Source: Escherichia phage vB_EcoM_MM02
Reading direction: 5' to 3' (one strand)
Length of the DNA: 64,000 nucleotides
Sequence record: MK373784.1
Shown: piece after piece, positions 1 to 64,000 of the stretch
Numbering within the stretch: position 1 is the stretch's first letter
How the letters are laid out: every line of letters starts with the position of its first letter
Made by a program: the position numbers and the translations under genes
Notes under the pieces: model-generated
Databases searched by the model: none
What the model was told of the DNA's origin: nothing
What the model saw: only the letters and a program-made list of their open reading frames with translations

Positions 1-1
1 A

Positions 2-640
2 AATAGTTCAGCAATAAATGACATTAATCTTGAGCTCAATCAATCCGGTGGTATTAAACCTCGTTTGACTACAGTAGAAACTGCCATTGGCGCTGATGAT
101 TTGCCTACTACAATCCAAGGACGTATTAAACTCAATACTGATGCTATCGGAGCATTGAACACTGTTGTCGGCTCTGATTCTTCGTCAGGACTGCGTTTTA
201 ATGTGTCATGGTTAAATAACGTAGTAGGTGTTGACGCTTCAGGTGGGAAACCGGAACCAGACGGCTCTTTGCTTTATCGTACTCGAGAGCTTGAAGGAAC
301 TATCAGTGGGATGAGTAATGACATCCAGAACATTCAAACTGATGTTGGGACTAATTCCACAGGAATTAAGGGTTCTGTAAACACATTAAATACTCTTATA
401 AACGGCACCAACCCAAATGGTTCGACTGTTGAAGAACGCGGTATATTGCCTACAGTTAAAAGTCATGATACGACAATTAATGGTTTAACTTCTAGAATTG
501 CTACTCTTGAAACTGATTTGGCCGCTGCAGAAGCTGAAATCCAAACTCTTAAGGACGCTGGATATATTGAAGATGCTCCTTCAGACGGTAAATTCTATGT
601 TCGCAAAGATGGTGCATGGGTTGAACTTCCTACAGCTTAA
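2..640 (+). CDS. wac: fibritin (whisker antigen), C-terminal part; 5' end upstream of window
   Basis: Frame open from position 2 to TAA at 638-640; C-terminus GYIEDAPSDGKFYVRKDGAWVELPTA is a foldon-type trimerisation motif; followed by neck genes in T4 order. Confidence 0.85.
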   Translation, partial: NSSAINDINLELNQSGGIKPRLTTVETAIGADDLPTTIQGRIKLNTDAIGALNTVVGSDSSSGLRFNVSWLNNVVGVDASGGKPEPDGSLLYRTRELEGTISGMSNDIQNIQTDVGTNSTGIKGSVNTLNTLINGTNPNGSTVEERGILPTVKSHDTTINGLTSRIATLETDLAAAEAEIQTLKDAGYIEDAPSDGKFYVRKDGAWVELPTA

Positions 641-646
641 TGAAAA

Positions 647-660
647 GGGCCTTCGGGCCC
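647..660 (+). terminator. hairpin (gggcc-ttcg-ggccc) after wac
   Basis: GC stem with UUCG tetraloop between wac and 13. Confidence 0.5.
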
Positions 661-672
661 TAAAGGATTTAT

Positions 673-1599
673 ATGTCAGGTTATAATGCACAAAACCCTA
701 AAGAATTAAAGGATGTAATATTACGTCGTTTAGGCGCTCCTATTGTAAATGTTGAATTAACTACAGACCAAATTTATGATTGTATTTCACGAGCGTTAGA
801 ACTTTATGGCGAATACCATTTTGACGGGTTGAATAAAGGTTTCCATGTATTTTTTGTTGACGACGAAGAAAAATACCGTCACGGCATATTTGATATGCGT
901 GGTTCTAATGTATTTGCTGTAACAAGAATTATAAGAACAAACGTTGGCTCTATTACTTCAATGGATGGTAATGCAACTTATCCATGGTTCACTGATTTCC
1001 TTTTAGGAATGGCAGGTGTTTCAGGTGGTATGGGTAGTAATTGTGGTAAATTCTACGGTCCGAACGCTTTTGGCGCTGACCTCGGGTATTATTCTCAATT
1101 AGTATCTTATATGGGTATGCTTCAAGATATGATTGCTCCTCTTCCAGATTTTTGGTTTAACTCTGCAAACGAGCAATTAAAAGTAATGGGTAACTTTAGA
1201 CAGAAAGATGTCATTATCGTTGAATCGTATGTTCGCTCTTATATCGAGACCCATAAGATGGTAGGAAATACAGTAGGGTACGGTCAGGTTGGTCCTCGTG
1301 ATTCATGGTCTATTTCTGAACGTTATGATAATCCAGACCATAATTTGGTAGGACGTCGAGTTGGTGAAGACCCTGCAACTAAACAAGGCGCATATAACAA
1401 CCGCTGGGTTAAAGATTATGCAACTGCATTAGCTAAAGAGCTTAATGGACAAATTCTTGCTAAACATCAAGGTATGATGTTACCTGGTGGCGTCACTGTT
1501 GATGGTGTTCGATTAATTGAAGAAGCTCGTTTAGAGAAAGAAGCTTTACGAGAAGAGTTATATTTACTGGACCCTCCTGCAGGTATTTTGGTAGGTTAA
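673..1599 (+). CDS. 13: neck protein gp13
   Basis: 308 aa (T4 gp13 about 309 aa); position between wac and 14. Confidence 0.85.
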
Positions 1600-1600
1600 T

Positions 1601-2365
1601 ATGGCAACTTATGATAAAAATCTTTTCGCCAAGCTAGAAAATCGTGGTGGGTATTCTCAGACAAATGAGACCGAAATCCTCAATCCATTTGTCAATTTTA
1701 ATAATTATGAGAATAGTCAGACATTAGCCGATGTTCTAGTGGCAGAAAGCATACAGATGCGCGGTATTGAATGTTTTTATGTTCCACGTGAATATGTTGC
1801 CGTGGACCTTATCTTTGGTGAGGACCTTAAAAATAAATTTACTAAAGCATGGAAATTTGCTGCATATCTGAACTCTTTTGAAGGTTATGAAGGAGCGAAA
1901 TCGTTCTTCAGCAACTTCGGAATGCAAGTTCAAGACGAAGTTACATTATCTATTAACCCAGGTCTTTTCAAACACCAGGTCAACAATCAGGAGCCTAAGG
2001 AAGGTGATTTAATATACTTCCCAATGGACAACAGTTTGTTTGAGATTAACTGGGTTGAACCATATGACCCATTCTATCAAGTAGGTAAAAATGCGATTCG
2101 TAAAATTACTGCAGGCAAGTTTATTTACTCTGGCGAAGAAATCAATCCGGTGCTTCAGAAAAATGAAGGTATCAATATACCTGAATTTAGTGACTTGGAA
2201 CTTAACCCTGTTAGAAATCTTGACGGTATCCATGACATTAATATCGATGAATATTCTGAAGTTGAGCAAATCAATTCAGAGGCAAGTGAATACGTTGAAC
2301 CGTATGTAGTAGTTAACAACCGTGGTAGACAAAATTCACCATTTGACGATGGGTTTATGAATTAA
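1601..2365 (+). CDS. 14: neck protein gp14
   Basis: 254 aa; starts 2 nt after gene 13 stop; T4 synteny. Confidence 0.85.
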
Positions 2366-2414
2366 TAAATAGATAAGATAAAGCAAACACCGGTCGAAAG
2401 GCCGGTTAGGAGAA

Positions 2415-3239
2415 ATGATGTTTGGTTATTTTTACAACTCGTCGTTCAGGCGATATATCACAATGATGGGCGATTTGTTTTCAAATATCCAAGTTAACCG
2501 TCAATTGTCTACAGGCAATAAATTAATTAGAGTTCCTATTACGTATGCATCTAAAGAGCACTTTATGATGAAACTTAATAAATGGACCTCTATAAACTCA
2601 CAAGAAGATGTGGCTAAAGTCGAAACTATTCTACCACGTATAAATCTCCAAATGGTAGATTTCGTTTATAACCCAACGTTTAAAACGAATATATTGAATA
2701 ACTCTCTTTTGAGTAAATCGACTAAGGATATTGTAGACCAATACAACCCATCACCAATTAAAATGATTTTTGAACTGAGCATCTTTACTCGTTATGAAGA
2801 TGATATGTTCCAAATCGTTGAGCAAATTATTCCATATTTTCAGCCGCATTTTAATACGACTATGATTGAGCAATATGGGCAGGATATTCCATTTGAAAGG
2901 GATATTAAAGTCGTATGGATGGCAGCAGCAATGGATGAACAAATAGACGGTGATAATTTATCTCGTCGACGTTTAGAGTGGTCATTAACATTTGAAGTAA
3001 ATGGATGGATGTATCCTCCGGTAGGCGCAGCTGAAGGCCTTATTAAAACGACTTATCTTGATTTTCATGCTAATGAACGAGACCTTCAAACAGCCGCCAG
3101 TGTTTTTGAATCAGTTGATACAGAAATTAAACCGAGAGACGTTGAAGCACAAGATTGGAATGGCGAAGTTGAACAAACTTATACTCATGATATTCCAATC
3201 CCGACTCCACCAACCCCTCCTGGTCCTAGAAAACAATAA
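2415..3239 (+). CDS. 15: tail sheath stabiliser / tail completion protein gp15
   Basis: 274 aa; T4 synteny between 14 and 16. Confidence 0.8.
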   Translation: MMFGYFYNSSFRRYITMMGDLFSNIQVNRQLSTGNKLIRVPITYASKEHFMMKLNKWTSINSQEDVAKVETILPRINLQMVDFVYNPTFKTNILNNSLLSKSTKDIVDQYNPSPIKMIFELSIFTRYEDDMFQIVEQIIPYFQPHFNTTMIEQYGQDIPFERDIKVVWMAAAMDEQIDGDNLSRRRLEWSLTFEVNGWMYPPVGAAEGLIKTTYLDFHANERDLQTAASVFESVDTEIKPRDVEAQDWNGEVEQTYTHDIPIPTPPTPPGPRKQ

Positions 3240-3248
3240 GAGGTAAAT

Positions 3249-5565
<2,317 letters not shown>

Positions 5566-5592
5566 AAATAAAGCAAATTAAGAGGAATTAAA

Positions 5593-7575
5593 ATGTCACT
5601 TCTCTCTCCGGGCGTTGAGCTCAAAGAAACTACCGTACAGAGTACTGTAGTTAATAACTCCACTGGTACTGCTGCCCTGGCCGGAAAATTCCAATGGGGA
5701 CCTGCATTCCAGATTAAACAAATCACTGATGAAGTTGCATTAGTTGATATGTTTGGTACTCCTAATACGGATACAGCAGATTATTTCATGTCTGCTATGA
5801 ACTTCCTTCAATATGGTAATGACCTTCGTGTTGTACGCGCAGTTGACCGTGATACTGCTAAGAACTCATCTCCTGTAGCAGGCAATATTGAATTCACAAT
5901 CTCTGCTGCTGGTAGTAACTATGCAGTTGGTGATAAAATTATCGTTAAGTATTTGACCGAAACTGTTGAAGCAGATGGTTATGTCACTTCGGTTGATGTC
6001 GATGGTAAAATTCTTAACATTTATATCCCAACCGGTAAAATTATTGCTCGTGCAAAAGAAATTAATGAATATCCGGCATTGGGTTCTAACTGGACCGCCG
6101 AAGTTGCCAGTTCTTCTTCTGGACTTTCTGGCGTTATTACAATTGGTTCTATCGTAACCGATTCGGGTATTCTGTTAACTGAAGTTGAAACTTCTGAAGA
6201 AGCTATTACTTCTCTAACTTTCCAAGAATCTATTAAAAAATATGGTGTCCCAGGCGTAGTTGCTCTTTATCCTGGTGAACTTGGCGACCAGCTCGAAATT
6301 GAAATCGTATCTAAAGCAGACTACGACAAAGGTGCTTCAGCCCAGTTAAAAATTTATCCTGATGGTGGTACTCGTGCATCTACTGCTAAAGCAATCTTTG
6401 GGTACGGCCCACAAACTGATGACCAATATGCAATTATCGTTCGTCGTAACGATGCTGTAGTCCAGAGTGTGGTTCTTTCTACTAAACGTGGTGAACGCGA
6501 TATTTATGGTAGTAATATCTTTATTGATGATTTCTTTGCTAAAGGCGCAAGCAATTATATTTTCGCTACTGCACAAGGTTGGCCAAAAGGTTTCTCTGGC
6601 GTAATCAAACTGGGTGGCGGCTTATCATCTAATGAAACGGTTGACGCTGGTGATTTAATGGAAGCTTGGGATTTGTTTGCTGACCGCGAATCTGTTAATG
6701 CGCAGTTGTTTATTGCCGGTTCTTGTGCAGGTGAATCTTTAGAAGTTGCTTCTACAGTTCAGAAACATGTTGTAGCAATTGGTGATTCTCGCCAAGATTG
6801 CTTGGTTCTTTGCTCACCGCCACGTGCAACTATAGTCGGTATTCCTGTTAATCGTGCAGTTGATAATCTGGTTGATTGGCGTACTGCGTCAGGAACTTAC
6901 ACTGATAATAACTTTAATGTAAGTTCTACTTATGCCGCTATTGACGGTAACTATAAATATCAATATGATAAATATAATGATGTGAATCGTTGGGTTCCGT
7001 TAGCTGCCGATATCGCCGGTCTTTGTGCTCGCACAGACAATATTTCTCAGCCTTGGATGTCTCCTGCTGGTTATAATCGTGGACAAATTCTTAACGTTAT
7101 TAAGCTTGCAATTGAAACTCGTCAACCACAGCGTGATCGTTTGTATCAGGAAGCTATTAACCCTGTTACTGGTACCGGTGGTGATGGGTATGTTCTGTAC
7201 GGTGATAAAACTGCCACTTCTGTTCCTTCACCATTTGACCGTATTAACGTTCGTCGTTTGTTCAATATGGTTAAAACGAACATTGGTTCAGCATCCAAAT
7301 ATCGCCTGTTTGAATTGAACAACGCATTTACCCGTTCTTCTTTCCGTACAGAGACTTCTCAATATCTACAGGGTATTAAAGCTCTCGGTGGTGTATATAA
7401 CTTTAAAGTTGTTTGTGATACTACCAATAACACCCCAGCAGTTATCGACCGTAATGAATTTGTAGCTACTTTCTACTTACAACCTGCCCGCTCGATAAAT
7501 TATATTACGTTGAACTTTGTAGCAACAGCAACTGGTGCCGATTTCGACGAACTGATTGGTGCTGTAGGTGGTTAA
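5593..7575 (+). CDS. 18: contractile tail sheath protein gp18
   Basis: 660 aa (T4 659); TATAAATA late promoter 28 nt upstream. Confidence 0.92.
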   Translation: MSLLSPGVELKETTVQSTVVNNSTGTAALAGKFQWGPAFQIKQITDEVALVDMFGTPNTDTADYFMSAMNFLQYGNDLRVVRAVDRDTAKNSSPVAGNIEFTISAAGSNYAVGDKIIVKYLTETVEADGYVTSVDVDGKILNIYIPTGKIIARAKEINEYPALGSNWTAEVASSSSGLSGVITIGSIVTDSGILLTEVETSEEAITSLTFQESIKKYGVPGVVALYPGELGDQLEIEIVSKADYDKGASAQLKIYPDGGTRASTAKAIFGYGPQTDDQYAIIVRRNDAVVQSVVLSTKRGERDIYGSNIFIDDFFAKGASNYIFATAQGWPKGFSGVIKLGGGLSSNETVDAGDLMEAWDLFADRESVNAQLFIAGSCAGESLEVASTVQKHVVAIGDSRQDCLVLCSPPRATIVGIPVNRAVDNLVDWRTASGTYTDNNFNVSSTYAAIDGNYKYQYDKYNDVNRWVPLAADIAGLCARTDNISQPWMSPAGYNRGQILNVIKLAIETRQPQRDRLYQEAINPVTGTGGDGYVLYGDKTATSVPSPFDRINVRRLFNMVKTNIGSASKYRLFELNNAFTRSSFRTETSQYLQGIKALGGVYNFKVVCDTTNNTPAVIDRNEFVATFYLQPARSINYITLNFVATATGADFDELIGAVGG

Positions 7576-7586
7576 TAAGACGCCTG

Positions 7587-7608
7587 ATGGGCTATTTCGG
7601 TAGCCCAT
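7587..7608 (+). terminator. hairpin after gene 18
   Basis: atgggcta / tagcccat stem 12 nt after gene 18 stop. Confidence 0.5.
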
Positions 7609-7615
7609 ATAAATA
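7608..7615 (+). promoter_or_regulatory. late promoter (TATAAATA) upstream of gene 19
   Basis: Exact TATAAATA in the 18-19 intergenic region. Confidence 0.6.
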
Positions 7616-7687
7616 TACTATATCGTTTAAAAATTAATTCTATGGGCATCCGGTTAATCCTAAGCCCATATTACTACAGAGGCTAAT

Positions 7688-8179
7688 ATGTTTGTAGATG
7701 ACGTAACTCGTGCCTTCGAATCAGGTGATTTCGCTCGCCCTAACCTGTTCGAAGTAGAAATCTCTTATCTTGGGCAAAACTTTAGCTTCCAGTGTCGTGC
7801 TACGGCTCTTCCTGCTGCGATCGTTGAAAAGGTTCCTGTTTCTTATATGAACCGTAAAATTAACGTGGCCGGTGATCGTACATTCGATGATTGGACTATT
7901 ACAGTAATGAACGATGATGCTCATAGCATTCGTCAGAAATTTGTTGATTGGCAAGGTATTGCAGCAGGACAAGGTAATGAAATTACCGGTGGTAAACCTG
8001 CTGAATATAAAAAGTCTGCTATCGTTCGTCAATTTGCCCGTGATGCTAAAACGGTCACTAAAGAAGTTGAAATTGTCGGCTTGTGGCCTACTAACGTTGG
8101 CGAAGTATCTCTTGACTGGGACAGCAATAACGAGATTGAAACGTTCGAAGTAACTCTTGCTCTTGATTGGTGGGAATAA
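7688..8179 (+). CDS. 19: tail tube protein gp19
   Basis: 163 aa as in T4 gp19; late promoter upstream. Confidence 0.9.
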   Translation: MFVDDVTRAFESGDFARPNLFEVEISYLGQNFSFQCRATALPAAIVEKVPVSYMNRKINVAGDRTFDDWTITVMNDDAHSIRQKFVDWQGIAAGQGNEITGGKPAEYKKSAIVRQFARDAKTVTKEVEIVGLWPTNVGEVSLDWDSNNEIETFEVTLALDWWE

Positions 8180-8182
8180 TCT

Positions 8183-8204
8183 GGTTGGGGAGAAATCCCC
8201 AACC
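8183..8204 (+). terminator. hairpin after gene 19
   Basis: ggttgggg / ccccaacc stem with 6-nt loop. Confidence 0.55.
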
Positions 8205-8227
8205 TCCCGTGATGACGGAGAAGTCCA

Positions 8228-8235
8228 TATAAATA
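8228..8235 (+). promoter_or_regulatory. late promoter (TATAAATA) for gene 20
   Basis: Exact TATAAATA 29 nt before gene 20 ATG. Confidence 0.7.
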
Positions 8236-8263
8236 TAACTATAATTCCCATTCGGAGAATACA

Positions 8264-9835
8264 ATGAAATTTAATATCTTAAGTTTGTTTGCTCCATGGG
8301 CAAAAATGGACGAACGTGATTACAAAGACCAAGAAAAAGAAAATTTAGAATCTATCACCGCACCAAAATTAGACGACGGCGCTAAAGAATACGAAGTATC
8401 TGAAAATGAAGCACAGCAAACATATAATGCTATGTTTCAGAGAATGTTCGGTAGTCAAGAACCAGGGCTCAAATCAACCCGTGAATTAATCGATACGTAT
8501 CGAAATTTGATGACGAACTATGAAGTGGATAATGCAGTCTCTGAAATAGTTTCCGATGCTATCGTGTATGAAGATGATACAGAAGTCGTTTCTATAAATT
8601 TAGACAACACAAAATTTAGTCCAAATATCAAATCAATGATGTTGGATGAATTTAACGAAGTGTTAAATCATTTATCTTTCCAACGTAAAGGTTCAGACCA
8701 TTTTAGGCGTTGGTATGTAGATTCTCGAATTTTCTTCCATAAAATTATTGACCCTAAACGCCCTAAAGAAGGTATTAAAGAGCTTCGTCGTTTAGATCCA
8801 CGTCAAGTTCAATATGTCCGTGAAGTTATTACAACCACTGAAGCCGGTGTTAAAATAGTCAAGGGTTATAAAGAATATTTCATTTATGACACATCACACG
8901 AATCTTACGCTTGTGATGGTCGCATATATGAAGCTGGCACAAAAATAAAAATCCCTAAAGCCGCGATTGTTTATGCCCATTCTGGTTTAGTTGATTGTTG
9001 TGGTAAAAATATCATTGGTTATTTGCATCGGGCTATTAAGCCGGCGAACCAATTAAAACTTCTTGAAGATGCCGTCGTAATTTATCGTATTACTCGTGCT
9101 CCTGATCGTCGTGTATGGTACGTTGATACAGGTAATATGCCTTCAAGAAAAGCAGCAGAACATATGCAACATGTTATGAATACGATGAAAAACCGTATTG
9201 CATATGATGCTACTACAGGCAAGATTAAAAACCAGCAGCATATTATGTCGATGACCGAAGATTATTGGTTACAACGACGTGATGGTAAAGCAGTAACAGA
9301 AGTTGATACATTACCAGGTGCAGATAATACCGGAAATATGGAAGATGTACGTTGGTTCCGTAATGCGCTTTATATGGCTTTACGTATTCCTATTACCCGT
9401 ATTCCAAGTGACCAAGGTGGTATACAGTTTGATGCTGGTACTTCTATTACACGAGATGAATTATCATTTGGTAAATTTATTCGTGAGCTGCAACATAAAT
9501 TTGAAGAGATATTCCTAGACCCGCTTAAAACTAATTTAATTCTTAAAGGAATTATTACAGAAGATGAGTGGAATGATGAAATAAATAATATTAAGATAAA
9601 ATTTCATCGGGATAGTTATTTCTCGGAATTAAAGGATGCTGAGATTCTGGAGCGTCGCATTAATATGCTTCAGATGGCCGAACCATTTATTGGTAAATAT
9701 ATTTCTCACAGAACAGCTATGAAAGATATTCTTCAGATGTCTGACGAGGAAATTGAACAAGAGGCTAAGCAAATTGAAGAAGAGTCGAAAGAGGCTCGTT
9801 TCCAAGACCCCGACCAAGAACAAGAGGATTTTTAA
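8264..9835 (+). CDS. 20: portal vertex protein gp20
   Basis: 523 aa (T4 524); late promoter at 8228-8235. Confidence 0.92.
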
Positions 9836-10065
9836 TGGACGATTTAATTCAAGCTATTAAATCAAACGACCTCGTTGCTACTCGAAAGTTTTTTGAAAGT
9901 GCAATGGCAGAAAAAACGGTTCGTTTGATTGAAGCACGCAAAGCAGAAATCGCTTCTCAATTTTTGATTGAAGGCGAAGAACCTGAAGAAGAAAAGAAAG
10001 CTTCGGAAGACGACGCTGATGAAGGCGATGACGACGAAGACGAAGATGATGAGGACGACGAATAA
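9835..10065 (+). CDS. 67: prohead core protein gp67 with acidic C-terminal tail
   Basis: 76 aa; ATGA overlap with gene 20 stop; poly-Asp/Glu C-terminus; T4 synteny. Confidence 0.8.
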
Positions 10066-10490
10066 TGTATCTTATCCCTGAATCTTATGAATTGGTACTC
10101 GAAAATGTCGAAGCACTTATTCCTGAAGCACAGGGCCGAATCGATGCATTGTCTTCTGCTCTCGATATTGACGATATAAATACTATTATCGAGAACATGC
10201 TTGAAACTGAAACGGATTTAGCTGTTGCAATGGCTTCCATTATTAATGAAGAACAGTTAAATGAGTTTATCGTTAAACATGTTTCTTCTCGTGGTGAAGT
10301 CACCCGCACTAAAGACCGTAAAACTCGTGAACGTAACGCGTTCCAAACAACTGGTCTTTCTAAAGCAAAACGTAGACAAATCGCTCGTAAGGTCGTTAAA
10401 GCTAAAAAAGCTAACCCTTCAGGCCAAGTTAAAGGCTTGCGTAAGCGTAAAAAAGCTCTTAAACGTCGTAAAGCATTAGGATTAAGCTAA
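10065..10490 (+). CDS. 68: prohead core protein gp68
   Basis: 141 aa as in T4; basic C-terminus; synteny. Confidence 0.8.
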
Positions 10491-11131
10491 TGAATAAACC
10501 CGAGTTACTTATTGAAACTTGGGGTCAACCCGGTGAGATTATTGATGGCGTTCCAATGTTGGAATCTCATGATGGAAAAGATTCTGGCTTAAAACCAGGG
10601 CTTTATATAGAAGGTATTTTTCTTCAGGCAGAGGTTGTTAACCGAAATAAACGTTTATATCCTAAACGCGTTTTGGAAAAAGCAGTAAGTGACTATATTA
10701 AAGAACAAGTCGCAACCAAACAAGCCCTTGGAGAATTAAACCATCCACCTCGTGCAAATGTTGACCCTATGCAAGCCGCTATCATTATTGAAGATATGTG
10801 GTGGAAAGGAAACGATGTATATGGACGTGCTAGAATTATTGAAGGCGACCATGGTCCCGGTGATAAATTAGCTGCTAATATACGAGCTGGTTGGATTCCA
10901 GGTGTTTCCTCTCGTGGTCTTGGTTCTTTAACCGACACCAATAAAGGGTACCGTATCGTGAACGAAGGATTTAAATTAACCGTCGGTGTAGATGCCGTAT
11001 GGGGACCTTCTGCTCCAGATGCTTGGGTTACTCCTAAACAAATATCAGAATCAGAAAATTCGGTGGAAATCACCAAAAACAGTGCTGATGAAGCATTTAA
11101 AGCTCTCGCAGAGAGTTTAAAAGCATTATAA
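10490..11131 (+). CDS. 21: prohead core protease gp21
   Basis: 213 aa (T4 212); synteny 68-21-22. Confidence 0.9.
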   Translation: MNKPELLIETWGQPGEIIDGVPMLESHDGKDSGLKPGLYIEGIFLQAEVVNRNKRLYPKRVLEKAVSDYIKEQVATKQALGELNHPPRANVDPMQAAIIIEDMWWKGNDVYGRARIIEGDHGPGDKLAANIRAGWIPGVSSRGLGSLTDTNKGYRIVNEGFKLTVGVDAVWGPSAPDAWVTPKQISESENSVEITKNSADEAFKALAESLKAL

Positions 11132-11134
11132 ATA
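11127..11134 (+). promoter_or_regulatory. late promoter (TATAAATA) for gene 22
   Basis: Exact TATAAATA 31 nt before gene 22 ATG. Confidence 0.7.
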
Positions 11135-11164
11135 ATAATGTAATCTAAACCACAGGACACTAAA

Positions 11165-11977
11165 ATGATCAAAGAACAACTTTTGAAAGAAGCTCAGAAC
11201 ATCGAGACTTCAGTTGCTCTTAATAGTGTTTTCGAATCAGTAGAACTGTCTCCGGACGTTAAAGCTAATTTCAGCACTGTATTCGAAGCCACCGTTAAGC
11301 AGGAAGCAGTCAAACTGGCTGAATCTCATATCAAAGCCATCGCCGAAAAAGCCGAAGAAGAAGTTGAAAAGGCTAAAGAAGATGCTGAAGAGAAAGCTGA
11401 TAAAAAATTGGCTGAACAAGCTTCTAAATTCCTAGACCATCTTGCAAAAGAATGGCTCGCAGAAAACCAAATCGCAGTTGATAAAGGCATTAAAGCTGAT
11501 TTGTTCGAATCCATGCTTGGTGGTCTGAAAGAACTGTTTGTTGAACATAACGTTGTTGTTCCAGAAGAATCTGTAGATGTTGTAGCAGAAATGGAAGAAG
11601 AGCTGGCCGAACATAAAGAAGAAACCGCTCGTTTGTTCGAAGAAGTTACCAAACGTGATGCATATATCAATTACGTTCAGCGTGAAACCGCTATTAATGA
11701 AAGCGTAAAAGACCTGACTGAATCTCAGAAAGAAAAAGTTATTGGCCTGGTTGAAGGTATGGATTATTCTGACGCATTTGGTACTAAGTTAACTGCTATT
11801 GTAGAAATGGTTAAAGGTTCTACTAAAGAAGAAGCCGCTATTACCGAAAGTATAAATACAGTTGACAATGACGCTGCCGGTCTTAATTTTATTGCCGAAG
11901 CAGTTGACACTACCACAACTCAGGTAGAACAGAATTCTAATGTAAGTTTATATGCGAAAGTCGCATCTCGTTTCTAA
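11165..11977 (+). CDS. 22: prohead core scaffold protein gp22
   Basis: 270 aa, Glu/Lys/Ala-rich coiled-coil composition; late promoter at 11127-11134. Confidence 0.88.
   Translation: MIKEQLLKEAQNIETSVALNSVFESVELSPDVKANFSTVFEATVKQEAVKLAESHIKAIAEKAEEEVEKAKEDAEEKADKKLAEQASKFLDHLAKEWLAENQIAVDKGIKADLFESMLGGLKELFVEHNVVVPEESVDVVAEMEEELAEHKEETARLFEEVTKRDAYINYVQRETAINESVKDLTESQKEKVIGLVEGMDYSDAFGTKLTAIVEMVKGSTKEEAAITESINTVDNDAAGLNFIAEAVDTTTTQVEQNSNVSLYAKVASRF
11851..11858 (+). promoter_or_regulatory. candidate late promoter for gene 23 inside the 3' end of gene 22
   Basis: Exact TATAAATA about 137 nt upstream of gene 23 start. Confidence 0.4.
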
Positions 11978-11994
11978 TTTAAAGGTTAACACAA

Positions 11995-13563
11995 ATGACT
12001 ACTATCAAAACTAAAGCTCAGCTCGTAGACAAATGGAAAGAACTGCTGGAAGGTGAAGGCCTGCCGGAAATCGCTAATAGCAAGCAGGCTATTATCGCTA
12101 AAATCTTCGAAAACCAGGAAAAAGATTTCGAAGTATCCCCTGAATATAAAGACGAGAAAATCGCTCAGGCATTTGGTTCTTTCTTGACCGAAGCTGAAAT
12201 TGGTGGTGACCATGGTTATAATGCTCAGAACATCGCAGCAGGTCAAACCTCTGGTGCAGTAACCCAAATTGGGCCGGCAGTTATGGGTATGGTTCGTCGT
12301 GCTATTCCTAATCTGATCGCTTTTGATACTTGTGGTGTTCAGCCTATGAACAGCCCGACCGGTCAGGTATTTGCTCTCCGTGCAGTATATGGTAAAGACC
12401 CTATCGCTGCTGGCGCTAAAGAAGCTTTCCATCCGATGTATGCTCCAGATGCGATGTTCTCTGGTCAGGGTGCTGCTAAGAAATTCCCAGCTCTGGCTGC
12501 TGACACTACTACTGTTGTAGGTGATATCTATACTCACTTCTTCCAAGAAACTGGTACTGTATATCTGCAAGCTTCTGCTGTCGTAACACTTGATTCTGGT
12601 GCAACTGATGCAGCTAAATTAGATGCAGAAGTTAAGAAACAAATGGAAGCTGGTGCACTGGTAGAAATCGCTGAAGGTATGGCTACTTCTATCGCTGAAC
12701 TCCAGGAAGGTTTCAACGGTTCTACCGATAACCCATGGAATGAAATGGGCTTCCGTATCGATAAACAAGTTATCGAAGCTAAATCTCGCCAGCTGAAAGC
12801 TGCTTACTCTATCGAATTAGCACAAGACCTCCGTGCAGTACACGGTATGGATGCTGATGCTGAACTGAGCGGTATTCTGGCTACAGAAATTATGCTAGAA
12901 ATCAACCGTGAAGTTGTTGATTGGATTAACTACTCTGCACAGGTTGGTAAATCTGGTATGACCCTGACTCCGGGTTCTAAAGCTGGTGTATTTGACTTCC
13001 AGGACCCGATTGATATCCGTGGTGCTCGTTGGGCCGGTGAAAGCTTTAAATCTCTGTTGTTCCAGATTGATAAAGAAGCAGTTGAAATTGCTCGTCAAAC
13101 CGGTCGTGGTGAAGGTAACTTCATTATCGCTTCCCGTAACGTAGTTAACGTACTGGCTTCAGTTGATACTGGTATTTCTTACGCTGCACAGGGTCTGGCT
13201 TCTGGTTTTAATACCGACACTACTAAGTCTGTATTTGCCGGTGTACTTGGTGGTAAATACCGCGTATACATCGACCAGTATGCTAAACAGGATTACTTCA
13301 CCGTTGGTTACAAAGGCGCTAACGAAATGGATGCAGGTATTTACTATGCTCCTTACGTTGCACTTACCCCGCTGCGTGGTTCCGATCCTAAGAACTTCCA
13401 GCCGGTAATGGGCTTTAAAACTCGTTACGGTATCGGTGTTAACCCGTTTGCTGAAAGTTCCCTGCAGGCTCCAGGTGCTCGCATCCAGTCCGGTATGCCA
13501 TCTATCCTGAACAGCCTTGGTAAGAACGCTTACTTCCGCCGTGTATATGTAAAAGGCATCTAA
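11995..13563 (+). CDS. 23: major capsid protein gp23
   Basis: 522 aa (T4 521); strong terminator hairpin immediately downstream. Confidence 0.95.
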   Translation: MTTIKTKAQLVDKWKELLEGEGLPEIANSKQAIIAKIFENQEKDFEVSPEYKDEKIAQAFGSFLTEAEIGGDHGYNAQNIAAGQTSGAVTQIGPAVMGMVRRAIPNLIAFDTCGVQPMNSPTGQVFALRAVYGKDPIAAGAKEAFHPMYAPDAMFSGQGAAKKFPALAADTTTVVGDIYTHFFQETGTVYLQASAVVTLDSGATDAAKLDAEVKKQMEAGALVEIAEGMATSIAELQEGFNGSTDNPWNEMGFRIDKQVIEAKSRQLKAAYSIELAQDLRAVHGMDADAELSGILATEIMLEINREVVDWINYSAQVGKSGMTLTPGSKAGVFDFQDPIDIRGARWAGESFKSLLFQIDKEAVEIARQTGRGEGNFIIASRNVVNVLASVDTGISYAAQGLASGFNTDTTKSVFAGVLGGKYRVYIDQYAKQDYFTVGYKGANEMDAGIYYAPYVALTPLRGSDPKNFQPVMGFKTRYGIGVNPFAESSLQAPGARIQSGMPSILNSLGKNAYFRRVYVKGI

Positions 13564-13587
13564 TCTTAATTGATTAAATCTTATTTT

Positions 13588-13605
13588 GGGAGACTTCGGT
13601 CTCCC
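13588..13605. terminator. intrinsic terminator between convergent gene 23 and the minus-strand small gene
   Basis: gggagacttcggtctccc followed by T-run. Confidence 0.75.
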
Positions 13606-13615
13606 ATTTTTGGTT

Positions 13616-13885
13616 TTATTTCTGTGCAATTTCGATGTAAGTTTTCAAAATATTTTGCCAATTAGGCATACCTTCTTGGACATATGCCGGAGAACCGTCT
13701 TTGTTTTTGAATGATGCAAGTTTATCAGTGGCCCAATAGCCTTTAGCTCGAGCTTCAGAATCAATTTTCATCCATACTTTGTTGAAGGCATTACCATTAA
13801 CTTTTGCACCATATTTTTCTACTAACTTAACTGCTTCAGCTTCCAGAACTTTTAAAGTATCTCGTAAGAAACGTGCTTTAGTCAT
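13616..13885 (-). CDS. hypothetical small early protein on opposite strand between genes 23 and 24
   Basis: 89-aa ORF with ATG at 13885, GAGGAG ribosome-binding site and canonical early promoter (GTTTAC-18-TACTAT) upstream on minus strand. Confidence 0.6.
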   Translation of the reverse strand: MTKARFLRDTLKVLEAEAVKLVEKYGAKVNGNAFNKVWMKIDSEARAKGYWATDKLASFKNKDGSPAYVQEGMPNWQNILKTYIEIAQK

Positions 13886-13915
13886 TTTGTTTACTCCTCT
13901 GTAGTTGATAAGTCT

Positions 13916-13945
13916 ATAGTATCACATACCAAATACGTTGTAAAC
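13916..13945 (-). promoter_or_regulatory. early promoter (-35 GTTTAC, -10 TACTAT) for the 13616-13885 gene
   Basis: minus-strand GTTTACAACGTATTTGGTATGTGATACTAT. Confidence 0.6.
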
Positions 13946-13951
13946 AATCTT

Positions 13952-13959
13952 TATAAATA
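13952..13959 (+). promoter_or_regulatory. late promoter (TATAAATA) for gene 24
   Basis: Exact TATAAATA 28 nt before gene 24 ATG. Confidence 0.7.
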
Positions 13960-13986
13960 ATCTATATCACATAAGGAAAAAATGCA

Positions 13987-15270
13987 ATGAGTAAAATCCA
14001 AAAATTATTGCGTGAATCTACAACGTCTACTAGCAACTCAATCGGTCGCCCAAATCTCGTTGCTTTGACTCGCGCTACGACTAAATTAATATATTCTGAC
14101 ATTGTAGCAACACAAAGAACTAATCAACCTGTTGCTGCTTTTTATGGTATCAAATATCTTAACCCAGATAACGAATTCACATTTAAAACCGGTGCTACTT
14201 ATGCTGGCGAAGTTGGATATGTAGACCGAGAAAAAATTACTGAACTCACAGAAGAATCAAAAGTCACACTAAATAAAGGTGATTTTTTCAAATATAATAA
14301 TATCGTCTATAAAGTGTTAGAAGATACACCATTTGCAGATATTCAAGAAAGTGATCTAGAATTAGCTCTTCAGATTGCAGTCGTTCATTTAAAGGTACGG
14401 TTATTTTCAGATGCAGCGGTAACAAGCAAATTTGAAAGCTCTGATAGCGAAATTTCTGATGCAAGATTCCAGATTAATAAATGGCAAACTTCAGTCAAAT
14501 CTCGTAAACTTAAAACTGGCCTCACGGTTGAATTAGCGCAAGATTTGGAAGCGAATGGATTTGATGCCCCTAACTTCTTAGAAGATTTGCTTGCTACTGA
14601 AATGGCTGATGAAATTAATAAAGATATTCTTCAGTCTTTAATTACTGTATCGAAACGTTATAAAGTTACTGGAATTACTGACACCGGATTTATTGACTTG
14701 AGCTATGCATCCGCTCCAGAAGCAGGTCGTTCATTATATCGAATGGTGTGTGAAATGGTATCACACATTCAAAAAGAGACAACTTATACTGCAACGTTTT
14801 GTGTAGCCTCAGCTCGTGCAGCTGCTATTCTTGCTGCTTCTGGTTGGTTAAAACATAAGCCAGAAGATGACAAGTATCTTTCACAAAATGCTTATGGATT
14901 CTTGGCAAATGGATTACCTCTTTACTGCGATACCAACAGTCCGTTAGATTATGTTATTGTGGGTGTTGTAGAAAATATCGGCGAAAAAGAAATTGTAGGG
15001 TCCATCTTTTATGCTCCATACACTGAAGGAGTAGATTTAGATGACCCGGAACATGTTGGTGCATTTAAAGTTGTAGTTGATCCAGAAAGCTTGCAACCGT
15101 CTATCGGATTATTGGTTAGATATGCTTTATCAGCAAATCCTTACACAGTAGCAAAAGACGAAAAAGAAGCGAGAATAATTGATGGTGGGGACATGGATAA
15201 AATGGCAGGACGTTCAGACTTGTCTGTTTTACTCGGTGTTAAATTGCCTAAAATTATTATAGATGAATAA
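13987..15270 (+). CDS. 24: capsid vertex protein gp24
   Basis: 427 aa as T4 gp24; late promoter at 13952-13959. Confidence 0.92.
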   Translation: MSKIQKLLRESTTSTSNSIGRPNLVALTRATTKLIYSDIVATQRTNQPVAAFYGIKYLNPDNEFTFKTGATYAGEVGYVDREKITELTEESKVTLNKGDFFKYNNIVYKVLEDTPFADIQESDLELALQIAVVHLKVRLFSDAAVTSKFESSDSEISDARFQINKWQTSVKSRKLKTGLTVELAQDLEANGFDAPNFLEDLLATEMADEINKDILQSLITVSKRYKVTGITDTGFIDLSYASAPEAGRSLYRMVCEMVSHIQKETTYTATFCVASARAAAILAASGWLKHKPEDDKYLSQNAYGFLANGLPLYCDTNSPLDYVIVGVVENIGEKEIVGSIFYAPYTEGVDLDDPEHVGAFKVVVDPESLQPSIGLLVRYALSANPYTVAKDEKEARIIDGGDMDKMAGRSDLSVLLGVKLPKIIIDE

Positions 15271-15281
15271 ACAAAAAAAAA

Positions 15282-15297
15282 GGGACCTTACGGTCCC
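15282..15297. terminator. bidirectional terminator between convergent 24 and rnlB
   Basis: gggaccttacggtccc flanked by A-run and T-run. Confidence 0.75.
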
Positions 15298-15304
15298 TTT
15301 TTCG

Positions 15305-16303
15305 TTATGATACTAATTCAATCCATGCAGGACGCAGAACATCTTGCACCATTCGGACTAATTCTTTCTTAACAAGATTCGGATTATCGGATGATGTTAA
15401 TACAATACCTTCACGAGAAGTTTCTTCCAGAATATCTTGAACAGTCAATCCCATCACTTTGCCAAAATCTTTTGGCGTTACAGTCCCAATCTTAGAAATC
15501 ACATTATTAACACGGTTTAATGTAACATAACAAGCTAGGACATCAAGCAAGTTTTTGTCAATTTCGGTTAATGGAACCTGAGTTTTAATAGGCTTATCAG
15601 ACTTTTTCTTTTCACTGAATTTAGAGTTCTTACACTTAATAGCTACACGAGTACCGTTTGGCAGCCATTTAGGGAAACAAGGCTTCAGAACATAACCTTC
15701 TGCCGTATTATCGCCAATAACATTAGCATCAAATACGCAATTATTTGCTTCGACAAGGTCTTCCGATGCCGTGGCGTTATAAGCGGCTAAGACAGAATCA
15801 AGGTCGTTTGGAATCATGATAAGAGCATCAAATGTGCCACGACCAAGCATTGGTGCCATTTTAAAACCGAATTCATTACAGAAATCTTGCATTTCGTAAT
15901 CGGTCAAATACGTATTATCACCACTTTCTGTATTGATAAGGATATCGAACACATAAAAATCTTTTTCACCGTAGTCAACACCTTTCTGGATTCCACCACC
16001 AGCGAATTCACCAAAGACCTGATATGATACAGCTCGAGAACTACCCATTACTTCTTGAACGTTTTTAATAGCTTTATCATACTTCTTGAGTACAATTTCA
16101 TAACCATAAAAATCTTCTGCTGGAAGAATAGGGCCTGTGCGCTTGGCGCATGTGACGTTGTCACGTTCAATTATTAACGAGAAGTTAGTCCCATGGATTT
16201 TCTCACGTGCTACCCAAACACCAGTAGTCAAACCATTAGTGTAGAGTTTTTCAATAAACTTAGAGTTGTAGTGGTTTTCAAGACTGCTGTATTTCTTAAA
16301 CAT
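15305..16303 (-). CDS. rnlB: RNA ligase 2 (Rnl2)
   Basis: 332 aa; N-terminus [16 protein letters not shown] and nucleotidyltransferase motif KIHGTNF match T4 Rnl2. Confidence 0.93.
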
Positions 16304-16394
16304 AAATCACCATTATAAATAATAATATCAAAATAATTAGCAGAGACTCTGTCTCTGACCAGATGTTTAATTTGAATGGATAGAACCTAGATTC

Positions 16395-16420
16395 ATTATA
16401 CCATCAAAAAATGTAAAGCA
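16395..16420 (-). promoter_or_regulatory. MotA-dependent middle promoter for rnlB
   Basis: minus-strand MotA box TGCTTTA, 13-nt spacer, then TATAAT. Confidence 0.55.
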
Positions 16421-16422
16421 TA

Positions 16423-16674
16423 TTAGAACTTGATTTCTATCCAATGACCATCACGCTGGTCGTGATTAATTTTGTACTGAAAGCCGTTATCACGAAGCCA
16501 TTGACCGACTTGTTCAGTTATAGTTAAATCGTTCTTTGACGGGTAGTATGTGAATTGTGTCTGGCCTTTGTCAGCGGCTTTCTCTGCCATCACAGAGAAG
16601 TTAGTAATAAAATCACTCAACAAATTAGCTTTAGTGGCCAGTGCCCTTTCTCTTAATTCCTGTGCAAAACTCAT
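16423..16674 (-). CDS. hypothetical protein (24.2-like position)
   Basis: 83-aa ORF, ATGA overlap with upstream gene stop. Confidence 0.55.
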   Translation of the reverse strand: MSFAQELRERALATKANLLSDFITNFSVMAEKAADKGQTQFTYYPSKNDLTITEQVGQWLRDNGFQYKINHDQRDGHWIEIKF

Positions 16675-16865
16675 TTCTTCACCTTTTTGTTAATCAAACG
16701 TTTACGGTATACAACTTTTTCTTTTGCTTTAAACTTTGACCGAGCTGTCTCGGCTTTAGTCCATAGTAATCCAACTTCTTTAGGTTGTAAACCAATTTTT
16801 TGAGCAATTTCTACGAATGAAAATCCCGCCTCATGTAATGTATAAACTTCAACTTCAGCTCTCAT
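16671..16865 (-). CDS. hypothetical small protein with helix-turn-helix-like segment and basic tail
   Basis: First ATG at 16865 (track start 16871 is TTG); EAGFSFVEIAQKIGLQPKEVG resembles an HTH; Lys-rich C-terminus. Confidence 0.5.
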   Translation of the reverse strand: MRAEVEVYTLHEAGFSFVEIAQKIGLQPKEVGLLWTKAETARSKFKAKEKVVYRKRLINKKVKK

Positions 16866-16945
16866 AATCAATCCCGTATTATTTGGTTTGTGCCATTATA
16901 TACATCAATCTCAAGTTGTGTTTTGTATGCTTTAAAAACGAAGAA

Positions 16946-16959
16946 AGGGGCCGAAGCCC
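16946..16959 (-). terminator. hairpin downstream of hoc
   Basis: ggggc-cgaa-gcccc just beyond the hoc stop. Confidence 0.5.
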
Positions 16960-16966
16960 CTTACGA

Positions 16967-18097
16967 TTATGGATATGTATAGATGATACCAGTTTCCAAA
17001 GCAGTTTTATGGATGATGTATCCATTACGTGATTCTTGAACATCAACTTCCGGATAGTCTTTCATCATCTTCTGAAGAGTGTAACGATGCAGGTAGTATT
17101 TACTATCTGGATCTTCAGTTTTCCAATCTTTACCTTCTTCAGTCATTTTTTGGATTTCATCCATAACCCACCAACCGCACCAGATGTAAGCCGAAGTACG
17201 ATGTGGAAGAGGATGAACATAAGGTAGTTCACCTTCTGGTTCTGGAGCAACTTTATCAGTCACTTGGACTTGACCTTCTGCTGTAATAGTTTTGCTATCA
17301 TAATCAGTAGCAGTAACAGTTGCAGTAACTTCAATAGTTTGACTTCCAATAGATGAGGTATCAACGGTATATACATTAGTTGACCCTTCTACAGGAGAAG
17401 AATCTTTCTTCCATGAATACGCAATTTGCGCTTCTTCTGGAGCATCCGTAACATTAGCCGTAAATGTAGCCGAAGCATCTTGCTGAACGTTAATAGAAGG
17501 AGGAGTCAATGTAACCTGTGGATTCATTGTCTTCTTATTAACCGTTAATGATACTTCATTCGAAGTAACTTCCTTTGCATCATAATCTGTCGCAGTTACT
17601 TGGGCTACACATTTAATTCTTTTTACTCCACTTGTAGTTGGAGTATAGCTAAATGTAGAGTTAGTTTCTCCACCAACCTGTGAATCATCTACATACCACT
17701 GATACGTAGCAGACGCTCCAGCTGGTTGAGAAGCTAAGGCAGCAGTAAATTGAACTGGGGTTCCAATTACTCCAGCTGAAGGACTAGCAGGAGTTACGGC
17801 TAAGGTAGTCGTCTGTGTCTTATTTTGAACTGTGATAGTTGTAGTAGCTTCTGCTGTTTCAGCGTCAGTATCAGGAATAGTATTTGTTGCAACAACTTTA
17901 ATTGTTTTTGTTCCAGCAGGTCCTTTTAACACGTAATCAAAAGTTTCTGCTGATCCTTCTTGGGGAGCATCGTCTACACTCCATGCATAGGTAATAGTTC
18001 CACCTCCAGTTTCACCACTGGGAGTAGCAGTAAACTGCTTAGTCTCATCTATAACTCCAGTAGATGTTTTAGGAGTTATATCAACTGTAAAAGCCAT
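16967..18097 (-). CDS. hoc: highly immunogenic outer capsid protein Hoc (Ig-like domains)
   Basis: 376 aa, same as T4 Hoc; Thr/Val-rich repeated beta-domain composition; synteny with inh. Confidence 0.88.
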   Translation of the reverse strand: MAFTVDITPKTSTGVIDETKQFTATPSGETGGGTITYAWSVDDAPQEGSAETFDYVLKGPAGTKTIKVVATNTIPDTDAETAEATTTITVQNKTQTTTLAVTPASPSAGVIGTPVQFTAALASQPAGASATYQWYVDDSQVGGETNSTFSYTPTTSGVKRIKCVAQVTATDYDAKEVTSNEVSLTVNKKTMNPQVTLTPPSINVQQDASATFTANVTDAPEEAQIAYSWKKDSSPVEGSTNVYTVDTSSIGSQTIEVTATVTATDYDSKTITAEGQVQVTDKVAPEPEGELPYVHPLPHRTSAYIWCGWWVMDEIQKMTEEGKDWKTEDPDSKYYLHRYTLQKMMKDYPEVDVQESRNGYIIHKTALETGIIYTYP

Positions 18098-18106
18098 AAG
18101 TTATCC

Positions 18107-18775
18107 TTATTTTAATGTTACGAAAGAAGAATTACGAGTTTCACGAATTAGAACTGATCCATCGCGATTAATATAATAAATTAAGCTAAATAATGTTTGG
18201 TGAGCAGAAGCGTGAACAAAACTGGTTGGACGAGATTTCCAATCTGGGGTTTCGGCTATCCATTGATAAATCCACCAAGGAACAGTAACATATCCTGGGG
18301 CTTTGCCTAATTTAATGAGTGTAGGACTAAAATTTTCAGGCAGAACAAATTTTACTTCTTTATTTACCTCTGGATCAGGCTCTTTTTCAGATTCAACAAC
18401 CTGAGTAATTGCTTCTTCGAATTTATCATGGTCGAATTCTTTTTCTTGTTCGACAACTTCTAATACTTCAACTTGTTCTGTTGGAGAATCAAACAACAGA
18501 ATAGCTTCTTCTTTAACTTCTTCGTTGGTGAAATTAACACCGTCCGCATCATCTGCGGCAGTAATTAAATCGGTGATAGATAATCCATCGGTTTCAGGTA
18601 ATGGTTCATCAGCCAGTGCGTTAAGAGCTTCTTCGATATCAATAACAATATTATCGAATGATTTTGTTTTCTTAACACTAATGCCAAATTGTTCCGCATA
18701 TTCAAACAGTTTAGCTTTGGCTTCCTTTTTATCAGAAAGAGCACGTAACTCTTCAATATAGTCTTTATCGATCAT
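18107..18775 (-). CDS. inh: inhibitor of prohead protease Inh
   Basis: 222 aa (T4 about 226); adjacent to hoc. Confidence 0.8.
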   Translation of the reverse strand: MIDKDYIEELRALSDKKEAKAKLFEYAEQFGISVKKTKSFDNIVIDIEEALNALADEPLPETDGLSITDLITAADDADGVNFTNEEVKEEAILLFDSPTEQVEVLEVVEQEKEFDHDKFEEAITQVVESEKEPDPEVNKEVKFVLPENFSPTLIKLGKAPGYVTVPWWIYQWIAETPDWKSRPTSFVHASAHQTLFSLIYYINRDGSVLIRETRNSSFVTLK

Positions 18776-18788
18776 GATATTTCCTCAT

Positions 18789-18796
18789 TATAAATA
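18789..18796 (+). promoter_or_regulatory. late promoter (TATAAATA) for uvsW
   Basis: Exact TATAAATA 30 nt before uvsW ATG. Confidence 0.65.
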
Positions 18797-18825
18797 TAAC
18801 TATATTTATTACATGGTAATTTGAC

Positions 18826-20340
18826 ATGACTGACATTAAAGTACATTTTTATGATTTTAGTCACGTGCGCATTGAATGCGACGAAAGTACGTTTTACGAA
18901 CTTCGTGACTTTTTTAGCTTTGAAGCCGATGGGTACAAATTCAACCCTCGTTACAAATATGGGCAATGGGATGGTAGAATTCGACTTTTAGATTACAACC
19001 GTTTGTTACCATATGGACTTGTAGGACAAATAAAAAAGTTCTGTAACAATATGAGTTATTCTGTATGGATTGACCCTAAAATCTTTGAGACTGAAGACCT
19101 TACCAGGGAAGATTTTGACGCATGGCTTTCTAAACAAGAAATTTATTCAGGCAACGCCAAAATCGAACCACATTGGTATCAAAAAGATGCAGTATATGAA
19201 GGACTAGTTAATCGTCGTCGAATTTTAAACCTTCCGACATCAGCAGGTAAATCACTAATCCAAGCACTTTTAGCTCGGTATTATCTAGAGAACTATGAAG
19301 GTAAAATTCTCATTATCGTCCCTACAACAGCATTGACAACCCAGATGGCTAATGATTTTGTTGATTATCGCTTGTTTAGTCATTCGATGATTAAGAAAAT
19401 TGGCGGTGGTGCCGATAAAGCGGACAGAGCTAAAAACGACGCTCCAATTATTGTTGGCACATGGCAAACGGTAGTTAAGCAGCCTAAAGAATGGTTCTCT
19501 CAGTTCGGTATGATGATGAACGATGAATGCCACTTAGCAACAGGCAAAAGTATTTCTTCAATCATCTCAGGATTAAATAATTGCATGTTCAAATTTGGTT
19601 TATCTGGCTCATTAAGAGACGGAAAAGCCAATGTAATGCAGTACGTAGGTATGTTCGGCGAAATCTTCCGTCCTGTTAGCACGTCTAAATTAATGGAAGA
19701 TGGACAGGTAACTGAGCTTAAGATTAATAGTATTTTCCTTCGTTATCCAGACGAATTCGCCACCAAATTAAAAGGTAAAACATACCAAGAAGAAGTTAAA
19801 ATTATTACTGGACTAAAACGACGTACAAAGTGGATTGCTCAACTTTCAGTCAAATTGGCTAAGAAAGACGAGAACGCCTTTGTAATGTTTAAACACGTTA
19901 CACACGGTAAAGAAATATTTGAAGCTATTAAAGAGCTTGGATACGAAAAAGTTTATTACGTATCAGGTGAAGTTGATACTGAAACACGTAACGCGCTTAA
20001 AGTCATGGCAGAAAATGGTAAAGGCATTATTATTGTCGCATCATATGGAGTATTCTCTACTGGTATTTCAGTCAAGAATCTTCATCATGTTATTTTTGCC
20101 CATGGTGTTAAATCAAAAATTATCGTACTTCAAACCGTAGGTCGTGTGCTTCGCAAGCATGGTTCTAAATCTGTTGCTACAGTTTGGGATCTCATCGACG
20201 ATGCAGGTGTAAAACCTAAATCATTAAATACTAAAAAGAAGTATACTCATCTTAATTACTTGTTAAAACACGGTATTGATCGTATCCAACGTTACGCTGA
20301 TGAGAAATTTAACTATGTAATGAAAACAATTAATTTATAA
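18826..20340 (+). CDS. uvsW: UvsW DNA/RNA helicase
   Basis: 504 aa; helicase motifs PTSAGKS (Walker A) and MNDECH (DExH); T4 position. Confidence 0.92.
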   Translation: MTDIKVHFYDFSHVRIECDESTFYELRDFFSFEADGYKFNPRYKYGQWDGRIRLLDYNRLLPYGLVGQIKKFCNNMSYSVWIDPKIFETEDLTREDFDAWLSKQEIYSGNAKIEPHWYQKDAVYEGLVNRRRILNLPTSAGKSLIQALLARYYLENYEGKILIIVPTTALTTQMANDFVDYRLFSHSMIKKIGGGADKADRAKNDAPIIVGTWQTVVKQPKEWFSQFGMMMNDECHLATGKSISSIISGLNNCMFKFGLSGSLRDGKANVMQYVGMFGEIFRPVSTSKLMEDGQVTELKINSIFLRYPDEFATKLKGKTYQEEVKIITGLKRRTKWIAQLSVKLAKKDENAFVMFKHVTHGKEIFEAIKELGYEKVYYVSGEVDTETRNALKVMAENGKGIIIVASYGVFSTGISVKNLHHVIFAHGVKSKIIVLQTVGRVLRKHGSKSVATVWDLIDDAGVKPKSLNTKKKYTHLNYLLKHGIDRIQRYADEKFNYVMKTINL

Positions 20341-20355
20341 GGGCTTCGGCCCTTA
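20339..20355 (+). terminator. hairpin after uvsW
   Basis: agggcttcggccctt. Confidence 0.45.
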
Positions 20356-20365
20356 GGAGATAAAA

Positions 20366-20596
20366 ATGGTACTTGAATTTAAACAATTTTTATACGAAGC
20401 ATCTATTGACGAATTCATGGGTAAAATTGCTAGTTGTCATACCCTAGAAGGGCTTGAAGAATTGGAAGCTTATTATAAGAAACGTATAAAAGAAACGGAA
20501 TTAAAAGATACAGATGATATTTCTGTCAGGGATGCCTTAGCAGGTAAGCGTGCCGAACTTGAAGGCGATGATGAGGATGTGGAAGAAGACTTCTAA
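20366..20596 (+). CDS. uvsW.1: UvsW.1 small acidic protein
   Basis: 76 aa as in T4; immediately downstream of uvsW. Confidence 0.8.
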   Translation: MVLEFKQFLYEASIDEFMGKIASCHTLEGLEELEAYYKKRIKETELKDTDDISVRDALAGKRAELEGDDEDVEEDF

Positions 20597-20656
20597 TTAA
20601 AAAAAAGGGCCCTTCCAAAAAGGTTGGGCCAAAAACCATAGGCAAAAAAGGTAACA

Positions 20657-20824
20657 CTATAGTAAAAGTTGGGTTTCGTTCAATTGCTCTTCTGAACTTT
20701 CTGAAACCGGCAATTGTTGGACATAATTATAACAAGGACCAGGATGTGCTGGACCTTTGTCTGTTTCAACAACCAATGCAGAATCGATTGGAGTTTTACA
20801 GACAACACAAATCTTATCTGACAT
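20657..20824 (-). CDS. small Cys-containing protein (uvsY.-2-like position); not in ORF track
   Basis: 55-aa ORF MSDKICVVCKTPIDS...PGPCY with GGAGG ribosome-binding site; below the track length cutoff. Confidence 0.5.
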   Translation of the reverse strand: MSDKICVVCKTPIDSALVVETDKGPAHPGPCYNYVQQLPVSESSEEQLNETQLLL

Positions 20825-20856
20825 GATTGCCTCCTAAGTTGAAATTACATATCTAT

Positions 20857-21081
20857 TTATACAACTCTCATATGCATATCAATGCCCATATCTTTAGAAT
20901 AAAAATATTCATCAAGATATCCGGCAAATTTTCCTTTAATATAAAGGACGTCTTCACCACACGGGTGGTCTGCCAGGATACGAATATCCTGACGACGTAG
21001 ACGATACTTTTCCATTAAGAATTTAATTTCAGTTTCAAATTCTTCGTCATTATTAAAGGCATCTTCAATTGAATAACGCAT
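20857..21081 (-). CDS. hypothetical protein downstream of uvsY (uvsY.-1-like position)
   Basis: 74-aa ORF, start overlaps uvsY stop. Confidence 0.65.
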   Translation of the reverse strand: MRYSIEDAFNNDEEFETEIKFLMEKYRLRRQDIRILADHPCGEDVLYIKGKFAGYLDEYFYSKDMGIDMHMRVV

Positions 21082-21494
21082 TATTGCCCCGCTTCAAATT
21101 CTCGCATATCCTGGATATGTTTAAGTGCAAAACTACGAGACTTAACTGCGTCAAGTGCACCACTACAGAACTCAAGTAAAATTCCCCAGTATTGTAAAGT
21201 AGTCTCTATTTTAAGCACATCTTTATCTGCAGCCAGGACAGTTTTCATTTCAGATTTCTCGTATCGGTCCATACTGAATTCATCACCGTCACCTCGTCCC
21301 GAGTAGTAGTCTAATCTTGCTTTTAGAGCAGTTTTCTTCTGAGTCTCTATACGCAACATTTCTTTACGAATAAATGAGTGCTTACGTAGCCATTTGCTGT
21401 ATAACTTAACATTATTCGCCGTCTCATATTGCAACTTTGTCATATCAATAGCTAAGTCTGCGTCTAACTCTTCCTGTAAATCTTCCAGCTTCAT
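21081..21494 (-). CDS. uvsY: recombination mediator UvsY
   Basis: 137 aa, same as T4 UvsY; MotA-box middle promoter upstream. Confidence 0.9.
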   Translation of the reverse strand: MKLEDLQEELDADLAIDMTKLQYETANNVKLYSKWLRKHSFIRKEMLRIETQKKTALKARLDYYSGRGDGDEFSMDRYEKSEMKTVLAADKDVLKIETTLQYWGILLEFCSGALDAVKSRSFALKHIQDMREFEAGQ

Positions 21495-21548
21495 AATATT
21501 CTCTCTTTAACTAATAATCTCCCGGCTGTATCGGAAGGACCTAAAACC

Positions 21549-21573
21549 ATTATACATAGGTCGCCTTGAAGCA
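21549..21573 (-). promoter_or_regulatory. MotA-dependent middle promoter for uvsY
   Basis: minus-strand MotA box aATGCTTCA, 12-nt spacer, then TATAAT. Confidence 0.6.
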
Positions 21574-21972
21574 TTACACTCTATTGCTTGACGCTAACTG
21601 AAGTTTAATTTGTTCAATATCGTCAGGGTTGTCTACGACCGAAAATCTAATCTCTACTATAACCGTATAGTCATCATATACTGGCGTTACACTTACAGAA
21701 AGTTTGTCGATGCGTGGCTCATAGTTACGAACAGCTGCCTGGATATTACGCTCAATCGTATCGGCTGTAAGTGGTGTCATGTTCTCGAAAAGTTCATCGA
21801 CCAAATCACATCCAAATTCAGGGTCGAAGGGGCGTGAGCCTTTTCTAGTTGTCACTATACCAAGAAGACTATTTTTAATAGAACGAAGTCCTACAGAACG
21901 AGCAACGTCCTTGTTCCAATCCATACGCATTTCTGGATCGATATCTGAATAAAGTTTATTGATATTAGACAT
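21574..21972 (-). CDS. 25: baseplate wedge protein gp25
   Basis: 132 aa as T4 gp25; ATGA-type overlap with gene 26. Confidence 0.9.
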   Translation of the reverse strand: MSNINKLYSDIDPEMRMDWNKDVARSVGLRSIKNSLLGIVTTRKGSRPFDPEFGCDLVDELFENMTPLTADTIERNIQAAVRNYEPRIDKLSVSVTPVYDDYTVIVEIRFSVVDNPDDIEQIKLQLASSNRV

Positions 21973-22598
21973 TATAGTAACTCAAAGAATTCTTTGAGGC
22001 CTCGTATTGTGTGAACGTGTGACGCCCCACATTTGGGACATTTAATAGGGGTTGCCAGATAAATTGACGGCGATACTAAAAGATTTTTAATATTGATCAT
22101 GTCATCTTCTGTTATAAGGCCGTAAAGGTCGTTTATTTCTGCTTCAGTTAAATCTTCAACAGGGATGGACTCTCCATTGACAAAAACGGCCTCAATACAT
22201 GAAGCAATCATTAATGCGATATTTTTATCGTCAAATAATTTAGGTTGACGGAACTTAATTTTAATACCGCTGAACGAATACCAGGGATCGGCCTGTTCAT
22301 CTAATTGAGTGTGCAATAAATTCATATAGACTTGAAATGAATGCCCACAGGAACAATTCCAGGTGTGTTCTTGATTCACTTCACCTAATGAATGGGCCCA
22401 CAGATTTACCAACAATAGCTCGGCTTCTTGTTTAGTCAAGTTTTTAGCGTTAGAGCAATTAGTGATAATATTGTTCACTGCTGATTCAATAGTACCGGTA
22501 GCCCGTGCACCTATGAGTCCTAAATATTCTTTTAAAGTAAAGGCTCTACAATTCACTTCTTTATCGCCTAAACGTACGGTAAACGTATATTTGTACAT
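21972..22598 (-). CDS. 26: baseplate hub protein gp26
   Basis: 208 aa as T4 gp26; late promoter on minus strand at 22617-22624. Confidence 0.85.
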   Translation of the reverse strand: MYKYTFTVRLGDKEVNCRAFTLKEYLGLIGARATGTIESAVNNIITNCSNAKNLTKQEAELLLVNLWAHSLGEVNQEHTWNCSCGHSFQVYMNLLHTQLDEQADPWYSFSGIKIKFRQPKLFDDKNIALMIASCIEAVFVNGESIPVEDLTEAEINDLYGLITEDDMINIKNLLVSPSIYLATPIKCPKCGASHVHTIRGLKEFFELL

Positions 22599-22616
22599 GT
22601 TAACTCCTTTATTGTG

Positions 22617-22628
22617 TATTTATAAATA
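22617..22628. promoter_or_regulatory. overlapping divergent late promoters for gene 26 (minus) and gene 51 (plus)
   Basis: tatttataaata: minus-strand TATAAATA at 22617-22624 and plus-strand TATAAATA at 22621-22628. Confidence 0.65.
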
Positions 22629-22645
22629 ATAGAAAAGGAGTAATT

Positions 22646-23398
22646 ATGGCTAATATAATTCGTTGTAAATTACCGGATGGTGTTCATCGTTTTAAGCCGT
22701 TCACCGTAGCGGATTATAGAGACTTTTTACTAGTTAGAAATGATATCGAACATCGTTCGCCGCAAGAACAAAAAGAAATAATTGCCGATCTGATTGATGA
22801 TTATTTTGGCGAGTACCCTAAAACATGGCAACCATTTATATTCCTGCAAGTTTTTGCAGGCTCTATAGGCAAAACAAAAGTTCCCGTTATTTTCACTTGC
22901 CCTAAATGCTCTAAAGAAAAAACTGCACCATTTGAGATATATCAAAAAGAACTAGTCGAACCTGAACTTGATGTTGCTGGTATAAAAATACGTTTTTCTT
23001 TCCCTGAAAAGTTTTATGACAACAAGGCATTAATGATAAGTGAAAACATAAAAGAAATATATTATAATGATGAATGGTACCCATGGAATGATTTGACTGA
23101 AGAGAACCAAATCCAAGTAATAGAAGCAATAGACATTGACTCGCTCGAGAAGGTTATTGCTTCTATGAATCCTATTAATTTGACCCTTAGATTAGGTTGT
23201 TGTGAACGACATGTTAAAACATATACTGATATCTTAGAGGTTTTTAAATTGTTAGTTAACCCTGATGAGATTTTTACATTCTATCAGATAAACCATTCAC
23301 TGGTAAAGAGTCAATACACATTGGATTCTATTATGCAAATGATTCCTGTTGAACGTGGTATTGCTTTAACATTAGTAGAAAAGGACCATAAAAAATGA
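22646..23398 (+). CDS. 51: baseplate hub assembly catalyst gp51
   Basis: 250 aa (T4 249); divergent from 26; late promoter 22621-22628. Confidence 0.85.
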
Positions 23399-24567
23399 AA
23401 GTATTCCAACGTCCAGGATATCCTAACTTAAGCGTTAAATTATACCAAGATTATTCGGCTTGGCAAGAAAATAGATACGTTGAACTCGCGGCAACAATAA
23501 CAACTTTAACCATGCGAGATTCGTTATATGGAAGAAATGAAGGGATTCTTCAATTTTATGACACTAAAAACATCCACACTAAAATGGATGGTAGACAGAT
23601 AGTCCAAATCTCTGTTTCAAATTCAAACACACCTCTCCAAGTTAGAACTCGAATTTACGGATGCAGACATTATTCTGTGTCTGTGGACTCAAAAGGTGAC
23701 AATATTATTGCAATTGAGCTTGGAACAATACATTCTATAGAGAACCTTAAATTTGGGCGTCCATTCTTCCCGGATGCAGGCGAATCTATACGTGAAATGT
23801 TAGGTGTCATATACAAAGACCGTGCGTTAATTACTCCGCCAATAAACACTATTAATGCTTATGTTCCTGATATCCCTTGGACAAGCACATTTGATGATTA
23901 TTTGGCATATGTCAGAGAATTAGGACTTGCTACAGCGAGTGATAAGTTCGTATTCGTATGGCAAGATATTTTAGGCGTAAACATGATTGACTACGATACT
24001 CTTATTGGTCAGGAAGGCATTAAGATGATTGTAGGTGAGCCAAATACTGTAGGTCAGTATATTCAAGAGCTTGAGTATCCATTAGTATGGGATTTTACCT
24101 GGATGACTAAAGCCAACCAATTTACAAGAGACCCTATTAAAAACGCCACAATATTCGCCCATTCATTTTTAGATACATCTATTCCGGTTATTGTTACAGG
24201 TGATGGTGATAATGCTATTCTTGTGTCAAGATCCGGCGGATATTCCGAAATGACCTATCGTAATGGATTTGAAGAAGCAAGTCGTCTTCAGACAATGGCT
24301 CAATATGACGGATATACTAAATGCACTACTACAGGCAATTTTAACATAACGCCTGCTACTAAAATTATATTTGTTGACCAAAAGAACCAATTCAAATCCG
24401 AATTTTACGTAGATGAAGTTATTCATGAGTTATCAAATAACAACTCACAAACTCATCTGTACATGTTTACCAACTCAATGGTGTTAGAACCTGTTAACCC
24501 AGTTAAGGTTAAAAATGAACTTAAATCTGATTCTACCTCTAAAGAAAATAATTCTACCACAATCTAA
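23395..24567 (+). CDS. 27: baseplate hub protein gp27
   Basis: 390 aa (T4 391). Confidence 0.9.
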
Positions 24568-25048
24568 TAAAAAGGTAATGATTCCCAAATTAGGGCTCAA
24601 ACATTATAATCTTTTAAAGGACGTTAAAGGCCCTGATGAAAACATGAAAATCTTAGCTGATTCTATTTGTAAAAATATGAGTCCCGCAGATTTTGATTTT
24701 GCATGTCTACACATATTGGAATTTAATAACAAACTTAAGTCTGAAGTTGAAAAAGACGGATTCACTTATAAACTAGATGACGTCTATGTATGCCAACGAA
24801 CAGAATTCCAATTCCAAGGTAATACTTTTTATTTTAGACCCCCAGGCAAATTTGAACAATTCGCTACAATCAGTGAAATGCTATCAAATTGCTTAATAAA
24901 AGTTAATGACGAAGAGAAAGAAATTTCTTTCCTTGAGATGCCTGCTTTTGTAATCAAATGGGCAGAAGACCTTTCGACAACTATTGCTATTCCAGGCCCT
25001 AATGGTCCTATTAAGGGTGTAGCAGAAATTATTGGATTGCTTGAATGA
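24515..25048 (+). CDS. 28: baseplate hub distal subunit gp28
   Basis: 177 aa as in T4. Confidence 0.85.
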
Positions 25049-26872
25049 AACCTGAAGAAATGAAATCCATGCGTAGAAATAAGGTCATTGCCGATAATAA
25101 ACCACAAAAAGTAGCTGCAACAGCAGCTACCGATTCATTAGAAGCATTGAATGACATTTCATCAAAACTAGACGATGTCCAAGCCGCGTCTGAACTCACA
25201 TCACAAAGTGTAGAAGATAAAGGCAATGGAATCATTGAATCAATTGGAGACTTAAAGAATTCGACAGATAATACAAGGCAATGGAATCATTGAATCAATT
25301 GGAGACTTAAAGAATTCGACAGATAATACTGCTGAAGGCACAGAGCTTATCGCAGAAGTTATTGAAAAACAAACTGAAGTCACTAAAAGTATAAACGAAG
25401 TTTCTAGTGCAATAAGCTCTAAGTTAGACCGATTAGCTACATTATTAGAGCAAAAATTACAAACATCTACCGCTATTCAAAATACAGGAGGCACCTCTCT
25501 TGAAGTAATTGAGAACGCAATACCTGTTAAAGTGGTTGAGAATGAAACTTCTGATGAGTTGTTTAAAGCATTCCCTACACCTGAAAAGATTGATAATAAG
25601 CCAGACGAAGATTTCTTCCCAGCACCGGTTCAAGAAAGTGCTAATTCTACTTCCGATTCTAAAGGCGGAATTAGCTTTAAATTGAGCGATAAAATTGCAA
25701 TGCTCACCAAAACAGTTCAAACCGGGTTTAATAAATCAATATCAATTTCAGACAGAATTGCTGGAATGCTTTTCAAATACACTATAACGGCTGCTATTGA
25801 AGCAGCAAAAATGGCCGCACTTATTCTTGGTATTGTTATCGGTATTGATTTATTGATAGTCCATTTCAAATATTGGACAGACAAGTTCACTTCTGCCTGG
25901 GATTTATTTGATGAAAACTTTACTAAATTCTCTGACGAAGCTAAAGAGTGGGGTAAATTCTTAAGTGATATATTCACTTCTATTGACTCTATAAAACAAT
26001 TGTGGGAAGCTGGAGACTGGGGTGGTTTAACCGTTGCTATTGTCAAAGGTGTAGGAACAGCATTAATGAATTTAGGTGAACTAATTCAATTAGGAATGGC
26101 TAAACTCTCCGCGTCTATATTGCGTGCTATAGGTTTTGGTGATACCGCTGACGAAATAGAAGGACGTGCTTTGGAAGGATTCCAAGAAACTACTGGGAAC
26201 AAATTAAAGAAAGAAGACCAAGAGAAAGTCGCTAAATATCAAATGAAGCGTGACGATGGGGAATTAGGAACCGTTTCTAAAGGCCTTGATATGTTACAAC
26301 GTGGCAAAACATTCGTTACTAACTGGGTTCGTGGTAATGACAATAAAGAAGAGTTTAGTACAAGCGATGAGCGTGCTGCGGAATCAGCAAAATTAAAAGA
26401 GTTACCTGAAGAGGAGCGTAAAGAGGCGTATATAAAAGCTAATGAAACTCGTGCGGCACTGGTTAGATTTGAGGATTATATCGATAAAATCGATATGACT
26501 AATCCAGAAAATGCTAAAAACGTCGAGAAGTCTTATGCTGATTTAAGTAAACTTATTAAAGACCCTGAACTTAATAAAACTCCTGTTGTTAAAAAGGAAT
26601 TAGATGCTAGATTTGAAAAGCTAAATAATAAAATGGCTGAAGCCAAAAAGGCTCAGACCACAGTTAAGCCTGAATCTTCGTCTAAATCTCCGGAAGCAAA
26701 ACAAGTTCAGTCAATAGAGAAAGGACGTGCTTCTGAATCTAAACAACAGCAACCGGTAGCGGCGATTAGTAACACAAATAATGTCGTCAAAAAGAATACC
26801 GTAGTCCAGAATATGACCCCTGTAACAAGTACAACGGCTCCTGGAATTTTCCATGCCACCGGTGTTAATTAA
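25045..26872 (+). CDS. 29: baseplate hub / tail length determinator gp29, reading frame interrupted by a 55-bp tandem duplication (frameshift at 25275, premature TGA at 25291-25293)
   Basis: N-terminal 82-aa ORF (frame 1) and 446-aa ORF (frame 2) are joined in one frame if one 55-bp repeat copy is removed, giving 590 aa, the T4 gp29 length. Confidence 0.8.
25220..25329 (+). repeat. perfect tandem direct duplication, 2 x 55 bp, inside gene 29
   Basis: 25220-25274 and 25275-25329 are identical (aaggcaatggaatcattgaatcaattggagacttaaagaattcgacagataatac). Confidence 0.95.
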
Positions 26873-26880
26873 GGATTATT

Positions 26881-27990
26881 ATGATTAGTGTAAAAGAAAT
26901 AGTAGTAGATGCAAAGGATTTAAATAAAGCAATCCCAGTCACAGAAAGTGCTGGGCAAAGCACTAAAACCGAAACAACTACTAAAACTTATGTTGCTCAA
27001 TTTCCTACAGGAAGAGCAGCCGGAAATGACTCCACAGGAGACTTCCAGGTAACAGACCTTTATAAGAATGGATTATTATTTACCGCGTACAATATGTCTG
27101 CACGCGATTCAGGATCCCTCAGGAATTTACGTCCGGCATACGCCGGGACTTCATCTAACGGTATCATATCAGATTTAACTGATAATGTGAAAGATGCAGT
27201 GACTAAATTCTCTAATGGGTTGCTTCCTGCTGGAGCTAATAAATCAACCATAAATAAAACTCCTGTTGCTAATATACTTTTGCCACGTTCCAAATCTGAC
27301 GTTGATACAACTTCACATCGTTTTAATGATATCGGTGATAGTCTTATTACTAAAGGTGGAGGTACTGCTACGGGTGTTTTAAGTAACATTGCTTCTACTG
27401 CAGTCTTTGGTGCATTAGATTCTATTACCCAAGGGCTTATGGCCGATAATAACGAACAGATTTATACGACTTCTCGTAGTATGTATGGCGGTGCTGAGAA
27501 CCGTACTAAAGTCTTTACATGGGATTTAACTCCGCGTTCAACTGAAGACCTTATGGCTATTATAAACATTTACCAGTATTTTAACTATTTCTCATATGGT
27601 GAGACCGGTAAATCACAGTACGCCCAAGAGATTAAAAGTTATTTAGACGAATGGTACCGTTCAACGTTTATTGAGCCTATGACGCCAGATGATGCAGTAA
27701 AAAATAAGACATTGTTTGAAAAGATTACTGCGTCATTAACAAATGTATTAGTTGTAAGCAACCCTACAATTTGGATGGTTAAAAACTTTGGTTATACGTC
27801 TAAATTTGATGGATTAACTGACGTATTTGGTCCATGTCAAATTCAAAGCGTACGTTTTGATAAAACTCCAAATGGACAATTTAATGGTCTCGCTGTTGCT
27901 CCTAACTTACCATCAACATTTACGTTAGAGATAACAATGCGAGAAATTATTACATTAAACCGTTCTTCACTTTATGCGGGGACTTTCTAA
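26881..27990 (+). CDS. 48: baseplate tail tube cap gp48
   Basis: 369 aa (T4 364); synteny. Confidence 0.88.
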   Translation: MISVKEIVVDAKDLNKAIPVTESAGQSTKTETTTKTYVAQFPTGRAAGNDSTGDFQVTDLYKNGLLFTAYNMSARDSGSLRNLRPAYAGTSSNGIISDLTDNVKDAVTKFSNGLLPAGANKSTINKTPVANILLPRSKSDVDTTSHRFNDIGDSLITKGGGTATGVLSNIASTAVFGALDSITQGLMADNNEQIYTTSRSMYGGAENRTKVFTWDLTPRSTEDLMAIINIYQYFNYFSYGETGKSQYAQEIKSYLDEWYRSTFIEPMTPDDAVKNKTLFEKITASLTNVLVVSNPTIWMVKNFGYTSKFDGLTDVFGPCQIQSVRFDKTPNGQFNGLAVAPNLPSTFTLEITMREIITLNRSSLYAGTF

Positions 27991-28952
27991 TGTACTCTTT
28001 AGAAGAATTTAATAACCAAGCTATAAATGCAGATTTCCAACGAAACAATATGTTTAGTTGTGTATTTGCTACTACACCGTCGACCAAATCGTCTTCACTA
28101 ATTTCGTCAATTGGTAGTTTTGCTTATAATAACTTAGGGTTGGATTCAGATTGGCTAGGATTGTCTCAAGGTGATATCAATCAGGGCGTAACAACCCTGA
28201 TTACAGCAGGAACACAGAAATTAATTCGAAAATCAGGTATAAGTAAATACCTGATTGGAGCAATGAGTCAACGTACGGTACAAAGCTTGTTAGGTGAGTT
28301 CACAGTAGGAGCTTATCTGATAGACTTCTTCAATATGGCATATAATAATACAGGTTTAATGATTTATTCTGTAAAAATGCCTGAGAACCGATTATCTTAT
28401 GAAACGGATTTCAACTATAACTCACCGAACATCCGAATTACCGGCCGTGAAATGGACCCGTTAGTAATAAGCTTTAGAATGGATTCTGAAGCATCTAACT
28501 TTAGAGCAATGCAAGACTGGGTAAACTCGGTCCAAGACCCTGTAACAGGTCTTCGCGCTTTACCACAAGACGTCGAAGCAGATATTCAGGTTAATTTACA
28601 CGCACGAAATGGTTTACCACATACCGCTGTCATGTTCACCGGATGTATTCCTGTTAGTGTCTCTTCTCCTGAGTTAACGTATGATGGTGATAATCAGATA
28701 ACAGTTTTTGATGTAACATTTGCTTATCGCGTTATGCAATCAGGTGCTGTAAATAGACAGGCTGCTTTAGAATGGCTGGAATCAGGACTTATTAGTAGTG
28801 TTTCAGGAATGTTTGGAAATAATCAGAATGATTCTGGACTAGGAAGTGCAGTATCAAGACTTTCTAGATTAGGTGGGACTGCTGGTGGTGTGTCTAATAT
28901 AAACACATTGACAGGTGTGGTGAATTCTGCGTCAAGAGTTTTAGGACTATAA
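27990..28952 (+). CDS. 54: baseplate tail tube initiator gp54
   Basis: 320 aa as in T4; terminator hairpin downstream. Confidence 0.88.
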   Translation: MYSLEEFNNQAINADFQRNNMFSCVFATTPSTKSSSLISSIGSFAYNNLGLDSDWLGLSQGDINQGVTTLITAGTQKLIRKSGISKYLIGAMSQRTVQSLLGEFTVGAYLIDFFNMAYNNTGLMIYSVKMPENRLSYETDFNYNSPNIRITGREMDPLVISFRMDSEASNFRAMQDWVNSVQDPVTGLRALPQDVEADIQVNLHARNGLPHTAVMFTGCIPVSVSSPELTYDGDNQITVFDVTFAYRVMQSGAVNRQAALEWLESGLISSVSGMFGNNQNDSGLGSAVSRLSRLGGTAGGVSNINTLTGVVNSASRVLGL

Positions 28953-28959
28953 GAAAAAG

Positions 28960-28976
28960 GGAGACGTTGTCTCCCT
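28960..28976. terminator. terminator between convergent gene 54 and the minus-strand early gene
   Basis: gggagacgttgtctccc followed by ttt. Confidence 0.65.
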
Positions 28977-28984
28977 TTAGGGGT

Positions 28985-29278
28985 TTATTTACGGAATGAA
29001 AGGAATGCTGGTGCTCGGAACGGAGTATCATCTTTAGAGTATTTAACTAATACGACCATTGGTACCTCTGTTTCTAAATGACCTGTCACTACACCGATAA
29101 AAATTTGATCAGTGTGCTCAGGGTCACGAAAGTTTTTAAGAGGTTCCATAGCAATATGGAATGCACCTGGGAATACTCGATTCAATTCGTCAATCACAGC
29201 TTCGTTAAAAACATCATCCGCTGGGATAGCATCTTCAACTACTAGTTCTTGACCATTAAAGCGAAGCATAGATTTCAT
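28985..29278 (-). CDS. hypothetical early protein downstream of alt
   Basis: First ATG at 29278 (track start 29350 is TTG and lies upstream of the promoter); GAGGAAA ribosome-binding site; early promoter at 29308-29337. Confidence 0.6.
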   Translation of the reverse strand: MKSMLRFNGQELVVEDAIPADDVFNEAVIDELNRVFPGAFHIAMEPLKNFRDPEHTDQIFIGVVTGHLETEVPMVVLVKYSKDDTPFRAPAFLSFRK

Positions 29279-29307
29279 AACGTTTTCCTCATGTTGTTGA
29301 TGGGATG

Positions 29308-29337
29308 ATAGTATCACACATCCATGTGTTTGTAAAC
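29308..29337 (-). promoter_or_regulatory. early promoter for the 28985-29278 gene
   Basis: minus-strand GTTTACAAACACATGGATGTGTGATACTAT, then leader CAACAACATGAGGAAA. Confidence 0.6.
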
Positions 29338-31424
29338 TATCCTTGGACAAATTTAAACGGAACTGATTCTAAATCCATTAAAGATGCTAACAATTTCAAA
29401 CCTTTAGGTGCACTAGTTTTTTCTACAAATGAGGCAAAAGATACCGGCTCATCCGATTCGATTTCACCCGTCATAGCAACCACCTCGCCTGTTTCCATGA
29501 GAACATCACCATCATAAATGACGGCTTCATCCAACTGGTCTGAGGACATGACTTCAGCTTGAATAAATTTAAGGTTGGATTCTAAACCTGCACCGGTGTC
29601 AGATGACGCATCTGTAATTTTATTTATCTGCAAGAGAATGCCTCTAGGCAAAATAATTTCTTGCTCATTAGGGTGATTACTCAACTGTCCTGGATAAATC
29701 ACGTTAACTTTATGGGCGCCATCGATAGCCCATCCAACGTTAACACGGATTTGTTCTGGTGCATGCATAGCTGTTCTTACTTGACTAGGAGAAATAGTAA
29801 CACCTTCGTCATTATTGTCAATGTTAAGCTCTTTGCGAACTTCTTCAGGAGCAAGTCCAAGGGCAACGTTCTCTTTAAACCCACCGAAAATAATAGGAGC
29901 TAGTGAAGTGGAAACATAGTTTCTGAAGTAGAATACCTTATTTTTAACCATTGCTTCGTAAATAGGCATTCTGATAGACTGAGCTCTATATAACGTTAGT
30001 CCTTCAGGTAAACGGTCTCCATTTAAAAACGCCGAATCAAGACCATCAATAGCGCGTTTAACTTCATCTTCATCCGCAACATCGTAAAAATCTGGTTTAT
30101 AACGACCTAACAACATATTATTGATATCTGTATATGCAGAAGAGGCATATTCACGAATAGCTCGTTTTTCAGCAACAGAGTATTGTTTAGGGTCCCGATT
30201 CATTGTTATATTAAAGGTGCCTCTAGCCGATTCTCGGGCATAAGTATACATCACATTAGACAAGAACGCTGATTTACTTTGTTTCCAAGTTCTTTCAGAT
30301 ACTTCAGCTAAAACGTCGTCAGGCAGTTGGAAATTATCACGTCTAAAATCTTCAAACCATTCGTCTTTAATAGAGTCTGCAATTTCATTTGCAGTTTCAA
30401 CAAAAGCAGCTAATGCTTTAACAGATGTTGTTTTTTCAGTTTTAATTTTCTTAGCAAACTTTTCTAAAGTCGGCTTAATAACACTACCATAAGAAACTTC
30501 ATCGGCAAATTTAAAGGATTCATCAATACGATTATAAATCTTATTTTCGATATCAGCAACTAAAGTGCCTTTTGCTGTGGATGATGCTTGGGCTAGTACG
30601 ATTTCATATGCTTCAGGAAGTAATTCGGCTGTAGCTGGGCCGCTAACTTCTTTAGCAGAATTTTCGTATTTCTGGAATAACTCACCTTCTTGTCGGTCAG
30701 CTTCTAAAGATTGACTTGCTGCAATAGCACGACGAGAAATTTTGGTGCGAGCAATAACAGGCTTATCTTTACGTTTTTCTTCTACCGCGGCAATAGAACC
30801 AGCGATAGCAGTTTCTTTGGTAACCGTTTCGCCAGTCTTTTTACTCACATAAACTTCGCCAACATCAGAATCTACTTTCGTGTACAACTCTGTGTTAATG
30901 TTAGGGATGCCTTTAATATCTTCAATGTTGGCATTTTTACGAACCATCATCACATAGGTGTGTTTACCTGTGAATTGATACATTGCCGACAATACTTTAA
31001 AACGACCACCGGTTTTAGTAGAAACTAAACGAGCAAGAAGAGTTTGAAGCTGTTGTCCACGTCCTTTCAATTTCTTGGTAGGGAATCGGAACAGAACTGC
31101 ATCCATACGAAGAGCTTTAACTTGTTCATATACTGTATTGAAAATGGTGTTGATTGCATCAATAGGAGCAGGACCAAGGCCATTTTTCAATTCAGCGAGA
31201 TTACCCTTTTCAGACAGACTCATAATAACAACATGAGCGTATTTGTCGCCAAGTTTAACTTGTTTTACAGCGTCGCCTTCGGAAAGGTAAGAGAATAAAC
31301 GAACTACAATATTTGTATCGATATCACCAATTTTCCAGACTTGTGGAACTTTAGCTTTAGGGTTCAAATTGACGACAGGAAGACTGCCTTCAGATTCAAA
31401 CACTTCATTTAATTGTTCAGACAT
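29337..31424 (-). CDS. alt: Alt ADP-ribosyltransferase (packaged, modifies host RNA polymerase)
   Basis: 695 aa (T4 Alt 682); position between 54 and 30. Confidence 0.85.
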   Translation of the reverse strand: MSEQLNEVFESEGSLPVVNLNPKAKVPQVWKIGDIDTNIVVRLFSYLSEGDAVKQVKLGDKYAHVVIMSLSEKGNLAELKNGLGPAPIDAINTIFNTVYEQVKALRMDAVLFRFPTKKLKGRGQQLQTLLARLVSTKTGGRFKVLSAMYQFTGKHTYVMMVRKNANIEDIKGIPNINTELYTKVDSDVGEVYVSKKTGETVTKETAIAGSIAAVEEKRKDKPVIARTKISRRAIAASQSLEADRQEGELFQKYENSAKEVSGPATAELLPEAYEIVLAQASSTAKGTLVADIENKIYNRIDESFKFADEVSYGSVIKPTLEKFAKKIKTEKTTSVKALAAFVETANEIADSIKDEWFEDFRRDNFQLPDDVLAEVSERTWKQSKSAFLSNVMYTYARESARGTFNITMNRDPKQYSVAEKRAIREYASSAYTDINNMLLGRYKPDFYDVADEDEVKRAIDGLDSAFLNGDRLPEGLTLYRAQSIRMPIYEAMVKNKVFYFRNYVSTSLAPIIFGGFKENVALGLAPEEVRKELNIDNNDEGVTISPSQVRTAMHAPEQIRVNVGWAIDGAHKVNVIYPGQLSNHPNEQEIILPRGILLQINKITDASSDTGAGLESNLKFIQAEVMSSDQLDEAVIYDGDVLMETGEVVAMTGEIESDEPVSFASFVEKTSAPKGLKLLASLMDLESVPFKFVQG

Positions 31425-31464
31425 AGTGTTTTCCTTTTAGTAATAATTTATATTTATGCCAAAA

Positions 31465-31480
31465 AGAGCCCGAAGGCTCT
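31465..31480 (-). terminator. hairpin after the 31480-31668 gene, upstream of alt
   Basis: agagcc-cgaa-ggctct, T-run on minus strand. Confidence 0.55.
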
Positions 31481-31668
31481 TAATCCACAATCGGAAGCAA
31501 AGTACGATAAACTTCAAAATTATAGCCTTTTTCGTACTTATCGAAATTGTCCATAAAAATATGATAGGAATCGTTATTAGGAAAATCTAATATAATCTGA
31601 GAGCAAGAGGTGGAAACATCTCCACCATCCTTCTTAGCTACAATAACTGTTTCTAAATAAGCTTTCAT
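31480..31668 (-). CDS. hypothetical small protein between ligase and alt
   Basis: 62-aa ORF from ATG at 31668 whose start overlaps ligase stop (TAATG); terminator directly after its stop. Confidence 0.5.
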   Translation of the reverse strand: MKAYLETVIVAKKDGGDVSTSCSQIILDFPNNDSYHIFMDNFDKYEKGYNFEVYRTLLPIVD

Positions 31669-33161
31669 TATAAACCTGTCTGGGACCACGGTCCAAATAC
31701 GTCTTCAAACGAATCCGCTTCTGTTTTATCAAAACGGAACCCTTTAATAATTGGGAGGAAAATACCTACAGTACCTTCACGGCCTTTAGAATGAACCCAA
31801 CCATTACATTCACAATCAGCGATACGTCCAATTAATTTACCTTCACGAGCTTCGGTCATTAATCGTTCACGGTCTAAATCATGACGCTCGTCTAAAGGAA
31901 TAAGAACCTTTACACCGTCAACTGTTTTATGAGTTGTATCTTTAAAACCTGAACCGCAATCGGTTGTAATACGACGACAACGTGATACGAGTTCGACACC
32001 ACCTAATTTGTTAGGGTCTTTAGAGTGTTCATAGTATCCTACAACTTCTAAAGCGATATCAATAACTTCTTTAAATTTAATTAGGTTCTTAGAACGTTTG
32101 TTTTCCCAATATGAATCACGGTTTTTAAGGATAATACCTTCAAGACCTTGGTCAACATATTTTTTATAAACCACTTTAGCTTCGTCAAGATTACGAACTA
32201 ACTGATTTTCAATTGGCTCAATTCGTTTAAAGCCTTCGGCCATATTTTCAAGAGCAGCAAAACGAACATCGTATTTCTGACCTTTAATTTTGCCATCAGA
32301 ATAGACTTCATCTAAAGGAACATAGTCCCAGGCTTGAAGAACCATACCTTCCGCTTCTTTAGGAGAAATAGTCCCTTGAAGAGATTTATTTGCTAAACCG
32401 TTTGAAGTGCTACGGTCCGCAACTTGTACTTCTTCGGATTCTTCATTATCACCAAATAAGAACGACAGATCATTTCCTGAGCTCACAGCCTTTTTAATAT
32501 CAAATGAATGGTAAACTAATTCACCGTCGATTAAAACCCCATTAGGGTGTCTTTCACGAGCTTCTTTAGTCATTTCCATTAGTTCATCCGCTAATAGGGT
32601 AAGACCATGGTATTCATTACCAGCACGAGAAAAGAATTGAACACCATCATCGCGAACTTCAGCGAAACAACGAGCGCCGTCTGCTTTTAATTGGGCAAAT
32701 GCAGGCCATTTAATATTTTTAGTAATCAATTTCTCATCATATGCAGATGCTAACATCTGTGGCTGCAATTGAATAAGTCCAGGCCACACCTTATTCGCGA
32801 TAGACACTGAAGCACCTACTTCAAGGTCTCGCATCATTACACGACGAAGGACTTCTACATCATCAGGTTTACCGTCAGCGATATAACCCATGAGCTCTTT
32901 AATTGCAGCATTACCAGTGAGTTTACGAGTGGCTAATGTGAACTCAATAAAATCCAACATGTCATCTAATTCAAGAAGACCATATGCTTGAGACCTTTCA
33001 CCTGGTCCTGGCCATTTCTTAATATAATACTGGATACCGCGTGCATATGTTAAACGATACACACGTTCAAGTAATTTGTTGTCCTTATTTTTCTTAAGGA
33101 TTTCTTGTTTTGTTTTAGTAGAACCGATCGCAGCTATTTGGTTTAAAATATCTAAAATCAT
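31668..33161 (-). CDS. 30: ATP-dependent DNA ligase gp30
   Basis: 497 aa; N-terminus MILDILNQIAAIGSTKTKQEILKKNKDN and adenylation motif KADGARCFAEV match T4 DNA ligase. Confidence 0.95.
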   Translation of the reverse strand: MILDILNQIAAIGSTKTKQEILKKNKDNKLLERVYRLTYARGIQYYIKKWPGPGERSQAYGLLELDDMLDFIEFTLATRKLTGNAAIKELMGYIADGKPDDVEVLRRVMMRDLEVGASVSIANKVWPGLIQLQPQMLASAYDEKLITKNIKWPAFAQLKADGARCFAEVRDDGVQFFSRAGNEYHGLTLLADELMEMTKEARERHPNGVLIDGELVYHSFDIKKAVSSGNDLSFLFGDNEESEEVQVADRSTSNGLANKSLQGTISPKEAEGMVLQAWDYVPLDEVYSDGKIKGQKYDVRFAALENMAEGFKRIEPIENQLVRNLDEAKVVYKKYVDQGLEGIILKNRDSYWENKRSKNLIKFKEVIDIALEVVGYYEHSKDPNKLGGVELVSRCRRITTDCGSGFKDTTHKTVDGVKVLIPLDERHDLDRERLMTEAREGKLIGRIADCECNGWVHSKGREGTVGIFLPIIKGFRFDKTEADSFEDVFGPWSQTGL

Positions 33162-33427
33162 TTGATGTCCTCGATTTTGGTTACGGTTCTATTATAAGCC
33201 ACTTCATCTAGAAGCGATTTCAACGTTTTCTGATAAGTGGTAATCCATTTACCGAGCCCTTCAACATAGTATTCTGAAATGTAGATGAACCCTTGTTCAA
33301 CACACTCTTTAAATATTTCTGCGTCTTTTACTGAACGAAATAAGGGCCAGTCTCGAAAGAACATGTTAACGTGACCGTAGTCACGCGTTGTGTTTTTGCC
33401 ATCTGTAATATCATGAACTACAAACAT
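33158..33427 (-). CDS. hypothetical protein
   Basis: 89-aa ORF, ATG start, stop overlaps ligase start. Confidence 0.55.
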   Translation of the reverse strand: MFVVHDITDGKNTTRDYGHVNMFFRDWPLFRSVKDAEIFKECVEQGFIYISEYYVEGLGKWITTYQKTLKSLLDEVAYNRTVTKIEDIK

Positions 33428-33436
33428 AATTGACCC

Positions 33437-34261
33437 TTAACAATTTATAGACCAAGTCCATTTAGACGAATCTAAAGGAAAGTTTTGAATCGTCCACCAC
33501 GGCTGCATATCAGTTGGTCCTGGGGTTCGCCAGGTATATGGAGTACGTGTTGTCGAGGGGCCACCAATTTGATTAGGCCATGCACCTGGACTTGTTGCAC
33601 CAGATTCTTTAAGCAAATCCGCCAATCGTTTTAAAAGGTCTTCATGATCTGAATCTGAATTATTCTTAGGCAGAACCAAACGAGATTCAATATCATCCCA
33701 TGTGTGTACACGTTGTGCAGTGCGAGGAATATCATCACGTTCACCACGAGCCAACCAATAAATCGGTACATTAAGAATTTCTGCCGCATGGTCACAATGA
33801 TGAGCTAAATCGTCAACGTAACAAATTACGTTATATTTTGTTTTAGCTAGTTCGAATAATTGTTCCTTTGAAGAATCATGACCACACATCATTACTTCAG
33901 AGAAAGCGCCTGGGAACAAAGCATTCAAATTAAATTGTCTATTCAATCGAGCATCAATTGAATCACCTAGCGCCGTCACGGCTACAAAATTATAGTCTTC
34001 TTTTAGTTTATTGATAACTCGAAGAGCATCAGAATAAGGCGCTAAGTAACGAATAAAATCAGAGCTATTATATTTTTCTATTAATTGTTTACCAAGGTTA
34101 TCGTCGGTATTGAACAGTTTACCAGGAGAAATAAATTTTTCGTCCTGAATCATTTTTAAAATATGTTCTAATGGAAGGTTATATTTTTGGGCAAAATAAG
34201 GAAGTCCAGATTGCCAGCTTAAACATACACCATCAATATCAGTCAAAATAGTAGGCTTCAT
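33437..34261 (-). CDS. HAD-superfamily hydrolase, NT5C-like putative (deoxy)nucleotidase, with Trp/Pro-rich C-terminal tail
   Basis: 274 aa; HAD motif I DIDGV near N-terminus, motif IV-like YVDDLAHH; unusual C-terminus AWPNQIGGPSTTRTPYTWRTPGPTDMQPWWTIQNF. Confidence 0.6.
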   Translation of the reverse strand: MKPTILTDIDGVCLSWQSGLPYFAQKYNLPLEHILKMIQDEKFISPGKLFNTDDNLGKQLIEKYNSSDFIRYLAPYSDALRVINKLKEDYNFVAVTALGDSIDARLNRQFNLNALFPGAFSEVMMCGHDSSKEQLFELAKTKYNVICYVDDLAHHCDHAAEILNVPIYWLARGERDDIPRTAQRVHTWDDIESRLVLPKNNSDSDHEDLLKRLADLLKESGATSPGAWPNQIGGPSTTRTPYTWRTPGPTDMQPWWTIQNFPLDSSKWTWSINC

Positions 34262-34716
34262 AAAGAGTCTCTTAATAGGTTTAACACGTCAATAAATTCA
34301 TCTTCAGTTAGTATTGTATCATCTTTTGTTAGGTGGCTGGCCATGCTGTGCTTCAAAATTTTTCCTTTAGAGGCTTGTAAGGCATCGCGAAACCCCTTGT
34401 TTTGGATCGCGGCTTCAAAATATGCATTTGTGTATAATTCTTTCCACGCTTCAGAGTATCTTGAAAATGGAACTCCTAACCAGAAGAGAGTCCCACGGTC
34501 CTGAGCTCTTGCGTAAGACCTTCCAGCTTGCTGTGCAACCAATCCAGACAACCCAAATATACGTCTTTGTTGTTCAACATTTTTCACCTTACATCCTTGG
34601 AGAAATCCTTCAAGACCTCCGAATTGAATACCATCCATAACAAAAGGCCATTGAGCAAAGTTACTTAATGCACATGACGGCCACTTGAAATTACTTCTTA
34701 TTTCTAATTCAGACAT
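34258..34716 (-). CDS. NADAR-domain (YbiA-like, DUF1768) protein
   Basis: First ATG at 34716 (track start is GTG at 34725); segment LSNFAQWPFVMDGIQFGGLEGFLQGCK resembles the YbiA/NADAR signature; ATGA overlap with downstream gene. Confidence 0.55.
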   Translation of the reverse strand: MSELEIRSNFKWPSCALSNFAQWPFVMDGIQFGGLEGFLQGCKVKNVEQQRRIFGLSGLVAQQAGRSYARAQDRGTLFWLGVPFSRYSEAWKELYTNAYFEAAIQNKGFRDALQASKGKILKHSMASHLTKDDTILTEDEFIDVLNLLRDSL

Positions 34717-34927
34717 CTTTAACACTTATAATTTCAACATCAGCCCAATGTCCGTATCCAGGTATACGGTCTTCGATAGATAAATTTCTGTCATTTTTAG
34801 GCATTTTAATTGACGTAACGTATGGTTCTAAACGGTTTTCCGCGTAATATGGAAAAACGTCGGTTACACGATAAGTAACTTCAATCATTTCCGTACCAAA
34901 CAATTTCTGGATTAATTTATTCAACAT
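34709..34927 (-). CDS. hypothetical protein
   Basis: 72-aa ORF with ATG start. Confidence 0.5.
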   Translation of the reverse strand: MLNKLIQKLFGTEMIEVTYRVTDVFPYYAENRLEPYVTSIKMPKNDRNLSIEDRIPGYGHWADVEIISVKDV

Positions 34928-35114
34928 GTTTCAACCCTTTAATAGGAGATAACTCTTTACCCATACGTATGTCAGAAGTCCCATCAACCCATTGAACAGC
35001 ATACGCTTCATTGATAATTCCAGCGGCAGTTTTAAATTCTTTGAGAACTTTAAAAATCATCCCAGGGATTCCAACACCTTTTAATTGGACTGTTTGTGCT
35101 ATTAAAAATTTCAT
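34917..35114 (-). CDS. hypothetical protein
   Basis: 65-aa ORF with ATG start; early promoter at 35139-35169. Confidence 0.5.
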   Translation of the reverse strand: MKFLIAQTVQLKGVGIPGMIFKVLKEFKTAAGIINEAYAVQWVDGTSDIRMGKELSPIKGLKHVE

Positions 35115-35138
35115 ATTTTTCCACTTACTAAAGAAATC

Positions 35139-35169
35139 ATTATACTCTAATCCGTCCTTGGATGTACAC
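35139..35169 (-). promoter_or_regulatory. early promoter for the 34917-35114 gene
   Basis: minus-strand GTGTACATCCAAGGACGGATTAGAGTATAAT. Confidence 0.5.
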
Positions 35170-35783
35170 TACTTAATGAAATTAATTTCTACCGGATGAA
35201 CAACAGGTTGAGCAGTGATATATTGAGTAATTGCTTTCATGACTAGAGCTTCAGAACCAGGATTTTTCTCAACGAATTCACGTGCTAGGTTATGAGCTTC
35301 GAGTTCACTCAATAAACCGGAACGCTGGCATCCACGGTCTTGAGTACCCTGTTCAGATAAAAGGACTACTACATATTTTTCATCGTCGTATGGCTTAGCC
35401 AGTTGAGCAAATGTTCCTTTACTTCCAAAAGGAGAGTTATGTCGCCACATCACGCCGTGAGGAGTTTCAACCTTCGTATATTCGTGCGGTCCATTTTTCT
35501 TAGTTTCTTGATGTGGAACTTCATAGACTTTAGGGTTAGGACATTCAATAAAATGCTCATCTAAATCGGTCGAGAATATTAAAGTAAAACAATTACTGAA
35601 TTTACCAACACCGGCCTGATAAATTTTACCTTCAGAAGTTCTAATTTCACAAACCGAGCCGGCATCAGTAACTTCTAAAACTTCAAAAGGCTCGATAAGG
35701 TCATATGAGAACATGTTTTTAAGGCGTGGAGTAATATCCCCATTTTTAAAATTCATTTTATAAAAAGTATTAACTTTAAACAT
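35169..35783 (-). CDS. hypothetical protein
   Basis: 204 aa from first ATG at 35783 with GAGGAAA ribosome-binding site; the track start at 35813 is TTG and overlaps a terminator hairpin. Confidence 0.6.
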   Translation of the reverse strand: MFKVNTFYKMNFKNGDITPRLKNMFSYDLIEPFEVLEVTDAGSVCEIRTSEGKIYQAGVGKFSNCFTLIFSTDLDEHFIECPNPKVYEVPHQETKKNGPHEYTKVETPHGVMWRHNSPFGSKGTFAQLAKPYDDEKYVVVLLSEQGTQDRGCQRSGLLSELEAHNLAREFVEKNPGSEALVMKAITQYITAQPVVHPVEINFIK

Positions 35784-35795
35784 AATTTCCTCAAT

Positions 35796-35811
35796 GGGAG
35801 CCGAAGCTCCC
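35796..35811 (-). terminator. hairpin between two minus-strand early genes
   Basis: gggagccgaagctccc. Confidence 0.5.
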
Positions 35812-35818
35812 AATTAAT

Positions 35819-36184
35819 TTAGATATCAAATTCGTTAAGAACTACATCAAAGATTGCTTCGAGATGTTCAGGTTTAGCTCGGTTACTCAGGATATGACGA
35901 ATCCAAGATTTAACCAGAAGTTTACGATTAACACCATTCCAGCAAGGATGAGTACCTAAATCACGCTGACGGAAATCATCATCTAATGCAATTTTAAAAT
36001 TTGAACCTTCCATCGTGATTGAAACCGTGATACCATTTTCAAATCGCATATAAACGTAATTAGGAGTCATGCACTGTTCGATTTCACAAACTGTACCGTT
36101 TTCGTGTTTCCATAAGCAAATAACTTCAGAAGAACCAGCAATACCGTTAGAAACATATTTACGTTCGAAGTTGGTGTAGTTCAT
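35819..36184 (-). CDS. hypothetical protein, paralog of the 36259-36627 product (shared CMTP motif)
   Basis: 121-aa ORF; own early promoter at 36225-36254; GGAGAA ribosome-binding site. Confidence 0.6.
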   Translation of the reverse strand: MNYTNFERKYVSNGIAGSSEVICLWKHENGTVCEIEQCMTPNYVYMRFENGITVSITMEGSNFKIALDDDFRQRDLGTHPCWNGVNRKLLVKSWIRHILSNRAKPEHLEAIFDVVLNEFDI

Positions 36185-36224
36185 TTTATTCTCCAGATGT
36201 TTAAGTTGTTTGTTGGTACAGGTC

Positions 36225-36254
36225 TATAATAACATAACCTGTACCAAAGTAAAC
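36225..36254 (-). promoter_or_regulatory. early promoter for the 35819-36184 gene, with inverted repeat flanking the -10
   Basis: minus-strand GTTTACTTTGGTACAGGTTATGTTATTAT; palindrome ggtacaggt / acctgtacc. Confidence 0.55.
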
Positions 36255-36258
36255 TGTT

Positions 36259-36627
36259 TTATGCAACTTTAATCCAATTGTCTAAATTTAAAACACCTTT
36301 GGCTTTCATTTTTTCTATCAGGTTATCTGCTGTAATGCGTCCATTTTGATACCATGTAACATCTTCAGAGTAACCAGTTTCTTCGTCAACATATGTTTCT
36401 GAACGAATTTTACCGGTAATAATAGTTTTTAATTCGTATGTGTCACCTGTGAAAAAGTTTGCTAACACAATTTTCCAAGAGAAATCATCAGAAGGACCTT
36501 CAGGGGTCATACAACCTACGAACTCAAATTGCTCTTTGTATAACATCCACTGGAATTCTTTAATTTCGATAGCTTTATAACCATCGTGGTCTTTACATTT
36601 GATGTATGAGTTCAGATTGATTTTCAT
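36259..36627 (-). CDS. hypothetical protein, paralog of the 35819-36184 product
   Basis: 122-aa ORF; own early promoter at 36670-36698; similar 5' leader. Confidence 0.6.
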   Translation of the reverse strand: MKINLNSYIKCKDHDGYKAIEIKEFQWMLYKEQFEFVGCMTPEGPSDDFSWKIVLANFFTGDTYELKTIITGKIRSETYVDEETGYSEDVTWYQNGRITADNLIEKMKAKGVLNLDNWIKVA

Positions 36628-36669
36628 TTTGTTCTCCAGGTTGTTTTATTGATTAGATGGTACAAGTCT

Positions 36670-36698
36670 ATAGTAACACATCCTACAGGAGAGTAAAC
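36670..36698 (-). promoter_or_regulatory. early promoter for the 36259-36627 gene
   Basis: minus-strand GTTTACTCTCCTGTAGGATGTGTTACTAT. Confidence 0.55.
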
Positions 36699-36734
36699 AT
36701 CTTTTTAAACTTTTTCTGCCCTAAACGCACAAAA

Positions 36735-36752
36735 GGGAGACCGAAGTCTCCC
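36735..36752 (-). terminator. intrinsic terminator after the small basic protein gene
   Basis: minus-strand GGGAGACTTCGGTCTCCC then TTTTGTG. Confidence 0.65.
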
Positions 36753-36757
36753 TAAAA

Positions 36758-36937
36758 TTATGCAACAACCTTTCCAAAACGAGAAGCATCATCTCGAAGA
36801 ACTGCACGTGCTCTGCGCATGATCTTCTCAACTGTTTGATTAATACGAGAGTTCGACCCACGCTTGTATCCAGCGCGTTTAGAGGTACCATCAACTTTCT
36901 TTTCAACTGCTTTCTTTGCTTTAGCTTGTTTTGCCAT
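36758..36937 (-). CDS. small basic Lys/Arg-rich protein (59 aa), not in ORF track
   Basis: ATG at 36937 to TAA at 36758; translation MAKQAKAKKAVEKKVDGTSKRAGYKRGSNSRINQTVEKIMRRARAVLRDDASRFGKVVA; terminator hairpin directly downstream. Confidence 0.5.
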   Translation of the reverse strand: MAKQAKAKKAVEKKVDGTSKRAGYKRGSNSRINQTVEKIMRRARAVLRDDASRFGKVVA

Positions 36938-37232
36938 TATAAATTCTCTTTAAATGAAAATGCAGGACTTATTGACATTGCCTGCGCAAGCCCTCAAGGG
37001 GAACATAGGTTTTGGATATTTAACGACAGGATAACCATAAACCCGTCATCATACCAACCACGACTTAGACAGATAACCTTTTTCTGACGCGTGATAGTAC
37101 AAAATACATTCAAGAGGTACACCGTAAAACTGCCGGGGCCTTAAAACTATAATGATTCGCAAATCATTAATCAGACAGTTCGACGGCTCCTCGATTTTCT
37201 AGCCGCACTTAAGGTAGCGAATCACCTAAAAC

Positions 37233-37481
37233 TTATTTAAGGGTAATAACAAAATGACGTACTGCTTTACGAGCTGCAGAAGCCAAAGGCTTAGCATATT
37301 TCAGTTCATCTTTTGCTTCCAGTTCAGAGGCCAAAGCTGCCTGTACCGGGTTCAGATGTTTGAAATAATGCAGGATTTCCAGTGCTTCGGCTTCAACATC
37401 AATCGACGCGCCGTAGTTTTCGTGACCGTTATTCCATGCGTTTCGTTGCAGTTCAAGAGCGTGTTGTAATTGTTTAATCAT
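37233..37481 (-). CDS. rIII: rIII lysis inhibition accessory protein
   Basis: 82 aa, same length as T4 RIII; N-terminus MIKQLQHALELQRNAWNNGHENYG matches my recollection of T4 RIII. Confidence 0.85.
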   Translation of the reverse strand: MIKQLQHALELQRNAWNNGHENYGASIDVEAEALEILHYFKHLNPVQAALASELEAKDELKYAKPLASAARKAVRHFVITLK

Positions 37482-37605
37482 TTTAAATTCTCAATTCGAG
37501 ATAATATTTAGTAGCCACGTTCGTCTGAATTTCACCTTCTTTCGACAAGTCTCTCAGTTGTAGGCTACCGCTTAGAAGAGTGTTCTCTTCATATAGTTAT
37601 TTATA

Positions 37606-37938
37606 TCACTTATAAAGACACGGAATAGCTTTATAGTGGCATGTTACGAATTTCTGTTTAATTTCTTTAGGTTGTTTAAGTCCCAAAGCCACAAATGGAT
37701 GTGGAACATTTCGAATTTGTCCAACTGGTAGTGGAGTCAAATCACCGACTTCAACAAAACCTTCAGGAACATCAGGACCTACAGAATGAACTACACATAG
37801 TTCAGGAACTTCACCTTGAACACGTTTACCAATCACAAGTCCTGATTCGGTAACTTCTTCATCACCTGCTTGAGCGGGTTCAGAAACCAGAATGACATAT
37901 TCACCAACAGCACGAATTGGGAGTTGTACTTCAGACAT
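37606..37938 (-). CDS. 31: co-chaperonin gp31 (GroES analogue)
   Basis: 110 aa; [54 protein letters not shown] matches T4 gp31. Confidence 0.93.
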
Positions 37939-37995
37939 CTTATTTCCTTGTTGTTTGACGATAGATTAATAATACCATACTATTCGTAAAGCATA

Positions 37996-38292
37996 TTACA
38001 TAAGAAGCAAACGTTCTACCGGAGTACCATCAACCGAAATTACTTTATCAAGGCGGAAAGAACGCCACTGACCTAACTTGGTATCGAATGCTCGAACTGA
38101 TTCACGAGGTTCAGAACGAACTTCTGTTGCCGGATTGTTATTTTCATATTTGACTTCAAGTTCATCGCGCGAAGCAAACATAGTGCGTACCTCACCGTTA
38201 GCCTTTTCAAATACAACACAATGAACGCCTACAGACAGAATAGTTTTAATACGTTCACGAAGAACCATAGTTTCTTGTTCAGTTAAAATCAT
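37996..38292 (-). CDS. hypothetical protein between cd and 31
   Basis: 98 aa from first ATG (track start is GTG); TAATATG junction with cd stop. Confidence 0.55.
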   Translation of the reverse strand: MILTEQETMVLRERIKTILSVGVHCVVFEKANGEVRTMFASRDELEVKYENNNPATEVRSEPRESVRAFDTKLGQWRSFRLDKVISVDGTPVERLLLM

Positions 38293-38293
38293 A

Positions 38294-38875
38294 TTATTCA
38301 CCACAAAAGTTTCGGATTTGTTCCCAATTCAGAGAACGAAGATTATTACGAGAGTACTGAATTACTTCAATACCGGCTTGTTTTAGAATGTCTGCCCAAT
38401 TTTCAGGAGATCTGTCATATAATTCTGCGTATACAACCTTTTTAATACCTGACTGTGTAATAGCTTTAGTGCAATCAGGACACGGAGAAAGCGTAGTATA
38501 TAACGTAGCACCTTCAATAGAATTACCTTTACGAGCTGCAAACAAAATTGCATTCAGTTCCGCATGGATTTCGTTATTAGCAGACCATGCACTATGAGCG
38601 GCCCGATGTTCTTTAGCCAAAACAAAATTATCTGCCCGTCCAAATGCTGTAGTGCCTTCTTTATGCCCAGCAACGATGACCGGGCTTGGTTTATTCTTCA
38701 ACCAACCGTTTTCGGATGCATGTTCGCAACAGTTTGTACCACCTGAAGGAGAGCCATTATAACCTGTAGAAATAATGCGTCCATCTTTTTCAATGACGGC
38801 GCCAACTTTCCATGAACAACATTTTGATTCTTGAGAAATCAGATATGCAATCTGAAGGTATGTGCTAGCTTTCAT
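38294..38875 (-). CDS. cd: dCMP deaminase
   Basis: 193 aa as T4 Cd; zinc-binding deaminase motifs HAELNAI and PCPDC. Confidence 0.92.
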   Translation of the reverse strand: MKASTYLQIAYLISQESKCCSWKVGAVIEKDGRIISTGYNGSPSGGTNCCEHASENGWLKNKPSPVIVAGHKEGTTAFGRADNFVLAKEHRAAHSAWSANNEIHAELNAILFAARKGNSIEGATLYTTLSPCPDCTKAITQSGIKKVVYAELYDRSPENWADILKQAGIEVIQYSRNNLRSLNWEQIRNFCGE

Positions 38876-39867
38876 TATTGAACCTTATTAATATAAGTTA
38901 ACAGCTCTTTAGTTTGTTCCCAACTGATGCACGCATCGGTAACGGAAACGCCATAGGACATATTATCAGAAATTTTTTGATTTCCTTCATGTAGGAATGA
39001 TTCTATCATAATTCCTTTGACCAAATCATTAGCTGCTAAATTTTTACCAATACCAATTTGATTGCTATAATGTCCATCAGCGTTTGCATGGCTACAGTCA
39101 ACCATTACATAATGATTCAGACCTACTGCACTTGCTTTGTTAGAAGCTTCTTGAATATCAGAAGAATGATAGTTCGGGCCGTTGGTCCCGCCACGCAATA
39201 CGATATGCGTATTCTGATTACCTTCAGCTTCAACAATGCCTACAGTACCATCGACGTCCATACCCATATACCGATGAGGCCAGGCGGCACTATACATCGC
39301 GTCTGTAGCTACTTTAATAGAACCATTGGTTGCGTTCTTGAAGCCTACGCACATCGGTAGACCTGAAGCAATTTCACGATGTGTCTGACTTTCAGTCGTA
39401 CGGGCGCCAATAGCAACCCATGAGAAAATACCAGAAAGATACTTAATCGTGAATGGGTCTAATACTTCAGTTGCTAATGGAAGTCCCATACGTAGAAGTT
39501 TACGACACAATGTTCGTGCAACTATAAGACCGTGGTTCATATCAAAACTTCCGTCAAGATATGGATCATTTACAAGACCTTTCCAACCTACGGTAGTTCG
39601 AGGCTTTTCAAAATAAACGCGCATCACTAACAGAACATTAGGAAGACGAGTTTGAAGTTCAGCCAGACGTTTGCCGTATTCAACAGCAGCAATAGGGTCA
39701 TGAATTGAACAAGGACCTACAACAATAAGTTTGCGTGGGTCTTCACCATTCATAATCGAATTAACTTGTTCGCGATGAGAAGCCACTTGTGATGCGTAAG
39801 CTTCCGACAAAGGAATAATCTCGGCCAGTTCTTTTGGAGAAATAAGTTTTCCGACGACAGGTAACAT
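38875..39867 (-). CDS. 3-deoxy-D-arabino-heptulosonate-7-phosphate (DAHP) synthase, class I (AroG/AroF/AroH-like)
   Basis: 330 aa; motifs VVGPCSIHD, VYFEKPRTTVGWKGL, GARTTESQTHRE, VMVDCSHAN, SFLHEGNQ and DACISWE align with E. coli AroG; stop overlaps cd start (TAATG). Confidence 0.85.
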   Translation of the reverse strand: MLPVVGKLISPKELAEIIPLSEAYASQVASHREQVNSIMNGEDPRKLIVVGPCSIHDPIAAVEYGKRLAELQTRLPNVLLVMRVYFEKPRTTVGWKGLVNDPYLDGSFDMNHGLIVARTLCRKLLRMGLPLATEVLDPFTIKYLSGIFSWVAIGARTTESQTHREIASGLPMCVGFKNATNGSIKVATDAMYSAAWPHRYMGMDVDGTVGIVEAEGNQNTHIVLRGGTNGPNYHSSDIQEASNKASAVGLNHYVMVDCSHANADGHYSNQIGIGKNLAANDLVKGIMIESFLHEGNQKISDNMSYGVSVTDACISWEQTKELLTYINKVQ

Positions 39868-39987
39868 AACAATCCTTAGGAGATATAAACAGATTCTGAT
39901 TCAACAATACCTTTAACCGGATTAGACAGGCTAAGTTGGTAGTGCTCAGATTTATGACCATTCTCGATAGTAATGAGATAGCTCTCA

Positions 39988-40224
39988 TTATAGTGTTCCA
40001 TATACTCGAGTTGCTTCAACAAGACCATCACTGCATAATTTAAGATTAGTAATTTGGTCACCATCTTTAGGATTAACGATTATGAGAAAAGAACGTGGAG
40101 ATTCTTGAATAACTCGTAATGTTGCATCTTGGAAACGTTCAGACACTTTATTGATGAGTGCTTGAGCAAATTCTTTTACTTTAATCTGAAATTCGTGTAC
40201 TGTAATTGGGTTTTCACTTAGCAT
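39988..40224 (-). CDS. hypothetical protein
   Basis: 78-aa ORF with ATG start; early promoter at 40243-40272. Confidence 0.55.
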   Translation of the reverse strand: MLSENPITVHEFQIKVKEFAQALINKVSERFQDATLRVIQESPRSFLIIVNPKDGDQITNLKLCSDGLVEATRVYGTL

Positions 40225-40242
40225 TTCTATTTCCTCATTTGT

Positions 40243-40272
40243 TGGTAGAGTTATAGTATCACAACTCTACCA
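40243..40272 (-). promoter_or_regulatory. early promoter for the 39988-40224 gene
   Basis: minus-strand GTTTACAACATGGTAGAGTTGTGATACTAT. Confidence 0.55.
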
Positions 40273-40284
40273 TGTTGTAAACCA

Positions 40285-40560
40285 TTAAATTGCTTTGCAT
40301 TCAATTTTTTGTGTACCGAAATTGATATCACATTGGATAACTAAATCGCCGTCAAGATCAAATACCACTATGACGTGTGCAGACCCAGGGAGAAGAGTAA
40401 TAGCAATAGAATCTACTTGGCCTGGGAGCAAAGCATTGAGTACATGAGTTAGTTGAGCATGAACTCTGAGTTCGGCTGCATTATCAAGCACTTCAAACAT
40501 ATTATTAGCAATAATCTGACTGAAGACTACCTTTACAATTTCAGAATAAGTTGGGAACAT
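40285..40560 (-). CDS. hypothetical protein
   Basis: 91-aa ORF with ATG start. Confidence 0.5.
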   Translation of the reverse strand: MFPTYSEIVKVVFSQIIANNMFEVLDNAAELRVHAQLTHVLNALLPGQVDSIAITLLPGSAHVIVVFDLDGDLVIQCDINFGTQKIECKAI

Positions 40561-40567
40561 AATTACC

Positions 40568-40792
40568 TCAGTGTACAGTATTTACTTTAACTCGAACAAC
40601 AAATCGCTCGGTCGGTTCACCTACAGGAACAAACTCTACATGATATTCGCCTTTGTAACGAGTATTCAGATCATTACGAATTTCGGTAAGCTTGTTGATT
40701 AATGTAGAACTCATATTAAGTCCCACTAGTTTACGAAGCATTTTGTATGCTTCATCTTCGATTTCATGATGTTTATCGTACATAGTTTTCAT
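40568..40792 (-). CDS. hypothetical protein
   Basis: 74-aa ORF with ATG start. Confidence 0.5.
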   Translation of the reverse strand: MKTMYDKHHEIEDEAYKMLRKLVGLNMSSTLINKLTEIRNDLNTRYKGEYHVEFVPVGEPTERFVVRVKVNTVH

Positions 40793-40964
40793 TTAACCAT
40801 TCAATTGCCTGGTCGACGTTATCAAATATACCACCGTCCAAACGTTCTTCATGCTCATAGTCCAGCACATCAATACCGAACTGTCCATTTACTAAAGGCC
40901 AGGCTACAAACAAATATTCTTTATGCTGTTCGATGGCCTCAATCACTTCATATAATCGTTTCAT
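40773..40964 (-). CDS. hypothetical protein
   Basis: 63-aa ORF with ATG start, directly upstream of pseT. Confidence 0.5.
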   Translation of the reverse strand: MKRLYEVIEAIEQHKEYLFVAWPLVNGQFGIDVLDYEHEERLDGGIFDNVDQAIEWLNENYVR

Positions 40965-42051
<1,087 letters not shown>

Positions 42052-42052
<1 letters not shown>

Positions 42053-42351
42053 TATTTTATTCCTAAGAAAGTTTCAAGAATATGAATGTTGTGCTCGCGC
42101 CGGTCTTTATTAATTTCAGCAACGTTTTTATTAATTGACGTACTTCTAACGTTTGAAGAAATAAATTTAATCATATGACTTTTGAGTTGTTGCAAATCCA
42201 ACCCTTTTTCTTTAGCAGCTTTACGAAGAGCTTTACCTGCTTCATCTAGTGCCTTTGCTGCATCTTCATCATAATTGTCAAGTGACATTCCACGACAGAT
42301 ATCAATATACTCATCAGAACGTTTGATGTAATTCTCTAGTAATGTTTTCAT
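42052..42351 (-). CDS. hypothetical protein
   Basis: 99-aa ORF; early promoter at 42381-42410. Confidence 0.55.
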
Positions 42352-42380
42352 TTAGATTTCCTCAATTATCCAACGAGAGC

Positions 42381-42410
42381 ATTATACTCTGCTCCCAAGA
42401 GTTTGTAAAC
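42381..42410 (-). promoter_or_regulatory. early promoter for the 42052-42351 gene
   Basis: minus-strand GTTTACAAACTCTTGGGAGCAGAGTATAAT. Confidence 0.55.
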
Positions 42411-42634
42411 TATTTTACTAAAGATTCAATATACTCATGAAGAGCTTTAGTCGCTACTGCCCACTTGTTTTGGTATTCATTTTTCAGATTAGCACGAGAC
42501 TGAACTAACAAGCGGTCATTAGTCGGAGGCAAAGATTCTAATCGTTGAATCTGGCGTCCATAAATCATAGCCGCCATTTCAGATTCATAGATAAGCCCTT
42601 TAAGGTACTCGTGTTGTTCTTTAGTCATTGACAT
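42410..42634 (-). CDS. hypothetical protein
   Basis: 74-aa ORF, ATG start. Confidence 0.5.
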   Translation of the reverse strand: MSMTKEQHEYLKGLIYESEMAAMIYGRQIQRLESLPPTNDRLLVQSRANLKNEYQNKWAVATKALHEYIESLVK

Positions 42635-42915
42635 TTTTCCTCTTTTAAACCACTACGATAATAACATAACATAGTCTTCTGGTCATGTACATATCTTTTT
42701 ACGTCGTTTAACCAGATACGAAATTCTTGAGAGTCTTCAAATGGCATTCCAACCCACGGATTACCATCAATAACCTTTACTTGCCATTTCTGGTTGTATT
42801 CGGAAATAGGCGTAGGCCATGAAGGATGTAAAGTTTCTTTAGGGCTTACTGGCACATCCTGAGTACATCCAACTAGGAGACCAATAGATAATACAGCCAC
42901 AGTTAATTTAATCAT
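42625..42915 (-). CDS. outer-membrane spanin lipoprotein (Rz1-like, T4 pseT.2 equivalent)
   Basis: 96 aa; signal peptide with lipobox LLVGC; immediately downstream of, and overlapping, the i-spanin gene. Confidence 0.7.
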   Translation of the reverse strand: MIKLTVAVLSIGLLVGCTQDVPVSPKETLHPSWPTPISEYNQKWQVKVIDGNPWVGMPFEDSQEFRIWLNDVKRYVHDQKTMLCYYRSGLKEEKCQ

Positions 42916-43268
42916 TCTGAGAGCTTCCTGAGGTCTTCTGCAAAGGAATCGAAGGACCTGTTGATTTGTTTTTCGACCAATCCTGGCTTACTTGCCACCA
43001 CGTTCTTCTTCTTCGAATCCTGACGGAGCTTTTCATTTTCAGCCTTAAGTTGGTCAACTAAAACACGGTTCTTATAAGTCATTTCTTCGATTGACTGATA
43101 TTGAATCTTGAAGTCGTCTAATACTTTAGCATTGTTTTTAGCAGTCTCTTTAACAGAAGCCAATTCAGTATTCAGCGAATCGACTTTATGGTTCAGAAAT
43201 GCTATTGTTACAGTAGCAACAACTGCAAAAGCTGCCACTACAATATATGATGCATTTACTTTAAGCAT
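42912..43268 (-). CDS. inner-membrane spanin (Rz-like, T4 pseT.3 equivalent)
   Basis: 118 aa; N-terminal transmembrane segment YIVVAAFAVVATVTIAF followed by coiled-coil-like Lys/Glu-rich region. Confidence 0.7.
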   Translation of the reverse strand: MLKVNASYIVVAAFAVVATVTIAFLNHKVDSLNTELASVKETAKNNAKVLDDFKIQYQSIEEMTYKNRVLVDQLKAENEKLRQDSKKKNVVASKPGLVEKQINRSFDSFAEDLRKLSE

Positions 43269-43756
43269 GTTTGAATAATCTCAATGATTTCGTCTCGGGA
43301 TAATCCATTGATAAGAACTGTTTTAGGCCCGTCAGTTTGGATTTTGTATGATTCAAACAATACACACAACTCTTCTGCTGTATGATATGGACTTGAAATT
43401 CCGAGACGGTTGAATTTGTCGGTAAGAGGGTCGCAAATAATGTAGAATTTTATACCTGCGATATGTACGTTTGGTTGACTAATGTTAATGAACACATTAG
43501 CGTCATATTTAGTCAAATTGTTTTGAAGAAATTCTACCATGGCATTAACTGCTTCCGGCATCGCTTCGCGTTTCTCTTCAGCGTATCGGGTTGAATACTC
43601 TTTTTGTTTTACTTTCTTTTTAAGATTTTTGGCCAGTGTAACACGGAGGTCAGTAAGATAACCAACTGGACGGCCTTTCTTAAAGACTCGGATTCCGTCA
43701 GTTGTGTCTCCAAAAGCGGTTACGACCATATCATTAGTAATCAATTGCATATTCAT
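43256..43756 (-). CDS. alc: Alc, inhibitor of host transcription (probable)
   Basis: 166 aa from ATG at 43756 with GAGGAG ribosome-binding site (T4 Alc 167 aa); the longer track ORF begins inside the early promoter; position between spanins and rnlA. Confidence 0.65.
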   Translation of the reverse strand: MNMQLITNDMVVTAFGDTTDGIRVFKKGRPVGYLTDLRVTLAKNLKKKVKQKEYSTRYAEEKREAMPEAVNAMVEFLQNNLTKYDANVFINISQPNVHIAGIKFYIICDPLTDKFNRLGISSPYHTAEELCVLFESYKIQTDGPKTVLINGLSRDEIIEIIQTCLK

Positions 43757-43786
43757 AATTTTCTCCTCGTGTTGTTGATAAAAGCC

Positions 43787-43816
43787 ATAGTAACACCATC
43801 CTTGGTGTTTGTAAAC
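43787..43816 (-). promoter_or_regulatory. early promoter for alc
   Basis: minus-strand GTTTACAAACACCAAGGATGGTGTTACTAT, then leader CAACACGAGGAGAAAATT before the ATG. Confidence 0.6.
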
Positions 43817-43818
43817 CA

Positions 43819-44952
<1,134 letters not shown>

Positions 44953-44969
44953 TCAGTTAGTTTTTTTAA

Positions 44970-44999
44970 ATTGTACCACAATCCTTGTGGTATGTAAAC
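44970..44999 (-). promoter_or_regulatory. early promoter for rnlA
   Basis: minus-strand GTTTACATACCACAAGGATTGTGGTACAAT. Confidence 0.55.
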
Positions 45000-45409
45000 T
45001 ACTTTTTCTTATGTTGGATATTCCAAGGCGGGTTGAACTTTTTGATAAAAAGCGGTTCTTCAAGGTCCATTGTTGCGATGGTCATTGAACCAAGTTCGTT
45101 GGTGACTGAAAGGTCAAAACATTGGCGGGCCCAGAATTCAACCTTTTTGCCTTGCATTAAGGCATCCAAAATCATAAGTGATTTTCTTGAATCTGAAGTC
45201 TGGTCTTTTCGATTTATGGCTGTTCGATAATAGTTAATGCGTTTCTTTAAATTCTTGGTTTTACCAATATACACAAGTTCGTCATCTATAGCAATAACAT
45301 ATATGACATTTTTCTTATTAGGGACATCAACTGTTTTAATTGTTGCATCTTCTAATAGCTCCAATTCTGTATATTTAATAAAGGAATATTCGGCGGCGAT
45401 ATCTTTCAT
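44999..45409 (-). CDS. denA: endonuclease II (GIY-YIG family)
   Basis: 136 aa as T4 EndoII; GIY-YIG-like YVIAIDDELVYIGKTKNLKKRINYY. Confidence 0.88.
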   Translation of the reverse strand: MKDIAAEYSFIKYTELELLEDATIKTVDVPNKKNVIYVIAIDDELVYIGKTKNLKKRINYYRTAINRKDQTSDSRKSLMILDALMQGKKVEFWARQCFDLSVTNELGSMTIATMDLEEPLFIKKFNPPWNIQHKKK

Positions 45410-45417
45410 AATAAAGT

Positions 45418-45431
45418 GGGACCGAAGTCCC
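45418..45431 (-). terminator. hairpin between nrdB and denA
   Basis: gggaccgaagtccc. Confidence 0.5.
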
Positions 45432-45435
45432 GTCC

Positions 45436-46614
45436 TTAGAAATATTTTTTGTATGAATTGATTACATTTTGGTCTACATCATTATCAATTTGTGCGACAA
45501 GATAAGAACTGATTTCAACTTCTTGTGGGGCTGCTTGAACCAAATCAGAGTTCAAATACTCACGAATCCATGGAATAGGATGACGAGTTGATACGTCTTT
45601 AAGAGGACATGGCAGACCACAACTACGCATACGAGACACGGTAAGATAATCCACAAATTCACTTAGGATTTTAACATTTAGACCTGGAAGAGCACCATCT
45701 TTAAACAAGTGTTCAGCCCATTCTTTTTCTTGAGCGTTAACTTCCATGAAAATATCAACTGCTTCTTGTTCACACTCTTGAGCAATTTTGACCCATTCAT
45801 CACTGTCTTCGCCATCTTGTAAAGCACGAATAATATATTGAGTACCCTTGAGGTGGAGTTGTTCGTCACGAGCAATGAACTTCATAATCTTTGCATTGCC
45901 TTCCATAATTTCCATATTTTTATGGAAGTTAAAGGTACATGCAAATGATACGTAAAAACGAATAGCTTCTAAGGCATTAATAACGTGCAAACAGAGGTAA
46001 AGAGATTTCATTAGCTCACGCTTCCAATATGTCTCATGCTCAATAGCATCTTCAATAACGTCTTCGTCTGCATTAATTTCTTTTTGGTATTCGATATCAG
46101 CTTTAGCGTTTTCCCAATAACGAGCTTTAACCAGAACATCATCATAATATCGTCCGATAGATTCGGCACGCTTCATAATAGCTTCATCTAATACAATCTC
46201 ATCAAACACCTTCGATGGATCTGTATAAAGATTTCGCATAATATGAGTATATGAACGAGAGTGAATAGTTTCACTGAAAGTCCATGTAGCAACCCATGTA
46301 TCTAATGAAGGGTCTGAAAGCAATGACATAAGTACCGCAGATGGTGCTCTACCTTGGATAGAATCTAATAATGATTGATACTTAAGGTTGTTGGTAAAGA
46401 TGTCCTGTTGGAACTGTGGAAGCTTATTAAACTGGGCCGAATCCAACATCAAGTTTACTTCCTCGGGACGCCAAAAGAACGAGAGCTGCTTTTCGATAAG
46501 CTCTTCAAAAACTTTATGACGCTGAATATCATACCGTGCGAGGCCAAGACCAGAACCAAAGAACATCGGTTCATTCAAAACATCGACTTGTTGTGTGTTA
46601 AAAACTGTACTCAT
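45436..46614 (-). CDS. nrdB: ribonucleotide reductase small subunit, uninterrupted (no intron)
   Basis: 392 aa from first ATG (MSTVFNT...); ferritin-like R2 architecture; position beside nrdA. Confidence 0.88.
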   Translation of the reverse strand: MSTVFNTQQVDVLNEPMFFGSGLGLARYDIQRHKVFEELIEKQLSFFWRPEEVNLMLDSAQFNKLPQFQQDIFTNNLKYQSLLDSIQGRAPSAVLMSLLSDPSLDTWVATWTFSETIHSRSYTHIMRNLYTDPSKVFDEIVLDEAIMKRAESIGRYYDDVLVKARYWENAKADIEYQKEINADEDVIEDAIEHETYWKRELMKSLYLCLHVINALEAIRFYVSFACTFNFHKNMEIMEGNAKIMKFIARDEQLHLKGTQYIIRALQDGEDSDEWVKIAQECEQEAVDIFMEVNAQEKEWAEHLFKDGALPGLNVKILSEFVDYLTVSRMRSCGLPCPLKDVSTRHPIPWIREYLNSDLVQAAPQEVEISSYLVAQIDNDVDQNVINSYKKYF

Positions 46615-46668
46615 TATATTTCTCACTTAGTTATTAACTCATCCATGAGTAAATTATAATAAAAAGTC

Positions 46669-48924
46669 TTAAAGCTTACAAGCAGAACAATCTTCTGCTT
46701 TAGGTGTTTCTAATTCATAGTCGTCTGTACCAGACCCATCACGAGTGTTATGATAGTAGAGGTTTTTTCCGCCAAAGTACCAGAAGTAAAGCAGATCGTC
46801 AAGCATTACTGACATTGGCACTTTACCTTTCTCAAATACTGCAGGGTCATAGTAAGTATTAGCAGAAGCAGATTGGCACACCCATTTCAACATGATAGCA
46901 ACTTGGGTCAAATAAGGTTTATTACCTTTCTTAGCAAGTTTCCACGCGTAGTCGTAAAGACTCATGTTATGTTCGATATTAGGAACAACCTGTCGGAAGT
47001 TGCCTTCTTTAGATTCTTTAATACTTACTGGACCACGTGGTGGCTCAATCCCGTTTGTAGAGTTTGATACTTGACTGCTTGACTCACAAGGCATGAGTGC
47101 AGACAACGTTGAGTTACGAATTCCATGTTCTTTGAGTTCAGCTCGAAGTTCTTCCCAGTCACAGACGTAGTTCGGGGCTGCGATTTGGTCAATCTTTTTA
47201 TTGTACCAGTCGATAGGTAATTCGCCTCTAGACCATTTAGTGTCTGAATAATACTCGCAACATCCTTTTTCTTTGGCGAGTTTGATTGAAGCTTTGATAA
47301 GGCCATATTGCAATCTCTCAAACAATTCATGAGTCAAATCGTTAGCGTCTTCATATGAAGCGAAGTTAGAAGCTAACCATGCGGCATAGTTCGTCACACC
47401 AACACCGAGGTTTCGACGCTTTTTAGCTTTTAAAGCTTCCGGAACCGGATAATCTTGATAGTCTAGCAGGTTATCAAGTGCACGTACTTGTACTTCAGCA
47501 AGTTCATTAATTTTATCTTGGTCTTGCCAATCAAATTTATCTAATACAAAAGCAGATAATGTGCATAAACCAATTTCAGCATCAGGACCATTCACATCAT
47601 TAGTTGGAATAGCGATTTCACAACATAAGTTACTCTGACGAATTGGAGCTTTTTCACGAATAAACGGAGTGTAGTTATTCGTGTTATCAACAAACTGTGG
47701 ATAAATTCGAGCAGTGCCAGAACGTTCAGTCATGAACAATTCAAAGAGTTCTAGTGCTTTGATTCTTTTCTTTCTGATTGTTGGGTCTTTTTCAGCTTTC
47801 TCATAAAGCTCACGGAATTTATCTTGATCTTCAAAGAACGAGTAGTACAGTTCGCCTGACATTTCGTGAGGGCTAAATAAAGTAATATAATCATTTTTAC
47901 CAAGGCGTTCCATCATAAGGTCATTAATCTGAATTCCGTAGTCCATATGTCGAATACGGTTTTCATCCACACCTTTGTTATTTTTCAGAACTAATAGGTT
48001 CTCTACTTCTAAGTGCCACATCGGATAATACGCTGTAGCAGCACCACCACGAATACCACCTTGAGAACAAGATTTTACTGCAGTTTGGAAATGTTTCCAG
48101 AATGGAATAACACCCGTATGTCGAACTTCACCCATACCGATCTTAGAACCTTCTGCACGAAGCATACCAACGTTGATACCAATACCAGCTCGTTTAGAAA
48201 TATATTCAATAATTGATGCTGAAGTTTTGTTAATAGATTTTAACGAATCACCGGCTTCAATAACTACACAACTAGAGAACTGGCGAGTTGGAGTACGAGC
48301 ACCTGCCATAATTGGGGTTGGCAATGAAACTTGATGAGTAGAAACGGCATCATAAAAACGAATAATATGTTTCAAACGGTCATGAGTTTCGTCTTGGTGT
48401 AAGGCCATGCCAATAGCCATGATAGCAAACTGGGGAGTTTCATAAATCTTCCCAGTTGTTTTATCTTTAACTAGATATTTTTCTTTAAGCTGCATAGCAC
48501 CAGCATAAGTCAGGTCAAAGTCTCGTTCATGTTTAATCTGTGAATCGAGATAAATGATTTCTTCTGCTGAATATTGAGACAACAGCTCAGGGTCATATTT
48601 GCCTTCATTAACACAATAAGAAATATGGTCGATAAAAGCAGGCGGTTCAAACTGCCCATATACATCTTTACGAAGTGCAAACATTAGCCCTTTGGCGGCG
48701 ACATACTGATAATCAGGTTCTTCGACAGAAATCGAGTTAGCTGCAACTTTAATACAAATCTTCTGGATATCTTTGGTGCTCATCCCGTCGACAAGATGGG
48801 TCTTAATTTCTTCGTACAATTCATATGGGTCAATTTGTGTTCCTTCACATTGCCAAGTTAAGACTTGAATAATTTTCTGTGCATCAAAATTTTGGGATAC
48901 ACCACTGCTCTTAGTTACTTGCAT
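46669..48924 (-). CDS. nrdA: ribonucleotide reductase large subunit
   Basis: 751 aa (T4 754); class I RNR large subunit; C-terminal CSACKL. Confidence 0.93.
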   Translation of the reverse strand: MQVTKSSGVSQNFDAQKIIQVLTWQCEGTQIDPYELYEEIKTHLVDGMSTKDIQKICIKVAANSISVEEPDYQYVAAKGLMFALRKDVYGQFEPPAFIDHISYCVNEGKYDPELLSQYSAEEIIYLDSQIKHERDFDLTYAGAMQLKEKYLVKDKTTGKIYETPQFAIMAIGMALHQDETHDRLKHIIRFYDAVSTHQVSLPTPIMAGARTPTRQFSSCVVIEAGDSLKSINKTSASIIEYISKRAGIGINVGMLRAEGSKIGMGEVRHTGVIPFWKHFQTAVKSCSQGGIRGGAATAYYPMWHLEVENLLVLKNNKGVDENRIRHMDYGIQINDLMMERLGKNDYITLFSPHEMSGELYYSFFEDQDKFRELYEKAEKDPTIRKKRIKALELFELFMTERSGTARIYPQFVDNTNNYTPFIREKAPIRQSNLCCEIAIPTNDVNGPDAEIGLCTLSAFVLDKFDWQDQDKINELAEVQVRALDNLLDYQDYPVPEALKAKKRRNLGVGVTNYAAWLASNFASYEDANDLTHELFERLQYGLIKASIKLAKEKGCCEYYSDTKWSRGELPIDWYNKKIDQIAAPNYVCDWEELRAELKEHGIRNSTLSALMPCESSSQVSNSTNGIEPPRGPVSIKESKEGNFRQVVPNIEHNMSLYDYAWKLAKKGNKPYLTQVAIMLKWVCQSASANTYYDPAVFEKGKVPMSVMLDDLLYFWYFGGKNLYYHNTRDGSGTDDYELETPKAEDCSACKL

Positions 48925-49011
48925 ATATTCCTCAGTATAGGTTGATAGACATTACTCCAAACGGGATAGTATTTATCCCGTTAATTTATTATACACTTTT
49001 AAACTGAAGCG

Positions 49012-49266
49012 TTAATTATCCTCAGCAATAATTTCTTCGTATTCTTTAGGTGTCAAGACTGTGATATTGAAATAAACCAACGGTTCTTTTTCTATACCGA
49101 ATCCACCACAAAATTCACGATATTCATAAATTCGTTCATGTGAATAACAAATGAATCGTTCACCTTTAACTGTGATTTCACTATTTGGTGAAGGGATATC
49201 CAGTTCACTTGGATTTTTCATTTCAAAAATTGTGGTGCCATATGAATTAATAAAACGTAAAATCAT
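49012..49266 (-). CDS. hypothetical protein (nrdA.1-like position)
   Basis: 84-aa ORF with ATG start between td and nrdA. Confidence 0.5.
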   Translation of the reverse strand: MILRFINSYGTTIFEMKNPSELDIPSPNSEITVKGERFICYSHERIYEYREFCGGFGIEKEPLVYFNITVLTPKEYEEIIAEDN

Positions 49267-49267
49267 T

Positions 49268-50128
49268 TTATACCGCCATTTTAGCTTTGATAGCTGGATG
49301 AGATTCGTAATTTTTAAGAACGAAATCAGAATGTGTCATCGTTCCAGTAACCCAGTCCATTTGGATTTTTGTAGGCCAATTCTCAAAATTACTAGGCCAA
49401 TTAATTTCAAGAGAACATAACTCTTTAGGTTCACGACGAAGAACTTCTTTGCATTGTTCTACATGATTGCTGTAGATATGCGTGTTGCCGCCTGAGAACA
49501 CTAAATCACCTGGGATAAGGTTACACATCTTCGCTACAATATGCGTCAAGGCAGCGTACGAGGCAATGTTGAATGGCAGGCCCAAGAAAACATCTACACT
49601 GCGTTGATACCATTGTAAATCAAGATGCCCATTACGCACATTAAATTGATAGAACATATGACAAGGAGGAAGAGCCATTTGGTCAATTTCGGCAGGGTTC
49701 CATGCAGAAACTATTTGACGACGATCATTAGGAAGAGCTTTAATACGGTCGATAGTTTTGACCAATTGGTCTACACCACCAAAATCACGCCATTGCTTAC
49801 CATAAATAGGACCAAGTTCGCCGCTATGATATCCAAGGTCTTTTGCCTGATTTTCATAGTTGTCGTCCCAAATAGTTTTACCTTGAATAAGACTACCATG
49901 AGTACGAATACGCAAATCATTAACATTGGTAGAACCAGACATGAACCACAGTAACTCGGCAATACAAGCTTTCCATGCTAATTTCTTAGTTGTTACTGCA
50001 GGGAATCCTTTAGTCAGATCCCAACGTAATTTAGTTCCGAACAGGGCAATAGTGCCGGTGCCTGTACGGTCGTCTGTTTCGTAGCCATTTTCTAGGATAT
50101 CATTAATCAGGTATTGGTATTGTTTCAT
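49268..50128 (-). CDS. td: thymidylate synthase, uninterrupted (no intron)
   Basis: 286 aa as T4 Td; active-site region ALPPCHMFYQF; contiguous ORF. Confidence 0.93.
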   Translation of the reverse strand: MKQYQYLINDILENGYETDDRTGTGTIALFGTKLRWDLTKGFPAVTTKKLAWKACIAELLWFMSGSTNVNDLRIRTHGSLIQGKTIWDDNYENQAKDLGYHSGELGPIYGKQWRDFGGVDQLVKTIDRIKALPNDRRQIVSAWNPAEIDQMALPPCHMFYQFNVRNGHLDLQWYQRSVDVFLGLPFNIASYAALTHIVAKMCNLIPGDLVFSGGNTHIYSNHVEQCKEVLRREPKELCSLEINWPSNFENWPTKIQMDWVTGTMTHSDFVLKNYESHPAIKAKMAV

Positions 50129-50712
50129 TTATAAACGCTCTCAGTAATTTCGGTGAGTTCATCGATTCTGTAGTAATGAGATTCTACCATAGAACGTTGA
50201 AGCATAATATCTTGGACGAAATCTTTATCAAGTTGAACATCGGAATTAACACGACATTTCTTAATGATTTTAGTCATCACGATTTCATCGGCATAAGGCA
50301 GTGCTTGTTTAAGTAGAGCAGGACCGCCGATAACAGATACATTAACATGTTCAGTAGAAAGTTTAAACGGTACATCAGTTGCAGGGCTAAACAGGTTAAT
50401 TTCACCACCTGTTACCAAGGTAATAAATTCAGATTGGGTGATATAGAACCGTGCAAGTTCATCAGTTTTAGTCCTAGGCAGTTTTCTGGCCATATCAGTG
50501 ACAACCACATGAGTACGATCTGGGAGTAGACGAGGTAATGATGCAAAAGTCTTAGCACCCATAACCATTACAGTGTTTTTAGTGCGAGCAACAAAGTTAC
50601 TCATATCTTGTTTGATATGCTTCCATGGAAGTCCATCACCTAATCCAAAAGCATATTCCAGTTTATCATCAACTGTTTTAGATGGTGCGCATGCGAATAC
50701 TAATTTAAGCAT
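50125..50712 (-). CDS. frd: dihydrofolate reductase
   Basis: 195 aa; MLKLVF...FGLGDGLPW...VMVMGAKTF pattern as T4 DHFR; ATGA overlap with td. Confidence 0.9.
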   Translation of the reverse strand: MLKLVFACAPSKTVDDKLEYAFGLGDGLPWKHIKQDMSNFVARTKNTVMVMGAKTFASLPRLLPDRTHVVVTDMARKLPRTKTDELARFYITQSEFITLVTGGEINLFSPATDVPFKLSTEHVNVSVIGGPALLKQALPYADEIVMTKIIKKCRVNSDVQLDKDFVQDIMLQRSMVESHYYRIDELTEITESVYK

Positions 50713-50953
50713 TTTTAAGTCCTTTAATAACTTTTTGGATTTGTGATTTAGACGAAACTAGTTCTGTCTGAATTTCCAAACCATCGGTTTGGTCAAATGT
50801 TGTAACACAAACGCGAGGTTTTGTTGTGTATCGCCCAGACAAATCAAATGCGTCGCCAATGAATTCGGCCAAATCCGAATGGTCTAAATTAACTGAAGTA
50901 TAAACTTCATATCCGACATCAGCGCCTTGAGAGTATTCAACAACAACATTCAT
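50705..50953 (-). CDS. hypothetical protein (frd.1-like position)
   Basis: 82-aa ORF. Confidence 0.5.
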   Translation of the reverse strand: MNVVVEYSQGADVGYEVYTSVNLDHSDLAEFIGDAFDLSGRYTTKPRVCVTTFDQTDGLEIQTELVSSKSQIQKVIKGLKNA

Positions 50954-50955
50954 AA

Positions 50956-51204
50956 TTATTTCCTCAGATTTTTCTTAACAACTTTCCAATCAACTTTAAA
51001 CGATTCAACATCAGAGTGGTGAATCCAGAATCCTGCACTTTCACCATCTTCGTAGAGTGGACATCCATCACATTCTTCGTTCCAACCCATTTCACGTAAA
51101 GCTTCTTCAGCTTGTTCAAGGAGTTCAGCGTCTTTACCGACGATGTTGAAGTACCATTTACCTCTAACTTCAGAATCTTTGATGCTCTGTCGTTGCAATC
51201 TCAT
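50956..51204 (-). CDS. hypothetical protein (frd.2-like position)
   Basis: 83 aa from ATG at 51204 with GAAGGAGA ribosome-binding site; the longer track ORF overlaps its own promoter. Confidence 0.5.
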   Translation of the reverse strand: MRLQRQSIKDSEVRGKWYFNIVGKDAELLEQAEEALREMGWNEECDGCPLYEDGESAGFWIHHSDVESFKVDWKVVKKNLRK

Positions 51205-51227
51205 TTTATTCTCCTTCACTTTTGATT

Positions 51228-51257
51228 TGATAGGGCTACTATAACATAACCCTATCT
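51228..51257 (-). promoter_or_regulatory. candidate early promoter for the 50956-51204 gene
   Basis: minus-strand GTGTAC-18-TATAGT; palindrome gataggg / ccctatc around the -10. Confidence 0.45.
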
Positions 51258-51266
51258 GATTGTACA

Positions 51267-51659
51267 CTACTTTTTAAAAGTTTTTTGCAAAAGTTCGATG
51301 ATTTCGTCGACGTTGGTTTCATCTACGATACAATGGATTTTTGTTACACCTAAAGCTATACCTTCGTTAGTAGGTTGAGGCTTTACTATATCTACCTCAG
51401 TAAAGTATTTGAACTCGTCAGGATAAATCTCAAAATAAGTTTCAATTTCACCACCGGCAGAACATACAGTACCATCTTCCATAGTTACACTTACTACGTT
51501 TGACGTATCGCTATCATAATCAGGTTCCATTCCGTTTACAACAAAACTAGGCCCGTGGAGTTCAATCAATTTTAACATCTTAGCGTTATTGTGTGGTGCT
51601 TCTTGAACAAAGTCATCTTTAAATAAAGGGTTAATGATATAAGATTTTCCGATTTCCAT
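51267..51659 (-). CDS. hypothetical protein (frd.3-like position)
   Basis: 130-aa ORF; early promoter at 51689-51717; GAGGAAA ribosome-binding site. Confidence 0.55.
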   Translation of the reverse strand: MEIGKSYIINPLFKDDFVQEAPHNNAKMLKLIELHGPSFVVNGMEPDYDSDTSNVVSVTMEDGTVCSAGGEIETYFEIYPDEFKYFTEVDIVKPQPTNEGIALGVTKIHCIVDETNVDEIIELLQKTFKK

Positions 51660-51688
51660 TTTGATTTCCTCATGTTGTTGATAGGTCT

Positions 51689-51717
51689 ATACTAACACAT
51701 CCAGGGAAGAAGTAAAC
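51689..51717 (-). promoter_or_regulatory. early promoter for the 51267-51659 gene
   Basis: minus-strand GTTTACTTCTTCCCTGGATGTGTTAGTAT, then leader CAACAACATGAGGAAA. Confidence 0.6.
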
Positions 51718-51748
51718 AACTTTTTCGGCAATTTACAGATACTCAAAA

Positions 51749-51766
51749 GGGAGACCGAAGTCTCCC
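51749..51766 (-). terminator. intrinsic terminator after gene 32
   Basis: minus-strand GGGAGACTTCGGTCTCCC then TTTTGAG. Confidence 0.7.
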
Positions 51767-51772
51767 AATTTA

Positions 51773-52675
51773 TTATAAACCAGCTAACAGGTCATCGAGG
51801 TCGCCATCATCAGAGGATGAGGTAGAGCTCATGAAGTCATCTTCAGTTTTTGCAGAACTAAAGGCTTCCATGTCTTTATCAAAATCGTCAAGGTCAGAAG
51901 CAACTTTATCTGCAACAGAAGCTGCTGCGGCTGCTGCACCACCAAGAGCGGCAGTACCAAGAACCTTAGCGAAAGATTCATTTAATTTTTCAAAGGATTT
52001 GAACTGGTCTTTAGCCGTCAAAGTAGTAAGGTCTACCATCTGGTCATATAGTTCTTTCTGGAATGCTTCATCATTAATACGAGGAATTTCAGATTGACCC
52101 AAGAATTTAGATTCGTCATAGTTGCTAAAACCGGAAACCTGCTTAGCTTTCAGAACGAAGTTGGCACCTTCAAACGGACAAGTAACATCAACTGGAGTTT
52201 CACCCATTTCGGTATCAACAGCAATCATTGCATTGATTTTGTCCCAAATCTTTTTACCGAAACGATATTTAAATACTTTACCTTCGTTATCTGGAGCTTG
52301 AGGGTCTTTAACAACCAGAATATTAGCCCAATAAGAAGTTTTACGTTTCAGTTGAGAATATTCATTTTTGTTGGTATTGTACAGGTCATTTTTACTAATG
52401 TACTGACATACAGGACAAGAGTCATAATCACCATGTGTAGAAGAGCAATTTTCAATATACCATTTACCATTTTTCTTGAAACCGTGGTTAACAAGAATTG
52501 CAAATGGTAGTGCATCATCAGTTTTTGCTGGCAAGAAACGAATTACCGCTTGACCATTACCGGATGCATCTAGCTTCAGCTTCCATTCGCCTTTATCTTC
52601 TGAAGAGAAACCTTTGTTACCATTCAGTTTAGCCATTTGAGCAGCGAGGTCAGCAGTAGATTTACGTTTAAACAT
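51773..52675 (-). CDS. 32: single-stranded DNA-binding protein gp32
   Basis: 300 aa (T4 301); zinc-site region and acidic Ser/Asp-rich C-terminus; terminator downstream. Confidence 0.95.
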
Positions 52676-52793
52676 GGATTATTACCTTTTATTTAGATTA
52701 TTTAATTTATTTACAGTTGGTTGCTACGACACTTATACCTCGTAGCTGGTATGATTTATTTATAAAGTAATTTTAACACACAAGAAATAAAGC
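52676..52793 (-). promoter_or_regulatory. gene 32 5' leader: candidate autoregulatory translational operator (hairpin plus A/U-rich tract)
   Basis: 118-bp AT-rich intergenic region; stem gctacg (52723-52728) / cgtagc (52741-52746) with 12-nt loop; T4 gp32 is known to autoregulate via its leader. Confidence 0.45.
52767..52774 (-). promoter_or_regulatory. late promoter (TATAAATA on minus strand) in gene 32 leader
   Basis: plus-strand tatttata about 92 nt upstream of gene 32 start. Confidence 0.55.
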
Positions 52794-53447
52794 TTAATAC
52801 TTACATGATTTGATTGTTTCTATGAACAATTTCTTAGCAACATTTCCATCGATTTGAAGTATTTTTCGATATGCCTTTAATTTGGTAGAATAATTTTGCC
52901 AGACTAAGTTATCGGTGAGTTCGTCGTGCTTATCTATAATATTCAAAAACGAGTCCAACAATAAGAAAGTTTCAAATGAAATTATATTGCTTTGTAGCAA
53001 TTTAAATATGTAGCTCGACTGAACGTTGTTATTATAATCAAATATCTCTTGAAGCGCACTAACTTCAACTTTCTTACTGAAATAGTAGATGTTACGTACG
53101 TCTTCAGCAAACGTCTCCTTGGCTTGTTTGAGACGTCCAATATATTCCCTATAGAAAACTAATGCATCAGCGTCTGATATCTCACCAATCCATGCGTCTT
53201 GGTTAGCAACTAAGTTGCTTATGAATATCAAGGTGAGTTCCTTCAATTTATATTTCTCTGCTAGTTTTTCAAAGAAATATTTATCTCGGCGTTTTTGATA
53301 CGCATTATCCGAAACACGCATGCACCAGTTATATTTGATTACGTCATACCGACCATTAAAATGTTGTTTGCACATCAAGTATAGTTTGTATACCGATTTT
53401 CCGTTAATATAACGTTCTCCATCAGGAGGCATGCGTATTTTAATCAT
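52794..53447 (-). CDS. 59: helicase loader gp59
   Basis: 217 aa, same as T4 gp59. Confidence 0.9.
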   Translation of the reverse strand: MIKIRMPPDGERYINGKSVYKLYLMCKQHFNGRYDVIKYNWCMRVSDNAYQKRRDKYFFEKLAEKYKLKELTLIFISNLVANQDAWIGEISDADALVFYREYIGRLKQAKETFAEDVRNIYYFSKKVEVSALQEIFDYNNNVQSSYIFKLLQSNIISFETFLLLDSFLNIIDKHDELTDNLVWQNYSTKLKAYRKILQIDGNVAKKLFIETIKSCKY

Positions 53448-53782
53448 AATAAGAAATCTAACGTATTAGTTTTTTCACCACGAGCAACTGATGGGCGAAG
53501 CATGTTTTCGTCAATTGCTTCGCTTGTAATTTTTTCAACAATTCCTGTAGGAATAAATTTAGCAAATTGTGTTTCTGGAATAGAATTTTCTTCCAAGAAA
53601 GCAGTTGTTGCTTCTAAATAAGACATACCAAATTGTTCAACCATGGATTCGATAATGAATCCGTTTTCTTGTCGGTCAAGCAATTTAGCGATATCATCTT
53701 TATCGTGTTTTACTGCTAATTCTTGTTCAGATAAACCGGCCTCATCAACCGGTTTAATATCACTTAGTGAAAACTGTGTCAT
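53444..53782 (-). CDS. 33: late transcription co-activator gp33
   Basis: 112 aa, same as T4 gp33; ATGA overlap with 59. Confidence 0.85.
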   Translation of the reverse strand: MTQFSLSDIKPVDEAGLSEQELAVKHDKDDIAKLLDRQENGFIIESMVEQFGMSYLEATTAFLEENSIPETQFAKFIPTGIVEKITSEAIDENMLRPSVARGEKTNTLDFLL

Positions 53783-54029
53783 AAAGCTCGACTACCTCTT
53801 CGTTTTCAGCTTCAAATTGGTCACGAGCGTCTTTATGATAAAGAGCTAACAAACGATTAAACATTTTTCCATCGACACCAAGCTCTTCTTTAGCACGAGT
53901 ACGAATGTCTTTAATCAGTTCATTATAACCAGAAATTTTAAGTTTGTTATCGGAAGCTTCCTTGACTAGTTTAGCCAGTTCTTCACCATGCACATCTTGA
54001 TTAAATTCAACTGCTTCTTTCTTAGCCAT
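53760..54029 (-). CDS. dsbA: double-stranded DNA-binding protein DsbA
   Basis: 89 aa from ATG at 54029 with GAGGTAAAC ribosome-binding site (T4 DsbA 89 aa). Confidence 0.75.
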   Translation of the reverse strand: MAKKEAVEFNQDVHGEELAKLVKEASDNKLKISGYNELIKDIRTRAKEELGVDGKMFNRLLALYHKDARDQFEAENEEVVELYDTVFTK

Positions 54030-54036
54030 GTTTACC

Positions 54037-54954
54037 TCAGAATTCATTAATTACACTTGTTAATTTAGAAAGACCAGATTTTACAAAGTATGAATAAATC
54101 TTGCCTTTAGGTTGTTGTTTATATGAGTTATAATACTCTATAATGGTTGAAGCAATATTATCAGGGATATAATCAAAATCAATGAGAACCAAATTTTCTT
54201 GATACCGTTTATATTCTTCAGCACTTAATAATACTTCAGCTTGAGAACGGTCGTTAGCAATTGCTTCAATAATTGATGTTTTCATGCTTGGAGTTCGTTC
54301 ACCATCAACTCTGGTAAACCAGAAGTCGCCACGAACTCGAACAGATGCAACACCATCCTTACGGTCACCTTTAAGAATTTTAGTCATGCAATCAATTTCA
54401 GCAGAACCGTTCTTAATTTTAACCCATTTTTTCTGTGGTGGCGACCACTGTTTGACATTAGGGTATTTGTGTAATTGTGTAAAGTCACCATCTGATGCAA
54501 CAATACATACTTTATGTCCAGCTAATGACAAATATTTAGTTAATACACCGATATGGTCATCCGCTTCATACTTGTCAATATCCATTACAACGTATGGCAT
54601 GTATTTCTTAATCTCATCAACAACTTGATGGAGTGCAGTAAAATATCCTTCCCAATCCCACTTTGAAGCTTCACGATCGGTTTTACGATTTTTCTTGTAA
54701 TAGTAAGCAAAATCACGTCGCCAATAACCTGAAGTAGCATTATCCATACACAATACAAATTTTGTATAGCCTTGCTTACGGAACATCACTACGTTTTTAC
54801 GAATTGAGTTCAAGATTACATGACGAACCATTGGAACAGTAATTTTATCGCCGTCTTCAAAGTTGTTTAATGCGGCTGCCAATGCAATGTTACTAAAGTC
54901 GGCAAGTGCAATACCTTCTTTGTAATCTTCATCCAACATCATTTCTAAATCCAT
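54037..54954 (-). CDS. rnh: RNase H (5'-3' exonuclease, FEN family)
   Basis: 305 aa, same as T4 RNase H; early promoter at 54987-55016. Confidence 0.9.
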   Translation of the reverse strand: MDLEMMLDEDYKEGIALADFSNIALAAALNNFEDGDKITVPMVRHVILNSIRKNVVMFRKQGYTKFVLCMDNATSGYWRRDFAYYYKKNRKTDREASKWDWEGYFTALHQVVDEIKKYMPYVVMDIDKYEADDHIGVLTKYLSLAGHKVCIVASDGDFTQLHKYPNVKQWSPPQKKWVKIKNGSAEIDCMTKILKGDRKDGVASVRVRGDFWFTRVDGERTPSMKTSIIEAIANDRSQAEVLLSAEEYKRYQENLVLIDFDYIPDNIASTIIEYYNSYKQQPKGKIYSYFVKSGLSKLTSVINEF

Positions 54955-54986
54955 ACGAACCTCTTGTTCAGTTAGTCAACTTGACT

Positions 54987-55016
54987 ATAGTAACACACTC
55001 ATTTGAAAGCGTAAAC
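54987..55016 (-). promoter_or_regulatory. early promoter for rnh
   Basis: minus-strand GTTTACGCTTTCAAATGAGTGTGTTACTAT. Confidence 0.55.
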
Positions 55017-55019
55017 TGG

Positions 55020-55027
55020 TATAAATA
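55020..55027 (+). promoter_or_regulatory. late promoter (TATAAATA) for gene 34
   Basis: Exact TATAAATA 31 nt before gene 34 ATG; abuts the rnh early promoter on the other strand. Confidence 0.7.
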
Positions 55028-55057
55028 AGTATTATTGAAACAATAAAGGAAAAACGA

Positions 55058-58000
55058 ATGGCCGACATCAAACGTAAGTTCAGAGCCGAAGACGGTCTGG
55101 ACGCCGGTGGCGACAAGATTGTTAACGTAGCATTAGCCGACCGTACAGTAGGTACTGATGGCGTAAACGTTGACTTCCTGGTACAAGAAAACACCGTTCA
55201 AGTATATGATTCTACGCGTGGATATAACAAAGGATTTGTTGTTCTTTATGACAACCGTTTATATCAAGCAATAAATGATATCGTGTCTCCTTCCGGGGCA
55301 TTTAACCTTTTACAATGGCGTGCAGTTCGTACTGATGCACAATGGATAACTGTCGCTTCTGGGACTTATCAACTTTCTTCAGGTGAATCTATTTCGGTTA
55401 ACACTGGTGCCGGCAATGATATGGTTTTCACGTTGCCAAATACGCCGGTTGATGGTGATACTGTTGTTTTGGCTGATATTGGTGGAAGAACCGGGACAGT
55501 TAAAGTACAGATTAACGCGTCTGTGCAGAGTATTTTAAACTTTAGAGGTGAACAGGTTCGTACAGTTTTAATGACGCGTCCGCGTTCACAACTATTGTTT
55601 GTGTTTAGTAATCGTTTGTGGCAGATGTATATTATCGATTATGGTAAAGAATCAATCACTGTTACACCTGCGACACCATATCAAGCACAAGCAAATGATT
55701 TTATCGTTCGTCGTTTTACTAGTGCAGCACCAATCAACATTACACTTCCACGTAATGCTAACAACGGTGATATAATCCACCTAGTTGATTTAGATAAATT
55801 AAACCCACTGTATCATACAATTGTTAAAACATTTGATGATACAACGTCTATTGGTGAAGTCGGGACTCATATTGCCGAAGGCAGAAATGACTCTGACGCG
55901 TTTTTTGTTTTTGATGCTGCAAGTAGTTTATGGCGTATATGGGAAGGCGACCAGAAATCGCGTCTTCGTATTATCCGTGCGGATTCAAATATTCGTCCAA
56001 ATGAAGAAGTTCTTATTTTTGGCACAAATAACGCTACGGCTGGAACTATTAATCTTACGCTGCCTACAGGAATTTTGAGTGGTGACACTGTTAAAATTTC
56101 AATGAACTACATGCGTAAAGGCCAAACAGTAAAAATTAAAGCTGCCGAAGGTGATACAATTGCTTCTTCTGTTGCATTGCTTCAGTTCCCTAAACGTTCT
56201 GAATATCCACCTGATGCTCAATGGGTCTCTGTTACTGAACTAGAATTCAATGGCACTACTTCATATGTTCCTGTATTAGAATTAGCGTATATCGAAGACA
56301 CTGTTGCTGGTACAAGTTATTGGGTTGTTCAACAAAACGTCCCAACTGTAGAACGTGTCGATGCTGGAACTGATACAACTAGAGCTCGTGTAGGTGTTAT
56401 TGCTCTTGCTACTCAAGCGCAAGCAAATGTTGATTTAGAGAATACTCCAGCTAAAGAAGTGGCTATTACTCCTGAAACGTTGGCAAATCGTACAGCAACT
56501 GAAGCTCGACGTGGTATCGCTAAAATTGCTACAACAGCACAAGTTAACCAGAATTCCACAGCATCATTTGTGGACGATACTATTGTTACGCCTAAAAAAC
56601 TAAATGAGCGTACAGCAACTGAAACTCGTCGCGGTCTTGCTGAAATTGCTACTCAGGCCGAAACCGATGCTGGTCTTGATGACACAACGATTATTACACC
56701 TAAGAAATTGCAGGCACGTCAGGGCTCTGAAACACTATCTGGTATAGTTAAATATGTATCAACTACTTCTGCTACTCCTGCTGAAACTCGTGGGGCCGCA
56801 GGCACTAACGTTTATAATAAAACCGTAAATAATTTAACTATTTCTCCTAAAGCCCTTGACCAATATAAAGCAACTTATGCTCAACAAGGTGCAGTAATTT
56901 TAGCTGTTGATAGTGAAGTAATTGCTGGACAATCTCAAGCAGGTTATTCTCATGCTGTAGTAACTCCTGAAACACTACATAAGAAAACTTCTACTGATGG
57001 ACGTATTGGTTTAATTGAAATTGCTACGCAAGCAGAAACTAATGCTGGGACTGATTATACACGTGCAGTAACGCCTAAGACGTTAAATGATAGGAAAGCT
57101 ACGGAAGGATTATCCGGCATAGCCGAACTTGCTACGCAAGTCGAATTTGATACTGGAACTGATGATACTCGTATCTCGACTCCACTGAAAATTAAAACTC
57201 ATTTTGATTCTTCTGACCGTACCAGTGTTAATTCTGATTCCGGACTTATTGAAGAAGGAACCTTGTGGAACCATTATACTCTTGATATTTCTAAAGCAAA
57301 TGAAACACAACGTGGTACACTTCGCGTAGCGACCCAGGCAGAATCTAATGCAGGAACTTTAGATGATGTTCTTATTACTCCTAAAAAGCTTTTAGGGACT
57401 AAGTCCACTGAAACGTCTGAAGGCGTAATTAAGGTTGCTACTCAGGCTGAAACTGTAACAGGAACTTCTGCTAATACTGCTGTATCTCCTAAGAATTTAA
57501 AATGGATTGTCCAGAACGAACCAACATGGGCTGCTACTACTGCAATAAGAGGTTTTGTTAAAACTTCATCTGGTTCAATTACATTCGTTGGTAATGATAC
57601 AGTCGGTTCTACCCAAGATTTAGAACTGTATGAGAAAAATAGCTATGCGGTATCACCATATGAATTAAACCGTGTATTAGCAAATTATCTGCCGTTAAAA
57701 GCAAAAGCTGTAGATAGTAATTTATTGGATGGTCTAGATTCATCTCAGTTCATTCGTAGGGATATTGCACAGACGGTTAATGGTTCACTAACCTTAACCC
57801 AACAAACGAATCTGAGTGCCCCTCTTGTATCATCTAGTACTGCTACGTTTGGTGGTTCAGTTTCGGCAAATAGTACATTAACTATTTCTAACTCTGGAAC
57901 AGCTACTCGACTGATTTTTGAAAAAGGACCTCAGACCGGAACAAATCCTGCTCAAACTATGACTATCAGAGTTTGGGGAAATGAATTTGGTGGTGGTTCA

Positions 58001-58933
58001 GATACAACACGTTCTACTGTATTTGAAGTTGGCGATGAAACATCTAATCACTTTTATTCTCAACGTAATAAAGCTGGGAATATAACGTTTAGCATTAATG
58101 GTACTGTGATGCCAATAAATATTAACGCTTCAGGCACGTTAAATGCGAATGGCGTTGCAACATTTGGTCGTTCAGTTACAGCCAATGGTGAATTCATTAG
58201 CAAGTCTGCAAATGCTTTCAGAGCAATTAGTGGTGATTACGGATTCTTTATTCGCAATGATGGCGGCAGCACATATTTTATGCTTACTGCATCTGGTGAT
58301 CAGACCGGTGGATTTAATGGATTACGTCCATTATCAATTAATAATCAATTCGGTCAAGTTACGATTGGTGAAAGCTTAATCATTGCCAAAGGTGCTACTA
58401 TAAATTCAGGCGGTTTAACTGTTAACTCGAGAATTCGTTCTCAGGGTACTAAAGCATCTGATTTATATACCCGTGCGCCAACATCTGATAATGTAGGATT
58501 CTGGTCAATTGATATTAACGATTCAGCCACTTATAACCAGTTCCCAGGTTATTTTAAAATGGTTGAAAAAACTAATGAAGTGACTGGGCTTCCATACTTA
58601 GAACGTGGCGAAGAAGTTAAATCTCCTGGTACACTGACTCAGTTTGGTAACACACTTGATTCACTTTACCAAGATTGGATTACTTATCCAACAACCCCAG
58701 AAGCACGTACAACCCGTTGGACTCGTACATGGCAGAAAACTAAAAATTCTTGGTCAAGTTTTGTTCAAGTATTTGATGGGGGTAACCCTCCTCAGCCATC
58801 TGATATTGGTGCTTTACCTTCTGATAATGCAACAATCGGAAACTTGACAATAAGGGATTTCTTAAGGATTGGTAATGTCCGCATTATTCCAGACCCTGTG
58901 AATAAATCTGTTAAATTCGAGTGGATTGAATAA
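55058..58933 (+). CDS. 34: long tail fibre proximal subunit gp34
   Basis: 1291 aa (T4 1289); late promoter 55020-55027. Confidence 0.92.
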   Translation: MADIKRKFRAEDGLDAGGDKIVNVALADRTVGTDGVNVDFLVQENTVQVYDSTRGYNKGFVVLYDNRLYQAINDIVSPSGAFNLLQWRAVRTDAQWITVASGTYQLSSGESISVNTGAGNDMVFTLPNTPVDGDTVVLADIGGRTGTVKVQINASVQSILNFRGEQVRTVLMTRPRSQLLFVFSNRLWQMYIIDYGKESITVTPATPYQAQANDFIVRRFTSAAPINITLPRNANNGDIIHLVDLDKLNPLYHTIVKTFDDTTSIGEVGTHIAEGRNDSDAFFVFDAASSLWRIWEGDQKSRLRIIRADSNIRPNEEVLIFGTNNATAGTINLTLPTGILSGDTVKISMNYMRKGQTVKIKAAEGDTIASSVALLQFPKRSEYPPDAQWVSVTELEFNGTTSYVPVLELAYIEDTVAGTSYWVVQQNVPTVERVDAGTDTTRARVGVIALATQAQANVDLENTPAKEVAITPETLANRTATEARRGIAKIATTAQVNQNSTASFVDDTIVTPKKLNERTATETRRGLAEIATQAETDAGLDDTTIITPKKLQARQGSETLSGIVKYVSTTSATPAETRGAAGTNVYNKTVNNLTISPKALDQYKATYAQQGAVILAVDSEVIAGQSQAGYSHAVVTPETLHKKTSTDGRIGLIEIATQAETNAGTDYTRAVTPKTLNDRKATEGLSGIAELATQVEFDTGTDDTRISTPLKIKTHFDSSDRTSVNSDSGLIEEGTLWNHYTLDISKANETQRGTLRVATQAESNAGTLDDVLITPKKLLGTKSTETSEGVIKVATQAETVTGTSANTAVSPKNLKWIVQNEPTWAATTAIRGFVKTSSGSITFVGNDTVGSTQDLELYEKNSYAVSPYELNRVLANYLPLKAKAVDSNLLDGLDSSQFIRRDIAQTVNGSLTLTQQTNLSAPLVSSSTATFGGSVSANSTLTISNSGTATRLIFEKGPQTGTNPAQTMTIRVWGNEFGGGSDTTRSTVFEVGDETSNHFYSQRNKAGNITFSINGTVMPININASGTLNANGVATFGRSVTANGEFISKSANAFRAISGDYGFFIRNDGGSTYFMLTASGDQTGGFNGLRPLSINNQFGQVTIGESLIIAKGATINSGGLTVNSRIRSQGTKASDLYTRAPTSDNVGFWSIDINDSATYNQFPGYFKMVEKTNEVTGLPYLERGEEVKSPGTLTQFGNTLDSLYQDWITYPTTPEARTTRWTRTWQKTKNSWSSFVQVFDGGNPPQPSDIGALPSDNATIGNLTIRDFLRIGNVRIIPDPVNKSVKFEWIE

Positions 58934-58941
58934 GAGGTATT

Positions 58942-60069
58942 ATGGAAAAATTTATGGCTAAGTTTGGACAAGGATACGTCCAAACGCCATTTTTATCGGA
59001 AAGCAATTCAGTACGATTTAAATTAAGCATAGCGGGCTCTTGCCCGCTATCAACATCTCCTGCTTATATTAAGTTCCAGGATAATCCACTTGGGTCCCAG
59101 GTTTTTTCCGTTGGATTAAACGTTCGTGTAATAAATCCTACAACGGGTGCAGTAGTTGAATCTAAGACATATAATTTCTCTACTGAAAACGACGCCACGT
59201 CAAGTGCATTTGTTACTTTCATGGACACATATGCTTCAAATTTTATATTTGCTCTTGTTACTAACGCTAAAACAAACTTTCCGCCAGAAGTTCTTGCATG
59301 GTTTAATAAAGCCGGAAGTTCTGCTATTCCATTAGCTCAACAAGTTTTAAATATAGTGGACATTTCTTATTCGGCATTTTATATTTCTGGTAAGAATGCT
59401 ATAGCACTAGAACATATTAAGTATAGTAATAAGAAAACTTCAACCGACTATAGTACACCACTTGATGTTGTGTACGACACGATCGATGATATTGGTGCTA
59501 CCGGCTTCCCTAGTCGTACGTACGAATCGACAGACACATTTTTATCTGCTGTTGGAGGTACTAATAATGAAATTAAAAGGATGCCTACAACATCCATTAT
59601 TACACCTCTCGCTGGGTATAAATTGAAGCCTGGAGATTTCCTTTATATGAAATTCCAACTAATTGCCGATGCTGATTTGTTAGCACAAGGGACGACACGA
59701 CTTTCTATTCGTTTCTTTAAATCTCCTTCTACTTCACCTATTTCATTTAAGGATATAAACTTTGATGGGGCTGCAGGTGAATGGAAGATATATGAAGACT
59801 ACATAGAAATTCCTGCTGGTGCTGACGGGTTCACGATTTATTGTTATCGTACAGCTCCAGTCGGGCAAGGTGGATTAAGAAACGTTATATTTACTGAAGT
59901 ATCATGTAATGGAAGCGTTTCAAAACCTGCCGAGTTTGGTATAAATGGTATTCGTGTAAATTATGTTTCAGAATCTTTAAGTGCTCCAGACATAATGACA
60001 TTACCTACTCAATCTTCAACTGATACTGGTAAGGTATTTGGACAAGAATTTAAAGAAGCATCAGAATAA
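58942..60069 (+). CDS. 35: long tail fibre hinge connector gp35
   Basis: 375 aa (T4 372). Confidence 0.88.
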   Translation: MEKFMAKFGQGYVQTPFLSESNSVRFKLSIAGSCPLSTSPAYIKFQDNPLGSQVFSVGLNVRVINPTTGAVVESKTYNFSTENDATSSAFVTFMDTYASNFIFALVTNAKTNFPPEVLAWFNKAGSSAIPLAQQVLNIVDISYSAFYISGKNAIALEHIKYSNKKTSTDYSTPLDVVYDTIDDIGATGFPSRTYESTDTFLSAVGGTNNEIKRMPTTSIITPLAGYKLKPGDFLYMKFQLIADADLLAQGTTRLSIRFFKSPSTSPISFKDINFDGAAGEWKIYEDYIEIPAGADGFTIYCYRTAPVGQGGLRNVIFTEVSCNGSVSKPAEFGINGIRVNYVSESLSAPDIMTLPTQSSTDTGKVFGQEFKEASE

Positions 60070-60074
60070 ATTTA

Positions 60075-60092
60075 GGGAGACTTCGGTCTCCC
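60075..60092 (+). terminator. intrinsic terminator after gene 35
   Basis: gggagacttcggtctccc followed by atttttg. Confidence 0.7.
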
Positions 60093-60099
60093 ATTTTTG

Positions 60100-60107
60100 T
60101 ATAAATA
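60100..60107 (+). promoter_or_regulatory. late promoter (TATAAATA) for gene 36
   Basis: Exact TATAAATA 26 nt before the gp36 ATG at 60133. Confidence 0.65.
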
Positions 60108-60132
60108 TGGGTATACATATAAGGAGACAACT

Positions 60133-60798
60133 ATGGCCGATTTAAAAGCTGGTAGTACAACTGGCGGTGCCGTTATATGGCATCAAGGTAATTTCCCTTT
60201 AATGCCAGCAGGTGATGACGTCCTGTATAAAACGTTTAAACTCTATTCAGAATATAATAAACCACAGGCAGCTGATAACGATTTCGTTTCTAAAGCAAAT
60301 GGTGGTACTTACGCTTCAAAGGTAACATTTAACAGTGGCGTGCAAATACCATATGCTATAAACAATACAAACCAAAGCGGTATTTTTCCTGGTAACGGTG
60401 ATGCAGCTACTTTTGTTACAGCAAATATTGATATTGTTTCATGGTACGGTATTGGTTTTAAATCATCACAAGGAACAGCTGGTAGAACTGTAGTAATCAA
60501 TACACGTAATGGTGATATTAATACAAAAGGCGTTGTGTCGGCAGCTGGTCAAGTAAGAAGCGATGCGACTTCTCCTATAGCAGCGAATGATCTCACAAGA
60601 AAAGATTATGTTGATGGACGAATAAATATTGTTACGGATAACGCAAATTCCCGTGTATTGCGTAAAGGCGATACCATGACTGGTACTTTAACAGCACCAA
60701 ACTTTTTCTCACAGAATCCGGCGTCTGAGGCTAATCATGTTCCTCGTTTCGACCAGATTGTAATTAAAGATTCTGTTCAAGATTTCGGCTATTATTAA
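60133..60798 (+). CDS. 36: long tail fibre distal connector gp36
   Basis: 221 aa from ATG at 60133 ([12 protein letters not shown]...), preceded by AAGGAGA ribosome-binding site and late promoter at 60100-60107; the track start at 60097 precedes the promoter. Confidence 0.85.
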
Positions 60799-60806
60799 GA
60801 GGACTT

Positions 60807-63800
60807 ATGGCTACATTAAAACAGATACAATTTAAAAGAAGCAAAGTGGCAGGAGTTAATCCTACTGCAGCACAATTAGCCGAAGGCGAATTAGCGATAA
60901 ACTTAAAAGACCGAACTCTTTTTACTAAAGATGACCTCGGTAATATTATTAGCCTAGGCTTTGCTAAGGGTGGGGATATTAACGGTAATGTAACTCAAAC
61001 TGGTGATTATTTACAAAACGGCACGTATAATCTCAATGGAAATCAGTTTGTTTATGCAGGAAAATACATTGAATTTTTACCTAAAACCACTGGAAATGGC
61101 GCTTGGGCTAACCAACATTCGAATAAAGCCCCTATCTTTACAGATTTAAGTTCAACTACTTCTGTTTCAGAATACCATCCACTGATTAAACAACGCTATA
61201 AAGATGGAACTTTTTCTGCTGGTACATTAGTAAACGAAGGTAGTTTTAAATTCCATTATATTGATGAAACCGGGACTTCAAAATACTGGACTTTTAATCG
61301 AAACGGTAATTTTCAAGTTGATTCCGGAAGTTTATTAGTATCTAATGGATATTTAGTTACTCAAAGTAATATTGAAACTAAAGCTGGTTCTTTAATTGGT
61401 CCTAAAGTTATTACCAAAAATATCAATGTGAGCACTAAATCTTGGGACACTAATATTGATACTGCATATGATTTAGTTTCATTACCGACTTGGCACTATA
61501 CTCCAACCGAAACAGATTTGGATACTAATGGTATAAACTACCTTCGTAAATTCCGCGGACATGTTTCTTCTGCTATTTTCCATGAAGTTGCTGATGCTCG
61601 TTCAGGTAAACCACAGAATATTTCGTATTGGACGGGACGTAATGCCGAAGTTTATCAATGGTCTTATACCACAGATGGGCGTATGTCTGTTGCTAATTCG
61701 ATAGGTATAGGTCTTGCTGATGTTGGTGACCAAGGACGTTATCCATTGGTTTCGTTTGGTAAAGGTATTGCAATTGGTGACAATGATACTGGTATTAAAT
61801 GGGTTCGTGACGGCGTTATTGATTTGATTGCTAACGGGGTTTCGACCGGTACAATAAACAGTACTGGTGTTAATAGTACAAAGAAATTAACAGTTGGGTA
61901 TAGCCGTGATTCTGGATCTACTTGGGATTATCCGAATACCAACCAGGCAATGTTCAGCGCTAGAACAGAAGTTGATGGTAATAATAACGGTGATGGTCAA
62001 ACTCACATTGGTTATAGTTCTAATGCTAAGATGTATCATTATTTCCGTGGCGCTGGCCGCATGGCCATCAGCATGGGTGAAGGTCTTATTGTCGAACCAG
62101 GAATTCTTGATATTAAAACCGGTTCAAATTCGTTAAATTTGCGTGCTGATGGTACCATCGCTTCTGTTCAAACGTTAAAACTTAATAATGGATTATATTT
62201 TAATGGTGATGGAACTAATGCTTCTCTAATTTTTAAAGCAGCTTCAGGTATTGATGGTACTAAGCAAATTTTGTGGGAAGGCGGTACTCGTGCAGGTCAG
62301 AACAAAAGTTATGTGACCGTGAAAGCATGGGGTAACTCATTTAATGCTACTGGTGATAAAGCTCGAGAAACCGTATTTGAGGTTTCTGATGGCCAAGGTT
62401 ATTATTTCTATTCTCAACGCGTAGCTCCGACCGGTTCTGAAACTACAGGCCCTGTTGTAACTCAGTTCAATGGACAGGTTAATGCTAGAGGAAGCTTAAT
62501 AACCGACGGAAGTCTTAGAGTTAACGGATTAAGCACTCTAGTTGGCAACGTTACAATGAATAATGGATTGTTTGTTCAAGGTGGTGCCTCAATTACCGGA
62601 CAGGTTAAAATTGGCGGGACTGCTGATGCTTTCCGTATTTACGATGCTGAATATGGTGCTATTTTCCGTCGTTCTGAAGATAAGTTTTATATTATCCCTA
62701 CACCTAAAGATACAGGTGAATCTGGCGGTATTTCCAACCTTCGACCATTTACCATGACATTAAGCACTGGTAAAATGGAATTTAAACACGATGTTGGTAT
62801 GGGCGATAATGGTTCAGGTGGGAGTATTCTTTTTGTAGATAATACTAATAAAGCTACTACTAATAATGGGCGTATTATTGTTAATATGGCGTCAGATGCT
62901 ATTGTTTTGAACGCCCCTAACCAAGAATCATCTAACTTTATTCAAGGACGTAAAGCCAATGTAACCAAATGGTACCTTGGTATTGGCGATGGCGGCAACG
63001 TCGTTCGTATGCACAACTACACGTATGCGCATGGAATAGCTTTAAACTCTGATTCTGTTGATATCACTAAACCATTGAAAGTTGGTTCTATCCAGTTAGG
63101 TACGGACGGTAACATCACTGGCGGTACTGGTAACTTTGCCAACTTGAACACCACAATAAATAACCTTAAGACGGATATCGTCTCAAGTTATCCAATTGGC
63201 GCTCCGATTCCTTGGCCTACTGATACACCTCCTGAAGGTTATGCCATCATGGAAGGTCAAACATTTGATGTCGACTTGTATCCTAAGTTAGCTGCAGTGT
63301 ATCCTTCCGGCTCTCTGCCTGATATGCGCGGTCAGACGATTAAAGGTAAACCATCCGGACGTGCAGTATTAAGTACAGAAGCAGATGGTGTTAAGTCACA
63401 TAGCCATAGTGCAAGTGCATCAAGCACAGATTTGGGTACTAAGACCACTTCTAGTTTTGATTACGGAAGCAAAACGACTTCAAGCTTTGATTATGGTACT
63501 AAGACCAGTAATACCACTGGCAACCATAACCATACAGTGAGTGGTAATACTAGTTCCGCTGGTGCGCACCAACACGCGCGTTCAGGTCCTCAGATACAAG
63601 CCGGCATACCCAATAACATATTCTATGACGGATATAATAGTGTAGGTGCAAACGCCAACGCTAAATTCACTGGAACCGTGAACGGTGCTACTGCAGGGTC
63701 GAATATAGCCAAAACTTCTTCAGACGGTGCCCACACCCATAGTTGGTCAGGAACTACTAGCGCTACTGGTAACCATGCTCATACTGTGGGTATTGGTGCT

Positions 63801-63944
63801 CATACCCATTCGGTAGGTATTGGTGCTCATTCTCATACTGTTGCAATTGGTTCCCATGGACATACAATAACTGTAAATGCCACAGGAAATACAGAAAACA
63901 CAGTTAAAAACGTTGCTTTTAACTATATCGTTCGTTTAGCATAA
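60807..63944 (+). CDS. 37: long tail fibre distal subunit gp37 (receptor-binding tip with His-x-His repeats)
   Basis: 1045 aa; C-terminal repeats GNHNHTVSG / GAHTHS / GAHSHT / GSHGHT and ending NYIVRLA as I recall for T4-type gp37. Confidence 0.9.
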
Positions 63945-63950
63945 GGAGAA

Positions 63951-63964
63951 GGGACTTCGGTCCC
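63951..63964 (+). terminator. intrinsic terminator after gene 37
   Basis: gggacttcggtccc followed by ttttta. Confidence 0.7.
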
Positions 63965-64000
63965 TTTTTATAATATGAAACTCTATCACTATTATTTTGA

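What the first reader, a model, noticed from the sequence alone, without database searches (positions are those of the whole stretch)
13616..13950. Small early gene on the opposite strand between late genes 23 and 24
Between the major capsid and vertex genes lies an 89-aa minus-strand ORF with a strong ribosome-binding site and a textbook early promoter (GTTTAC-18-TACTAT), bracketed by a bidirectional terminator and the gene 24 late promoter. I recall this intergenic site holding a homing endonuclease gene (segD) in T4; here it holds an unrelated small protein with no recognisable motif. An early gene embedded in a late structural operon in antisense orientation is a plausible spot for an accessory or anti-defence function.
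Basis: partly seen in the sequence, partly recalled or inferred. Interest (0 to 1): 0.5.

Follow-up and report, generated by a model that had tools for sequence, protein, structure and literature searches.

The report
Small early phage gene, function unknown
This is a real, conserved 89-amino-acid gene with its own early promoter, sitting backwards between the two main capsid genes of an RB69-like (Mosigvirus) coliphage; it is already annotated as a hypothetical protein in over 100 phage genomes, and nothing found here shows what it does.

Summary
The ORF (13616-13885, minus strand), its GAGGAG ribosome-binding site, the GTTTAC-N18-TACTAT promoter and the gene 24 late promoter are all present as described. 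Only the "bidirectional" terminator fails: it is plus-strand only.

The window is a Mosigvirus. The protein is a full-length member of PHROG 6003 (unknown function). It is about 99% identical to annotated hypothetical proteins in roughly 116 phage records.

Evidence that the gene is real and early:
- pN is far below pS in comparisons with diverged homologues.
- The promoter hexamers are kept across genera while the spacer has diverged.
- All 11 promoters of this type in the window point the same way.
- Nolan et al. (2006) predicted this promoter in RB69.

Most T4-like genera have an empty 83-nt gap at this site, so promoter plus ORF is an inserted cassette. Two deeply diverged alleles move between phage backbones. 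In phage mobillu one allele sits with a segD-like homing endonuclease.

The protein is soluble, basic (pI 9.6) and confidently folded as α-α-β-β-α (pLDDT 94). It has no sequence or fold relative of known function.

Best reading: a dispensable early accessory protein that binds an acidic partner. An anti-defence role is possible but untested. Ordinary for T-even phages; modest interest.

The parts
13616..13885 (-). 89-aa ORF (stop codon included), type A allele of phage family PHROG 6003. Basic (pI 9.6) and soluble, with an α-α-β-β-α fold.
   Evidence: E 3.9e-45, full length; pN << pS; pLDDT 93.9
13894..13899 (-). Shine-Dalgarno GAGGAG, 8 nt upstream of the ATG
   Evidence: GGAG is kept at this position in homologous loci of other genera.
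13916..13945 (-). T4-type early (sigma-70) promoter: -35 GTTTAC 13945-13940, 18-nt spacer, TG 13924-13923, -10 TACTAT 13921-13916. The predicted start site is near 13909.
   Evidence: 11 such sites, all minus strand, 0.58 expected. (hexamers conserved, spacer diverged across genera). (RB69 Pe:109605 predicted by Nolan 2006).
13952..13959 (+). Gene 24 late promoter TATAAATA. Its complement supplies the A/T-rich -41 to -50 region of the divergent early promoter.
   Evidence: RB69 Pl:109573
13587..13616 (+). Gene 23 intrinsic terminator: GGGAGAC-TTCG-GTCTCCC hairpin plus T-tract. It works on the plus strand only. The ORF's stop codon lies in the T-tract.
11995..13563 (+). Gene 23, major capsid protein (left flank of the cassette)
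   Evidence: 94.6% identical to T4 gp23
13987..15270 (+). Gene 24, capsid vertex protein (right flank of the cassette)
   Evidence: 95.3% identical to T4 gp24
15276..15303 (-). Terminator between gene 24 and rnlB, active on the minus strand. It should stop early rnlB transcripts before they reach the ORF, so the ORF needs its own promoter.
   Evidence: (both strands listed for RB69)

Best explanation
A self-contained early-gene cassette (sigma-70 early promoter, strong ribosome-binding site, 89-aa ORF) is inserted backwards between the gene 23 terminator and the gene 24 late promoter.

Shown:
- The ORF is a real protein-coding gene under purifying selection.
- It belongs to a small, phage-only orphan family (PHROG 6003).
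- It carries a promoter of this phage's early class.
- It is absent from most T4-like genera.
- It exists as two deeply diverged alleles that recombine between phage backbones, sometimes alongside a segD-like homing endonuclease.

Inferred:
- Unmodified host RNA polymerase transcribes it in the first minutes of infection.
- It makes a soluble, consistently basic, aromatic-rich α-α-β-β-α protein that binds an acidic partner, either nucleic acid or a host protein.
- It acts as a dispensable host-takeover or counter-defence modulator rather than in capsid assembly.

Separate confidences: about 0.9 for a real early accessory gene, and about 0.35 for the proposed binding mechanism.
For: Real gene:
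- 187 phage records carry it, 185 of them full-length.
- Window versus L009 gives pS 0.67 and pN 0.23. Window versus L011 gives pS 0.82 and pN 0.21. CJ20 versus EAWsc9 gives dN/dS 0.22.
- AF2 pLDDT is 93.9, and all five models score at least 85.

Early expression:
- The promoter matches the window's 11-member, all-minus-strand class.
- GTTTAC-N18-TAnnAT is kept in Mosigvirus, Dhakavirus, Gaprivervirus and two metagenomic lineages, with the spacer diverged.
- Nolan 2006 predicted the same promoter in RB69.
- A minus-strand terminator after rnlB isolates the ORF from upstream transcripts.
- T4 has ATTTAC-N18-TATTAT in the same slot before segD. T4 segD is classed as early RNA, and its protein was detected.

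Accessory and mobile:
- The gap is an empty ~83 nt in Tequatrovirus RB51 and slur04, Moonvirus, Karamvirus, Jiaodavirus, Kanagawavirus and Acj61.
- The RB69 reference copy is frameshifted.
- L009's gp23 and gp24 are 92-94% identical to JS98's, but its ORF is 29.5% identical to JS98's and 62% to the window's.
- Mobillu carries a type B ORF plus a segD-like gene in a Mosigvirus backbone.
- In unrelated ~140-150 kb phages the homologue lies in long arrays of small same-strand ORFs with no Pfam hits on record (only two neighbours in L012 have any).

Basic character:
- pI is 9.2-9.9 and net charge +3 to +8 in 16 of 17 members, despite about 30% identity.
Against: - No transcript, protein or phenotype data exist for this gene.
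- Early timing is inferred from promoter class and from T4 segD, whose early RNA could also come from read-through.
- Positive charge alone does not establish nucleic-acid binding.
Confidence: 0.5

Rival explanations
1. It is specifically an inhibitor of a bacterial anti-phage defence system. It would bind and block a defence protein, or sequester its signal, early in infection.
For: - It is small, early, dispensable and phage-restricted.
- Its alleles are highly divergent inside nearly identical backbones.
- It sits in early accessory arrays in unrelated phages.
- A conserved polar cluster is present (N30-G31-N32, N35, Q70).
Against: - It resembles no solved anti-defence protein.
- It is basic, so it is not an Ocr/Arn-type DNA mimic.
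- No phenotype is known.
- The RB69 reference strain carries a frameshifted copy.
Confidence: 0.2
2. The ORF is tied to homing-endonuclease traffic at this site. The type A cassette would carry the cleavage target of SegD-like enzymes, and the type B allele would be the resistant version that travels with the endonuclease gene.
For: - In mobillu, LF82-16 and AV115 the site has grown from 901 to about 1565 nt and carries a homing endonuclease gene plus a hypothetical ORF. Only mobillu was read in detail.
- In mobillu, a ~930-nt segment running from the ribosome-binding site to the terminator replaces type A. It holds type B plus a GIY-YIG gene 58% identical to T4 SegD, with the ORF stop and the endonuclease start 4 nt apart.
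- T4 and KP27 also carry segD at this site.
Against: - Type B occurs without any endonuclease in JS98, CJ20 and EAWsc9.
- Homologues in non-T4 phages have no endonuclease neighbour.
- Purifying selection on the protein implies a function of its own.
- SegD's target is unknown.
Confidence: 0.1
3. The main function is the early antisense transcript, not the protein. Without a minus-strand terminator, the transcript reads into gene 23 antisense, or its promoter occludes the adjacent gene 24 late promoter.
For: - There is no U-tract after the hairpin on the minus strand.
- The early -35 element lies 6 nt from TATAAATA.
- The promoter slot is kept in T4 with a different cargo.
Against: - Strong protein-level constraint and a confident fold.
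- Most T4-like genera manage with no promoter here at all.
- Gaprivervirus has a terminator-like hairpin with T-runs on both strands (read by eye), which would stop read-through.
Confidence: 0.07
4. It is a capsid-related factor, such as an assembly helper or a minor head or internal protein, linked to genes 23 and 24.
For: - The position between the capsid genes is conserved in three or more genera.
- There is a weak PHROG hit to an 'internal virion protein' (E 0.096).
Against: - It has an early, not a late, promoter.
- It is absent from phages whose gp23 and gp24 are ~95% identical (T4; site contents).
- It lies far from capsid genes in non-T4 phages.
- The PHROG hit is not significant.
Confidence: 0.05

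Closest known systems
PHROG 6003, covering RB69ORF188c/189c, JS98 orf173, CJ20_154 and phi25-307 gp230 (all annotated as hypothetical proteins)
   Same: It aligns over the full length (E 3.9e-45). It occupies the same site, strand and promoter architecture. It is 98.9% identical to the Mosigvirus copies.
   Different: Nothing differs in kind; this is a member of the family. The RB69 reference copy is frameshifted, while the window's copy is intact.
T4 segD locus: a free-standing GIY-YIG homing endonuclease between genes 23 and 24
   Same: The insertion slot, the antisense orientation and the promoter position next to the gene 24 late promoter are the same. T4 segD shows early RNA kinetics.
   Different: The cargo is unrelated (hhalign probability 1.4%). 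It is 89 aa with no GIY-YIG motif, against 223 aa for SegD. In mobillu the two genes sit in tandem.
Other uncharacterised early ORFs of T4-like phages driven by Pe promoters (Nolan et al. 2006, PMC1524935)
   Same: The promoter class and the small size match. The published pattern of novel ORFs co-regulated with early genes also fits, and RB69 Pe:109605 is this very promoter.
   Different: It is isolated inside the late head-gene region rather than in an early-gene cluster.
Small basic early DNA-binding proteins of T4, such as MotB (named from my own knowledge and PMC6070864)
   Same: It is early, non-essential, basic and small.
   Different: No sequence or fold similarity was detected, and DNA binding has not been tested.

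Membership tests
PHROG 6003 (phage orphan family, unknown function) | Full-length, significant match to the family profile | tested here: met
   E 3.9e-45 over residues 1-89 against profile positions 1-90 of 90. The JS98, CJ20 and ABPH49 homologues also match.
PHROG 6003 (phage orphan family, unknown function) | Conserved core residues K3, F6, G31, N32, N35 and Q70, and a length of about 83-93 aa | tested here: met
   Alignments A2 and A3
T4-type early (Pe) promoter | -35 GTTTAC, a 17-18 nt spacer, -10 TAnnAT with an upstream TG/GT-rich stretch, A-rich around -41 to -43, and correct orientation before an ORF | tested here: met
   The features are conserved across genera. Nolan 2006 predicted the site in RB69 with HMM score 29.9.
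T4-type early (Pe) promoter | Transcription within the first minutes of infection, independent of phage proteins | not testable with these tools
   There are only indirect data: T4 segD, in the same slot, is classed as early RNA.
GIY-YIG homing endonuclease (SegD-like) | GIY-YIG catalytic domain, or similarity to SegD | tested here: not met
   hhalign probability 1.4%. No Pfam hit.
Bidirectional intrinsic terminator | A GC-rich hairpin flanked by an A-run upstream and a T-run downstream, so that both strands read a U-tract | tested here: not met
   Only the plus strand has the T-tract. By contrast, the gene 24/rnlB terminator has A and T runs on both sides.
Acidic DNA-mimic anti-restriction proteins (Ocr/Arn type) | A strongly acidic surface | tested here: not met
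   pI 9.62 and net charge +6. Sixteen of the 17 members checked have pI 9.2-9.9 and net charge +3 to +8; P0009 is the exception at pI 8.0, net +1.
Known defence or anti-defence protein families | A significant match to a curated model or a solved structure | tested here: not met
Winged-helix DNA-binding fold | Helix-turn-helix plus a β-hairpin wing, with structural superposition | tested here: inconclusive
   Several of the top Foldseek PDB hits are winged-helix domains (ORC2, DnaD-N and, further down, Cdt1). However, E >= 0.5 and TM is 0.2-0.26, so this is not a match.

The most novel reading that the evidence does not exclude
The protein is the founding member of a new fold class of early phage effectors, for example a counter-defence or host-shutoff factor. 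Its two deeply diverged alleles would be kept by an arms race, and SegD-like homing endonucleases would shuttle them between T-even lineages, so that homing moves a host-range determinant.
Probability: 0.15. Interest if true: 0.6.

Novelty: already known. Interest (0 to 1): 0.3.

Why it matters
As it stands, this is one more uncharacterised early ORF of a T-even phage, already present in databases.

It would matter if the protein proved to be a host-range or counter-defence factor. The locus offers natural contrasts that make a clean genetic test cheap:
- an intact type A allele;
- a frameshifted type A allele (RB69);
- type B alone;
- type B plus an endonuclease;
- an empty site;
- segD alone.

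The comparison also bears on a small open point in T4 biology. A 2010 review reported that no segD promoter could be found. The homologous slot in T4 has a near-consensus early promoter (ATTTAC-N18-TATTAT), and published omics classes segD RNA as early.

Tried and rejected
Searches that gave no function:
- Pfam gave only sub-threshold hits: DUF4859 (17.7 bits against a 22.6 cutoff), Ca_bind_SSO6904 and EcoRI.
- NCBIfam gave nothing meaningful, and PADLOC gave 0 hits.
- PDB sequence search, with the single protein and with a profile, gave best E 0.087 to the RFC1 BRCT domain, judged chance.
- Foldseek on the PDB gave best E 0.54.
- BFVD returned one hit, an 88-aa unnamed viral protein (31% identity), presumably a family member.
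- The afdb50 library was unavailable.
- Rfam gave nothing near its thresholds.

Searches that showed how narrow the family is:
- An exhaustive HMM search of 1.84 billion representatives found 7 proteins.
- A wider profile search found 25 clusters, all about 83-93 aa and standalone.
- An IMG/VR scan found only 9 loci, apparently all on T4-like ~170 kb contigs.

Leads rejected:
- A 655-aa protein with five repeats matches the hairpin region (E 1.7e-5). This is a short local resemblance, not homology.
- P0027 (160 aa) looks like a chimeric 701-nt contig.
- The source names 'NADPH-dependent curcumin reductase CurA' and 'glycosyl hydrolase family 25' are treated as misannotations.
- A derivation from SegD was rejected.

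Literature:
- A search for the locus tags and accession numbers found no paper.

Full report
**What is in the sequence**

The window is from an RB69-like T-even phage (genus Mosigvirus). The local gene order is:
- gene 23, major capsid protein, 11995-13563 (+);
- the candidate ORF, 13616-13885 (-);
- gene 24, vertex protein, 13987-15270 (+);
- rnlB, 15305-16303 (-).

Reading the ORF strand upstream of the ATG, the elements are as follows:
- GAGGAG at 13899-13894, 8 nt before the ATG;
- TACTAT at 13921-13916, preceded by TG;
- an 18-nt spacer;
- GTTTAC at 13945-13940;
- six bases further on, the complement of TATAAATA (13952-13959), which is the gene 24 late promoter.

The gene 23 terminator hairpin (13587-13606) has its T-tract only on the plus strand. 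On the minus strand the hairpin still forms (-15.8 kcal/mol, z -5.1), but AAAAUAAGAUUU follows it. The gene 24/rnlB terminator (15276-15303) does work on the minus strand. It should insulate the ORF from upstream early transcripts, which is why the ORF needs its own promoter.

**Is it more than chance?**

ORF length alone is no evidence here, because spurious antisense ORFs of 156 and 194 aa lie inside gene 23. Three other lines are decisive.

1. The pattern GTTTAC-N17/18-TAnnAT occurs 11 times in the window. All 11 are on the minus strand, against 0.58 expected by chance. Many also share the stretch just upstream of the -10 hexamer (GGATGTGTGATACTAT and close variants). The site at 13916-13945 is a typical member of this phage's early-promoter class.

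2. The protein is found in 187 phage records. About 116 are 95-99% identical, and about 67 are 30-38% identical.

3. Codon comparisons show purifying selection:

| Comparison | pS | pN |
|---|---|---|
| window vs L009 | 0.67 | 0.23 |
| window vs L011 | 0.82 | 0.21 |
| JS98 vs CJ20 | 0.74 | 0.23 |

CJ20 versus EAWsc9 gives dN/dS 0.22.

**Promoter footprint and prior knowledge**

I compared homologous loci from Mosigvirus, Dhakavirus (JS98), Gaprivervirus (CJ20, EAWsc9) and two metagenomic T4-like lineages (L009, L011). All keep the arrangement TATTTATAAA-N4/5-G(T/G)TTAC-N18-TAnnAT-…GGAG-ATG, while the spacer sequence has diverged almost completely.

Nolan et al. 2006 (PMC1524935) already predicted an early promoter at the homologous RB69 position: Pe:109605, minus strand, HMM score 29.9. 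They also listed the late promoter Pl:109573 and a plus-strand-only terminator labelled "23-><-RB69ORF188c". The feature is therefore already in the literature, although the RB69 reference gene is split into ORF188c and ORF189c by frameshifts.

**Comparison across T4-like phages**

The content of the gene 23-24 gap varies between phages:

| Phage (genus) | Content of the gap |
|---|---|
| RB51, slur04 (Tequatrovirus); CF1 (Moonvirus); Ent31 (Karamvirus); KpnM6E1 (Jiaodavirus); PEi26 (Kanagawavirus); Acj61 | About 83 nt: terminator hairpin, T-rich stretch, TATAAATA |
| T4 | segD on the minus strand |
| KP27 | a SegD gene on the plus strand |
| G5211 (Krischvirus) | two small plus-strand ORFs |
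| Mosigvirus, Dhakavirus, Gaprivervirus, L009, L011 | promoter plus PHROG 6003 ORF on the minus strand |

Promoter plus ORF is therefore an inserted cassette, lying exactly between the terminator T-tract and the late promoter.

T4 has ATTTAC-N18-TATTAT at the same distance from its late promoter, directly upstream of segD. A 2010 review stated that no segD promoter could be identified and assumed very low expression (PMC2988022). A 2022 time-resolved omics study classes segD as "early-RNA_middle-Protein" and detects the protein (PMC9697503 supplements). This is indirect support that the conserved slot is an active early promoter. Read-through from upstream cannot be excluded for T4.

**Mosaicism**

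The ORF exists as two deep allele types. Type A is found in Mosigvirus, L009 and L011. Type B is found in Dhakavirus, Gaprivervirus and related metagenomic copies. The two are about 30-37% identical.

The ORF tree conflicts with the flanking genes. L009's gp23 and gp24 are 92-94% identical to JS98's, yet its ORF is 29.5% identical to JS98's and 62% identical to the window's.

In the Mosigvirus mobillu, a ~930-nt segment replaces type A, running from just after the -10 element to the terminator. It carries a JS98-like type B ORF, followed 4 nt later by a GIY-YIG gene 58% identical to T4 SegD. The flanks stay 96-99% identical to the window. LF82-16 and AV115 appear to have the same arrangement, judging by annotation and match geometry.

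The simplest reading is cassette exchange by recombination in the conserved capsid genes, in some cases as co-conversion during endonuclease homing.

In unrelated ~140-150 kb phages (ABPH49, L012, L022, L024), homologues lie in long arrays of small same-strand ORFs with no annotation, the usual look of early accessory regions.

**The protein**

It matches PHROG 6003 (unknown function) over its full length (E 3.9e-45). No Pfam, NCBIfam or PADLOC family and no PDB sequence matches it.

The family is tiny. An exhaustive profile search of 1.84 billion representatives found 7 hits. A broader profile found 25 clusters among 5.8 billion sequences, nearly all standalone proteins of 83-93 aa.

With an 18-sequence alignment, AlphaFold gives mean pLDDT 93.9, and all five models score at least 85. 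The elements are α1 3-25, α2 31-48, β 52-60, β 66-70 and α3 76-88.

The invariant residues are M1, K3, F6, G31, N32, N35 and Q70, with N30 and L14 nearly invariant. The N-G-N motif caps helix 2.

Despite about 30% identity across the family, 16 of 17 members are basic (pI 9.2-9.9, net charge +3 to +8). They are also aromatic-rich, hydrophilic and, in all but one member, free of cysteine. This rules out an acidic DNA-mimic mechanism and suggests an acidic partner such as nucleic acid. That step is inference only.

**Verdict**

The interpretation as an early accessory gene is supported. Anti-defence remains one untested possibility among several.

The gene is an already annotated hypothetical protein, and its promoter was predicted in 2006, so it is not novel as a feature. 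Its function is genuinely unknown, and its fold has no detectable relative among solved structures.

The points with some residual interest are:
- the two-allele mosaicism;
- the tandem arrangement with a SegD-like endonuclease;
- the implication that T4 segD has a recognisable early promoter after all.

Noticed in passing
L008 (T4 NC_000866) 3234-3323, minus strand: T4 has ATTTAC-N18-TATTAT directly upstream of segD, in the same slot as the Mosigvirus early promoter. A 2010 review says no segD promoter could be found. A 2022 omics data set classes segD as early RNA and detects the protein.
   Followed up: partly
L008 (T4) 3222-3233, minus strand: Alignment with the mobillu SegD-like protein (MNYLIYKITN...) suggests that T4 SegD starts at the second ATG (M4, MKYLIY...). 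That moves the GGAG from 2 nt to about 11 nt upstream of the start codon.
   Followed up: no
L034 (Escherichia phage mobillu MN850622) 622-1551: This Mosigvirus carries a JS98-like type B allele of the small ORF, followed 4 nt later by a segD-like GIY-YIG gene on the same strand. The segment replaces type A between the -10 element and the terminator. LF82-16 and AV115 look the same.
   Followed up: yes
L009 (ENA ERZ27245996 k123_278436) 4001-4273 and flanks: A metagenomic T4-like phage has gp23 and gp24 92-94% identical to JS98's, but its small ORF is 62% identical to the Mosigvirus type and 29.5% to JS98's. This is clear mosaicism at the site.
   Followed up: yes
L002 (RB69 NC_004928) 3937-4207: The RB69 reference copy of the gene is broken by frameshifts into ORF189c and ORF188c. 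Either the lab strain has lost the gene or the early sequence contains errors. Truncated 51-64 aa versions also exist, for example mogra_95 and 310Ecol104PP_00148.
   Followed up: partly
window 16763-16792, 29308-29337, 36226-36254, 36670-36698, 40253-40282, 42381-42410, 43787-43816, 44970-44999, 51689-51717, 54987-55016 (all minus strand): Ten further matches to the early-promoter pattern GTTTAC-N17/18-TAnnAT lie on the minus strand, against 0.58 expected for the whole window. Together they form a ready-made early-promoter map of this phage segment.
   Followed up: no
window 15276-15303: The convergent gene 24/rnlB terminator (GAAAAAGGGACC-GTAA-GGTCCCTTTTTT) has A and T runs on both sides and is listed on both strands in RB69. 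This one, not the terminator after gene 23, is the truly bidirectional terminator.
   Followed up: partly
P0006 (JGI name) and L006 3501-3782 (EAWsc9 AJENGE_00050): Homologues of this small protein carry implausible source names: 'NADPH-dependent curcumin reductase CurA' and 'glycosyl hydrolase family 25'. No search supports either, so they are likely annotation errors.
   Followed up: partly
L003 2619-3899 and 1335-2618; L005; L009: Dhakavirus, Gaprivervirus and L009 carry two tandem gene 24 paralogues (24a and 24b). Mosigvirus, T4 and L011 have one.
   Followed up: no
P0013 (655 aa, metagenomic): The family profile matches five repeats of the form '...W(T/A)xEKLAxYNGxNxQPAYIAVNG...' in this protein, over the β-hairpin region (E 1.7e-5). 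It is probably convergent local similarity.
   Followed up: no

What the first reader, a model, noticed from the sequence alone, without database searches (positions are those of the whole stretch)
25220..25329. Perfect 55-bp tandem duplication frameshifts the essential gene 29
Positions 25220-25274 and 25275-25329 are identical. Because 55 is not a multiple of 3, the gp29 frame shifts at the second copy and hits TGA at 25291-25293; the rest of gp29 continues in frame 2 to 26872. Removing one copy restores a single 590-aa ORF, the T4 gp29 length. gp29 is essential in T4, so this is either an assembly or sequencing artefact, a freshly arisen and readily reverting duplication, or a conditionally defective genome. 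No slippery heptamer or pseudoknot is obvious at the junction.
Basis: seen in the sequence. Interest (0 to 1): 0.65.

Follow-up and report, generated by a model that had tools for sequence, protein, structure and literature searches.

The report
Untrimmed 55-bp assembler overlap in gene 29
The perfect 55-bp tandem duplication that breaks the phage's essential tail tape-measure gene is almost certainly a leftover of genome assembly, where a 55-base contig-end overlap was not trimmed before the contig was rotated or joined, and not a feature of the virus.

Summary
Window 25220-25274 and 25275-25329 are identical (55 bp x 2). They split gene 29 (T4-type tape measure, PF25671) into an 82-aa ORF ending at TGA 25291-25293 and a +1-frame remainder running to 26872. 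Deleting one copy gives a 590-aa ORF.

The window is a Mosigvirus (RB69/JS09-like T-even coliphage). All 40 listed relatives, of 150 matching records, and 10 independent contigs carry one copy and a 590-aa gp29. The junction is absent from every collection searched. Gene 29 is the only gene broken in the window.

The junction has no microhomology. Nearby 6-bp direct repeats would give 51- or 60-bp duplications, not 55. There is no slip site, bypass landing site or stimulatory RNA structure.

Fifty-five bases is the end overlap that default SPAdes left on the contig of another T4-like coliphage. Those authors trimmed it before "reopening" the genome. Skipping that trim, or concatenating graph-adjacent contigs, yields exactly this structure.

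Verdict: assembly artefact (about 0.88), not a real feature, low interest. Read mapping or a 196-bp versus 251-bp PCR product would settle it.

The parts
25220..25274 (+). Copy 1 of the 55-bp unit (AAGGCAATGG...GATAATAC). This is native gene 29 sequence, codons about 59-77.
   Evidence: The same 55-mer occurs once in relative mar005P1.
25275..25329 (+). Copy 2, identical to copy 1. The junction 25274|25275 is blunt, with zero microhomology. It is interpreted as the former contig end and start (a k = 55 overlap).
   Evidence: Junction 30-mer/44-mer absent from the INPHARED phages, IMG/VR, JGI metagenome and GTDB genome collections.
25045..25293 (+). Gene 29 5' fragment as written: 82 aa, ending ...NSTDNTRQWNH then TGA. 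Matches Pfam T4_Tape_measure profile positions 3-77.
25256..26872 (+). Gene 29 remainder in the +1 frame, open from 25256 with the stop codon ending at 26872. The first canonical start is GTG 25532. Matches T4_Tape_measure profile positions 60-590.
24515..25048 (+). Gene 28 (baseplate hub distal subunit), intact. Its stop overlaps the gene 29 start (ATGA).
26881..27990 (+). Gene 48 (baseplate-tail tube junction), intact. An identical protein is found on 21 other contigs.

Best explanation
The duplication is an assembly and finishing artefact, not part of the phage DNA. T4-like genomes are circularly permuted and terminally redundant, so a de Bruijn-graph assembler returns one contig whose first and last k bases are identical. 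With SPAdes or metaSPAdes ending at k = 55, that overlap is exactly 55 bp. If the contig is then rotated ('reopened') to a conventional start without one overlap being removed, the old ends become an internal, perfect, blunt 55-bp tandem duplication at an arbitrary position. The same happens if two graph-adjacent contigs are pasted end to end. Here that position falls in gene 29. The real phage would then have one copy and a normal 590-aa gp29. Shown here: the structure, its uniqueness, the absence of any rescue signal, and the published 55-bp precedent. Inferred: the assembler and finishing steps actually used for this genome.
For: (1) The repeat is exactly 55 + 55 bp at 100% identity, with no extension on either side.
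(2) A T4-like coliphage assembled with SPAdes 3.12 at default settings gave a contig with 55-bp overlapping ends. One end had to be trimmed before the genome was reopened (PMC8483715). A circular plasmid contig also had ends overlapping by 55 bp (PMC8851603). [quoted passage not shown] The Phage Annotation Guide lists frameshift assembly errors among common problems in submitted genomes and advises checking contigs for duplicated regions (PMC8785237).
(3) All 150 related phage records cover at least 80% of the query, and each of the 40 listed aligns 746 bp to the 801-bp query, so each has a single copy. Ten independent Logan, ENA and NCBI contigs have a 590-aa gp29 and no junction.
(4) The junction is absent from four sequence collections.
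(5) Gene 29 is the only real gene split when the window's ORFs are compared with two relatives over about 50 kb. Genes in 50-64 kb match annotated lengths. The assembly is therefore otherwise clean, and the lesion is a single structural event.
(6) gp29 is a required hub and tape-measure component (PMC3004832). An out-of-frame disruption should therefore not be the consensus of a propagating lysate.
Against: No reads, assembly metadata or record header are available, so the assembler, its k value and the original contig ends are unknown. The source genome could not be found in any collection, so no independent assembly of the same phage could be compared. Perfect identity of the two copies is also expected for a very recent genuine duplication. 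The 55-bp length match is strong circumstantial evidence but not proof.
Confidence: 0.88

Rival explanations
1. This is a genuine, recently arisen 55-bp tandem duplication in the phage DNA. The mutant is defective in gene 29 and is carried in a mixed lysate by complementation from co-infecting wild-type genomes, or was caught before reversion.
For: Tandem duplications do arise in T-even phages (established genetics, from my own knowledge). Two perfectly identical copies fit a very recent event. Nothing in the sequence alone forbids it.
Against: The junction has zero microhomology. The only 6-bp direct repeats flanking the site are 51 and 60 bp apart and would template in-frame duplications, not a 55-bp one. 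A lethal allele would have to be the majority genotype to reach the consensus. It is unique among the 40 listed relatives, 10 independent contigs and four collections. A natural event has no reason to match an assembler k value exactly.
Confidence: 0.06
2. The duplication has another technical origin unrelated to a k = 55 graph overlap. Examples are a long-read circularisation or polishing error, a manual editing slip, or a deliberately altered sequence.
For: It produces the same outcome (a perfect tandem copy that is not in the virus). The provenance of the window is unknown, and the source is not in any collection.
Against: Long-read circularisation errors are rarely exactly 55 bp, and they usually come with homopolymer indels elsewhere. 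None breaks another gene here. The length coincides with the documented SPAdes overlap.
Confidence: 0.04
3. The duplication is real and is tolerated because full-length gp29 is made by recoding. This would be either a +1 frameshift at CAU-UGA (25288-25293) or a gene 60-like ribosomal hop over 55 nt, helped by the low copy number of gp29 per virion.
For: A +1 shift anywhere in 25256-25293 would restore the downstream frame. A stop codon follows the last sense codon, and a weak 5-bp hairpin (25279-25292) spans it. Only about 3 gp29 copies are needed per tail.
Against: No frame-0 codon in the 38-nt zone can re-pair in the +1 or -2 frame, and there is no homopolymer run of 4 or more. No matching landing codon restores the frame after take-off at CAU. 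The local RNA fold is not better than shuffled controls (z = -1.58). A recoding signal cannot have evolved for a lesion that exists in only one sequence.
Confidence: 0.02

Closest known systems
SPAdes/metaSPAdes k-mer-length end overlaps on contigs of circular or circularly permuted genomes (e.g. T4-like phage 132, 55 bp, PMC8483715; '127 bp artefactual DTRs', PMC9331655, PMC5923482)
   Same: An exact repeat whose length equals an assembler k value (55). The genome type (T4-like, circularly permuted) is one that assembles as a closed contig. The position is arbitrary, and the lesion has no biological correlate in relatives.
   Different: In those reports the repeat sits at the two contig ends and is trimmed. 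Here it is internal and tandem, as expected if the contig was rotated or joined without trimming. The assembler used for this genome is not known.
Engineered in-frame duplications and deletions in T4 gene 29 that lengthen or shorten the tail (Abuladze et al. 1994, recalled from my own knowledge, not retrieved here)
   Same: The same gene and the same type of change (an internal duplication in the tape measure).
   Different: Those are in frame and give viable phage with altered tail length. This one is 55 bp (18.3 codons), out of frame, and truncates the protein at residue 82.
T4 gene 60 translational bypass (a 50-nt hop) and the prfB-type +1 frameshift
   Same: A coding gap or frame change in a T-even or E. 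coli context, with a stop codon immediately after the last in-frame sense codon.
   Different: There are no matched take-off and landing codons in the right frame, no +1 re-pairing codon, no significant structure and no conservation.
Spontaneous slippage duplications between short direct repeats (classical T4 rII and lysozyme frameshift spectra, from my own knowledge)
   Same: A short tandem duplication that causes a frameshift.
   Different: Such events are typically bounded by microhomology. Here there is none, and the local repeats predict 51- or 60-bp units.

Membership tests
De Bruijn-graph k-mer overlap artefact (untrimmed contig-end overlap) | The two copies are 100% identical and directly adjacent. 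| tested here: met
De Bruijn-graph k-mer overlap artefact (untrimmed contig-end overlap) | The repeat length equals the assembler's final k (55, 77 or 127 for SPAdes). | tested here: met
   The unit is exactly 55 bp with no extension. A 55-bp overlap is documented for default SPAdes on a T4-like phage and for a circular plasmid contig.
De Bruijn-graph k-mer overlap artefact (untrimmed contig-end overlap) | The genome is of a kind that closes on itself in assembly (circular or circularly permuted). | tested here: met
   The window is a Mosigvirus (T-even) by about 98.6% identity to annotated genomes. Circular permutation of T4-like phages is established knowledge and is seen.
De Bruijn-graph k-mer overlap artefact (untrimmed contig-end overlap) | The second copy is absent from the underlying reads, and the assembler and k are recorded in the metadata. 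| not testable with these tools
   No reads or record header are available, and the source genome was not found.
Slippage or illegitimate-recombination tandem duplication (genuine mutation) | Microhomology at the duplication boundaries. | tested here: not met
   There is 0 bp on either side. Local 6-bp repeats are spaced 51 and 60 bp apart, not 55.
Programmed +1 ribosomal frameshift (prfB type) | A P-site codon able to re-pair in the +1 frame next to a stop or hungry codon, with an upstream stimulator, conserved among relatives. | tested here: not met
   No re-pairing codon in 25256-25293. The lesion is absent from all relatives examined.
Gene 60-type translational bypass | Matched take-off and landing codons that restore the frame, a stop after the take-off codon, and a take-off stem-loop. 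| tested here: not met
   The stop is present, but no CAU/CAC landing site gives the correct frame. There is only a 5-bp hairpin, and the fold z-score is -1.58.
T4 gp29 tape-measure/baseplate hub protein (Pfam PF25671) | A full-length match to the family profile, with synteny between genes 28 and 48. | tested here: met
   The fragments match profile positions 3-77 and 60-590. The gene order 27-28-29-48-54 is as in annotated relatives.

The most novel reading that the evidence does not exclude
The duplication is physically present in a viable phage, and enough full-length gp29 (only a few copies per virion) is made from the broken template. This could happen by an unrecognised low-efficiency +1 shift or 55-nt hop between the twin codons of the two copies, or the phage could persist as a rapidly reverting population.
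Probability: 0.02. Interest if true: 0.7.

Novelty: not a real feature. Interest (0 to 1): 0.06.

Why it matters
As biology it does not matter, because the phage almost certainly has a normal tape-measure gene. It matters as data quality. The record would carry a false pseudogene or split CDS in an essential structural gene and a genome length 55 bp too long. That can mislead pangenome, core-gene and therapeutic-phage screening pipelines. A perfect tandem repeat of exactly 55, 77 or 127 bp in a circularly permuted phage genome is a simple, generalisable flag for this class of error.

Tried and rejected
(1) Finding the same phage elsewhere failed. I tried exact-protein look-ups of both gene 29 fragments, gp37 and Hoc, and junction scans of the phage, IMG/VR, JGI metagenome and GTDB genome collections. 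All were negative, so no independent assembly of this phage could be compared.

(2) A generally error-prone assembly is rejected. Apart from antisense or differently bounded stop-to-stop ORFs, only gene 29 is split in the comparison with two relatives. The small indels relative to those genomes do not break any other real gene.

(3) A +1 or -2 frameshift is rejected. There is no re-pairing codon and no homopolymer run.

(4) Gene 60-like bypass is rejected. There is no in-frame landing codon.

(5) A stimulatory RNA structure is rejected. The fold z-score is -1.58, which is not significant.

(6) Reinitiation giving a functional split gp29 is rejected. The first canonical start in the downstream frame is GTG 25532, about 40 nt from the nearest AGGAGG (25486-25491). 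It would remove residues about 78-144 of a protein that acts as one continuous ruler.

(7) Slippage between local direct repeats is rejected. The spacings are 51 and 60 bp, not 55.

(8) Two literature searches failed on term syntax.

Full report
OBSERVATION. Window 25220-25274 and 25275-25329 are the same 55 bases (AAGGCAATGGAATCATTGAATCAATTGGAGACTTAAAGAATTCGACAGATAATAC). Tandem Repeats Finder reports period 55, 2.0 copies, 100% matches and score 220, by far the strongest array in the 64 kb, where the next scores 94. The period-55 identity does not extend one base further on either side. The chance expectation is about 5e-25. The ORF starting at ATG 25045 reads through copy 1, shifts frame at the junction, and stops at TGA 25291-25293 after 82 aa. 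The downstream frame is open from 25256 and ends at 26872. Deleting one copy gives a single 590-aa ORF.

WHAT THE LOCUS IS. The window is a T-even coliphage of the genus Mosigvirus (RB69/JS09-like). An 801-bp query around the site hits 150 phage records at 95-99.8% identity. A 24-kb query is 98.6% identical to JK45, mar005P1 and APCEc01. Gene order is 51-27-28-29-48-54, as annotated in those genomes ('baseplate hub subunit, tail length determinator'). The two fragments match the Pfam T4_Tape_measure profile (PF25671) at positions 3-77 (E = 1.4e-20) and 60-590 (E = 2.3e-203). The 18-position overlap is the duplicated segment. gp29 is the hub and tape-measure protein, present at about 3 copies per tail, and tube length is thought to depend on it (PMC3004832).

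COMPARATIVE EVIDENCE.
- All 150 related records cover at least 80% of the query. Each of the 40 listed aligns 746 bp to the 801-bp query, so each has one copy.
- Ten independent contigs (Logan assemblies of sequencing runs, an ENA metagenome and an NCBI genome) encode a gp48 identical to the window's. All have a 590-aa gp29 and none has the junction.
- A 44-mer or 30-mer spanning the junction is absent from the INPHARED phage records, IMG/VR, JGI metagenomes and GTDB genomes.
- The phage itself could not be found. There is no exact record of either gene 29 fragment, gp37 or Hoc, and the best genome identity is 98.6%. No independent assembly of the same isolate was therefore available.

IS THE ASSEMBLY GENERALLY POOR? 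No. I compared stop-to-stop ORFs of two relatives with those of the window. Gene 29 is the only real gene that is split. The other flagged cases are antisense ORFs or differences in upstream stop position. Genes in 50-64 kb have the lengths annotated in KAW3E185. Small indels against those two genomes do not break any other real gene. The lesion is a single structural event in an otherwise clean sequence.

ANATOMY OF THE JUNCTION. There is zero microhomology. The base before copy 1 differs from the last base of the unit, and the base after copy 2 differs from the first. The single-copy sequence does contain 6-bp direct repeats around the site (AGATAA 51 bp apart, AAGGCA 60 bp apart). Slippage between them would give in-frame 51- or 60-bp duplications, not a blunt 55-bp one.

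CAN THE BROKEN GENE BE RESCUED?
- A +1 (or -2) shift would have to occur in the 38 nt between the last downstream-frame stop (TAA 25253) and TGA 25291. None of the 13 frame-0 codons there can re-pair in the +1 or -2 frame, and there is no run of four identical bases.
- A gene 60-type hop from the codon before the stop (CAU 25288) finds only CAC or CAU landing sites in the wrong frame. The copy 1 codons that do have twins 55 nt downstream are not followed by a stop or any evident pause.
- The local RNA folds no better than shuffled controls (z = -1.58). The only hairpin is a 5-bp stem that is native sequence.
- The first canonical restart codon in the downstream frame is GTG 25532, about 40 nt from the nearest AGGAGG. 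It would delete about 65 residues of a protein that works as a continuous ruler.
- A recoding signal cannot have evolved for a lesion seen in one sequence only.

MECHANISM PROPOSED. Fifty-five is a de Bruijn-graph k value. A genome announcement for another T4-like coliphage (phage 132) states that SPAdes 3.12 with default parameters gave a contig with overlapping ends of 55 bp. The authors took this to indicate a circular genome, trimmed one end, and then 'reopened' the contig to match T4 (PMC8483715). A circular plasmid contig likewise had ends 'overlapping by 55 bp' (PMC8851603). [quoted passage not shown] The Phage Annotation Guide advises inspecting contigs for duplicated regions and lists frameshift assembly errors among common problems in submitted genomes (PMC8785237).

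If the trimming step is omitted and the contig is rotated, the former ends become an internal, perfect, blunt tandem duplication of exactly k bases at an arbitrary place. The same happens if two graph-adjacent contigs, which also overlap by k, are simply concatenated. This accounts for every property seen here: the length, the perfection, the lack of microhomology, the indifference to reading frame, the uniqueness, and the otherwise clean assembly. The steps shown are the structure, its uniqueness, the lack of rescue signals and the published precedent. The step inferred is that this genome was assembled and finished in that way.

RIVALS. A genuine recent duplication carried in a mixed lysate cannot be excluded without reads. 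It is disfavoured by the blunt junction, the mismatch with local repeats, the need for a lethal allele to dominate the consensus, and the coincidence with an assembler constant (about 0.06). Another technical origin is possible (about 0.04). Recoding is very unlikely (about 0.02).

VERDICT. It is not a real biological feature and its interest is low (0.06). Its value is as a curation flag, and it is settled by read mapping or a 196-bp versus 251-bp amplicon.

Noticed in passing
window 38875-39867 (- strand): A 330-aa ORF with a strong match to the DAHP synthetase I family (PF00793, E = 6.8e-75), lying between the cd and pseT regions. The gene is annotated in JK45 but is absent from mar005P1. 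It is therefore a presence/absence auxiliary metabolic gene among near-identical Mosigvirus genomes.
   Followed up: partly
window 45436-46626 (- strand): nrdB is one uninterrupted ORF here, as in mar005P1. In JK45 it is annotated as two NrdB pieces separated by an intron-associated endonuclease gene. This is a mobile intron / homing endonuclease polymorphism.
   Followed up: no
window 13564-13986: The spacer between genes 23 and 24 is short, as in mar005P1, and lacks the segD-like homing endonuclease ORF that JK45 carries there. Alignment in this spacer is riddled with 1-3 bp indels.
   Followed up: no
window 60807-63944, repeat at 63774-63841: The distal tail-fibre gene 37 (Collar and gp37_trimer domains) ends with a 27-bp x 2.5 imperfect repeat. 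It is the most divergent part of the window: the best relatives are 94-96% identical over 50-64 kb, and no exact protein is on record.
   Followed up: partly
window 10009-10062: A GAC/GAA (Asp/Glu-rich) 18-21-bp repeat array in the prohead-core gene region, with a 6-bp in-frame length difference from relatives nearby.
   Followed up: no
L001 (MK962757.1, Shigella phage JK45): JK45 is labelled Tequatrovirus in its record. Yet it is 98.6% identical over 24 kb to this window, at the same level as genomes labelled Mosigvirus. The taxonomy label looks inconsistent.
   Followed up: no

What the first reader, a model, noticed from the sequence alone, without database searches (positions are those of the whole stretch)
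34258..34716. NADAR (YbiA-like) domain protein 3 kb from the Alt ADP-ribosyltransferase
The roughly 150-aa early protein contains LSNFAQWPFVMDGIQFGGLEGFLQGCK, which resembles the conserved core of the DUF1768/NADAR family. From memory, NADAR enzymes have been reported to remove ADP-ribose from guanine in DNA, reversing DarT-type toxin modification; if that holds here, this is a candidate anti-defence or ADP-ribose-processing gene. It is coupled (ATGA) to the HAD-like gene and sits near alt, giving a local ADP-ribosylation theme.
Basis: partly seen in the sequence, partly recalled or inferred. Interest (0 to 1): 0.55.

Follow-up and report, generated by a model that had tools for sequence, protein, structure and literature searches.

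The report
Phage AdfN: known anti-DarTG1 NADAR enzyme

The parts
34258..34716 (-). adfN (T4 gene 30.3 orthologue), 152 aa plus stop; phage-type NADAR DNA ADP-ribosylglycohydrolase
34588..34668 (-).
   Evidence: Aligns to YbiA residues 29-55, FSNFAAWPIKVDGKTWPTSEHYFQAQK. L17 S18 N19 F20 F25 E36 G37 F38 Q40 K43 are invariant in 53 homologues.
34609..34611 (-). Codon GAA for E36, a catalytic glutamate
   Evidence: Invariant in the family. The E36A mutant of T4 AdfN is impaired in vivo and inactive in vitro (PMC11825919). Codon read.
34588..34590 (-). Codon AAG for K43, a conserved ADP-ribose-contacting lysine
   Evidence: Invariant in the family. K43A is impaired in T4 AdfN. Codon read.
34348..34350 (-). 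Codon CAC for H123, the last-strand histidine that replaces Glu (YbiA family) or Asp (DarG1/BC4488 family) and marks phage NADARs
   Evidence: Invariant in the family. It sits directly after the last strand, residues 120-122, in the model. The subfamily hallmark is described in PMC11125620 and PMC11543638.
34264..34305 (-). C-terminal helix, residues 138-151; intact here, missing in RB69
   Evidence: Helix 138-151 in the model. RB69 has an extra T at gene position 411 that creates a stop after T137, and the window lacks it. Truncation reduces activity.
34258..34261 (-). ATGA overlap: adfN stop / 30.2 start (translational coupling)
   Evidence: Sequence. The same arrangement is found in T4.
34709..34716 (-). 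ATGTCTGA overlap: 30.4 stop / adfN start
   Evidence: Sequence. Conserved in T4 and RB69.
33437..34261 (-). Context only: gene 30.2, HAD-superfamily (5'(3')-deoxyribonucleotidase-like) protein with a variable C-terminal tail. No functional link to adfN has been shown.
   Evidence: phrog_420 E=3e-78. HAD_2 E=0.014. 2jao E=0.18. 69% identical to T4 gp30.2.
29337..31424 (-). Context only: alt, the packaged protein ADP-ribosyltransferase. A synteny neighbour, not part of the AdfN mechanism.
   Evidence: tblastn to T4 alt E=5e-173. The syntenic RB69 gene is annotated alt.

Best explanation
The gene encodes AdfN (anti-DarT factor NADAR), the minimal 'phage-type' NADAR enzyme of T-even phages. When the phage infects a host carrying the DarTG1 toxin-antitoxin defence, the DarT1 toxin ADP-ribosylates guanines in phage DNA and blocks replication. 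AdfN is made from the early 30.x gene cluster. It cleaves the N-glycosidic bond between ADP-ribose and guanine and so restores replicable DNA. Catalysis uses E36 and K43 in the helical core plus H123 after the last strand, and the C-terminal helix (138-151) is needed for full activity. Shown here for this window: orthology, NADAR fold, intact catalytic residues, an intact reading frame, and strong purifying selection. Shown in the literature for the 95%-identical T4 protein: the enzymatic activity and the anti-DarTG1 phenotype. Inferred: that this Mosigvirus allele is active, so that this phage resists DarTG1, unlike RB69.
Against: No experiment exists on this exact allele, which has 7 substitutions relative to T4 (K11R, V60A, E89P, I120V, M125I, H128G, D139A, written window-to-T4). 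None lies at an invariant position. hmmscan gives no match to the NADAR model PF08719. T4 AdfN does not rescue DarT1 toxicity in uninfected cells and only weakly rescues non-T-even phages, so the in vivo mechanism needs an unidentified T-even factor and is not fully understood.
Confidence: 0.9

Rival explanations
1. Its main physiological substrate is not DarT1-modified DNA. Instead it acts on ADP-ribosylated RNA guanines or on soluble ADP-ribose-derived molecules produced by other host immune systems, and the anti-DarTG1 effect is one facet of a broader activity.
For: T4 NADAR also reverses RNA G-ADPr in vitro (PMC11833690). [quoted passage not shown] The family is kept in about 1500 phages of many hosts, whether or not DarTG1 is common in those hosts. 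T4 AdfN is a comparatively weak enzyme and a poor antitoxin outside infection.
Against: The only in vivo phenotype known is DarTG1-specific and complete: no plaques without adfN, and insertions lost only on DarTG1 hosts. No soluble substrate has been shown.
Confidence: 0.07
2. It is a YbiA-like housekeeping N-glycosidase that destroys reactive riboflavin-pathway intermediates, unrelated to defence.
Against: The YbiA-defining last-strand Glu is replaced by His in the whole phage family. The gene is dispensable on E. coli K-12 and conditionally essential only with DarTG1. The phage has no riboflavin context around the gene.
Confidence: 0.02
3. It reverses or edits the phage's own ADP-ribosylation (Alt, ModA, ModB), as the 'local ADP-ribosylation theme' would suggest.
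For: alt lies 2.8 kb away. [quoted passage not shown]
Against: Alt is annotated as a mono-ADP-ribosyltransferase that targets proteins, whereas every NADAR tested acts on base-linked ADP-ribose. alt is absent within 6 kb of the gp30.3 homologue in 5 of 6 distant phages. In T4-like genomes the two genes are separated by ligase and three other genes, and alt encodes a virion-packaged protein, so it belongs to a different expression class.
Confidence: 0.01

Closest known systems
T4 gp30.3 = AdfN (anti-DarT factor NADAR), Johannesman et al., Nat Commun 2025 (PMC11825919); 'phage NADAR' of Toxins 2024 (PMC11125620)
   Same: Orthologue: 95% amino-acid identity, same 152-aa length, same position between 30.2 and 30.4, same overlapping start and stop junctions, and same E36/K43/H123 and C-terminal helix.
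   Different: Seven conservative or surface-type substitutions. The host genome is a Mosigvirus, not a Tequatrovirus. T4's annotated internal ORF 30.3' is not open here.
RB69 gp30.3 (truncated AdfN allele)
   Same: Same genus (Mosigvirus) and near-identical DNA across the gene.
   Different: RB69 has a T inserted at gene position 411, giving a stop after T137, loss of the terminal helix and DarTG1 sensitivity. The window allele is full length. RB69 also differs at S2P and at R52H/R53S.
DarG1 antitoxin NADARs (BC4488 family; E. coli C7 NADAR, Geobacter/Trichlorobacter lovleyi 8bat)
   Different: No adjacent DarT toxin, so it is an orphan. His replaces the catalytic Asp in the last strand. It lacks the N-terminal extension that forms the electropositive DNA channel. 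The T4 orthologue cannot act as an antitoxin in uninfected cells.
E. coli YbiA / PnNADAR (YbiA family, PF08719/DUF1768)
   Different: 19-21% identity. No PF08719 HMM hit. His replaces the family-defining Glu. Different physiological role.

Membership tests
gp30.3 / AdfN family (Pfam PF08010 Phage_30_3) | Match to the family HMM above the curated cut-off | tested here: met
   232.2 bits against a cut-off of 36, covering profile positions 1-138 of 138.
gp30.3 / AdfN family (Pfam PF08010 Phage_30_3) | Invariant E36, K43 and last-strand His (H123) | tested here: met
   All three are invariant in a 53-sequence alignment and present in the window protein. Codons verified in the DNA.
gp30.3 / AdfN family (Pfam PF08010 Phage_30_3) | Full-length protein with the C-terminal helix (absent in the inactive-like RB69 allele) | tested here: met
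   No +T at position 411. Helix 138-151 predicted at high confidence.
gp30.3 / AdfN family (Pfam PF08010 Phage_30_3) | Removes ADP-ribose from guanine in DNA and confers resistance to DarTG1 | not testable with these tools
   Shown for the T4 protein only. Inferred here from 95% identity.
NADAR superfamily (YbiA-like, DUF1768) | NADAR alpha+beta fold: helical core flanked by two small beta-hairpins | tested here: met
NADAR superfamily (YbiA-like, DUF1768) | Match to Pfam PF08719 (NADAR/DUF1768) HMM | tested here: not met
   No hit even at E<=10. Only one of 82 homologues (P0064) carries a precomputed PF08719 hit. Sequence-level linkage is limited to YbiA, at E=0.6 for the single sequence and 0.0054 for the profile. 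This reflects how Pfam partitions the families and does not show a different fold.
NADAR superfamily (YbiA-like, DUF1768) | Conserved catalytic Glu and Lys of the core motif | tested here: met
   E36 and K43 align with the E and K of the YbiA motif SEHYFQAQK in the HMMER alignments.
DarG1 antitoxin (DarT1-linked BC4488 NADAR) | Encoded next to a DarT1 toxin gene | tested here: not met
   The neighbours are 30.2 (HAD-like) and 30.4. No PADLOC defence-system model hits the gene or the two nearby genes scanned, 30.2 and the 214-aa ORF.
DarG1 antitoxin (DarT1-linked BC4488 NADAR) | Catalytic Asp in the last strand | tested here: not met
   The position is His123, invariant in the phage family. The Asp/Glu/His distinction is described.
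YbiA family proper | Conserved Glu in the last strand (E125 of PnNADAR) | tested here: not met
   Replaced by His123.

The most novel reading that the evidence does not exclude
The translationally coupled downstream gene 30.2 (a HAD / 5'(3')-deoxyribonucleotidase-like protein) could be the unidentified T-even-encoded factor that AdfN needs for full activity in vivo. The published work shows T4 AdfN works fully only during T-even infection and leaves the factor unknown, and it does not consider 30.2. The two genes overlap by ATGA. The first 45 codons of 30.2 are 100% conserved between this phage and T4 (dS 0.73, like adfN). Both genes occur in about the same set of T4-superfamily phages (1438 and 1510 records).
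Probability: 0.05. Interest if true: 0.45.

Novelty: already known. Interest (0 to 1): 0.1.

Why it matters
As a discovery it does not matter much. The gene family, its fold, its catalytic residues, its biochemical activity and its role against DarTG1 were all published between 2012 and 2025 for the T4 orthologue. The practical value lies in annotation and host-range prediction. Nearly all of the GenBank records I saw still label this gene 'hypothetical protein'. It can confidently be named adfN, a DNA guanine ADP-ribosylglycohydrolase and anti-DarTG1 factor. Because the allele here is intact, this Mosigvirus is predicted to plate on DarTG1-carrying E. coli, unlike its relative RB69. That prediction is relevant when choosing phages for therapy or for defence-system studies.

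Tried and rejected
(1) Direct Pfam test for NADAR/DUF1768 gave no hit even at E<=10. I do not treat this as a refutation, because Pfam has a separate gp30.3 family and the fold test was decisive.

(2) NCBIfam and PADLOC gave nothing for the protein.

(3) I suspected that adfN is a recently exchanged 'island', because it is 95% identical to T4 while its neighbours are 42-69%. I rejected this after computing dS. adfN has dS 0.62, the same class as gene 31 (0.58), 30.7 (0.70) and rIII (0.87). It is not recent, and the pattern is explained by strong purifying selection plus hyper-divergent flanks.

(4) I tried to count RB69-type frameshifted alleles against intact alleles by exact-pattern scans of the viral contig collection. 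Both patterns returned zero loci, so this was uninformative.

(5) The sigma-70 promoter and terminator scan of 31.4-38 kb was no better than shuffled sequence (24 against 21 expected), so I make no transcription-unit claim from it.

(6) Functional linkage to alt is rejected as a conserved association: alt is absent within 6 kb in 5 of 6 distant phages. The same holds for adjacency of 30.2.

Full report
**Observation.** The window carries a minus-strand ORF at 34258..34716. It encodes 152 aa from the ATG at 34716. The quoted peptide LSNFAQWPFVMDGIQFGGLEGFLQGCK is residues 17-43. The stop overlaps the start of the downstream 274-aa gene as ATGA. The start overlaps the stop of the upstream 72-aa gene as ATGTCTGA. 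A 695-aa Alt homologue lies at 29337..31424, 2.8 kb away. Every factual element of the finding is confirmed.

**Identity of the genome and gene.** The region is 99% identical to Escherichia phage vB_EcoM_KAW3E185, which is classified in the genus Mosigvirus of Tevenvirinae. This is the genus of RB69. Gene order is that of T4: alt, alt.1, 30 (ligase), 30.1, 30.2, 30.3, 30.4, 30.5..., 30.7, 30.8, 30.9, rIII, 31, 31.1, cd. The ORF hits Pfam PF08010 (Phage_30_3) at 232 bits over the whole model, and it hits phrog_652. It is 145/152 identical to T4 gp30.3 with no gaps.

**Is it a NADAR?** At the level of curated HMMs the answer looks negative. There is no PF08719 hit even at E<=10, nothing in NCBIfam and nothing in PADLOC.

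- The single sequence finds only E. coli YbiA in the PDB, at E=0.6. A 53-sequence family profile improves this to E=0.0054. In both cases the core motif aligns to YbiA's FSNFAAWPIKVDGKTWPTSEHYFQAQK.
- The fold test is decisive. An AlphaFold2 model built on 52 homologues has mean pLDDT 93.8 and pTM 0.89.
- The family alignment shows E36, K43 and H123 invariant. H123 sits immediately after the last beta-strand, residues 120-122.

**What is already known.**

- T4 gp30.3 hydrolyses guanine-linked but not thymine-linked ADP-ribose on DNA in vitro, yet does not rescue DarT1 toxicity in uninfected cells (PMC11125620).
- It also reverses RNA G-ADPr, less efficiently than the E. coli C7 antitoxin (PMC11833690). 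It was included in the cytidine-ADPr panel, where G-ADPr hydrolysis was confirmed (PMC12945103).
- Johannesman et al. (PMC11825919) renamed 30.3 as adfN. They mapped DarTG1 resistance to its 3' region through T2/T4 x RB69 chimeras. They showed that deleting it abolishes plaquing of T4 and T2 on DarTG1 hosts and that ectopic expression rescues RB69.
- A transposon screen confirmed that insertions in 30.3/adfN are lost specifically on DarTG1 hosts (bioRxiv 10.1101/2025.11.20.689424).
- The Aravind-lab survey had already remarked that NADARs of T4-like phages are early genes encoded along with the ARTs (PMC9503650).

**What this window adds.** The paper reports that RB69, the type Mosigvirus, carries a thymidine insertion at position 411 of 30.3. 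This truncates the protein by 15 residues and correlates with DarTG1 sensitivity. A three-way DNA alignment reproduces that insertion in RB69 exactly (alignment column 435, which is gene position 411). It gives a TGA right after T137, and the window lacks it. The window allele therefore keeps the terminal helix 138-151. None of the seven differences from T4 falls on an invariant column. Nei-Gojobori estimates against T4 give dN 0.03 and dS 0.62, so dN/dS is about 0.05, which indicates strong purifying selection. I therefore predict that the protein is active and that this phage resists DarTG1. This prediction is an inference and has not been shown.

**The neighbourhood claims.**

- The downstream gene 30.2 is plausibly a HAD-superfamily phosphatase. 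It has DIDGV at residues 8-12, Pfam HAD_2 at E=0.014 below the cut-off, and the PDB 5'(3')-deoxyribonucleotidase 2jao at E=0.18. One phage record names it a deoxyribonucleotidase and two name it a HAD-like hydrolase.
- 30.2 and adfN occur in nearly the same phage records, 1438 and 1510 with the same host breakdown. This reflects shared T4-superfamily ancestry.
- Among six distant phages with a gp30.3 homologue, only an Acinetobacter T4-like phage keeps 30.2, ligase and alt nearby. Aeromonas phiAS4, Klebsiella Nispero, Caulobacter CcrPW, Rhizobium RHph_I1_9 and Ralstonia RSP15 have none of them within 6 kb.
- The 'ADP-ribosylation theme' with alt is therefore synteny, not a conserved functional module. 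Alt is annotated as a protein-targeting mono-ADP-ribosyltransferase, while NADARs act on base-linked ADP-ribose.

**An idea tested and dropped.** adfN is 95% identical to T4 while alt, ligase, 30.1, 30.2, 30.4 and 30.5 are 42-69%. A block of 82-95% nucleotide identity spans about 34760 to 34130. This looked like a recently exchanged island. However, dS for adfN (0.62) matches that of gene 31 (0.58), 30.7 (0.70), rIII (0.87) and the first 45 codons of 30.2 (0.73), whereas the other genes compared are saturated (1.5-2.6). adfN simply belongs to the slowly evolving class, and there is no evidence for recent transfer.

**Open point.** T4 AdfN works fully only in T-even infections, and the required factor is unknown. 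The coupled gene 30.2 is an untested candidate. I give this a low probability, because the adjacency is not conserved and 30.2 looks like a nucleotide-metabolism enzyme.

**Verdict.** The feature is already known: it is an intact orthologue of a characterised anti-defence enzyme. Interest is low, and the main use is to correct 'hypothetical protein' annotations and predict DarTG1 resistance.

Noticed in passing
window 34353..34580 (-), inside adfN in another frame; compare L001:5403-5630: T4's annotated internal ORF 30.3' (75 aa, a different frame within 30.3) is not open here. A stop splits it into 34-aa and 24-aa pieces. This argues against 30.3' being a conserved coding sequence.
   Followed up: partly
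window 29337..38875 compared with T4 (L001): Divergence from T4 is sharply bimodal gene by gene. adfN, 31, 30.7, rIII and the first 45 codons of 30.2 have dS 0.6-0.9 and 91-100% amino-acid identity. alt, ligase, 30.1, 30.4, 30.5, 30.8 and cd have saturated dS (1.5-2.6) and 43-72% identity. This is a mosaic of slow and hyper-divergent segments within one early region.
   Followed up: partly
window 35169..35813 (-): A 214-aa ORF (204 aa in the annotated relative; phrog_17531, no Pfam or PADLOC hit) occupies the slot where T4 and RB69 have the ~95-aa gene 30.6. Its N-terminal ~100 aa weakly match other unknown PHROGs (phrog_622, phrog_8920). This is a variable cargo slot two genes upstream of adfN.
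   Followed up: no
window 33437..33650 (-), C-terminal ~70 aa of gp30.2: The C-terminal tail of gp30.2 (Pro/Trp/Thr-rich, ...GGPSTTRTPYTWRTPGPTDMQPWWTIQNF...) is only 33-42% identical to T4 at the DNA level, whereas its N-terminus is 90-95%. Most distant homologues align only to residues 1-~195. It looks like a rapidly evolving appendage on a conserved HAD core.
   Followed up: no
L009 (RB69) 8268-8681 compared with window 34258-34716: Besides the +T frameshift, RB69's adfN differs from the window at S2P and at R52H/R53S (CAACATAGT against CAAAGACGT). This is consistent with relaxed constraint on an already disabled allele.
   Followed up: no
literature, PMC11125620 section 4.2: The Toxins 2024 methods list the T4 phage NADAR construct as 'gp30.3; residues 1-208', whereas T4 gp30.3 is 152 aa in NC_000866. 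This is a discrepancy in the paper or its construct description, not in the window.
   Followed up: no

What the first reader, a model, noticed from the sequence alone, without database searches (positions are those of the whole stretch)
33437..34261. HAD/NT5C-like hydrolase with an unusual Trp/Pro-rich C-terminal extension
The N-terminal part has HAD motif I (DIDGV) and a motif IV-like YVDDLAHH, reminiscent of 5'(3')-deoxyribonucleotidases. The last 55 or so residues (GATSPGAWPNQIGGPSTTRTPYTWRTPGPTDMQPWWTIQNFPLDSSKWTWSINC) are low-complexity, Trp/Pro/Thr-rich and unlike the catalytic domain. This could be a targeting or binding module, or a sign of a frameshift or gene fusion.
Basis: partly seen in the sequence, partly recalled or inferred. 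Interest (0 to 1): 0.45.

Follow-up and report, generated by a model that had tools for sequence, protein, structure and literature searches.

The report
Phage HAD phosphatase with disordered tail
This is the RB69/T4-type phage gene 30.2, an uncharacterised HAD-fold phosphatase whose Trp/Pro-rich end is a real, selected, disordered tail that probably docks onto a partner, and is not a sequencing error.

Summary
ORF 33437..34261 (-) encodes 274 aa with all four HAD motifs. Its last ~55 residues are the most Trp-rich stretch in any open frame of the window.

The gene is the Mosigvirus (RB69-like) orthologue of T4 gene 30.2 (phrog_420). It lies between 30.3 (AdfN, a NADAR anti-DarT factor) and 30.1 plus the DNA ligase gene.

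AlphaFold2 gives a confident C1-capped HAD core (residues 1-195), a helix (203-220) and a disordered tail (221-274).

The tail is not a frameshift or an assembly artefact:
- About 142 phage records keep it in frame.
- Variants differ by a 9-nt in-frame indel.
- dN/dS is 0.25 in the tail and 0.07 in the core.
- All six Trp were invariant in the 12 genomes examined.
- Only the annotated frame shows an excess of synonymous changes.

Half of the gp30.2 cluster representatives carry long Trp/Pro-rich tails and the rest have none. Short boxes such as TWRTPG recur across genera. One box, GIEY[LW]xNQPT, is absent from this window. It also occurs in an unrelated small protein family beside the ligase gene of Salmonella phage 7-11-like phages.

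The best reading is a phosphatase, possibly a nucleotidase, with a disordered docking tail. The substrate and the partner are unknown. Interest is modest.

The parts
33437..34261 (-). Gene 30.2 coding sequence (274 aa plus TAA), the orthologue of T4/RB69 gp30.2
   Evidence: ORF list. phrog_420 at E 2.6e-78. tblastn matches in 1438 phage records, 99% identical in Mosigvirus and about 70-75% in T4-type phages. Synteny 30.3-30.2-30.1-30 in RB69, JS09 and JS98.
33677..34261 (-). HAD catalytic core with a C1 helical cap, residues 1-195
34226..34240 (-). HAD motif I, DIDGV (D8 nucleophile, D10)
   Evidence: D8 and D10 are invariant in 94 homologues. The motif lies at the end of strand 4-7.
33965..33985 (-). 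HAD motif II region, VAVTALG (T96)
   Evidence: T96 is kept in at least 90% of homologues and A97 is invariant. It lies at the end of strand 91-96.
33860..33874 (-). HAD motif III region, SSKEQ (K132)
   Evidence: K132 is invariant. It precedes helix 133-142.
33797..33820 (-). HAD motif IV, YVDDLAHH (D150, D151)
   Evidence: D150 and D151 are invariant. They lie at the end of strand 145-150.
33602..33676 (-). Linker plus charged helix, residues 196-220 (helix SDHEDLLKRLADLLKES, 204-220)
   Evidence: AlphaFold2 helix 203-220; 10-residue block mean pLDDT 65 for residues 201-210 and 82 for 211-220. An equivalent long helix, 194-221, appears in the Enterobacter-phage-type homologue P0027. dN/dS 0.34.
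33440..33601 (-). Disordered Trp/Pro/Thr-rich tail, residues 221-274
   Evidence: 10-residue block mean pLDDT 43-56 across the tail. dN/dS 0.25 and all six Trp invariant in 12 Mosigvirus genomes. Ten synonymous-only variable codons in frame 0, against 3 and 1 in the other two frames.
33572..33586 (-). Box 1, GAWPN (aromatic-W-P)
   Evidence: FPW/WP occupies the same place in T4 (FPWN), P0002 (FPWP) and the Enterobacter/Klebsiella-phage-type relatives (YQWPP).
33515..33538 (-). Box 2, YTWRTPGP
   Evidence: TWRTPG is identical in T4 and P0002 even though DNA similarity to T4 stops near residue 192. In-frame local score 52 against a shuffle mean of 30.5 (sd 5.8, max 47). A loose box-2 pattern occurs in 20 of 50 long tails and in 0 of 94 cores. 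PWRNPG occurs in phage 7-11 gp042. It is the only W[RK]xPG in six frames of the window.
33494..33505 (-). Box 3, QPWW (PW[YW])
   Evidence: It aligns with RPYW, KPWY and EQWY in other genera.
33440..33466 (-). Mosigvirus-specific terminus, SKWTWSINC
   Evidence: It is found only at gp30.2 ends in Mosigvirus genomes. HX01 and ESCO47 carry a different Trp/Tyr/Pro-rich segment here. It takes the place of the GIEY[LW]xNQPT box seen in T4 and other genera.
34258..34725 (-). Upstream neighbour, gene 30.3 (AdfN, NADAR); its TGA overlaps the 30.2 ATG
   Evidence: Pfam Phage_30_3 at E 2e-69, covering 1-138 of 138 model positions. Function taken from PMC11825919. Full length like T4, unlike RB69.
33158..33427 (-). 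Downstream neighbour, gene 30.1 (DUF3045)
   Evidence: Pfam DUF3045 at E 1.4e-26. Fused to a tail-less gp30.2 in P0016.
31668..33161 (-). Gene 30, ATP-dependent DNA ligase
   Evidence: ORF. Annotated as DNA ligase in the syntenic relatives.

Best explanation
The ORF is the Mosigvirus orthologue of T4 gene 30.2. Its first 195 residues form a Mg-dependent HAD-type phosphatase with a helical C1 cap. The cap and the catalytic residues are highly conserved. The nearest characterised relatives by sequence are 5'(3')-deoxyribonucleotidases. A nucleotide-like phosphomonoester substrate is therefore the best guess (inferred, not shown).

A charged helix follows the core, and then a tail of about 54 residues that is translated and intrinsically disordered. 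Selection acts on its aromatic and proline content and on a few short boxes (AWP, TWRTPG, PWW), not on a fold. Tails of this kind are an optional, fast-evolving accessory of gp30.2 in enterobacterial T-even phages. I infer that the tail works as a flexible docking or assembly arm. It would hold the phosphatase near a partner in the DNA replication, ligation or nucleotide machinery of the infected cell. It is not part of the catalytic machinery and it is not an artefact.

Shown: gene identity, HAD fold and motifs, reality of the tail, selection on the tail, predicted disorder. Inferred: substrate class, docking role, identity of the partner.
For: Gene identity:
- phrog_420 at E 2.6e-78.
- 1438 phage records match.
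- Synteny with 30.3, 30.1 and ligase.

Enzyme:
- Invariant D8, D10, K132, D150, D151 and near-invariant T96.
- AlphaFold2 core block means mostly 89-98.
- The top PDB sequence hit is cytosolic deoxyribonucleotidase, and the DGVxxx[WF]xSGL stretch aligns with it.
- Phage '5' nucleotidase' models are among the viral structural neighbours.

The tail is real:
- About 142 records cover at least 80% of it in one in-frame piece.
- A 9-nt in-frame indel separates variants.
- dN/dS is 0.25, against 0.07 in the core.
- Frame 0 has 10 synonymous-only variable codons, against 3 and 1 in the other frames.
- All six Trp are invariant.

The tail is disordered: block mean pLDDT is 43-56 here and 37-52 in the distant homologue P0027.

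Cross-genus conservation without DNA similarity:
- TWRTPG is shared with T4.
- The distal 50 residues of 50 long-tailed cluster representatives average 4.8% Trp and 14% Pro, against 1.3% and 4.4% in the cores.

Portability of tail boxes:
- A profile of GIEYLxxQPT-type tails, searched against 1.84 billion proteins, found one non-HAD protein, P0101, at E 5e-5.
- P0101 belongs to phrog_38244, the family of Salmonella phage 7-11 gp042, which reads PWRNPGAGGIEYWYNQPT.
- The reciprocal profile picks out exactly that box in 19 gp30.2 tails.
- In 7-11-like phages the gene overlaps the 3' end of the ligase gene.
Against: - No experiment or paper on gp30.2 was found.
- Sequence matches to curated HAD and NT5C models fall below their cut-offs, so the substrate is open.
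- The portable GIEY box is absent from this window's tail. The link to the 7-11 family therefore rests here only on the 5-residue WRxPG box.
- 39 of 94 cluster representatives lack a tail. Within Mosigvirus the terminal third has been swapped for another segment. The tail is therefore dispensable for the enzyme and could be only weakly functional.
- The neighbourhood with ligase amounts to two independent lineages at most.
- AlphaFold2 'disorder' may partly reflect a poor alignment in the tail.
Confidence: 0.6

Rival explanations
1. The tail is a tolerated, essentially functionless extension. It would have arisen by stop-codon loss into the 30.2-30.1 spacer and drifted since. Its odd composition would be incidental.
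For: - 39 of 94 homologue clusters end right after the core. JS98 gp30.2 stops 2 nt before 30.1.
- Turnover is rapid: DNA similarity to T4 ends near residue 192 and the terminal segment is replaced in HX01 and ESCO47.
- The tail is predicted to be disordered.
- dN/dS is higher than in the core.
Against: - dN/dS of 0.25 is well below 1, with a frame-specific excess of synonymous change, and all six Trp are invariant in 12 genomes.
- The same Trp/Pro enrichment recurs in 50 independent cluster representatives.
- TWRTPG is kept between genera with no DNA similarity.
- A tail box is shared with an unrelated protein family.
Confidence: 0.2
2. The tail folds on binding or oligomerisation into a small Trp-rich beta structure (WW-like or Trp-zipper-like), or it folds back over the active site as a regulatory lid.
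For: By eye, the Trp spacing (W244, W255/256, W268/270) and the T4-type G-x-E-Y-L-Y-N-R-P-T resemble WW-domain strands. This is a lead from memory only. The helix at 203-220 could place the tail near the core.
Against: - No Pfam hit at E up to 10 for five tails.
- No PDB sequence hit for the tail profile at E up to 10.
- AlphaFold2 gives block mean pLDDT below 57 in the tail for two distant family members, with no strands there.
- Prolines lie inside the putative strands.
Confidence: 0.12
3. The tail is an artefact. A sequencing or assembly frameshift, or a mis-joined pair of genes, would have produced a spurious C-terminus.
For: Only the unusual composition, plus the existence of shorter homologues in other genera.
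Against: - The same frame is found in about 142 independently sequenced phage genomes, including the RB69 reference.
- The indel between variants is 9 nt and in frame.
- Out-of-frame translations of the T4 and HX01 tails show no similarity.
- T4 gp30.2 is 278 aa with a homologous tail.
- No separate tail-like ORF exists in tail-less phages or elsewhere in the phage collection.
Confidence: 0.02
4. The conserved feature is the DNA or an overlapping gene, not the tail peptide. Candidates are a promoter for 30.1/30 or a small ORF on either strand (33472..33600 -, 33485..33634 +).
For: The G+C-rich stretch leaves other frames open. TATAAAT at the very end of the gene is a 7-of-8 match to the T4 late-promoter consensus TATAAATA (consensus from memory; sequence seen).
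Against: - The alternative frames have 3 and 1 synonymous-only variable codons, against 10 in the gp30.2 frame.
- TATAAAT is broken (TACAAAT) in several close relatives.
- The promoter and terminator scan is at background: 5 promoter-like sites found against 5.5 expected.
Confidence: 0.03

Closest known systems
T4 gp30.2 (UniProt gene y12F, 'uncharacterized 32.4 kDa protein in Gp30-rIII intergenic region'; phrog_420) and RB69 gp30.2
   Same: Orthologue. It has the same position between 30.3 and 30.1/30 and the same HAD core (about 74% identity to T4, 95-99% to Mosigvirus relatives). The architecture is the same: core, helix, aromatic/Pro-rich tail with TWRTPG.
   Different: The T4 tail is Tyr/Pro/Asn-rich and ends with the GGIEYLYNRPT box. 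This window's tail is richer in Trp, lacks that box and ends in SKWTWSINC. Neither protein has a tested function.
5'(3')-deoxyribonucleotidases cdN/mdN (Pfam NT5C, PF06941; PDB 2jao, 1mh9, 2i7d)
   Same: HAD fold with a four-helix C1 cap. They share the DxDGV motif I followed by an aromatic residue and SGL (W16-Q-S-G-L here, F-E-S-G-L in cdN). They are the best PDB sequence hit and among the best Foldseek hits, with TM-score up to about 0.6-0.7 on the target.
Generic HAD subfamily I phosphatases and dehalogenases (Pfam HAD_2 PF13419, Hydrolase PF00702)
   Same: All four catalytic motifs and the capped Rossmannoid fold.
   Different: The HAD_2 score is 16 bits against a cut-off of 23.8. The cap sequence (WQSGLPYFAQKYNLP, KYNxSDFIRYLAPY) is specific to this family and nearly invariant.
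phrog_38244 (Salmonella phage 7-11 gp042 and relatives)
   Same: These proteins carry the tail boxes PWRNPG and GGIEYWYNQPT found in T-even gp30.2 tails. The boxes are followed by Gly/Gln-rich low-complexity sequence. The gene lies in a ligase/exonuclease neighbourhood.
   Different: They are small (105-152 aa), with a helical N-terminus, a CPxCG...GAHxC knuckle and no HAD domain. The window tail shares only the WRxPG box with them and not the GIEY box.
T4 polynucleotide kinase/phosphatase (PseT), phosphatase domain
   Different: It is a capless HAD fused to a kinase and acts on 3'-phosphate ends of nucleic acids. There is no sequence similarity beyond the motifs.

Membership tests
HAD superfamily | Motif I DxDx[TV] at the end of strand 1 | tested here: met
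   D8-I-D10-G-V follows strand 4-7. D8 and D10 are invariant in 94 homologues.
HAD superfamily | Motif II Ser/Thr at the end of strand 2 | tested here: met
   T96 lies at the end of strand 91-96 and is kept in at least 90% of homologues.
HAD superfamily | Motif III Lys and motif IV acidic pair (DD) | tested here: met
   K132, D150 and D151 are invariant.
HAD superfamily | Rossmannoid core with a cap inserted after motif I (C1) | tested here: met
HAD superfamily | Score above the curated Pfam or NCBIfam cut-off | tested here: not met
   HAD_2 scores 16 bits against a cut-off of 23.8. The NCBIfam hit is only at E 0.09. Among 94 relatives the best E-values are 1e-4 (Hydrolase) and 0.002 (NT5C). 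Membership rests on the motifs and the fold.
HAD superfamily | Mg-dependent phosphoryl transfer through an aspartyl-phosphate intermediate | not testable with these tools
   This needs an enzyme assay with D8N and D10N controls.
NT5C 5'(3')-deoxyribonucleotidase family (PF06941) | Significant match to the family model | tested here: not met
   No NT5C hit for the window protein at E up to 1. 17 of 94 relatives hit at E between 0.002 and 0.1.
NT5C 5'(3')-deoxyribonucleotidase family (PF06941) | Closest solved relatives are deoxyribonucleotidases | tested here: inconclusive
NT5C 5'(3')-deoxyribonucleotidase family (PF06941) | Aromatic cap residue after motif I that stacks on the base (Phe in mdN/cdN; role recalled from the literature) | tested here: inconclusive
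   Invariant W16 aligns with the Phe of DGVLADFESGL in 2jao. The alignment itself is weak.
NT5C 5'(3')-deoxyribonucleotidase family (PF06941) | dNMP phosphatase activity | not testable with these tools
   This needs an assay.
T-even gp30.2 family (phrog_420) | Profile match and conserved position between 30.3 and 30.1/ligase | tested here: met
   E 2.6e-78 over residues 1-259. Synteny.
Proteins carrying the GIEY[LW]xNQPT box (T4-type gp30.2 tails, phrog_38244) | Presence of the box | tested here: not met
   The phrog_38244 profile finds the box in 19 gp30.2 tails but not in the window protein. There is no box-4-like match in six frames of the window.
WW domain | Match to the domain profile, or a predicted three-stranded sheet | tested here: not met
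   No Pfam hit at E up to 10. No PDB hit for the tail profile. No strands and low pLDDT in the tail.

The most novel reading that the evidence does not exclude
The Trp/Pro-rich tails of gp30.2 are built from portable short linear motifs (WRxPG, PW[YW], GIEY[LW]xNQPT). Unrelated phage proteins would use these motifs to dock onto one common partner of the replication/ligation apparatus. Candidates are the phage ligase, gp32, or host SSB-type assemblies rich in Gly/Gln/Pro/aromatic residues. A nucleotide phosphatase in T-even phages and a small zinc-knuckle protein in 7-11-like phages would then be recruited to the same place. The Mosigvirus terminus (SKWTWSINC) would be a lineage-specific replacement for the GIEY box.
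Probability: 0.2. Interest if true: 0.55.

Novelty: new member of a known kind. Interest (0 to 1): 0.3.

Why it matters
Gene 30.2 is conserved in more than 1400 sequenced T4-like phage records, yet no function has been reported for it. It sits next to an experimentally proven anti-defence gene (30.3/AdfN) and close to the DNA ligase gene. Three results make it a tractable target. The odd tail is genuine and selected. It is optional across lineages. At least one of its boxes is shared with an unrelated phage protein family near ligase genes. Tail peptides can be used as bait and tail-less natural variants as controls. The practical gain here is a corrected annotation: HAD-fold phosphatase with a disordered C-terminal arm, not a frameshift. 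The finding is not a new class of system.

Tried and rejected
- WW-domain or Trp-zipper mini-domain: the Trp spacing and G-x-E-Y-L-Y-N-R-P-T looked WW-like. No Pfam or PDB profile match was found and no structure was predicted. Rejected.
- Sliding-clamp-binding motif: the clamp-binding role of the gp33 C-terminus is recalled from the literature. gp33 in this window ends in TLDFLL, and the T4 box IEYLY loosely resembles it. The box is not C-terminal and is absent from this window. The idea is untestable here and was dropped.
- Frameshift relation between tail variants: out-of-frame translations of the T4 and HX01 tails show no similarity. The HX01/ESCO47 end is a replaced segment, not a shifted frame.
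- Tail as a module on other phage proteins: tblastn with two tail types finds gp30.2 loci, one place per record, apart from one E=7 match in a Pseudomonas phage, which I take as chance. A word-indexed search with the window tail returned a single fragment of the same gene. Only the exhaustive profile search found the phrog_38244 link, and that link concerns a box this window lacks.
- Host mimicry of the GIEY box: the exact pattern for EYWYNQPT has 0 matches in 185,579 bacterial and archaeal genomes.
- Overlapping ORF or promoter in the tail: rejected.
- Literature: no paper on gp30.2/y12F function was found. The AdfN paper mentions 30.2 only as a neighbour.
- The afdb50 fold library was unavailable.
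Full report
**What is there**

The window is a piece of a Mosigvirus (RB69/JS09-like T-even phage) genome. A 1.57-kb stretch around the finding is 94-99% identical to more than 140 Mosigvirus records and about 84% identical to T4-type phages.

ORF 33437..34261 on the minus strand encodes 274 aa. It matches phrog_420 at E 2.6e-78. By tblastn it is found in 1438 phage records. In RB69, JS09, JS98 and others the matching gene is annotated 30.2.

The neighbours fit this identity:
- Upstream is 30.3 (Pfam Phage_30_3, E 2e-69). Its TGA overlaps the ATG of 30.2.
- Downstream are 30.1 (DUF3045) and then the DNA ligase gene 30.

**Checking the observation**

DIDGV is at residues 8-12 and YVDDLAHH at residues 148-155. 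The last 55 residues are 10.9% Trp and 14.5% Pro, against 1.4% and 4.1% in the rest of the protein. No other 55-residue stretch in any open frame of at least 90 aa in the window reaches six Trp. The description is correct and the composition is exceptional for this genome.

**The catalytic part**

In an alignment of 94 homologues, D8, D10, K132, D150 and D151 are invariant and T96 is nearly so. A large part of the cap is also conserved: W16, S18, L20, Y64, N65, S67, Y72, L73 and D78.

AlphaFold2 gives a confident model for residues 1-195, with block mean pLDDT mostly 89-98. The order of strands and helices is that of a C1-capped Rossmannoid HAD. The motifs sit at the ends of strands 1, 2 and 4 and before helix 133-142.

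Structural and sequence comparisons:
- Foldseek finds solved HAD enzymes at E about 5e-7. The 5'(3')-deoxyribonucleotidases are among the best matches.
- By sequence, the only PDB match is mouse cytosolic deoxyribonucleotidase, at a non-significant E of 0.18-0.23. The alignment pairs DGVCLSWQSGL with DGVLADFESGL.
- Curated family models are not reached. HAD_2 scores 16 bits against a cut-off of 23.8. There is no NT5C hit for this protein, and 17 of 94 relatives give weak NT5C hits.

I therefore file it in the HAD superfamily on motifs and fold. I treat 'NT5C-like nucleotidase' as the most likely working analogy, not as established membership.

**The tail is real**

- tblastn with the 54-residue tail finds it in one in-frame piece covering at least 80% of its length in about 142 phage records, including the RB69 reference.
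- Variants differ by a 9-nt in-frame indel, GGPSTTRTPYTW against GAPSNPYTW.
- In 12 Mosigvirus genes with this tail type, Nei-Gojobori dN/dS is 0.07 for the core, 0.34 for the linker/helix and 0.25 for the tail.
- Variable codon columns that are purely synonymous number 10 in the annotated frame, against 3 and 1 in the other two frames.
- All six tail Trp are invariant.
- T4 gp30.2 (278 aa) has a homologous tail in the same frame. It shares TWRTPG, although nucleotide similarity between the two phages stops near residue 192.
- Out-of-frame translations show nothing.

A frameshift, an assembly error and an overlapping gene are all excluded as far as sequence data allow.

**What kind of tail**

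AlphaFold2 predicts a helix at 203-220 and no structure after it, with block mean pLDDT of 43-56. A second model was made with a clean sub-family alignment for the distant homologue P0027 from Enterobacter/Klebsiella-type phages. It gives the same picture: a long helix at 194-221 and then pLDDT below 50 over most of the tail.

Among the 94 cluster representatives:
- 50 have at least 60 residues after the core.
- 39 have 41 or fewer, and 5 are intermediate.
- The distal 50 residues of the long tails average 4.8% Trp and 14% Pro, against 1.3% and 4.4% in the cores.

The tails are otherwise very diverse, but short boxes recur at equivalent places:
- an aromatic-W-P box;
- W[RKV]xPG[PF]xD;
- PW[YW];
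- in T4 and the Enterobacter/Klebsiella/Citrobacter-phage relatives, a strongly conserved GTGIEYLxxQPT box near the end.

Other lineages end in LRAYY-type or ALLGM-type sequences. A few carry quite different C-terminal modules or are fused to gp30.1. Within Mosigvirus, HX01 and ESCO47 have replaced the last third by another Trp/Tyr/Pro-rich segment.

This pattern points to a disordered arm bearing short linear motifs. It is optional and fast-evolving, it conserves composition and motifs rather than a fold, and it is under moderate purifying selection.

**A link outside the family**

A profile of the GIEYLxxQPT-type tails was searched exhaustively against 1.84 billion representative proteins. 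It found only two proteins at E of 1e-3 or better. One is a gp30.2. The other, P0101 (E 5e-5), has no HAD domain.

P0101 belongs to phrog_38244, the family of Salmonella phage 7-11 gp042. That protein reads ...GIPWRNPGAGGIEYWYNQPTAIGGQ.... Members of this family are 105-152 aa. They have a helical N-terminus, a CPxCG...GAHxC knuckle, the box, and a Gly/Gln-rich end.

The reciprocal profile picks out exactly the box in 19 gp30.2 tails.

In phage 7-11 and in two related contigs the gene overlaps the 3' end of an ATP-dependent DNA ligase gene. In a fourth contig it follows a 5'-3' exonuclease gene.

The exact EYWYNQPT pattern is absent from 185,579 bacterial and archaeal genomes. So the box is not an obvious copy of a host motif.

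At least one tail box is therefore portable between unrelated phage proteins that sit in ligase/replication neighbourhoods. This supports the 'binding module' idea for the family.

There is an important limit. The window's own tail lacks this box. It shares only the WRxPG box with the 7-11 protein. Its terminus, TIQNFPLDSSKWTWSINC, is specific to Mosigvirus.

**Most likely mechanism**

Shown: a HAD-fold enzyme with an intact catalytic tetrad, and a translated, selected, disordered tail.

Inferred:
- The enzyme dephosphorylates a nucleotide-like small molecule. The cap is highly conserved, and an invariant Trp aligns with the base-stacking Phe of the deoxyribonucleotidases. That role is recalled from the mdN/cdN literature.
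- The tail tethers the enzyme to a partner or an assembly in the replication, ligation or nucleotide-supply machinery.

Neither the substrate nor the partner can be named from these data.

The main rival is that the tail is a tolerated extension with little function. It is hard to square with the invariant Trp, the frame-specific constraint and the cross-genus motifs, but it cannot be excluded (about 0.2).

**Comparison with what is known, and novelty**

No paper on the function of gp30.2 was found. The only mention found is as the neighbour of 30.3/AdfN in PMC11825919. Several GenBank records already label the gene 'HAD-like'.

This is therefore a further member of a known but uncharacterised phage HAD family. 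The tail has been in the databases since RB69 was sequenced. What this work adds:
- evidence that the tail is genuine and under selection;
- the anatomy of core, helix and disordered arm;
- the motif map;
- the shared box with phrog_38244.

**Verdict**

The finding is an ordinary gene with a real and mildly intriguing appendage. The artefact reading is refuted, the HAD reading is confirmed, and the binding-module reading is plausible. Interest 0.3.

Noticed in passing
window 34258..34725 (-): The upstream gene is 30.3, also called AdfN. It is the NADAR DNA ADP-ribosylglycohydrolase that T-even phages use against the DarTG1 defence system (PMC11825919). In RB69 it is truncated by a T insertion. 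In this window it is full length like T4: ACTAACTGAAG here against ACTAACTTGAAG in RB69. This phage should therefore be DarTG1-resistant, unlike RB69.
   Followed up: partly
P0016 (302 aa; sequence): This protein is a natural fusion of a tail-less gp30.2 core with gp30.1 (DUF3045). It hints that the products of 30.1 and 30.2 act together. It was seen only on short metagenomic contigs.
   Followed up: no
L027 2489..2860 (Salmonella phage 7-11 gp042); also P0101-P0108, L028, L031: phrog_38244 proteins are small, with a CPxCG...GAHxC knuckle. They carry the GIEYWYNQPT box of T4-type gp30.2 tails, and some also carry PWRNPG. The gene overlaps the end of the DNA ligase gene in three of four contexts.
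   Followed up: partly
L008 (HX01) 401..1237 and L020 (ESCO47) 541..1377: Two Mosigviruses carry a different terminal tail segment, ...PHWRYTNVGEHPVPPYWAVPQGYGTTKG. This is a segment replacement, not a frameshift. No 30.3 is annotated in ESCO47, where two short CDSs occupy that position.
   Followed up: partly
P0065/P0067 (Yersinia phage phiR1-RT type) and P0080: Some gp30.2 homologues carry quite different C-terminal modules, of about 110 and about 150 residues. The one in P0080 is Cys-rich. The C-terminus of this enzyme appears to be a hot spot for module exchange.
   Followed up: no
window 33440..33451 (-), TCTATAAATTGT: The last codons of 30.2 contain TATAAAT, a 7-of-8 match to the T4 late-promoter consensus TATAAATA (recalled from memory). 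Close relatives read TACAAAT, so it is not conserved.
   Followed up: partly
L032 796..1842 (-) and L036 511..1551 (-): Two G+C-rich IMG/VR contigs, one of 135 kb, encode a protein of about 346 aa containing VEYWYNQPTC inside a helical region. A 410-aa ORF beginning MGIPYY..., which I take to be an XRN-like exonuclease (not tested), lies next to it. This is probably a chance match to the box.
   Followed up: no
window 53444..53782 (-): gp33 of this phage ends in ...NTLDFLL. This is the C-terminal tail by which T4 gp33 is reported to bind the sliding clamp (role recalled from the literature). I looked at it only for comparison with the tail boxes.
   Followed up: no

What the first reader, a model, noticed from the sequence alone, without database searches (positions are those of the whole stretch)
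35819..36700. Tandem duplicated early cassette: two paralogous genes each with its own promoter and leader
The adjacent 121-aa and 122-aa proteins share an internal CMTP-containing motif (EIEQCMTPNYVYMRF versus EFVGCMTPEGPSDDF) and similar size. Each is preceded by a near-identical early promoter (tatagacctgtacca versus tatagacttgtacca around the -10) and a similar leader (GGAGAA ribosome-binding site). This looks like a duplicated and diverged promoter-gene module, a pattern often seen in genes under host-driven selection.
Basis: seen in the sequence. Interest (0 to 1): 0.4.

Follow-up and report, generated by a model that had tools for sequence, protein, structure and literature searches.

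The report
Unrelated early genes sharing promoter cassettes
Two neighbouring small genes of a T4-like phage are not copies of each other: they are the known, unrelated T4 early genes 30.8 and 30.7. What is repeated is only the roughly 75-base early promoter and leader cassette in front of each, an ordinary and already described feature of these phages.

Summary
The window is a Mosigvirus (T4-like; 99.8% identical to vB_EcoM_WFK).

The two ORFs are not paralogues. They are the syntenic orthologues of T4 genes 30.7 (PF06919) and 30.8 (PF06019).
- BLASTP finds only the 8-residue CMTP patch (E=0.2).
- Profile-profile probability is 0.08%.
- Predicted folds differ, and reciprocal Foldseek searches hit only each protein's own family.
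- CMTP is not conserved in the 30.7 family (T4 has YMTP; distant members have YWED).

The regulatory part is a real repeat of about 75 nt at 74-75% identity, spaced 443-444 nt. Each copy is a T4-type early promoter (GTTTAC-N17-TAYTAT) plus a leader ending in a RegB/S1-type site (GGAGAAYAAAATG). At least nine other such promoters lie in the window. This pair is the most alike (rank 1 of 55) and shares a motif specific to this locus.

In related phages the 30.8 ORF has been swapped as a module, with junctions in these cassettes. The 30.7 promoter sits inside a hairpin kept with unrelated stems in different lineages. Both features match the published PeSL cassettes of T4-type phages.

Protein functions remain unknown. 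Verdict: ordinary and already known.

The parts
36731..36752 (-). Intrinsic terminator after gene 30.9 (GGGAGAC-UUCG-GUCUCCC followed by UUUU). It is the upstream stem-loop of the 30.8 cassette.
   Evidence: Sequence. Exact pattern match, one of 4 copies in the window. Annotated as a terminator in the 99.8% identical phage WFK.
36623..36698 (-). 30.8 promoter-leader cassette. The -35 GTTTAC is at 36693-36698, followed by a 17-nt spacer and the -10 TACTAT at 36670-36675. A leader of about 32 nt ends in the SD/RegB-type site GGAGAACAAAA plus ATG at 36625-36637.
   Evidence: T4 30.8 is early at both RNA and protein level (PMC9697503 supplement).
36259..36627 (-). Gene 30.8 orthologue, 122 aa, function unknown. 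It is beta-rich with one C-terminal helix.
   Evidence: PF06019 E=6.7e-44. phrog_1507. AF2 pLDDT 94.6. No PDB match by fold or by sequence.
36180..36254 (-). 30.7 promoter-leader cassette. The -35 GTTTAC is at 36249-36254, only 4 nt after the 30.8 stop codon, followed by a 17-nt spacer and the -10 TATTAT at 36226-36231. The SD/RegB consensus GGAGAATAAAA plus ATG is at 36182-36194.
   Evidence: The SD of T4 30.7 mRNA is an experimentally used RegB target (PMC9409239).
36215..36245 (-). Hairpin enclosing the -10 of the 30.7 promoter: GGTACAGGT, a 13-nt loop containing TATTAT, then ACCTGTACC.
   Evidence: MFE -17.9 kcal/mol, z -4.6 to -5.9. Present in T4. Kept with at least 6 unrelated stem sequences in other lineages, z -4 to -8.
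35819..36184 (-). Gene 30.7 orthologue, 121 aa, function unknown. It has seven short beta strands followed by three helices.
   Evidence: PF06919 E=3.1e-51. phrog_1582. AF2 pLDDT 84. Foldseek hits only its own family.
35795..35812 (-). GC-rich UUCG hairpin directly after the 30.7 stop codon and directly before the SD of the next gene. It has no U-run.
   Evidence: Annotated as a terminator in WFK. Similarity to other lineages ends here.

Best explanation
These are two unrelated, conserved immediate-early accessory genes, the orthologues of T4 30.8 and 30.7. Each sits in its own copy of the standard T4-type early expression cassette.

The cassette has four parts, in order:
1. A stem-loop that insulates it from upstream transcription. 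For 30.8 this is a separate terminator. For 30.7 it is a hairpin superimposed on the -10 element, because that promoter starts 4 nt after the 30.8 stop codon.
2. A strong sigma-70 early promoter, GTTTAC-N17-TAYTAT.
3. A leader of about 30 nt.
4. A Shine-Dalgarno sequence that doubles as a RegB/S1 cleavage site, GGAGAAYAAAA.

How it works. Shown in T4 and inferred here: host RNA polymerase fires both promoters immediately after infection, both proteins are made early, and RegB then cuts within the GGAG to shut translation off. Inferred: the hairpin forms only in read-through RNA from the 30.8 promoter, where it attenuates transcription or caps the 3' end. Transcripts started at the 30.7 promoter lack its 5' arm.

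Why the cassettes resemble each other. They belong to one family of regulatory elements (PeSL-type cassettes). In addition, neighbouring copies recombine or convert each other. The same cassettes act as homologous linkers through which ORFs are exchanged between phages. The coding sequences themselves share no ancestry. What the two proteins do is unknown; the guess is non-essential host-takeover or host-adaptation factors.
For: Gene identity and synteny.
- PF06919 and PF06019 score far above their cut-offs.
- The order 30.9 > 30.8 > 30.7 is the same as in T4.
- 769 phage records match the region.

No homology between the two proteins: and the family alignments. There is no other copy of either gene in the window.

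Promoter class.
- Eleven minus-strand GTTTAC-N17/18-TAnnAT promoters lie in the window, sharing extended consensus.
- The Hinton review describes T4 early promoters as having extra consensus regions (PMC2988021).
- T4 30.7 and 30.8 are early at RNA and protein level (PMC9697503 supplement).

RegB.
- Both SDs fit GGAGRAYARAA, and 30.7 equals the T4 optimum GGAGAAUAAAA (PMC1702504).
- T4 30.7 mRNA is a known RegB substrate (PMC9409239).
- A RegB homologue is present in a phage 99.7% identical to the window over the 2.4-kb query around this locus.

Relatedness of the cassettes beyond class.
- The pair ranks 1 of 55.
- The repeats stop at the ATG.
- TATAGACYTGTACCA is found only at this locus in whole T4-like genomes.
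- Within-genome identity is 0.75 here and 0.80-0.83 in the L004-L008 group (L008 has the genome length I recall for phage JS98). Within that group the two cassettes read almost identically from the -10 to the ATG (about 48 of 50 nt, counted by eye). The cross-genome baseline is 0.64 +/- 0.06.
- The window's 30.8 cassette is closer to its own 30.7 cassette (0.75) than to T4's orthologous 30.8 cassette (0.59).

Modular exchange. L007 and L005 are 97-100% identical except across the 30.8 ORF, where identity falls to 40-60%.

Hairpin.
- z is -4 to -8 with six unrelated stem types, and mismatches are G.U on the sense strand.
- Stem-loops overlapping the -10 or lying in the spacer are described PeSL subclasses (PMC2839356).
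Against: - No transcription start, RegB cut or termination was measured in this phage. All functional steps are transferred from T4, RB49 and phi1.
- The excess similarity of the pair over the class baseline is moderate in the window (z about 3 among 55 pairs). T4's own pair sits at baseline (0.62). So either homogenisation is lineage-specific, or T4 replaced its 30.8 cassette.
- The 30.7 hairpin lacks a U-run, so it is not a canonical intrinsic terminator.
- The two AF2 models could not be superposed directly. Foldseek lists show only the top 50 hits.
- Neither protein has a known function, so the 'accessory host-takeover' label is a guess from timing and genomic location.
Confidence: 0.85

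Rival explanations
1. An ancestral promoter-gene module was tandemly duplicated, and the two genes are diverged paralogues under host-driven selection.
For: - The two ORFs are the same size (121 and 122 aa) and share a CMTP tetrapeptide at the same position.
- A positional 4-mer match arises in only 0.6% of shuffles.
- Both predicted proteins are beta-rich with a C-terminal helix.
- The regulatory cassettes really are repeated.
Against: - BLASTP E=0.2 over 8 residues.
- hhalign probability 0.08%.
- Neither homologue search recovers the other family.
- The families are separate in Pfam and PHROGs.
- CMTP is confined to the window's own clade within the 30.7 family (T4 has YMTP, distant members YWED), and T4's 30.8 has VETT, so the match is not ancestral.
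- The number and length of strands and helices differ.
- Reciprocal Foldseek searches give no cross-family hit.
- The DNA repeat ends at the ATG.
Confidence: 0.03
2. The two cassettes look alike only because every T4-type early promoter and leader follows the same extended consensus. There is no special relationship, duplication or gene conversion between these two copies.
For: - Eleven early promoters in the window share GTTTAC, tgtTACTATagac and A/C-rich leaders.
- Some other pairs reach 0.78 identity in the block from the -10 downstream.
- T4's own 30.8/30.7 pair is at the cross-genome baseline, 0.62 against 0.64.
Against: - The pair ranks first of 55, and it is also a physically adjacent pair.
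- The shared AGACYTGTACCA is found at no other promoter in the window, and nowhere else in whole T4-like genomes.
- In the L004-L008 group (L008 has the genome length I recall for phage JS98) the two cassettes read almost identically from the -10 to the ATG, about 48 of 50 nt by eye.
- L030 shows the motif in both cassettes although its genes lie 1 kb apart.
Confidence: 0.12
3. The palindrome around the -10 of the 30.7 promoter is a DNA operator for a dimeric phage or host repressor that shuts off early transcription. It is not an RNA hairpin.
For: - It is a perfect 9-bp inverted repeat centred on the -10 element.
- The mechanism of T4 early-promoter shut-off is still unknown (PMC2988021).
Against: - The stem sequence differs completely between lineages, with six types. 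It also differs between promoters of the same genome: 36254 has GGTACAGGT and 40282 has GGTAGAGTT. That is incompatible with one sequence-specific binding protein.
- Mismatches are G.U on the sense strand only, which points to RNA.
- Most early promoters lack the palindrome.
Confidence: 0.04

Closest known systems
Bacteriophage T4 genes 30.7 and 30.8 (Pfam PF06919 Phage_T4_Gp30_7 and PF06019 Phage_30_8)
   Same: - Same families and same gene order between 30.9/rIII and the DNA ligase cluster.
- Same strand, similar lengths, and an early promoter in front of each.
- The 30.7 protein is 92% identical to T4's.
   Different: - The window's 30.8 is only about 37% identical to T4's. It belongs to the majority allele, which carries the conserved CMTPEGPSDDF loop that T4 lacks.
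- The 30.8 promoter/leader is a different version from T4's, with 0.59 identity.
- The gene after 30.7 is not 30.6.
PeSL (promoter-early stem-loop) regulatory cassettes of T4-type phages (Arbiol et al. 2010, PMC2839356; Comeau et al. 2014, PMC4122927)
   Same: - The composite has the same layout: upstream stop codon, AT-rich stretch, early promoter, stem-loop, SD and start codon.
- The stem-loop is either upstream of the promoter (30.8) or overlaps the -10 (30.7), both described subclasses.
- The promoter consensus TTTACW-N17-TAYWAT given for the PST/T4 pair fits.
- The cassettes flank an ORF that is replaced between near-identical phages.
   Different: - Mini-circle formation and terminator activity were not tested here.
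- The stems are not the G-run/C-run type of RB49 and phi1.
- This particular locus is not, to my knowledge, one of the published examples.
RegB/S1 cleavage sites in the Shine-Dalgarno sequences of T4 early mRNAs (Durand et al. 2006, PMC1702504)
   Same: Both SDs match the 11-nt consensus GGAGRAYARAA, and the 30.7 site equals the T4 optimum GGAGAAUAAAA. The T4 30.7 transcript is a documented substrate.
   Different: Cleavage was not measured in this phage. Its lineage's RegB is 77% identical to T4 RegB.
T4 promoters embedded in hairpins that sequester a ribosome-binding site in read-through transcripts (gene e lysozyme, I-TevI, gene 49). Recalled from the T4 literature, not checked here.
   Same: A promoter lies inside a hairpin, so only transcripts started upstream contain both arms. 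In some relatives (L016, L018, L026, L032, L033) the 3' arm covers the 30.7 SD.
   Different: In the window the 3' arm ends about 20 nt upstream of the SD, so it does not sequester it. The embedded promoter is early rather than late or middle.

Membership tests
Tandem paralogue pair (duplicated gene module) | Significant pairwise sequence similarity between the two proteins | tested here: not met
   BLASTP finds one 8-residue segment, E=0.2. tblastn of each protein against the window finds only itself.
Tandem paralogue pair (duplicated gene module) | Family-profile similarity (remote homology) | tested here: not met
   hhalign of the 19-sequence and 29-sequence alignments gives probability 0.08%, E=0.65. 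Neither homologue search returns the other family.
Tandem paralogue pair (duplicated gene module) | Shared predicted fold | tested here: not met
   The secondary-structure elements differ. Foldseek against BFVD in both directions finds only each protein's own family among significant hits. Direct superposition was not possible.
Pfam PF06919 (T4 Gp30.7) and PF06019 (T4 Gp30.8) | Score above the curated gathering threshold over the full length | tested here: met
   172.5 bits against a cut-off of 27, and 149.2 bits against a cut-off of 25, both full length.
Pfam PF06919 (T4 Gp30.7) and PF06019 (T4 Gp30.8) | Conserved position between rIII/30.9 and the ligase gene cluster | tested here: met
   T4 annotation compared with the window ORFs and the WFK annotation.
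T4-type early promoter | A -35 GTTTAC, a 17 +/- 1 nt spacer, a -10 TAnnAT, and an A/T-rich upstream region | tested here: met
   Both promoters read GTTTAC-N17-TAYTAT, with aaaaagtttaaaaagat or gcataaaaca upstream.
T4-type early promoter | Transcription immediately after infection, independent of phage protein synthesis | not testable with these tools
   Only indirect evidence is available: T4 30.7 and 30.8 are classed early at RNA and protein level (PMC9697503 supplement).
PeSL regulatory cassette | Early promoter combined with a stable stem-loop adjacent to or overlapping it, ending in an SD and start codon | tested here: met
   The 30.8 cassette has an upstream terminator at 36731-36752. 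The 30.7 cassette has a hairpin enclosing the -10, z -5.9. The subclasses are described in PMC2839356.
PeSL regulatory cassette | Association with insertion, deletion or replacement of ORFs between closely related phages | tested here: met
   In L007 against L005 only the 30.8 ORF is replaced, with junctions in the two cassettes. 30.8 and 30.7 are separated by inserted genes in other lineages, with gaps of 950-1500 nt.
PeSL regulatory cassette | Recombination between flanking cassettes producing deletions or mini-circles, and terminator activity of the stem-loop | not testable with these tools
   This needs inverse PCR and reporter assays.
RegB/S1 target site | An 11-nt sequence GGAGRAYARAA in an intergenic or SD position | tested here: met
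   GGAGAATAAAA and GGAGAACAAAA are present, with 3 matches in the window against 0 expected. The consensus comes from PMC1702504.
RegB/S1 target site | The site is single-stranded, and RegB is encoded by the phage | tested here: inconclusive
   The SD is unpaired in the fold of the 30.7 leader. In the 30.8 fold, GGAGA pairs with TCTCC, which lies upstream of the expected transcription start. A RegB homologue is present in a phage 99.7% identical to the window over the 2.4-kb query around this locus, but it lies outside the window.

The most novel reading that the evidence does not exclude
The two near-repeat cassettes make 30.8 an actively exchanged slot. Two deeply divergent 30.8 alleles (37-39% amino-acid identity) circulate on otherwise 97-100% identical backbones, possibly maintained by host-defence-driven selection. 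Separately, the hairpin enclosing the -10 is an RNA-level insulator whose stems have been replaced at least six times while its position was kept. Both points would extend the PeSL model with a documented natural allele swap and with covariation-type evidence for the stem-loop's function.
Probability: 0.35. Interest if true: 0.3.

Novelty: already known. Interest (0 to 1): 0.12.

Why it matters
It matters mainly as a correction. Adjacent small phage genes with look-alike upstream regions should not be read as gene duplicates, because in T4-type phages the regulatory cassette is itself the repeated and mobile unit.

The locus is a clean natural illustration of cassette-bounded ORF exchange: two 30.8 alleles on near-identical backbones. 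It also shows a promoter-embedded hairpin conserved in structure but not in sequence. Both could serve as test cases for the PeSL shuffling model.

The two proteins remain uncharacterised early proteins. No known fold was found for gp30.8 (the gp30.7 model was not searched against solved structures), and they are candidates for host-takeover or counter-defence screens. Nothing here singles them out from the many other T4 early ORFs.

Tried and rejected
- Paralogy of the two proteins was tested by BLASTP, profile-profile comparison, two large homologue searches, AF2 models and reciprocal Foldseek. All were negative.
- Function by homology gave nothing. Pfam and PHROGs give only 'unknown function' families. 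NCBIfam found nothing. The PDB profile search found nothing significant. Foldseek of the gp30.8 model against the PDB had a best E of 0.56.
- Rfam on 35000-37600 returned only two far-sub-threshold hits on terminator hairpins.
- Literature searches for gp30.7 or gp30.8 function found no functional study. The key transcript-mapping paper (Truncaite et al. 2006, Virology 344:378) is not held and is cited only through papers that cite it.
- A collection-wide scan for the 15-mer motif mostly returned chance hits in unrelated contigs. It was useful only for showing one locus per T4-like genome.
- The generic sigma-70 scan is uninformative here, with 23 sites found against 21.5 expected. The T4-specific pattern was used instead.
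- A single-structure covariation count on the 30.7 hairpin was not attempted. The stems of different lineages are non-homologous and out of register by 2-3 nt, so per-lineage z-scores were used instead.
- The operator (DNA-binding palindrome) reading was rejected because the stems differ between promoters and between lineages.

Full report
WHAT THE WINDOW IS. The 2.4 kb around the finding is 99.8% identical to Escherichia phage vB_EcoM_WFK, a Mosigvirus in Tevenvirinae, and matches 769 phage records. All genes here are on the minus strand. By comparison with the T4 record, the order is 31 > rIII > 30.9 > 30.8 > 30.7.

CHECK OF THE OBSERVATION.
- The 121-aa ORF is at 35819-36184 and contains EIEQCMTPNYVYMRF. 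The 122-aa ORF is at 36259-36627 and contains EFVGCMTPEGPSDDF.
- The -10 regions with flanks are TATTATAGACCTGTACCA (36214-36231) and TACTATAGACTTGTACCA (36658-36675).
- The ribosome-binding sites are GGAGAATAAAATG and GGAGAACAAAATG.
- The repeat finder reports direct repeats of 57 nt (74%) and 32 nt (75%), spaced 444 and 443 nt. Together they run from the -35 element to the ATG and stop there.

ARE THE PROTEINS RELATED? No.
- BLASTP aligns only 8 residues around CMTP, E=0.2.
- The proteins fall into different curated families: PF06919 (Gp30.7, 172 bits) and PF06019 (Gp30.8, 149 bits), or phrog_1582 and phrog_1507.
- Two searches of 5.8 billion proteins each recover only the query's own family. 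A profile-profile comparison of the two family alignments gives probability 0.08%.
- The alignments show the CMTP match is not ancestral. In the 30.7 family the Cys is confined to the window's closest relatives, T4 reads YMTP, and distant members read YWED. In the 30.8 family CMTPEG is nearly invariant, but T4 itself reads VETTEG.
- A shared tetrapeptide occurs somewhere in 13% of shuffled pairs, and at a matching position in 0.6%. That is unremarkable for a pair picked out by eye.
- The AF2 models are confident (pLDDT 84 and 94.6) and differ. gp30.7 has seven short strands followed by three helices. gp30.8 has long beta-hairpins, one helix and two terminal strands.
- Foldseek against BFVD, run in both directions, returns only each protein's own family at significant E-values.
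Neither gene has another copy in the window.

WHAT THE REPEATED PART IS. Both upstream regions are T4-type early promoters, GTTTAC-N17-TAYTAT. A T4-specific pattern search finds eleven such promoters on the minus strand of the window. They share extended consensus such as tgtTACTATagac and A/C-rich leaders. This agrees with the description of T4 early promoters as having consensus beyond the sigma-70 elements (PMC2988021). T4 30.7 and 30.8 are classed early at RNA and protein level (PMC9697503 supplement).

The 'GGAGAA' ribosome-binding sites are matches to the 11-nt RegB/S1 target GGAGRAYARAA. The 30.7 site equals the T4 optimum GGAGAAUAAAA (PMC1702504). The T4 30.7 SD is a standard RegB substrate (PMC9409239, citing Truncaite et al. 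2006, which I could not read). A RegB homologue 77% identical to T4's is encoded by vB_EcoM_WFL6982, which is 99.7% identical to the window over the 2.4-kb query around this locus.

IS THE PAIR MORE ALIKE THAN THE CLASS REQUIRES? Moderately, yes.
- Among the 55 pairs of window early promoters this pair ranks first, 0.67 against 0.47 +/- 0.06.
- The shared AGACYTGTACCA is found at no other promoter in the window. In complete T4-like genomes of IMG/VR it occurs only at this locus.
- Across 31 distinct related loci, within-genome identity of the two cassettes is 0.75 in the window and 0.80-0.83 in the L004-L008 group. In that group the two cassettes read almost identically from the -10 to the ATG (about 48 of 50 nt, counted by eye). 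L008 has the genome length I recall for phage JS98.
- T4's pair is at 0.62, on the cross-genome baseline of 0.64 +/- 0.06.
- The window's 30.8 cassette resembles its neighbour (0.75) more than T4's orthologous cassette (0.59).
- So the regulatory cassettes are homologous repeats that have been homogenised or exchanged in some lineages.

MODULAR EXCHANGE. L007 and L005 are 97-100% identical over 1.5 kb except across the 30.8 ORF, where identity drops to 40-60%. That stretch is alignment columns 450-840, with the ATG at column 457 and the stop at column 829. L007 carries the window-type allele (88% amino-acid identity to the window). L005 carries the T4-type allele (39%). The junctions lie at the SD/ATG of 30.8 and inside the 30.7 promoter. 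In more distant phages one or more genes are inserted between 30.8 and 30.7, giving gaps of 950-1500 nt, and each gene keeps its own cassette.

THE HAIRPIN AT THE 30.7 PROMOTER. The -35 element starts 4 nt after the 30.8 stop codon. A perfect 9-bp inverted repeat, GGTACAGGT and ACCTGTACC, encloses the -10 element (36215-36245; -17.9 kcal/mol, z about -5 to -6). T4 has it too. Other lineages keep a hairpin in the same place with unrelated stems:
- GGTGAGGGTCT / AGACTCTCACC
- GCTGATTGAGTGTG / TACACTCAATCAGC
- GGTGTAGGAGTA / TACTCTTACACC
- CTCCGTTGTAT / ATACAACGGAG
- GGGTGGT / ACCACCC

Their z-scores are -4 to -8. Where the arms mismatch, the pair is G.U on the sense strand, which points to an RNA-level structure.

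In the window, the promoter whose -35 starts at 40282 has the same architecture (z -6.2). The 30.8 promoter and the promoter at 51717 instead have a separate upstream terminator with the identical sequence GGGAGACTTCGGTCTCCCTTTT.

[quoted passage not shown] PeSLs act as promoter and attenuator and as recombination linkers for ORF shuffling (PMC2839356; PMC4122927).

MECHANISM.
- Shown in T4: early transcription of both genes and RegB cleavage of the 30.7 SD.
- Inferred here: sigma-70 RNA polymerase fires both promoters at once, the proteins are made in the first minutes, and RegB/S1 cuts GGAG to end translation.
- Inferred here: the terminator before the 30.8 promoter and the hairpin over the 30.7 promoter limit or cap read-through RNA, so each ORF is an insulated unit. 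Transcripts starting at the 30.7 promoter lack the 5' arm, so they are unstructured.
- Inferred here: the cassettes also provide the short homologies through which ORFs are swapped.
- The proteins' functions are unknown. There is no PDB, NCBIfam or literature lead. My guess is non-essential host-takeover or adaptation factors.

VERDICT. The paralogy interpretation is refuted. The regulatory-cassette repeat is real and is an instance of a published phenomenon in a well-known T4 locus. It is already known and of low interest.

Noticed in passing
L007 compared with L005 (IMGVR_UViG_2974735671_000001 and IMGVR_UViG_2974497520_000001), the region homologous to window 36180-36700: Gene 30.8 exists as two deeply divergent alleles (37-39% amino-acid identity) on backbones that are otherwise 97-100% identical. 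The exchange junctions lie in the two promoter cassettes. The T4-type allele lacks the conserved CMTPEGPSDDF loop of the family.
   Followed up: partly
window 36215-36245 (-); also the promoter with its -35 at 40282 (-), and the promoter spacers at 44999, 43816 and 29337 (-): A hairpin enclosing the -10 of an early promoter is conserved in position but has at least six unrelated stem sequences across lineages, with G.U mismatches on the sense strand. A second example in the window is GGTAGAGTT/AACTCTACC. Three other promoters have small palindromes inside the spacer, for example ACACCAaggaTGGTGT.
   Followed up: partly
window 36731-36752 (-), 51745-51766 (-), 13588-13609 (+), 60075-60096 (+): There are four copies of the same UUCG-tetraloop terminator, GGGAGACTTCGGTCTCCC followed by (T/A)TTT. 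The two minus-strand copies each sit just upstream of an early promoter.
   Followed up: no
window 36688-36692 paired with 36633-36637 (-); L016, L018, L026, L032, L033 upstream of 30.7: The start of the 30.8 promoter spacer (TCTCC) is complementary to its own SD (GGAGA) in many lineages. In some relatives the 3' arm of the 30.7 hairpin (ATACAACGGAG) covers the SD. This pairing could hide the SD and RegB site only in read-through transcripts. The z-scores are modest (-1.5 to -3.9).
   Followed up: no
window 35169-35783 (-) and the hairpin at 35795-35812: The gene following 30.7 is a 204-aa protein (phrog_17531) that did not match Pfam. T4 has 30.6 at this position. Similarity to all other lineages examined stops right after the 30.7 stop codon and hairpin, which suggests another module replacement.
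   Followed up: no
window 51202-51214 (-): This is a third exact copy of the optimal RegB-type start region GGAGAATAAAATG, in front of another minus-strand gene downstream of the early promoter at 51717.
   Followed up: no
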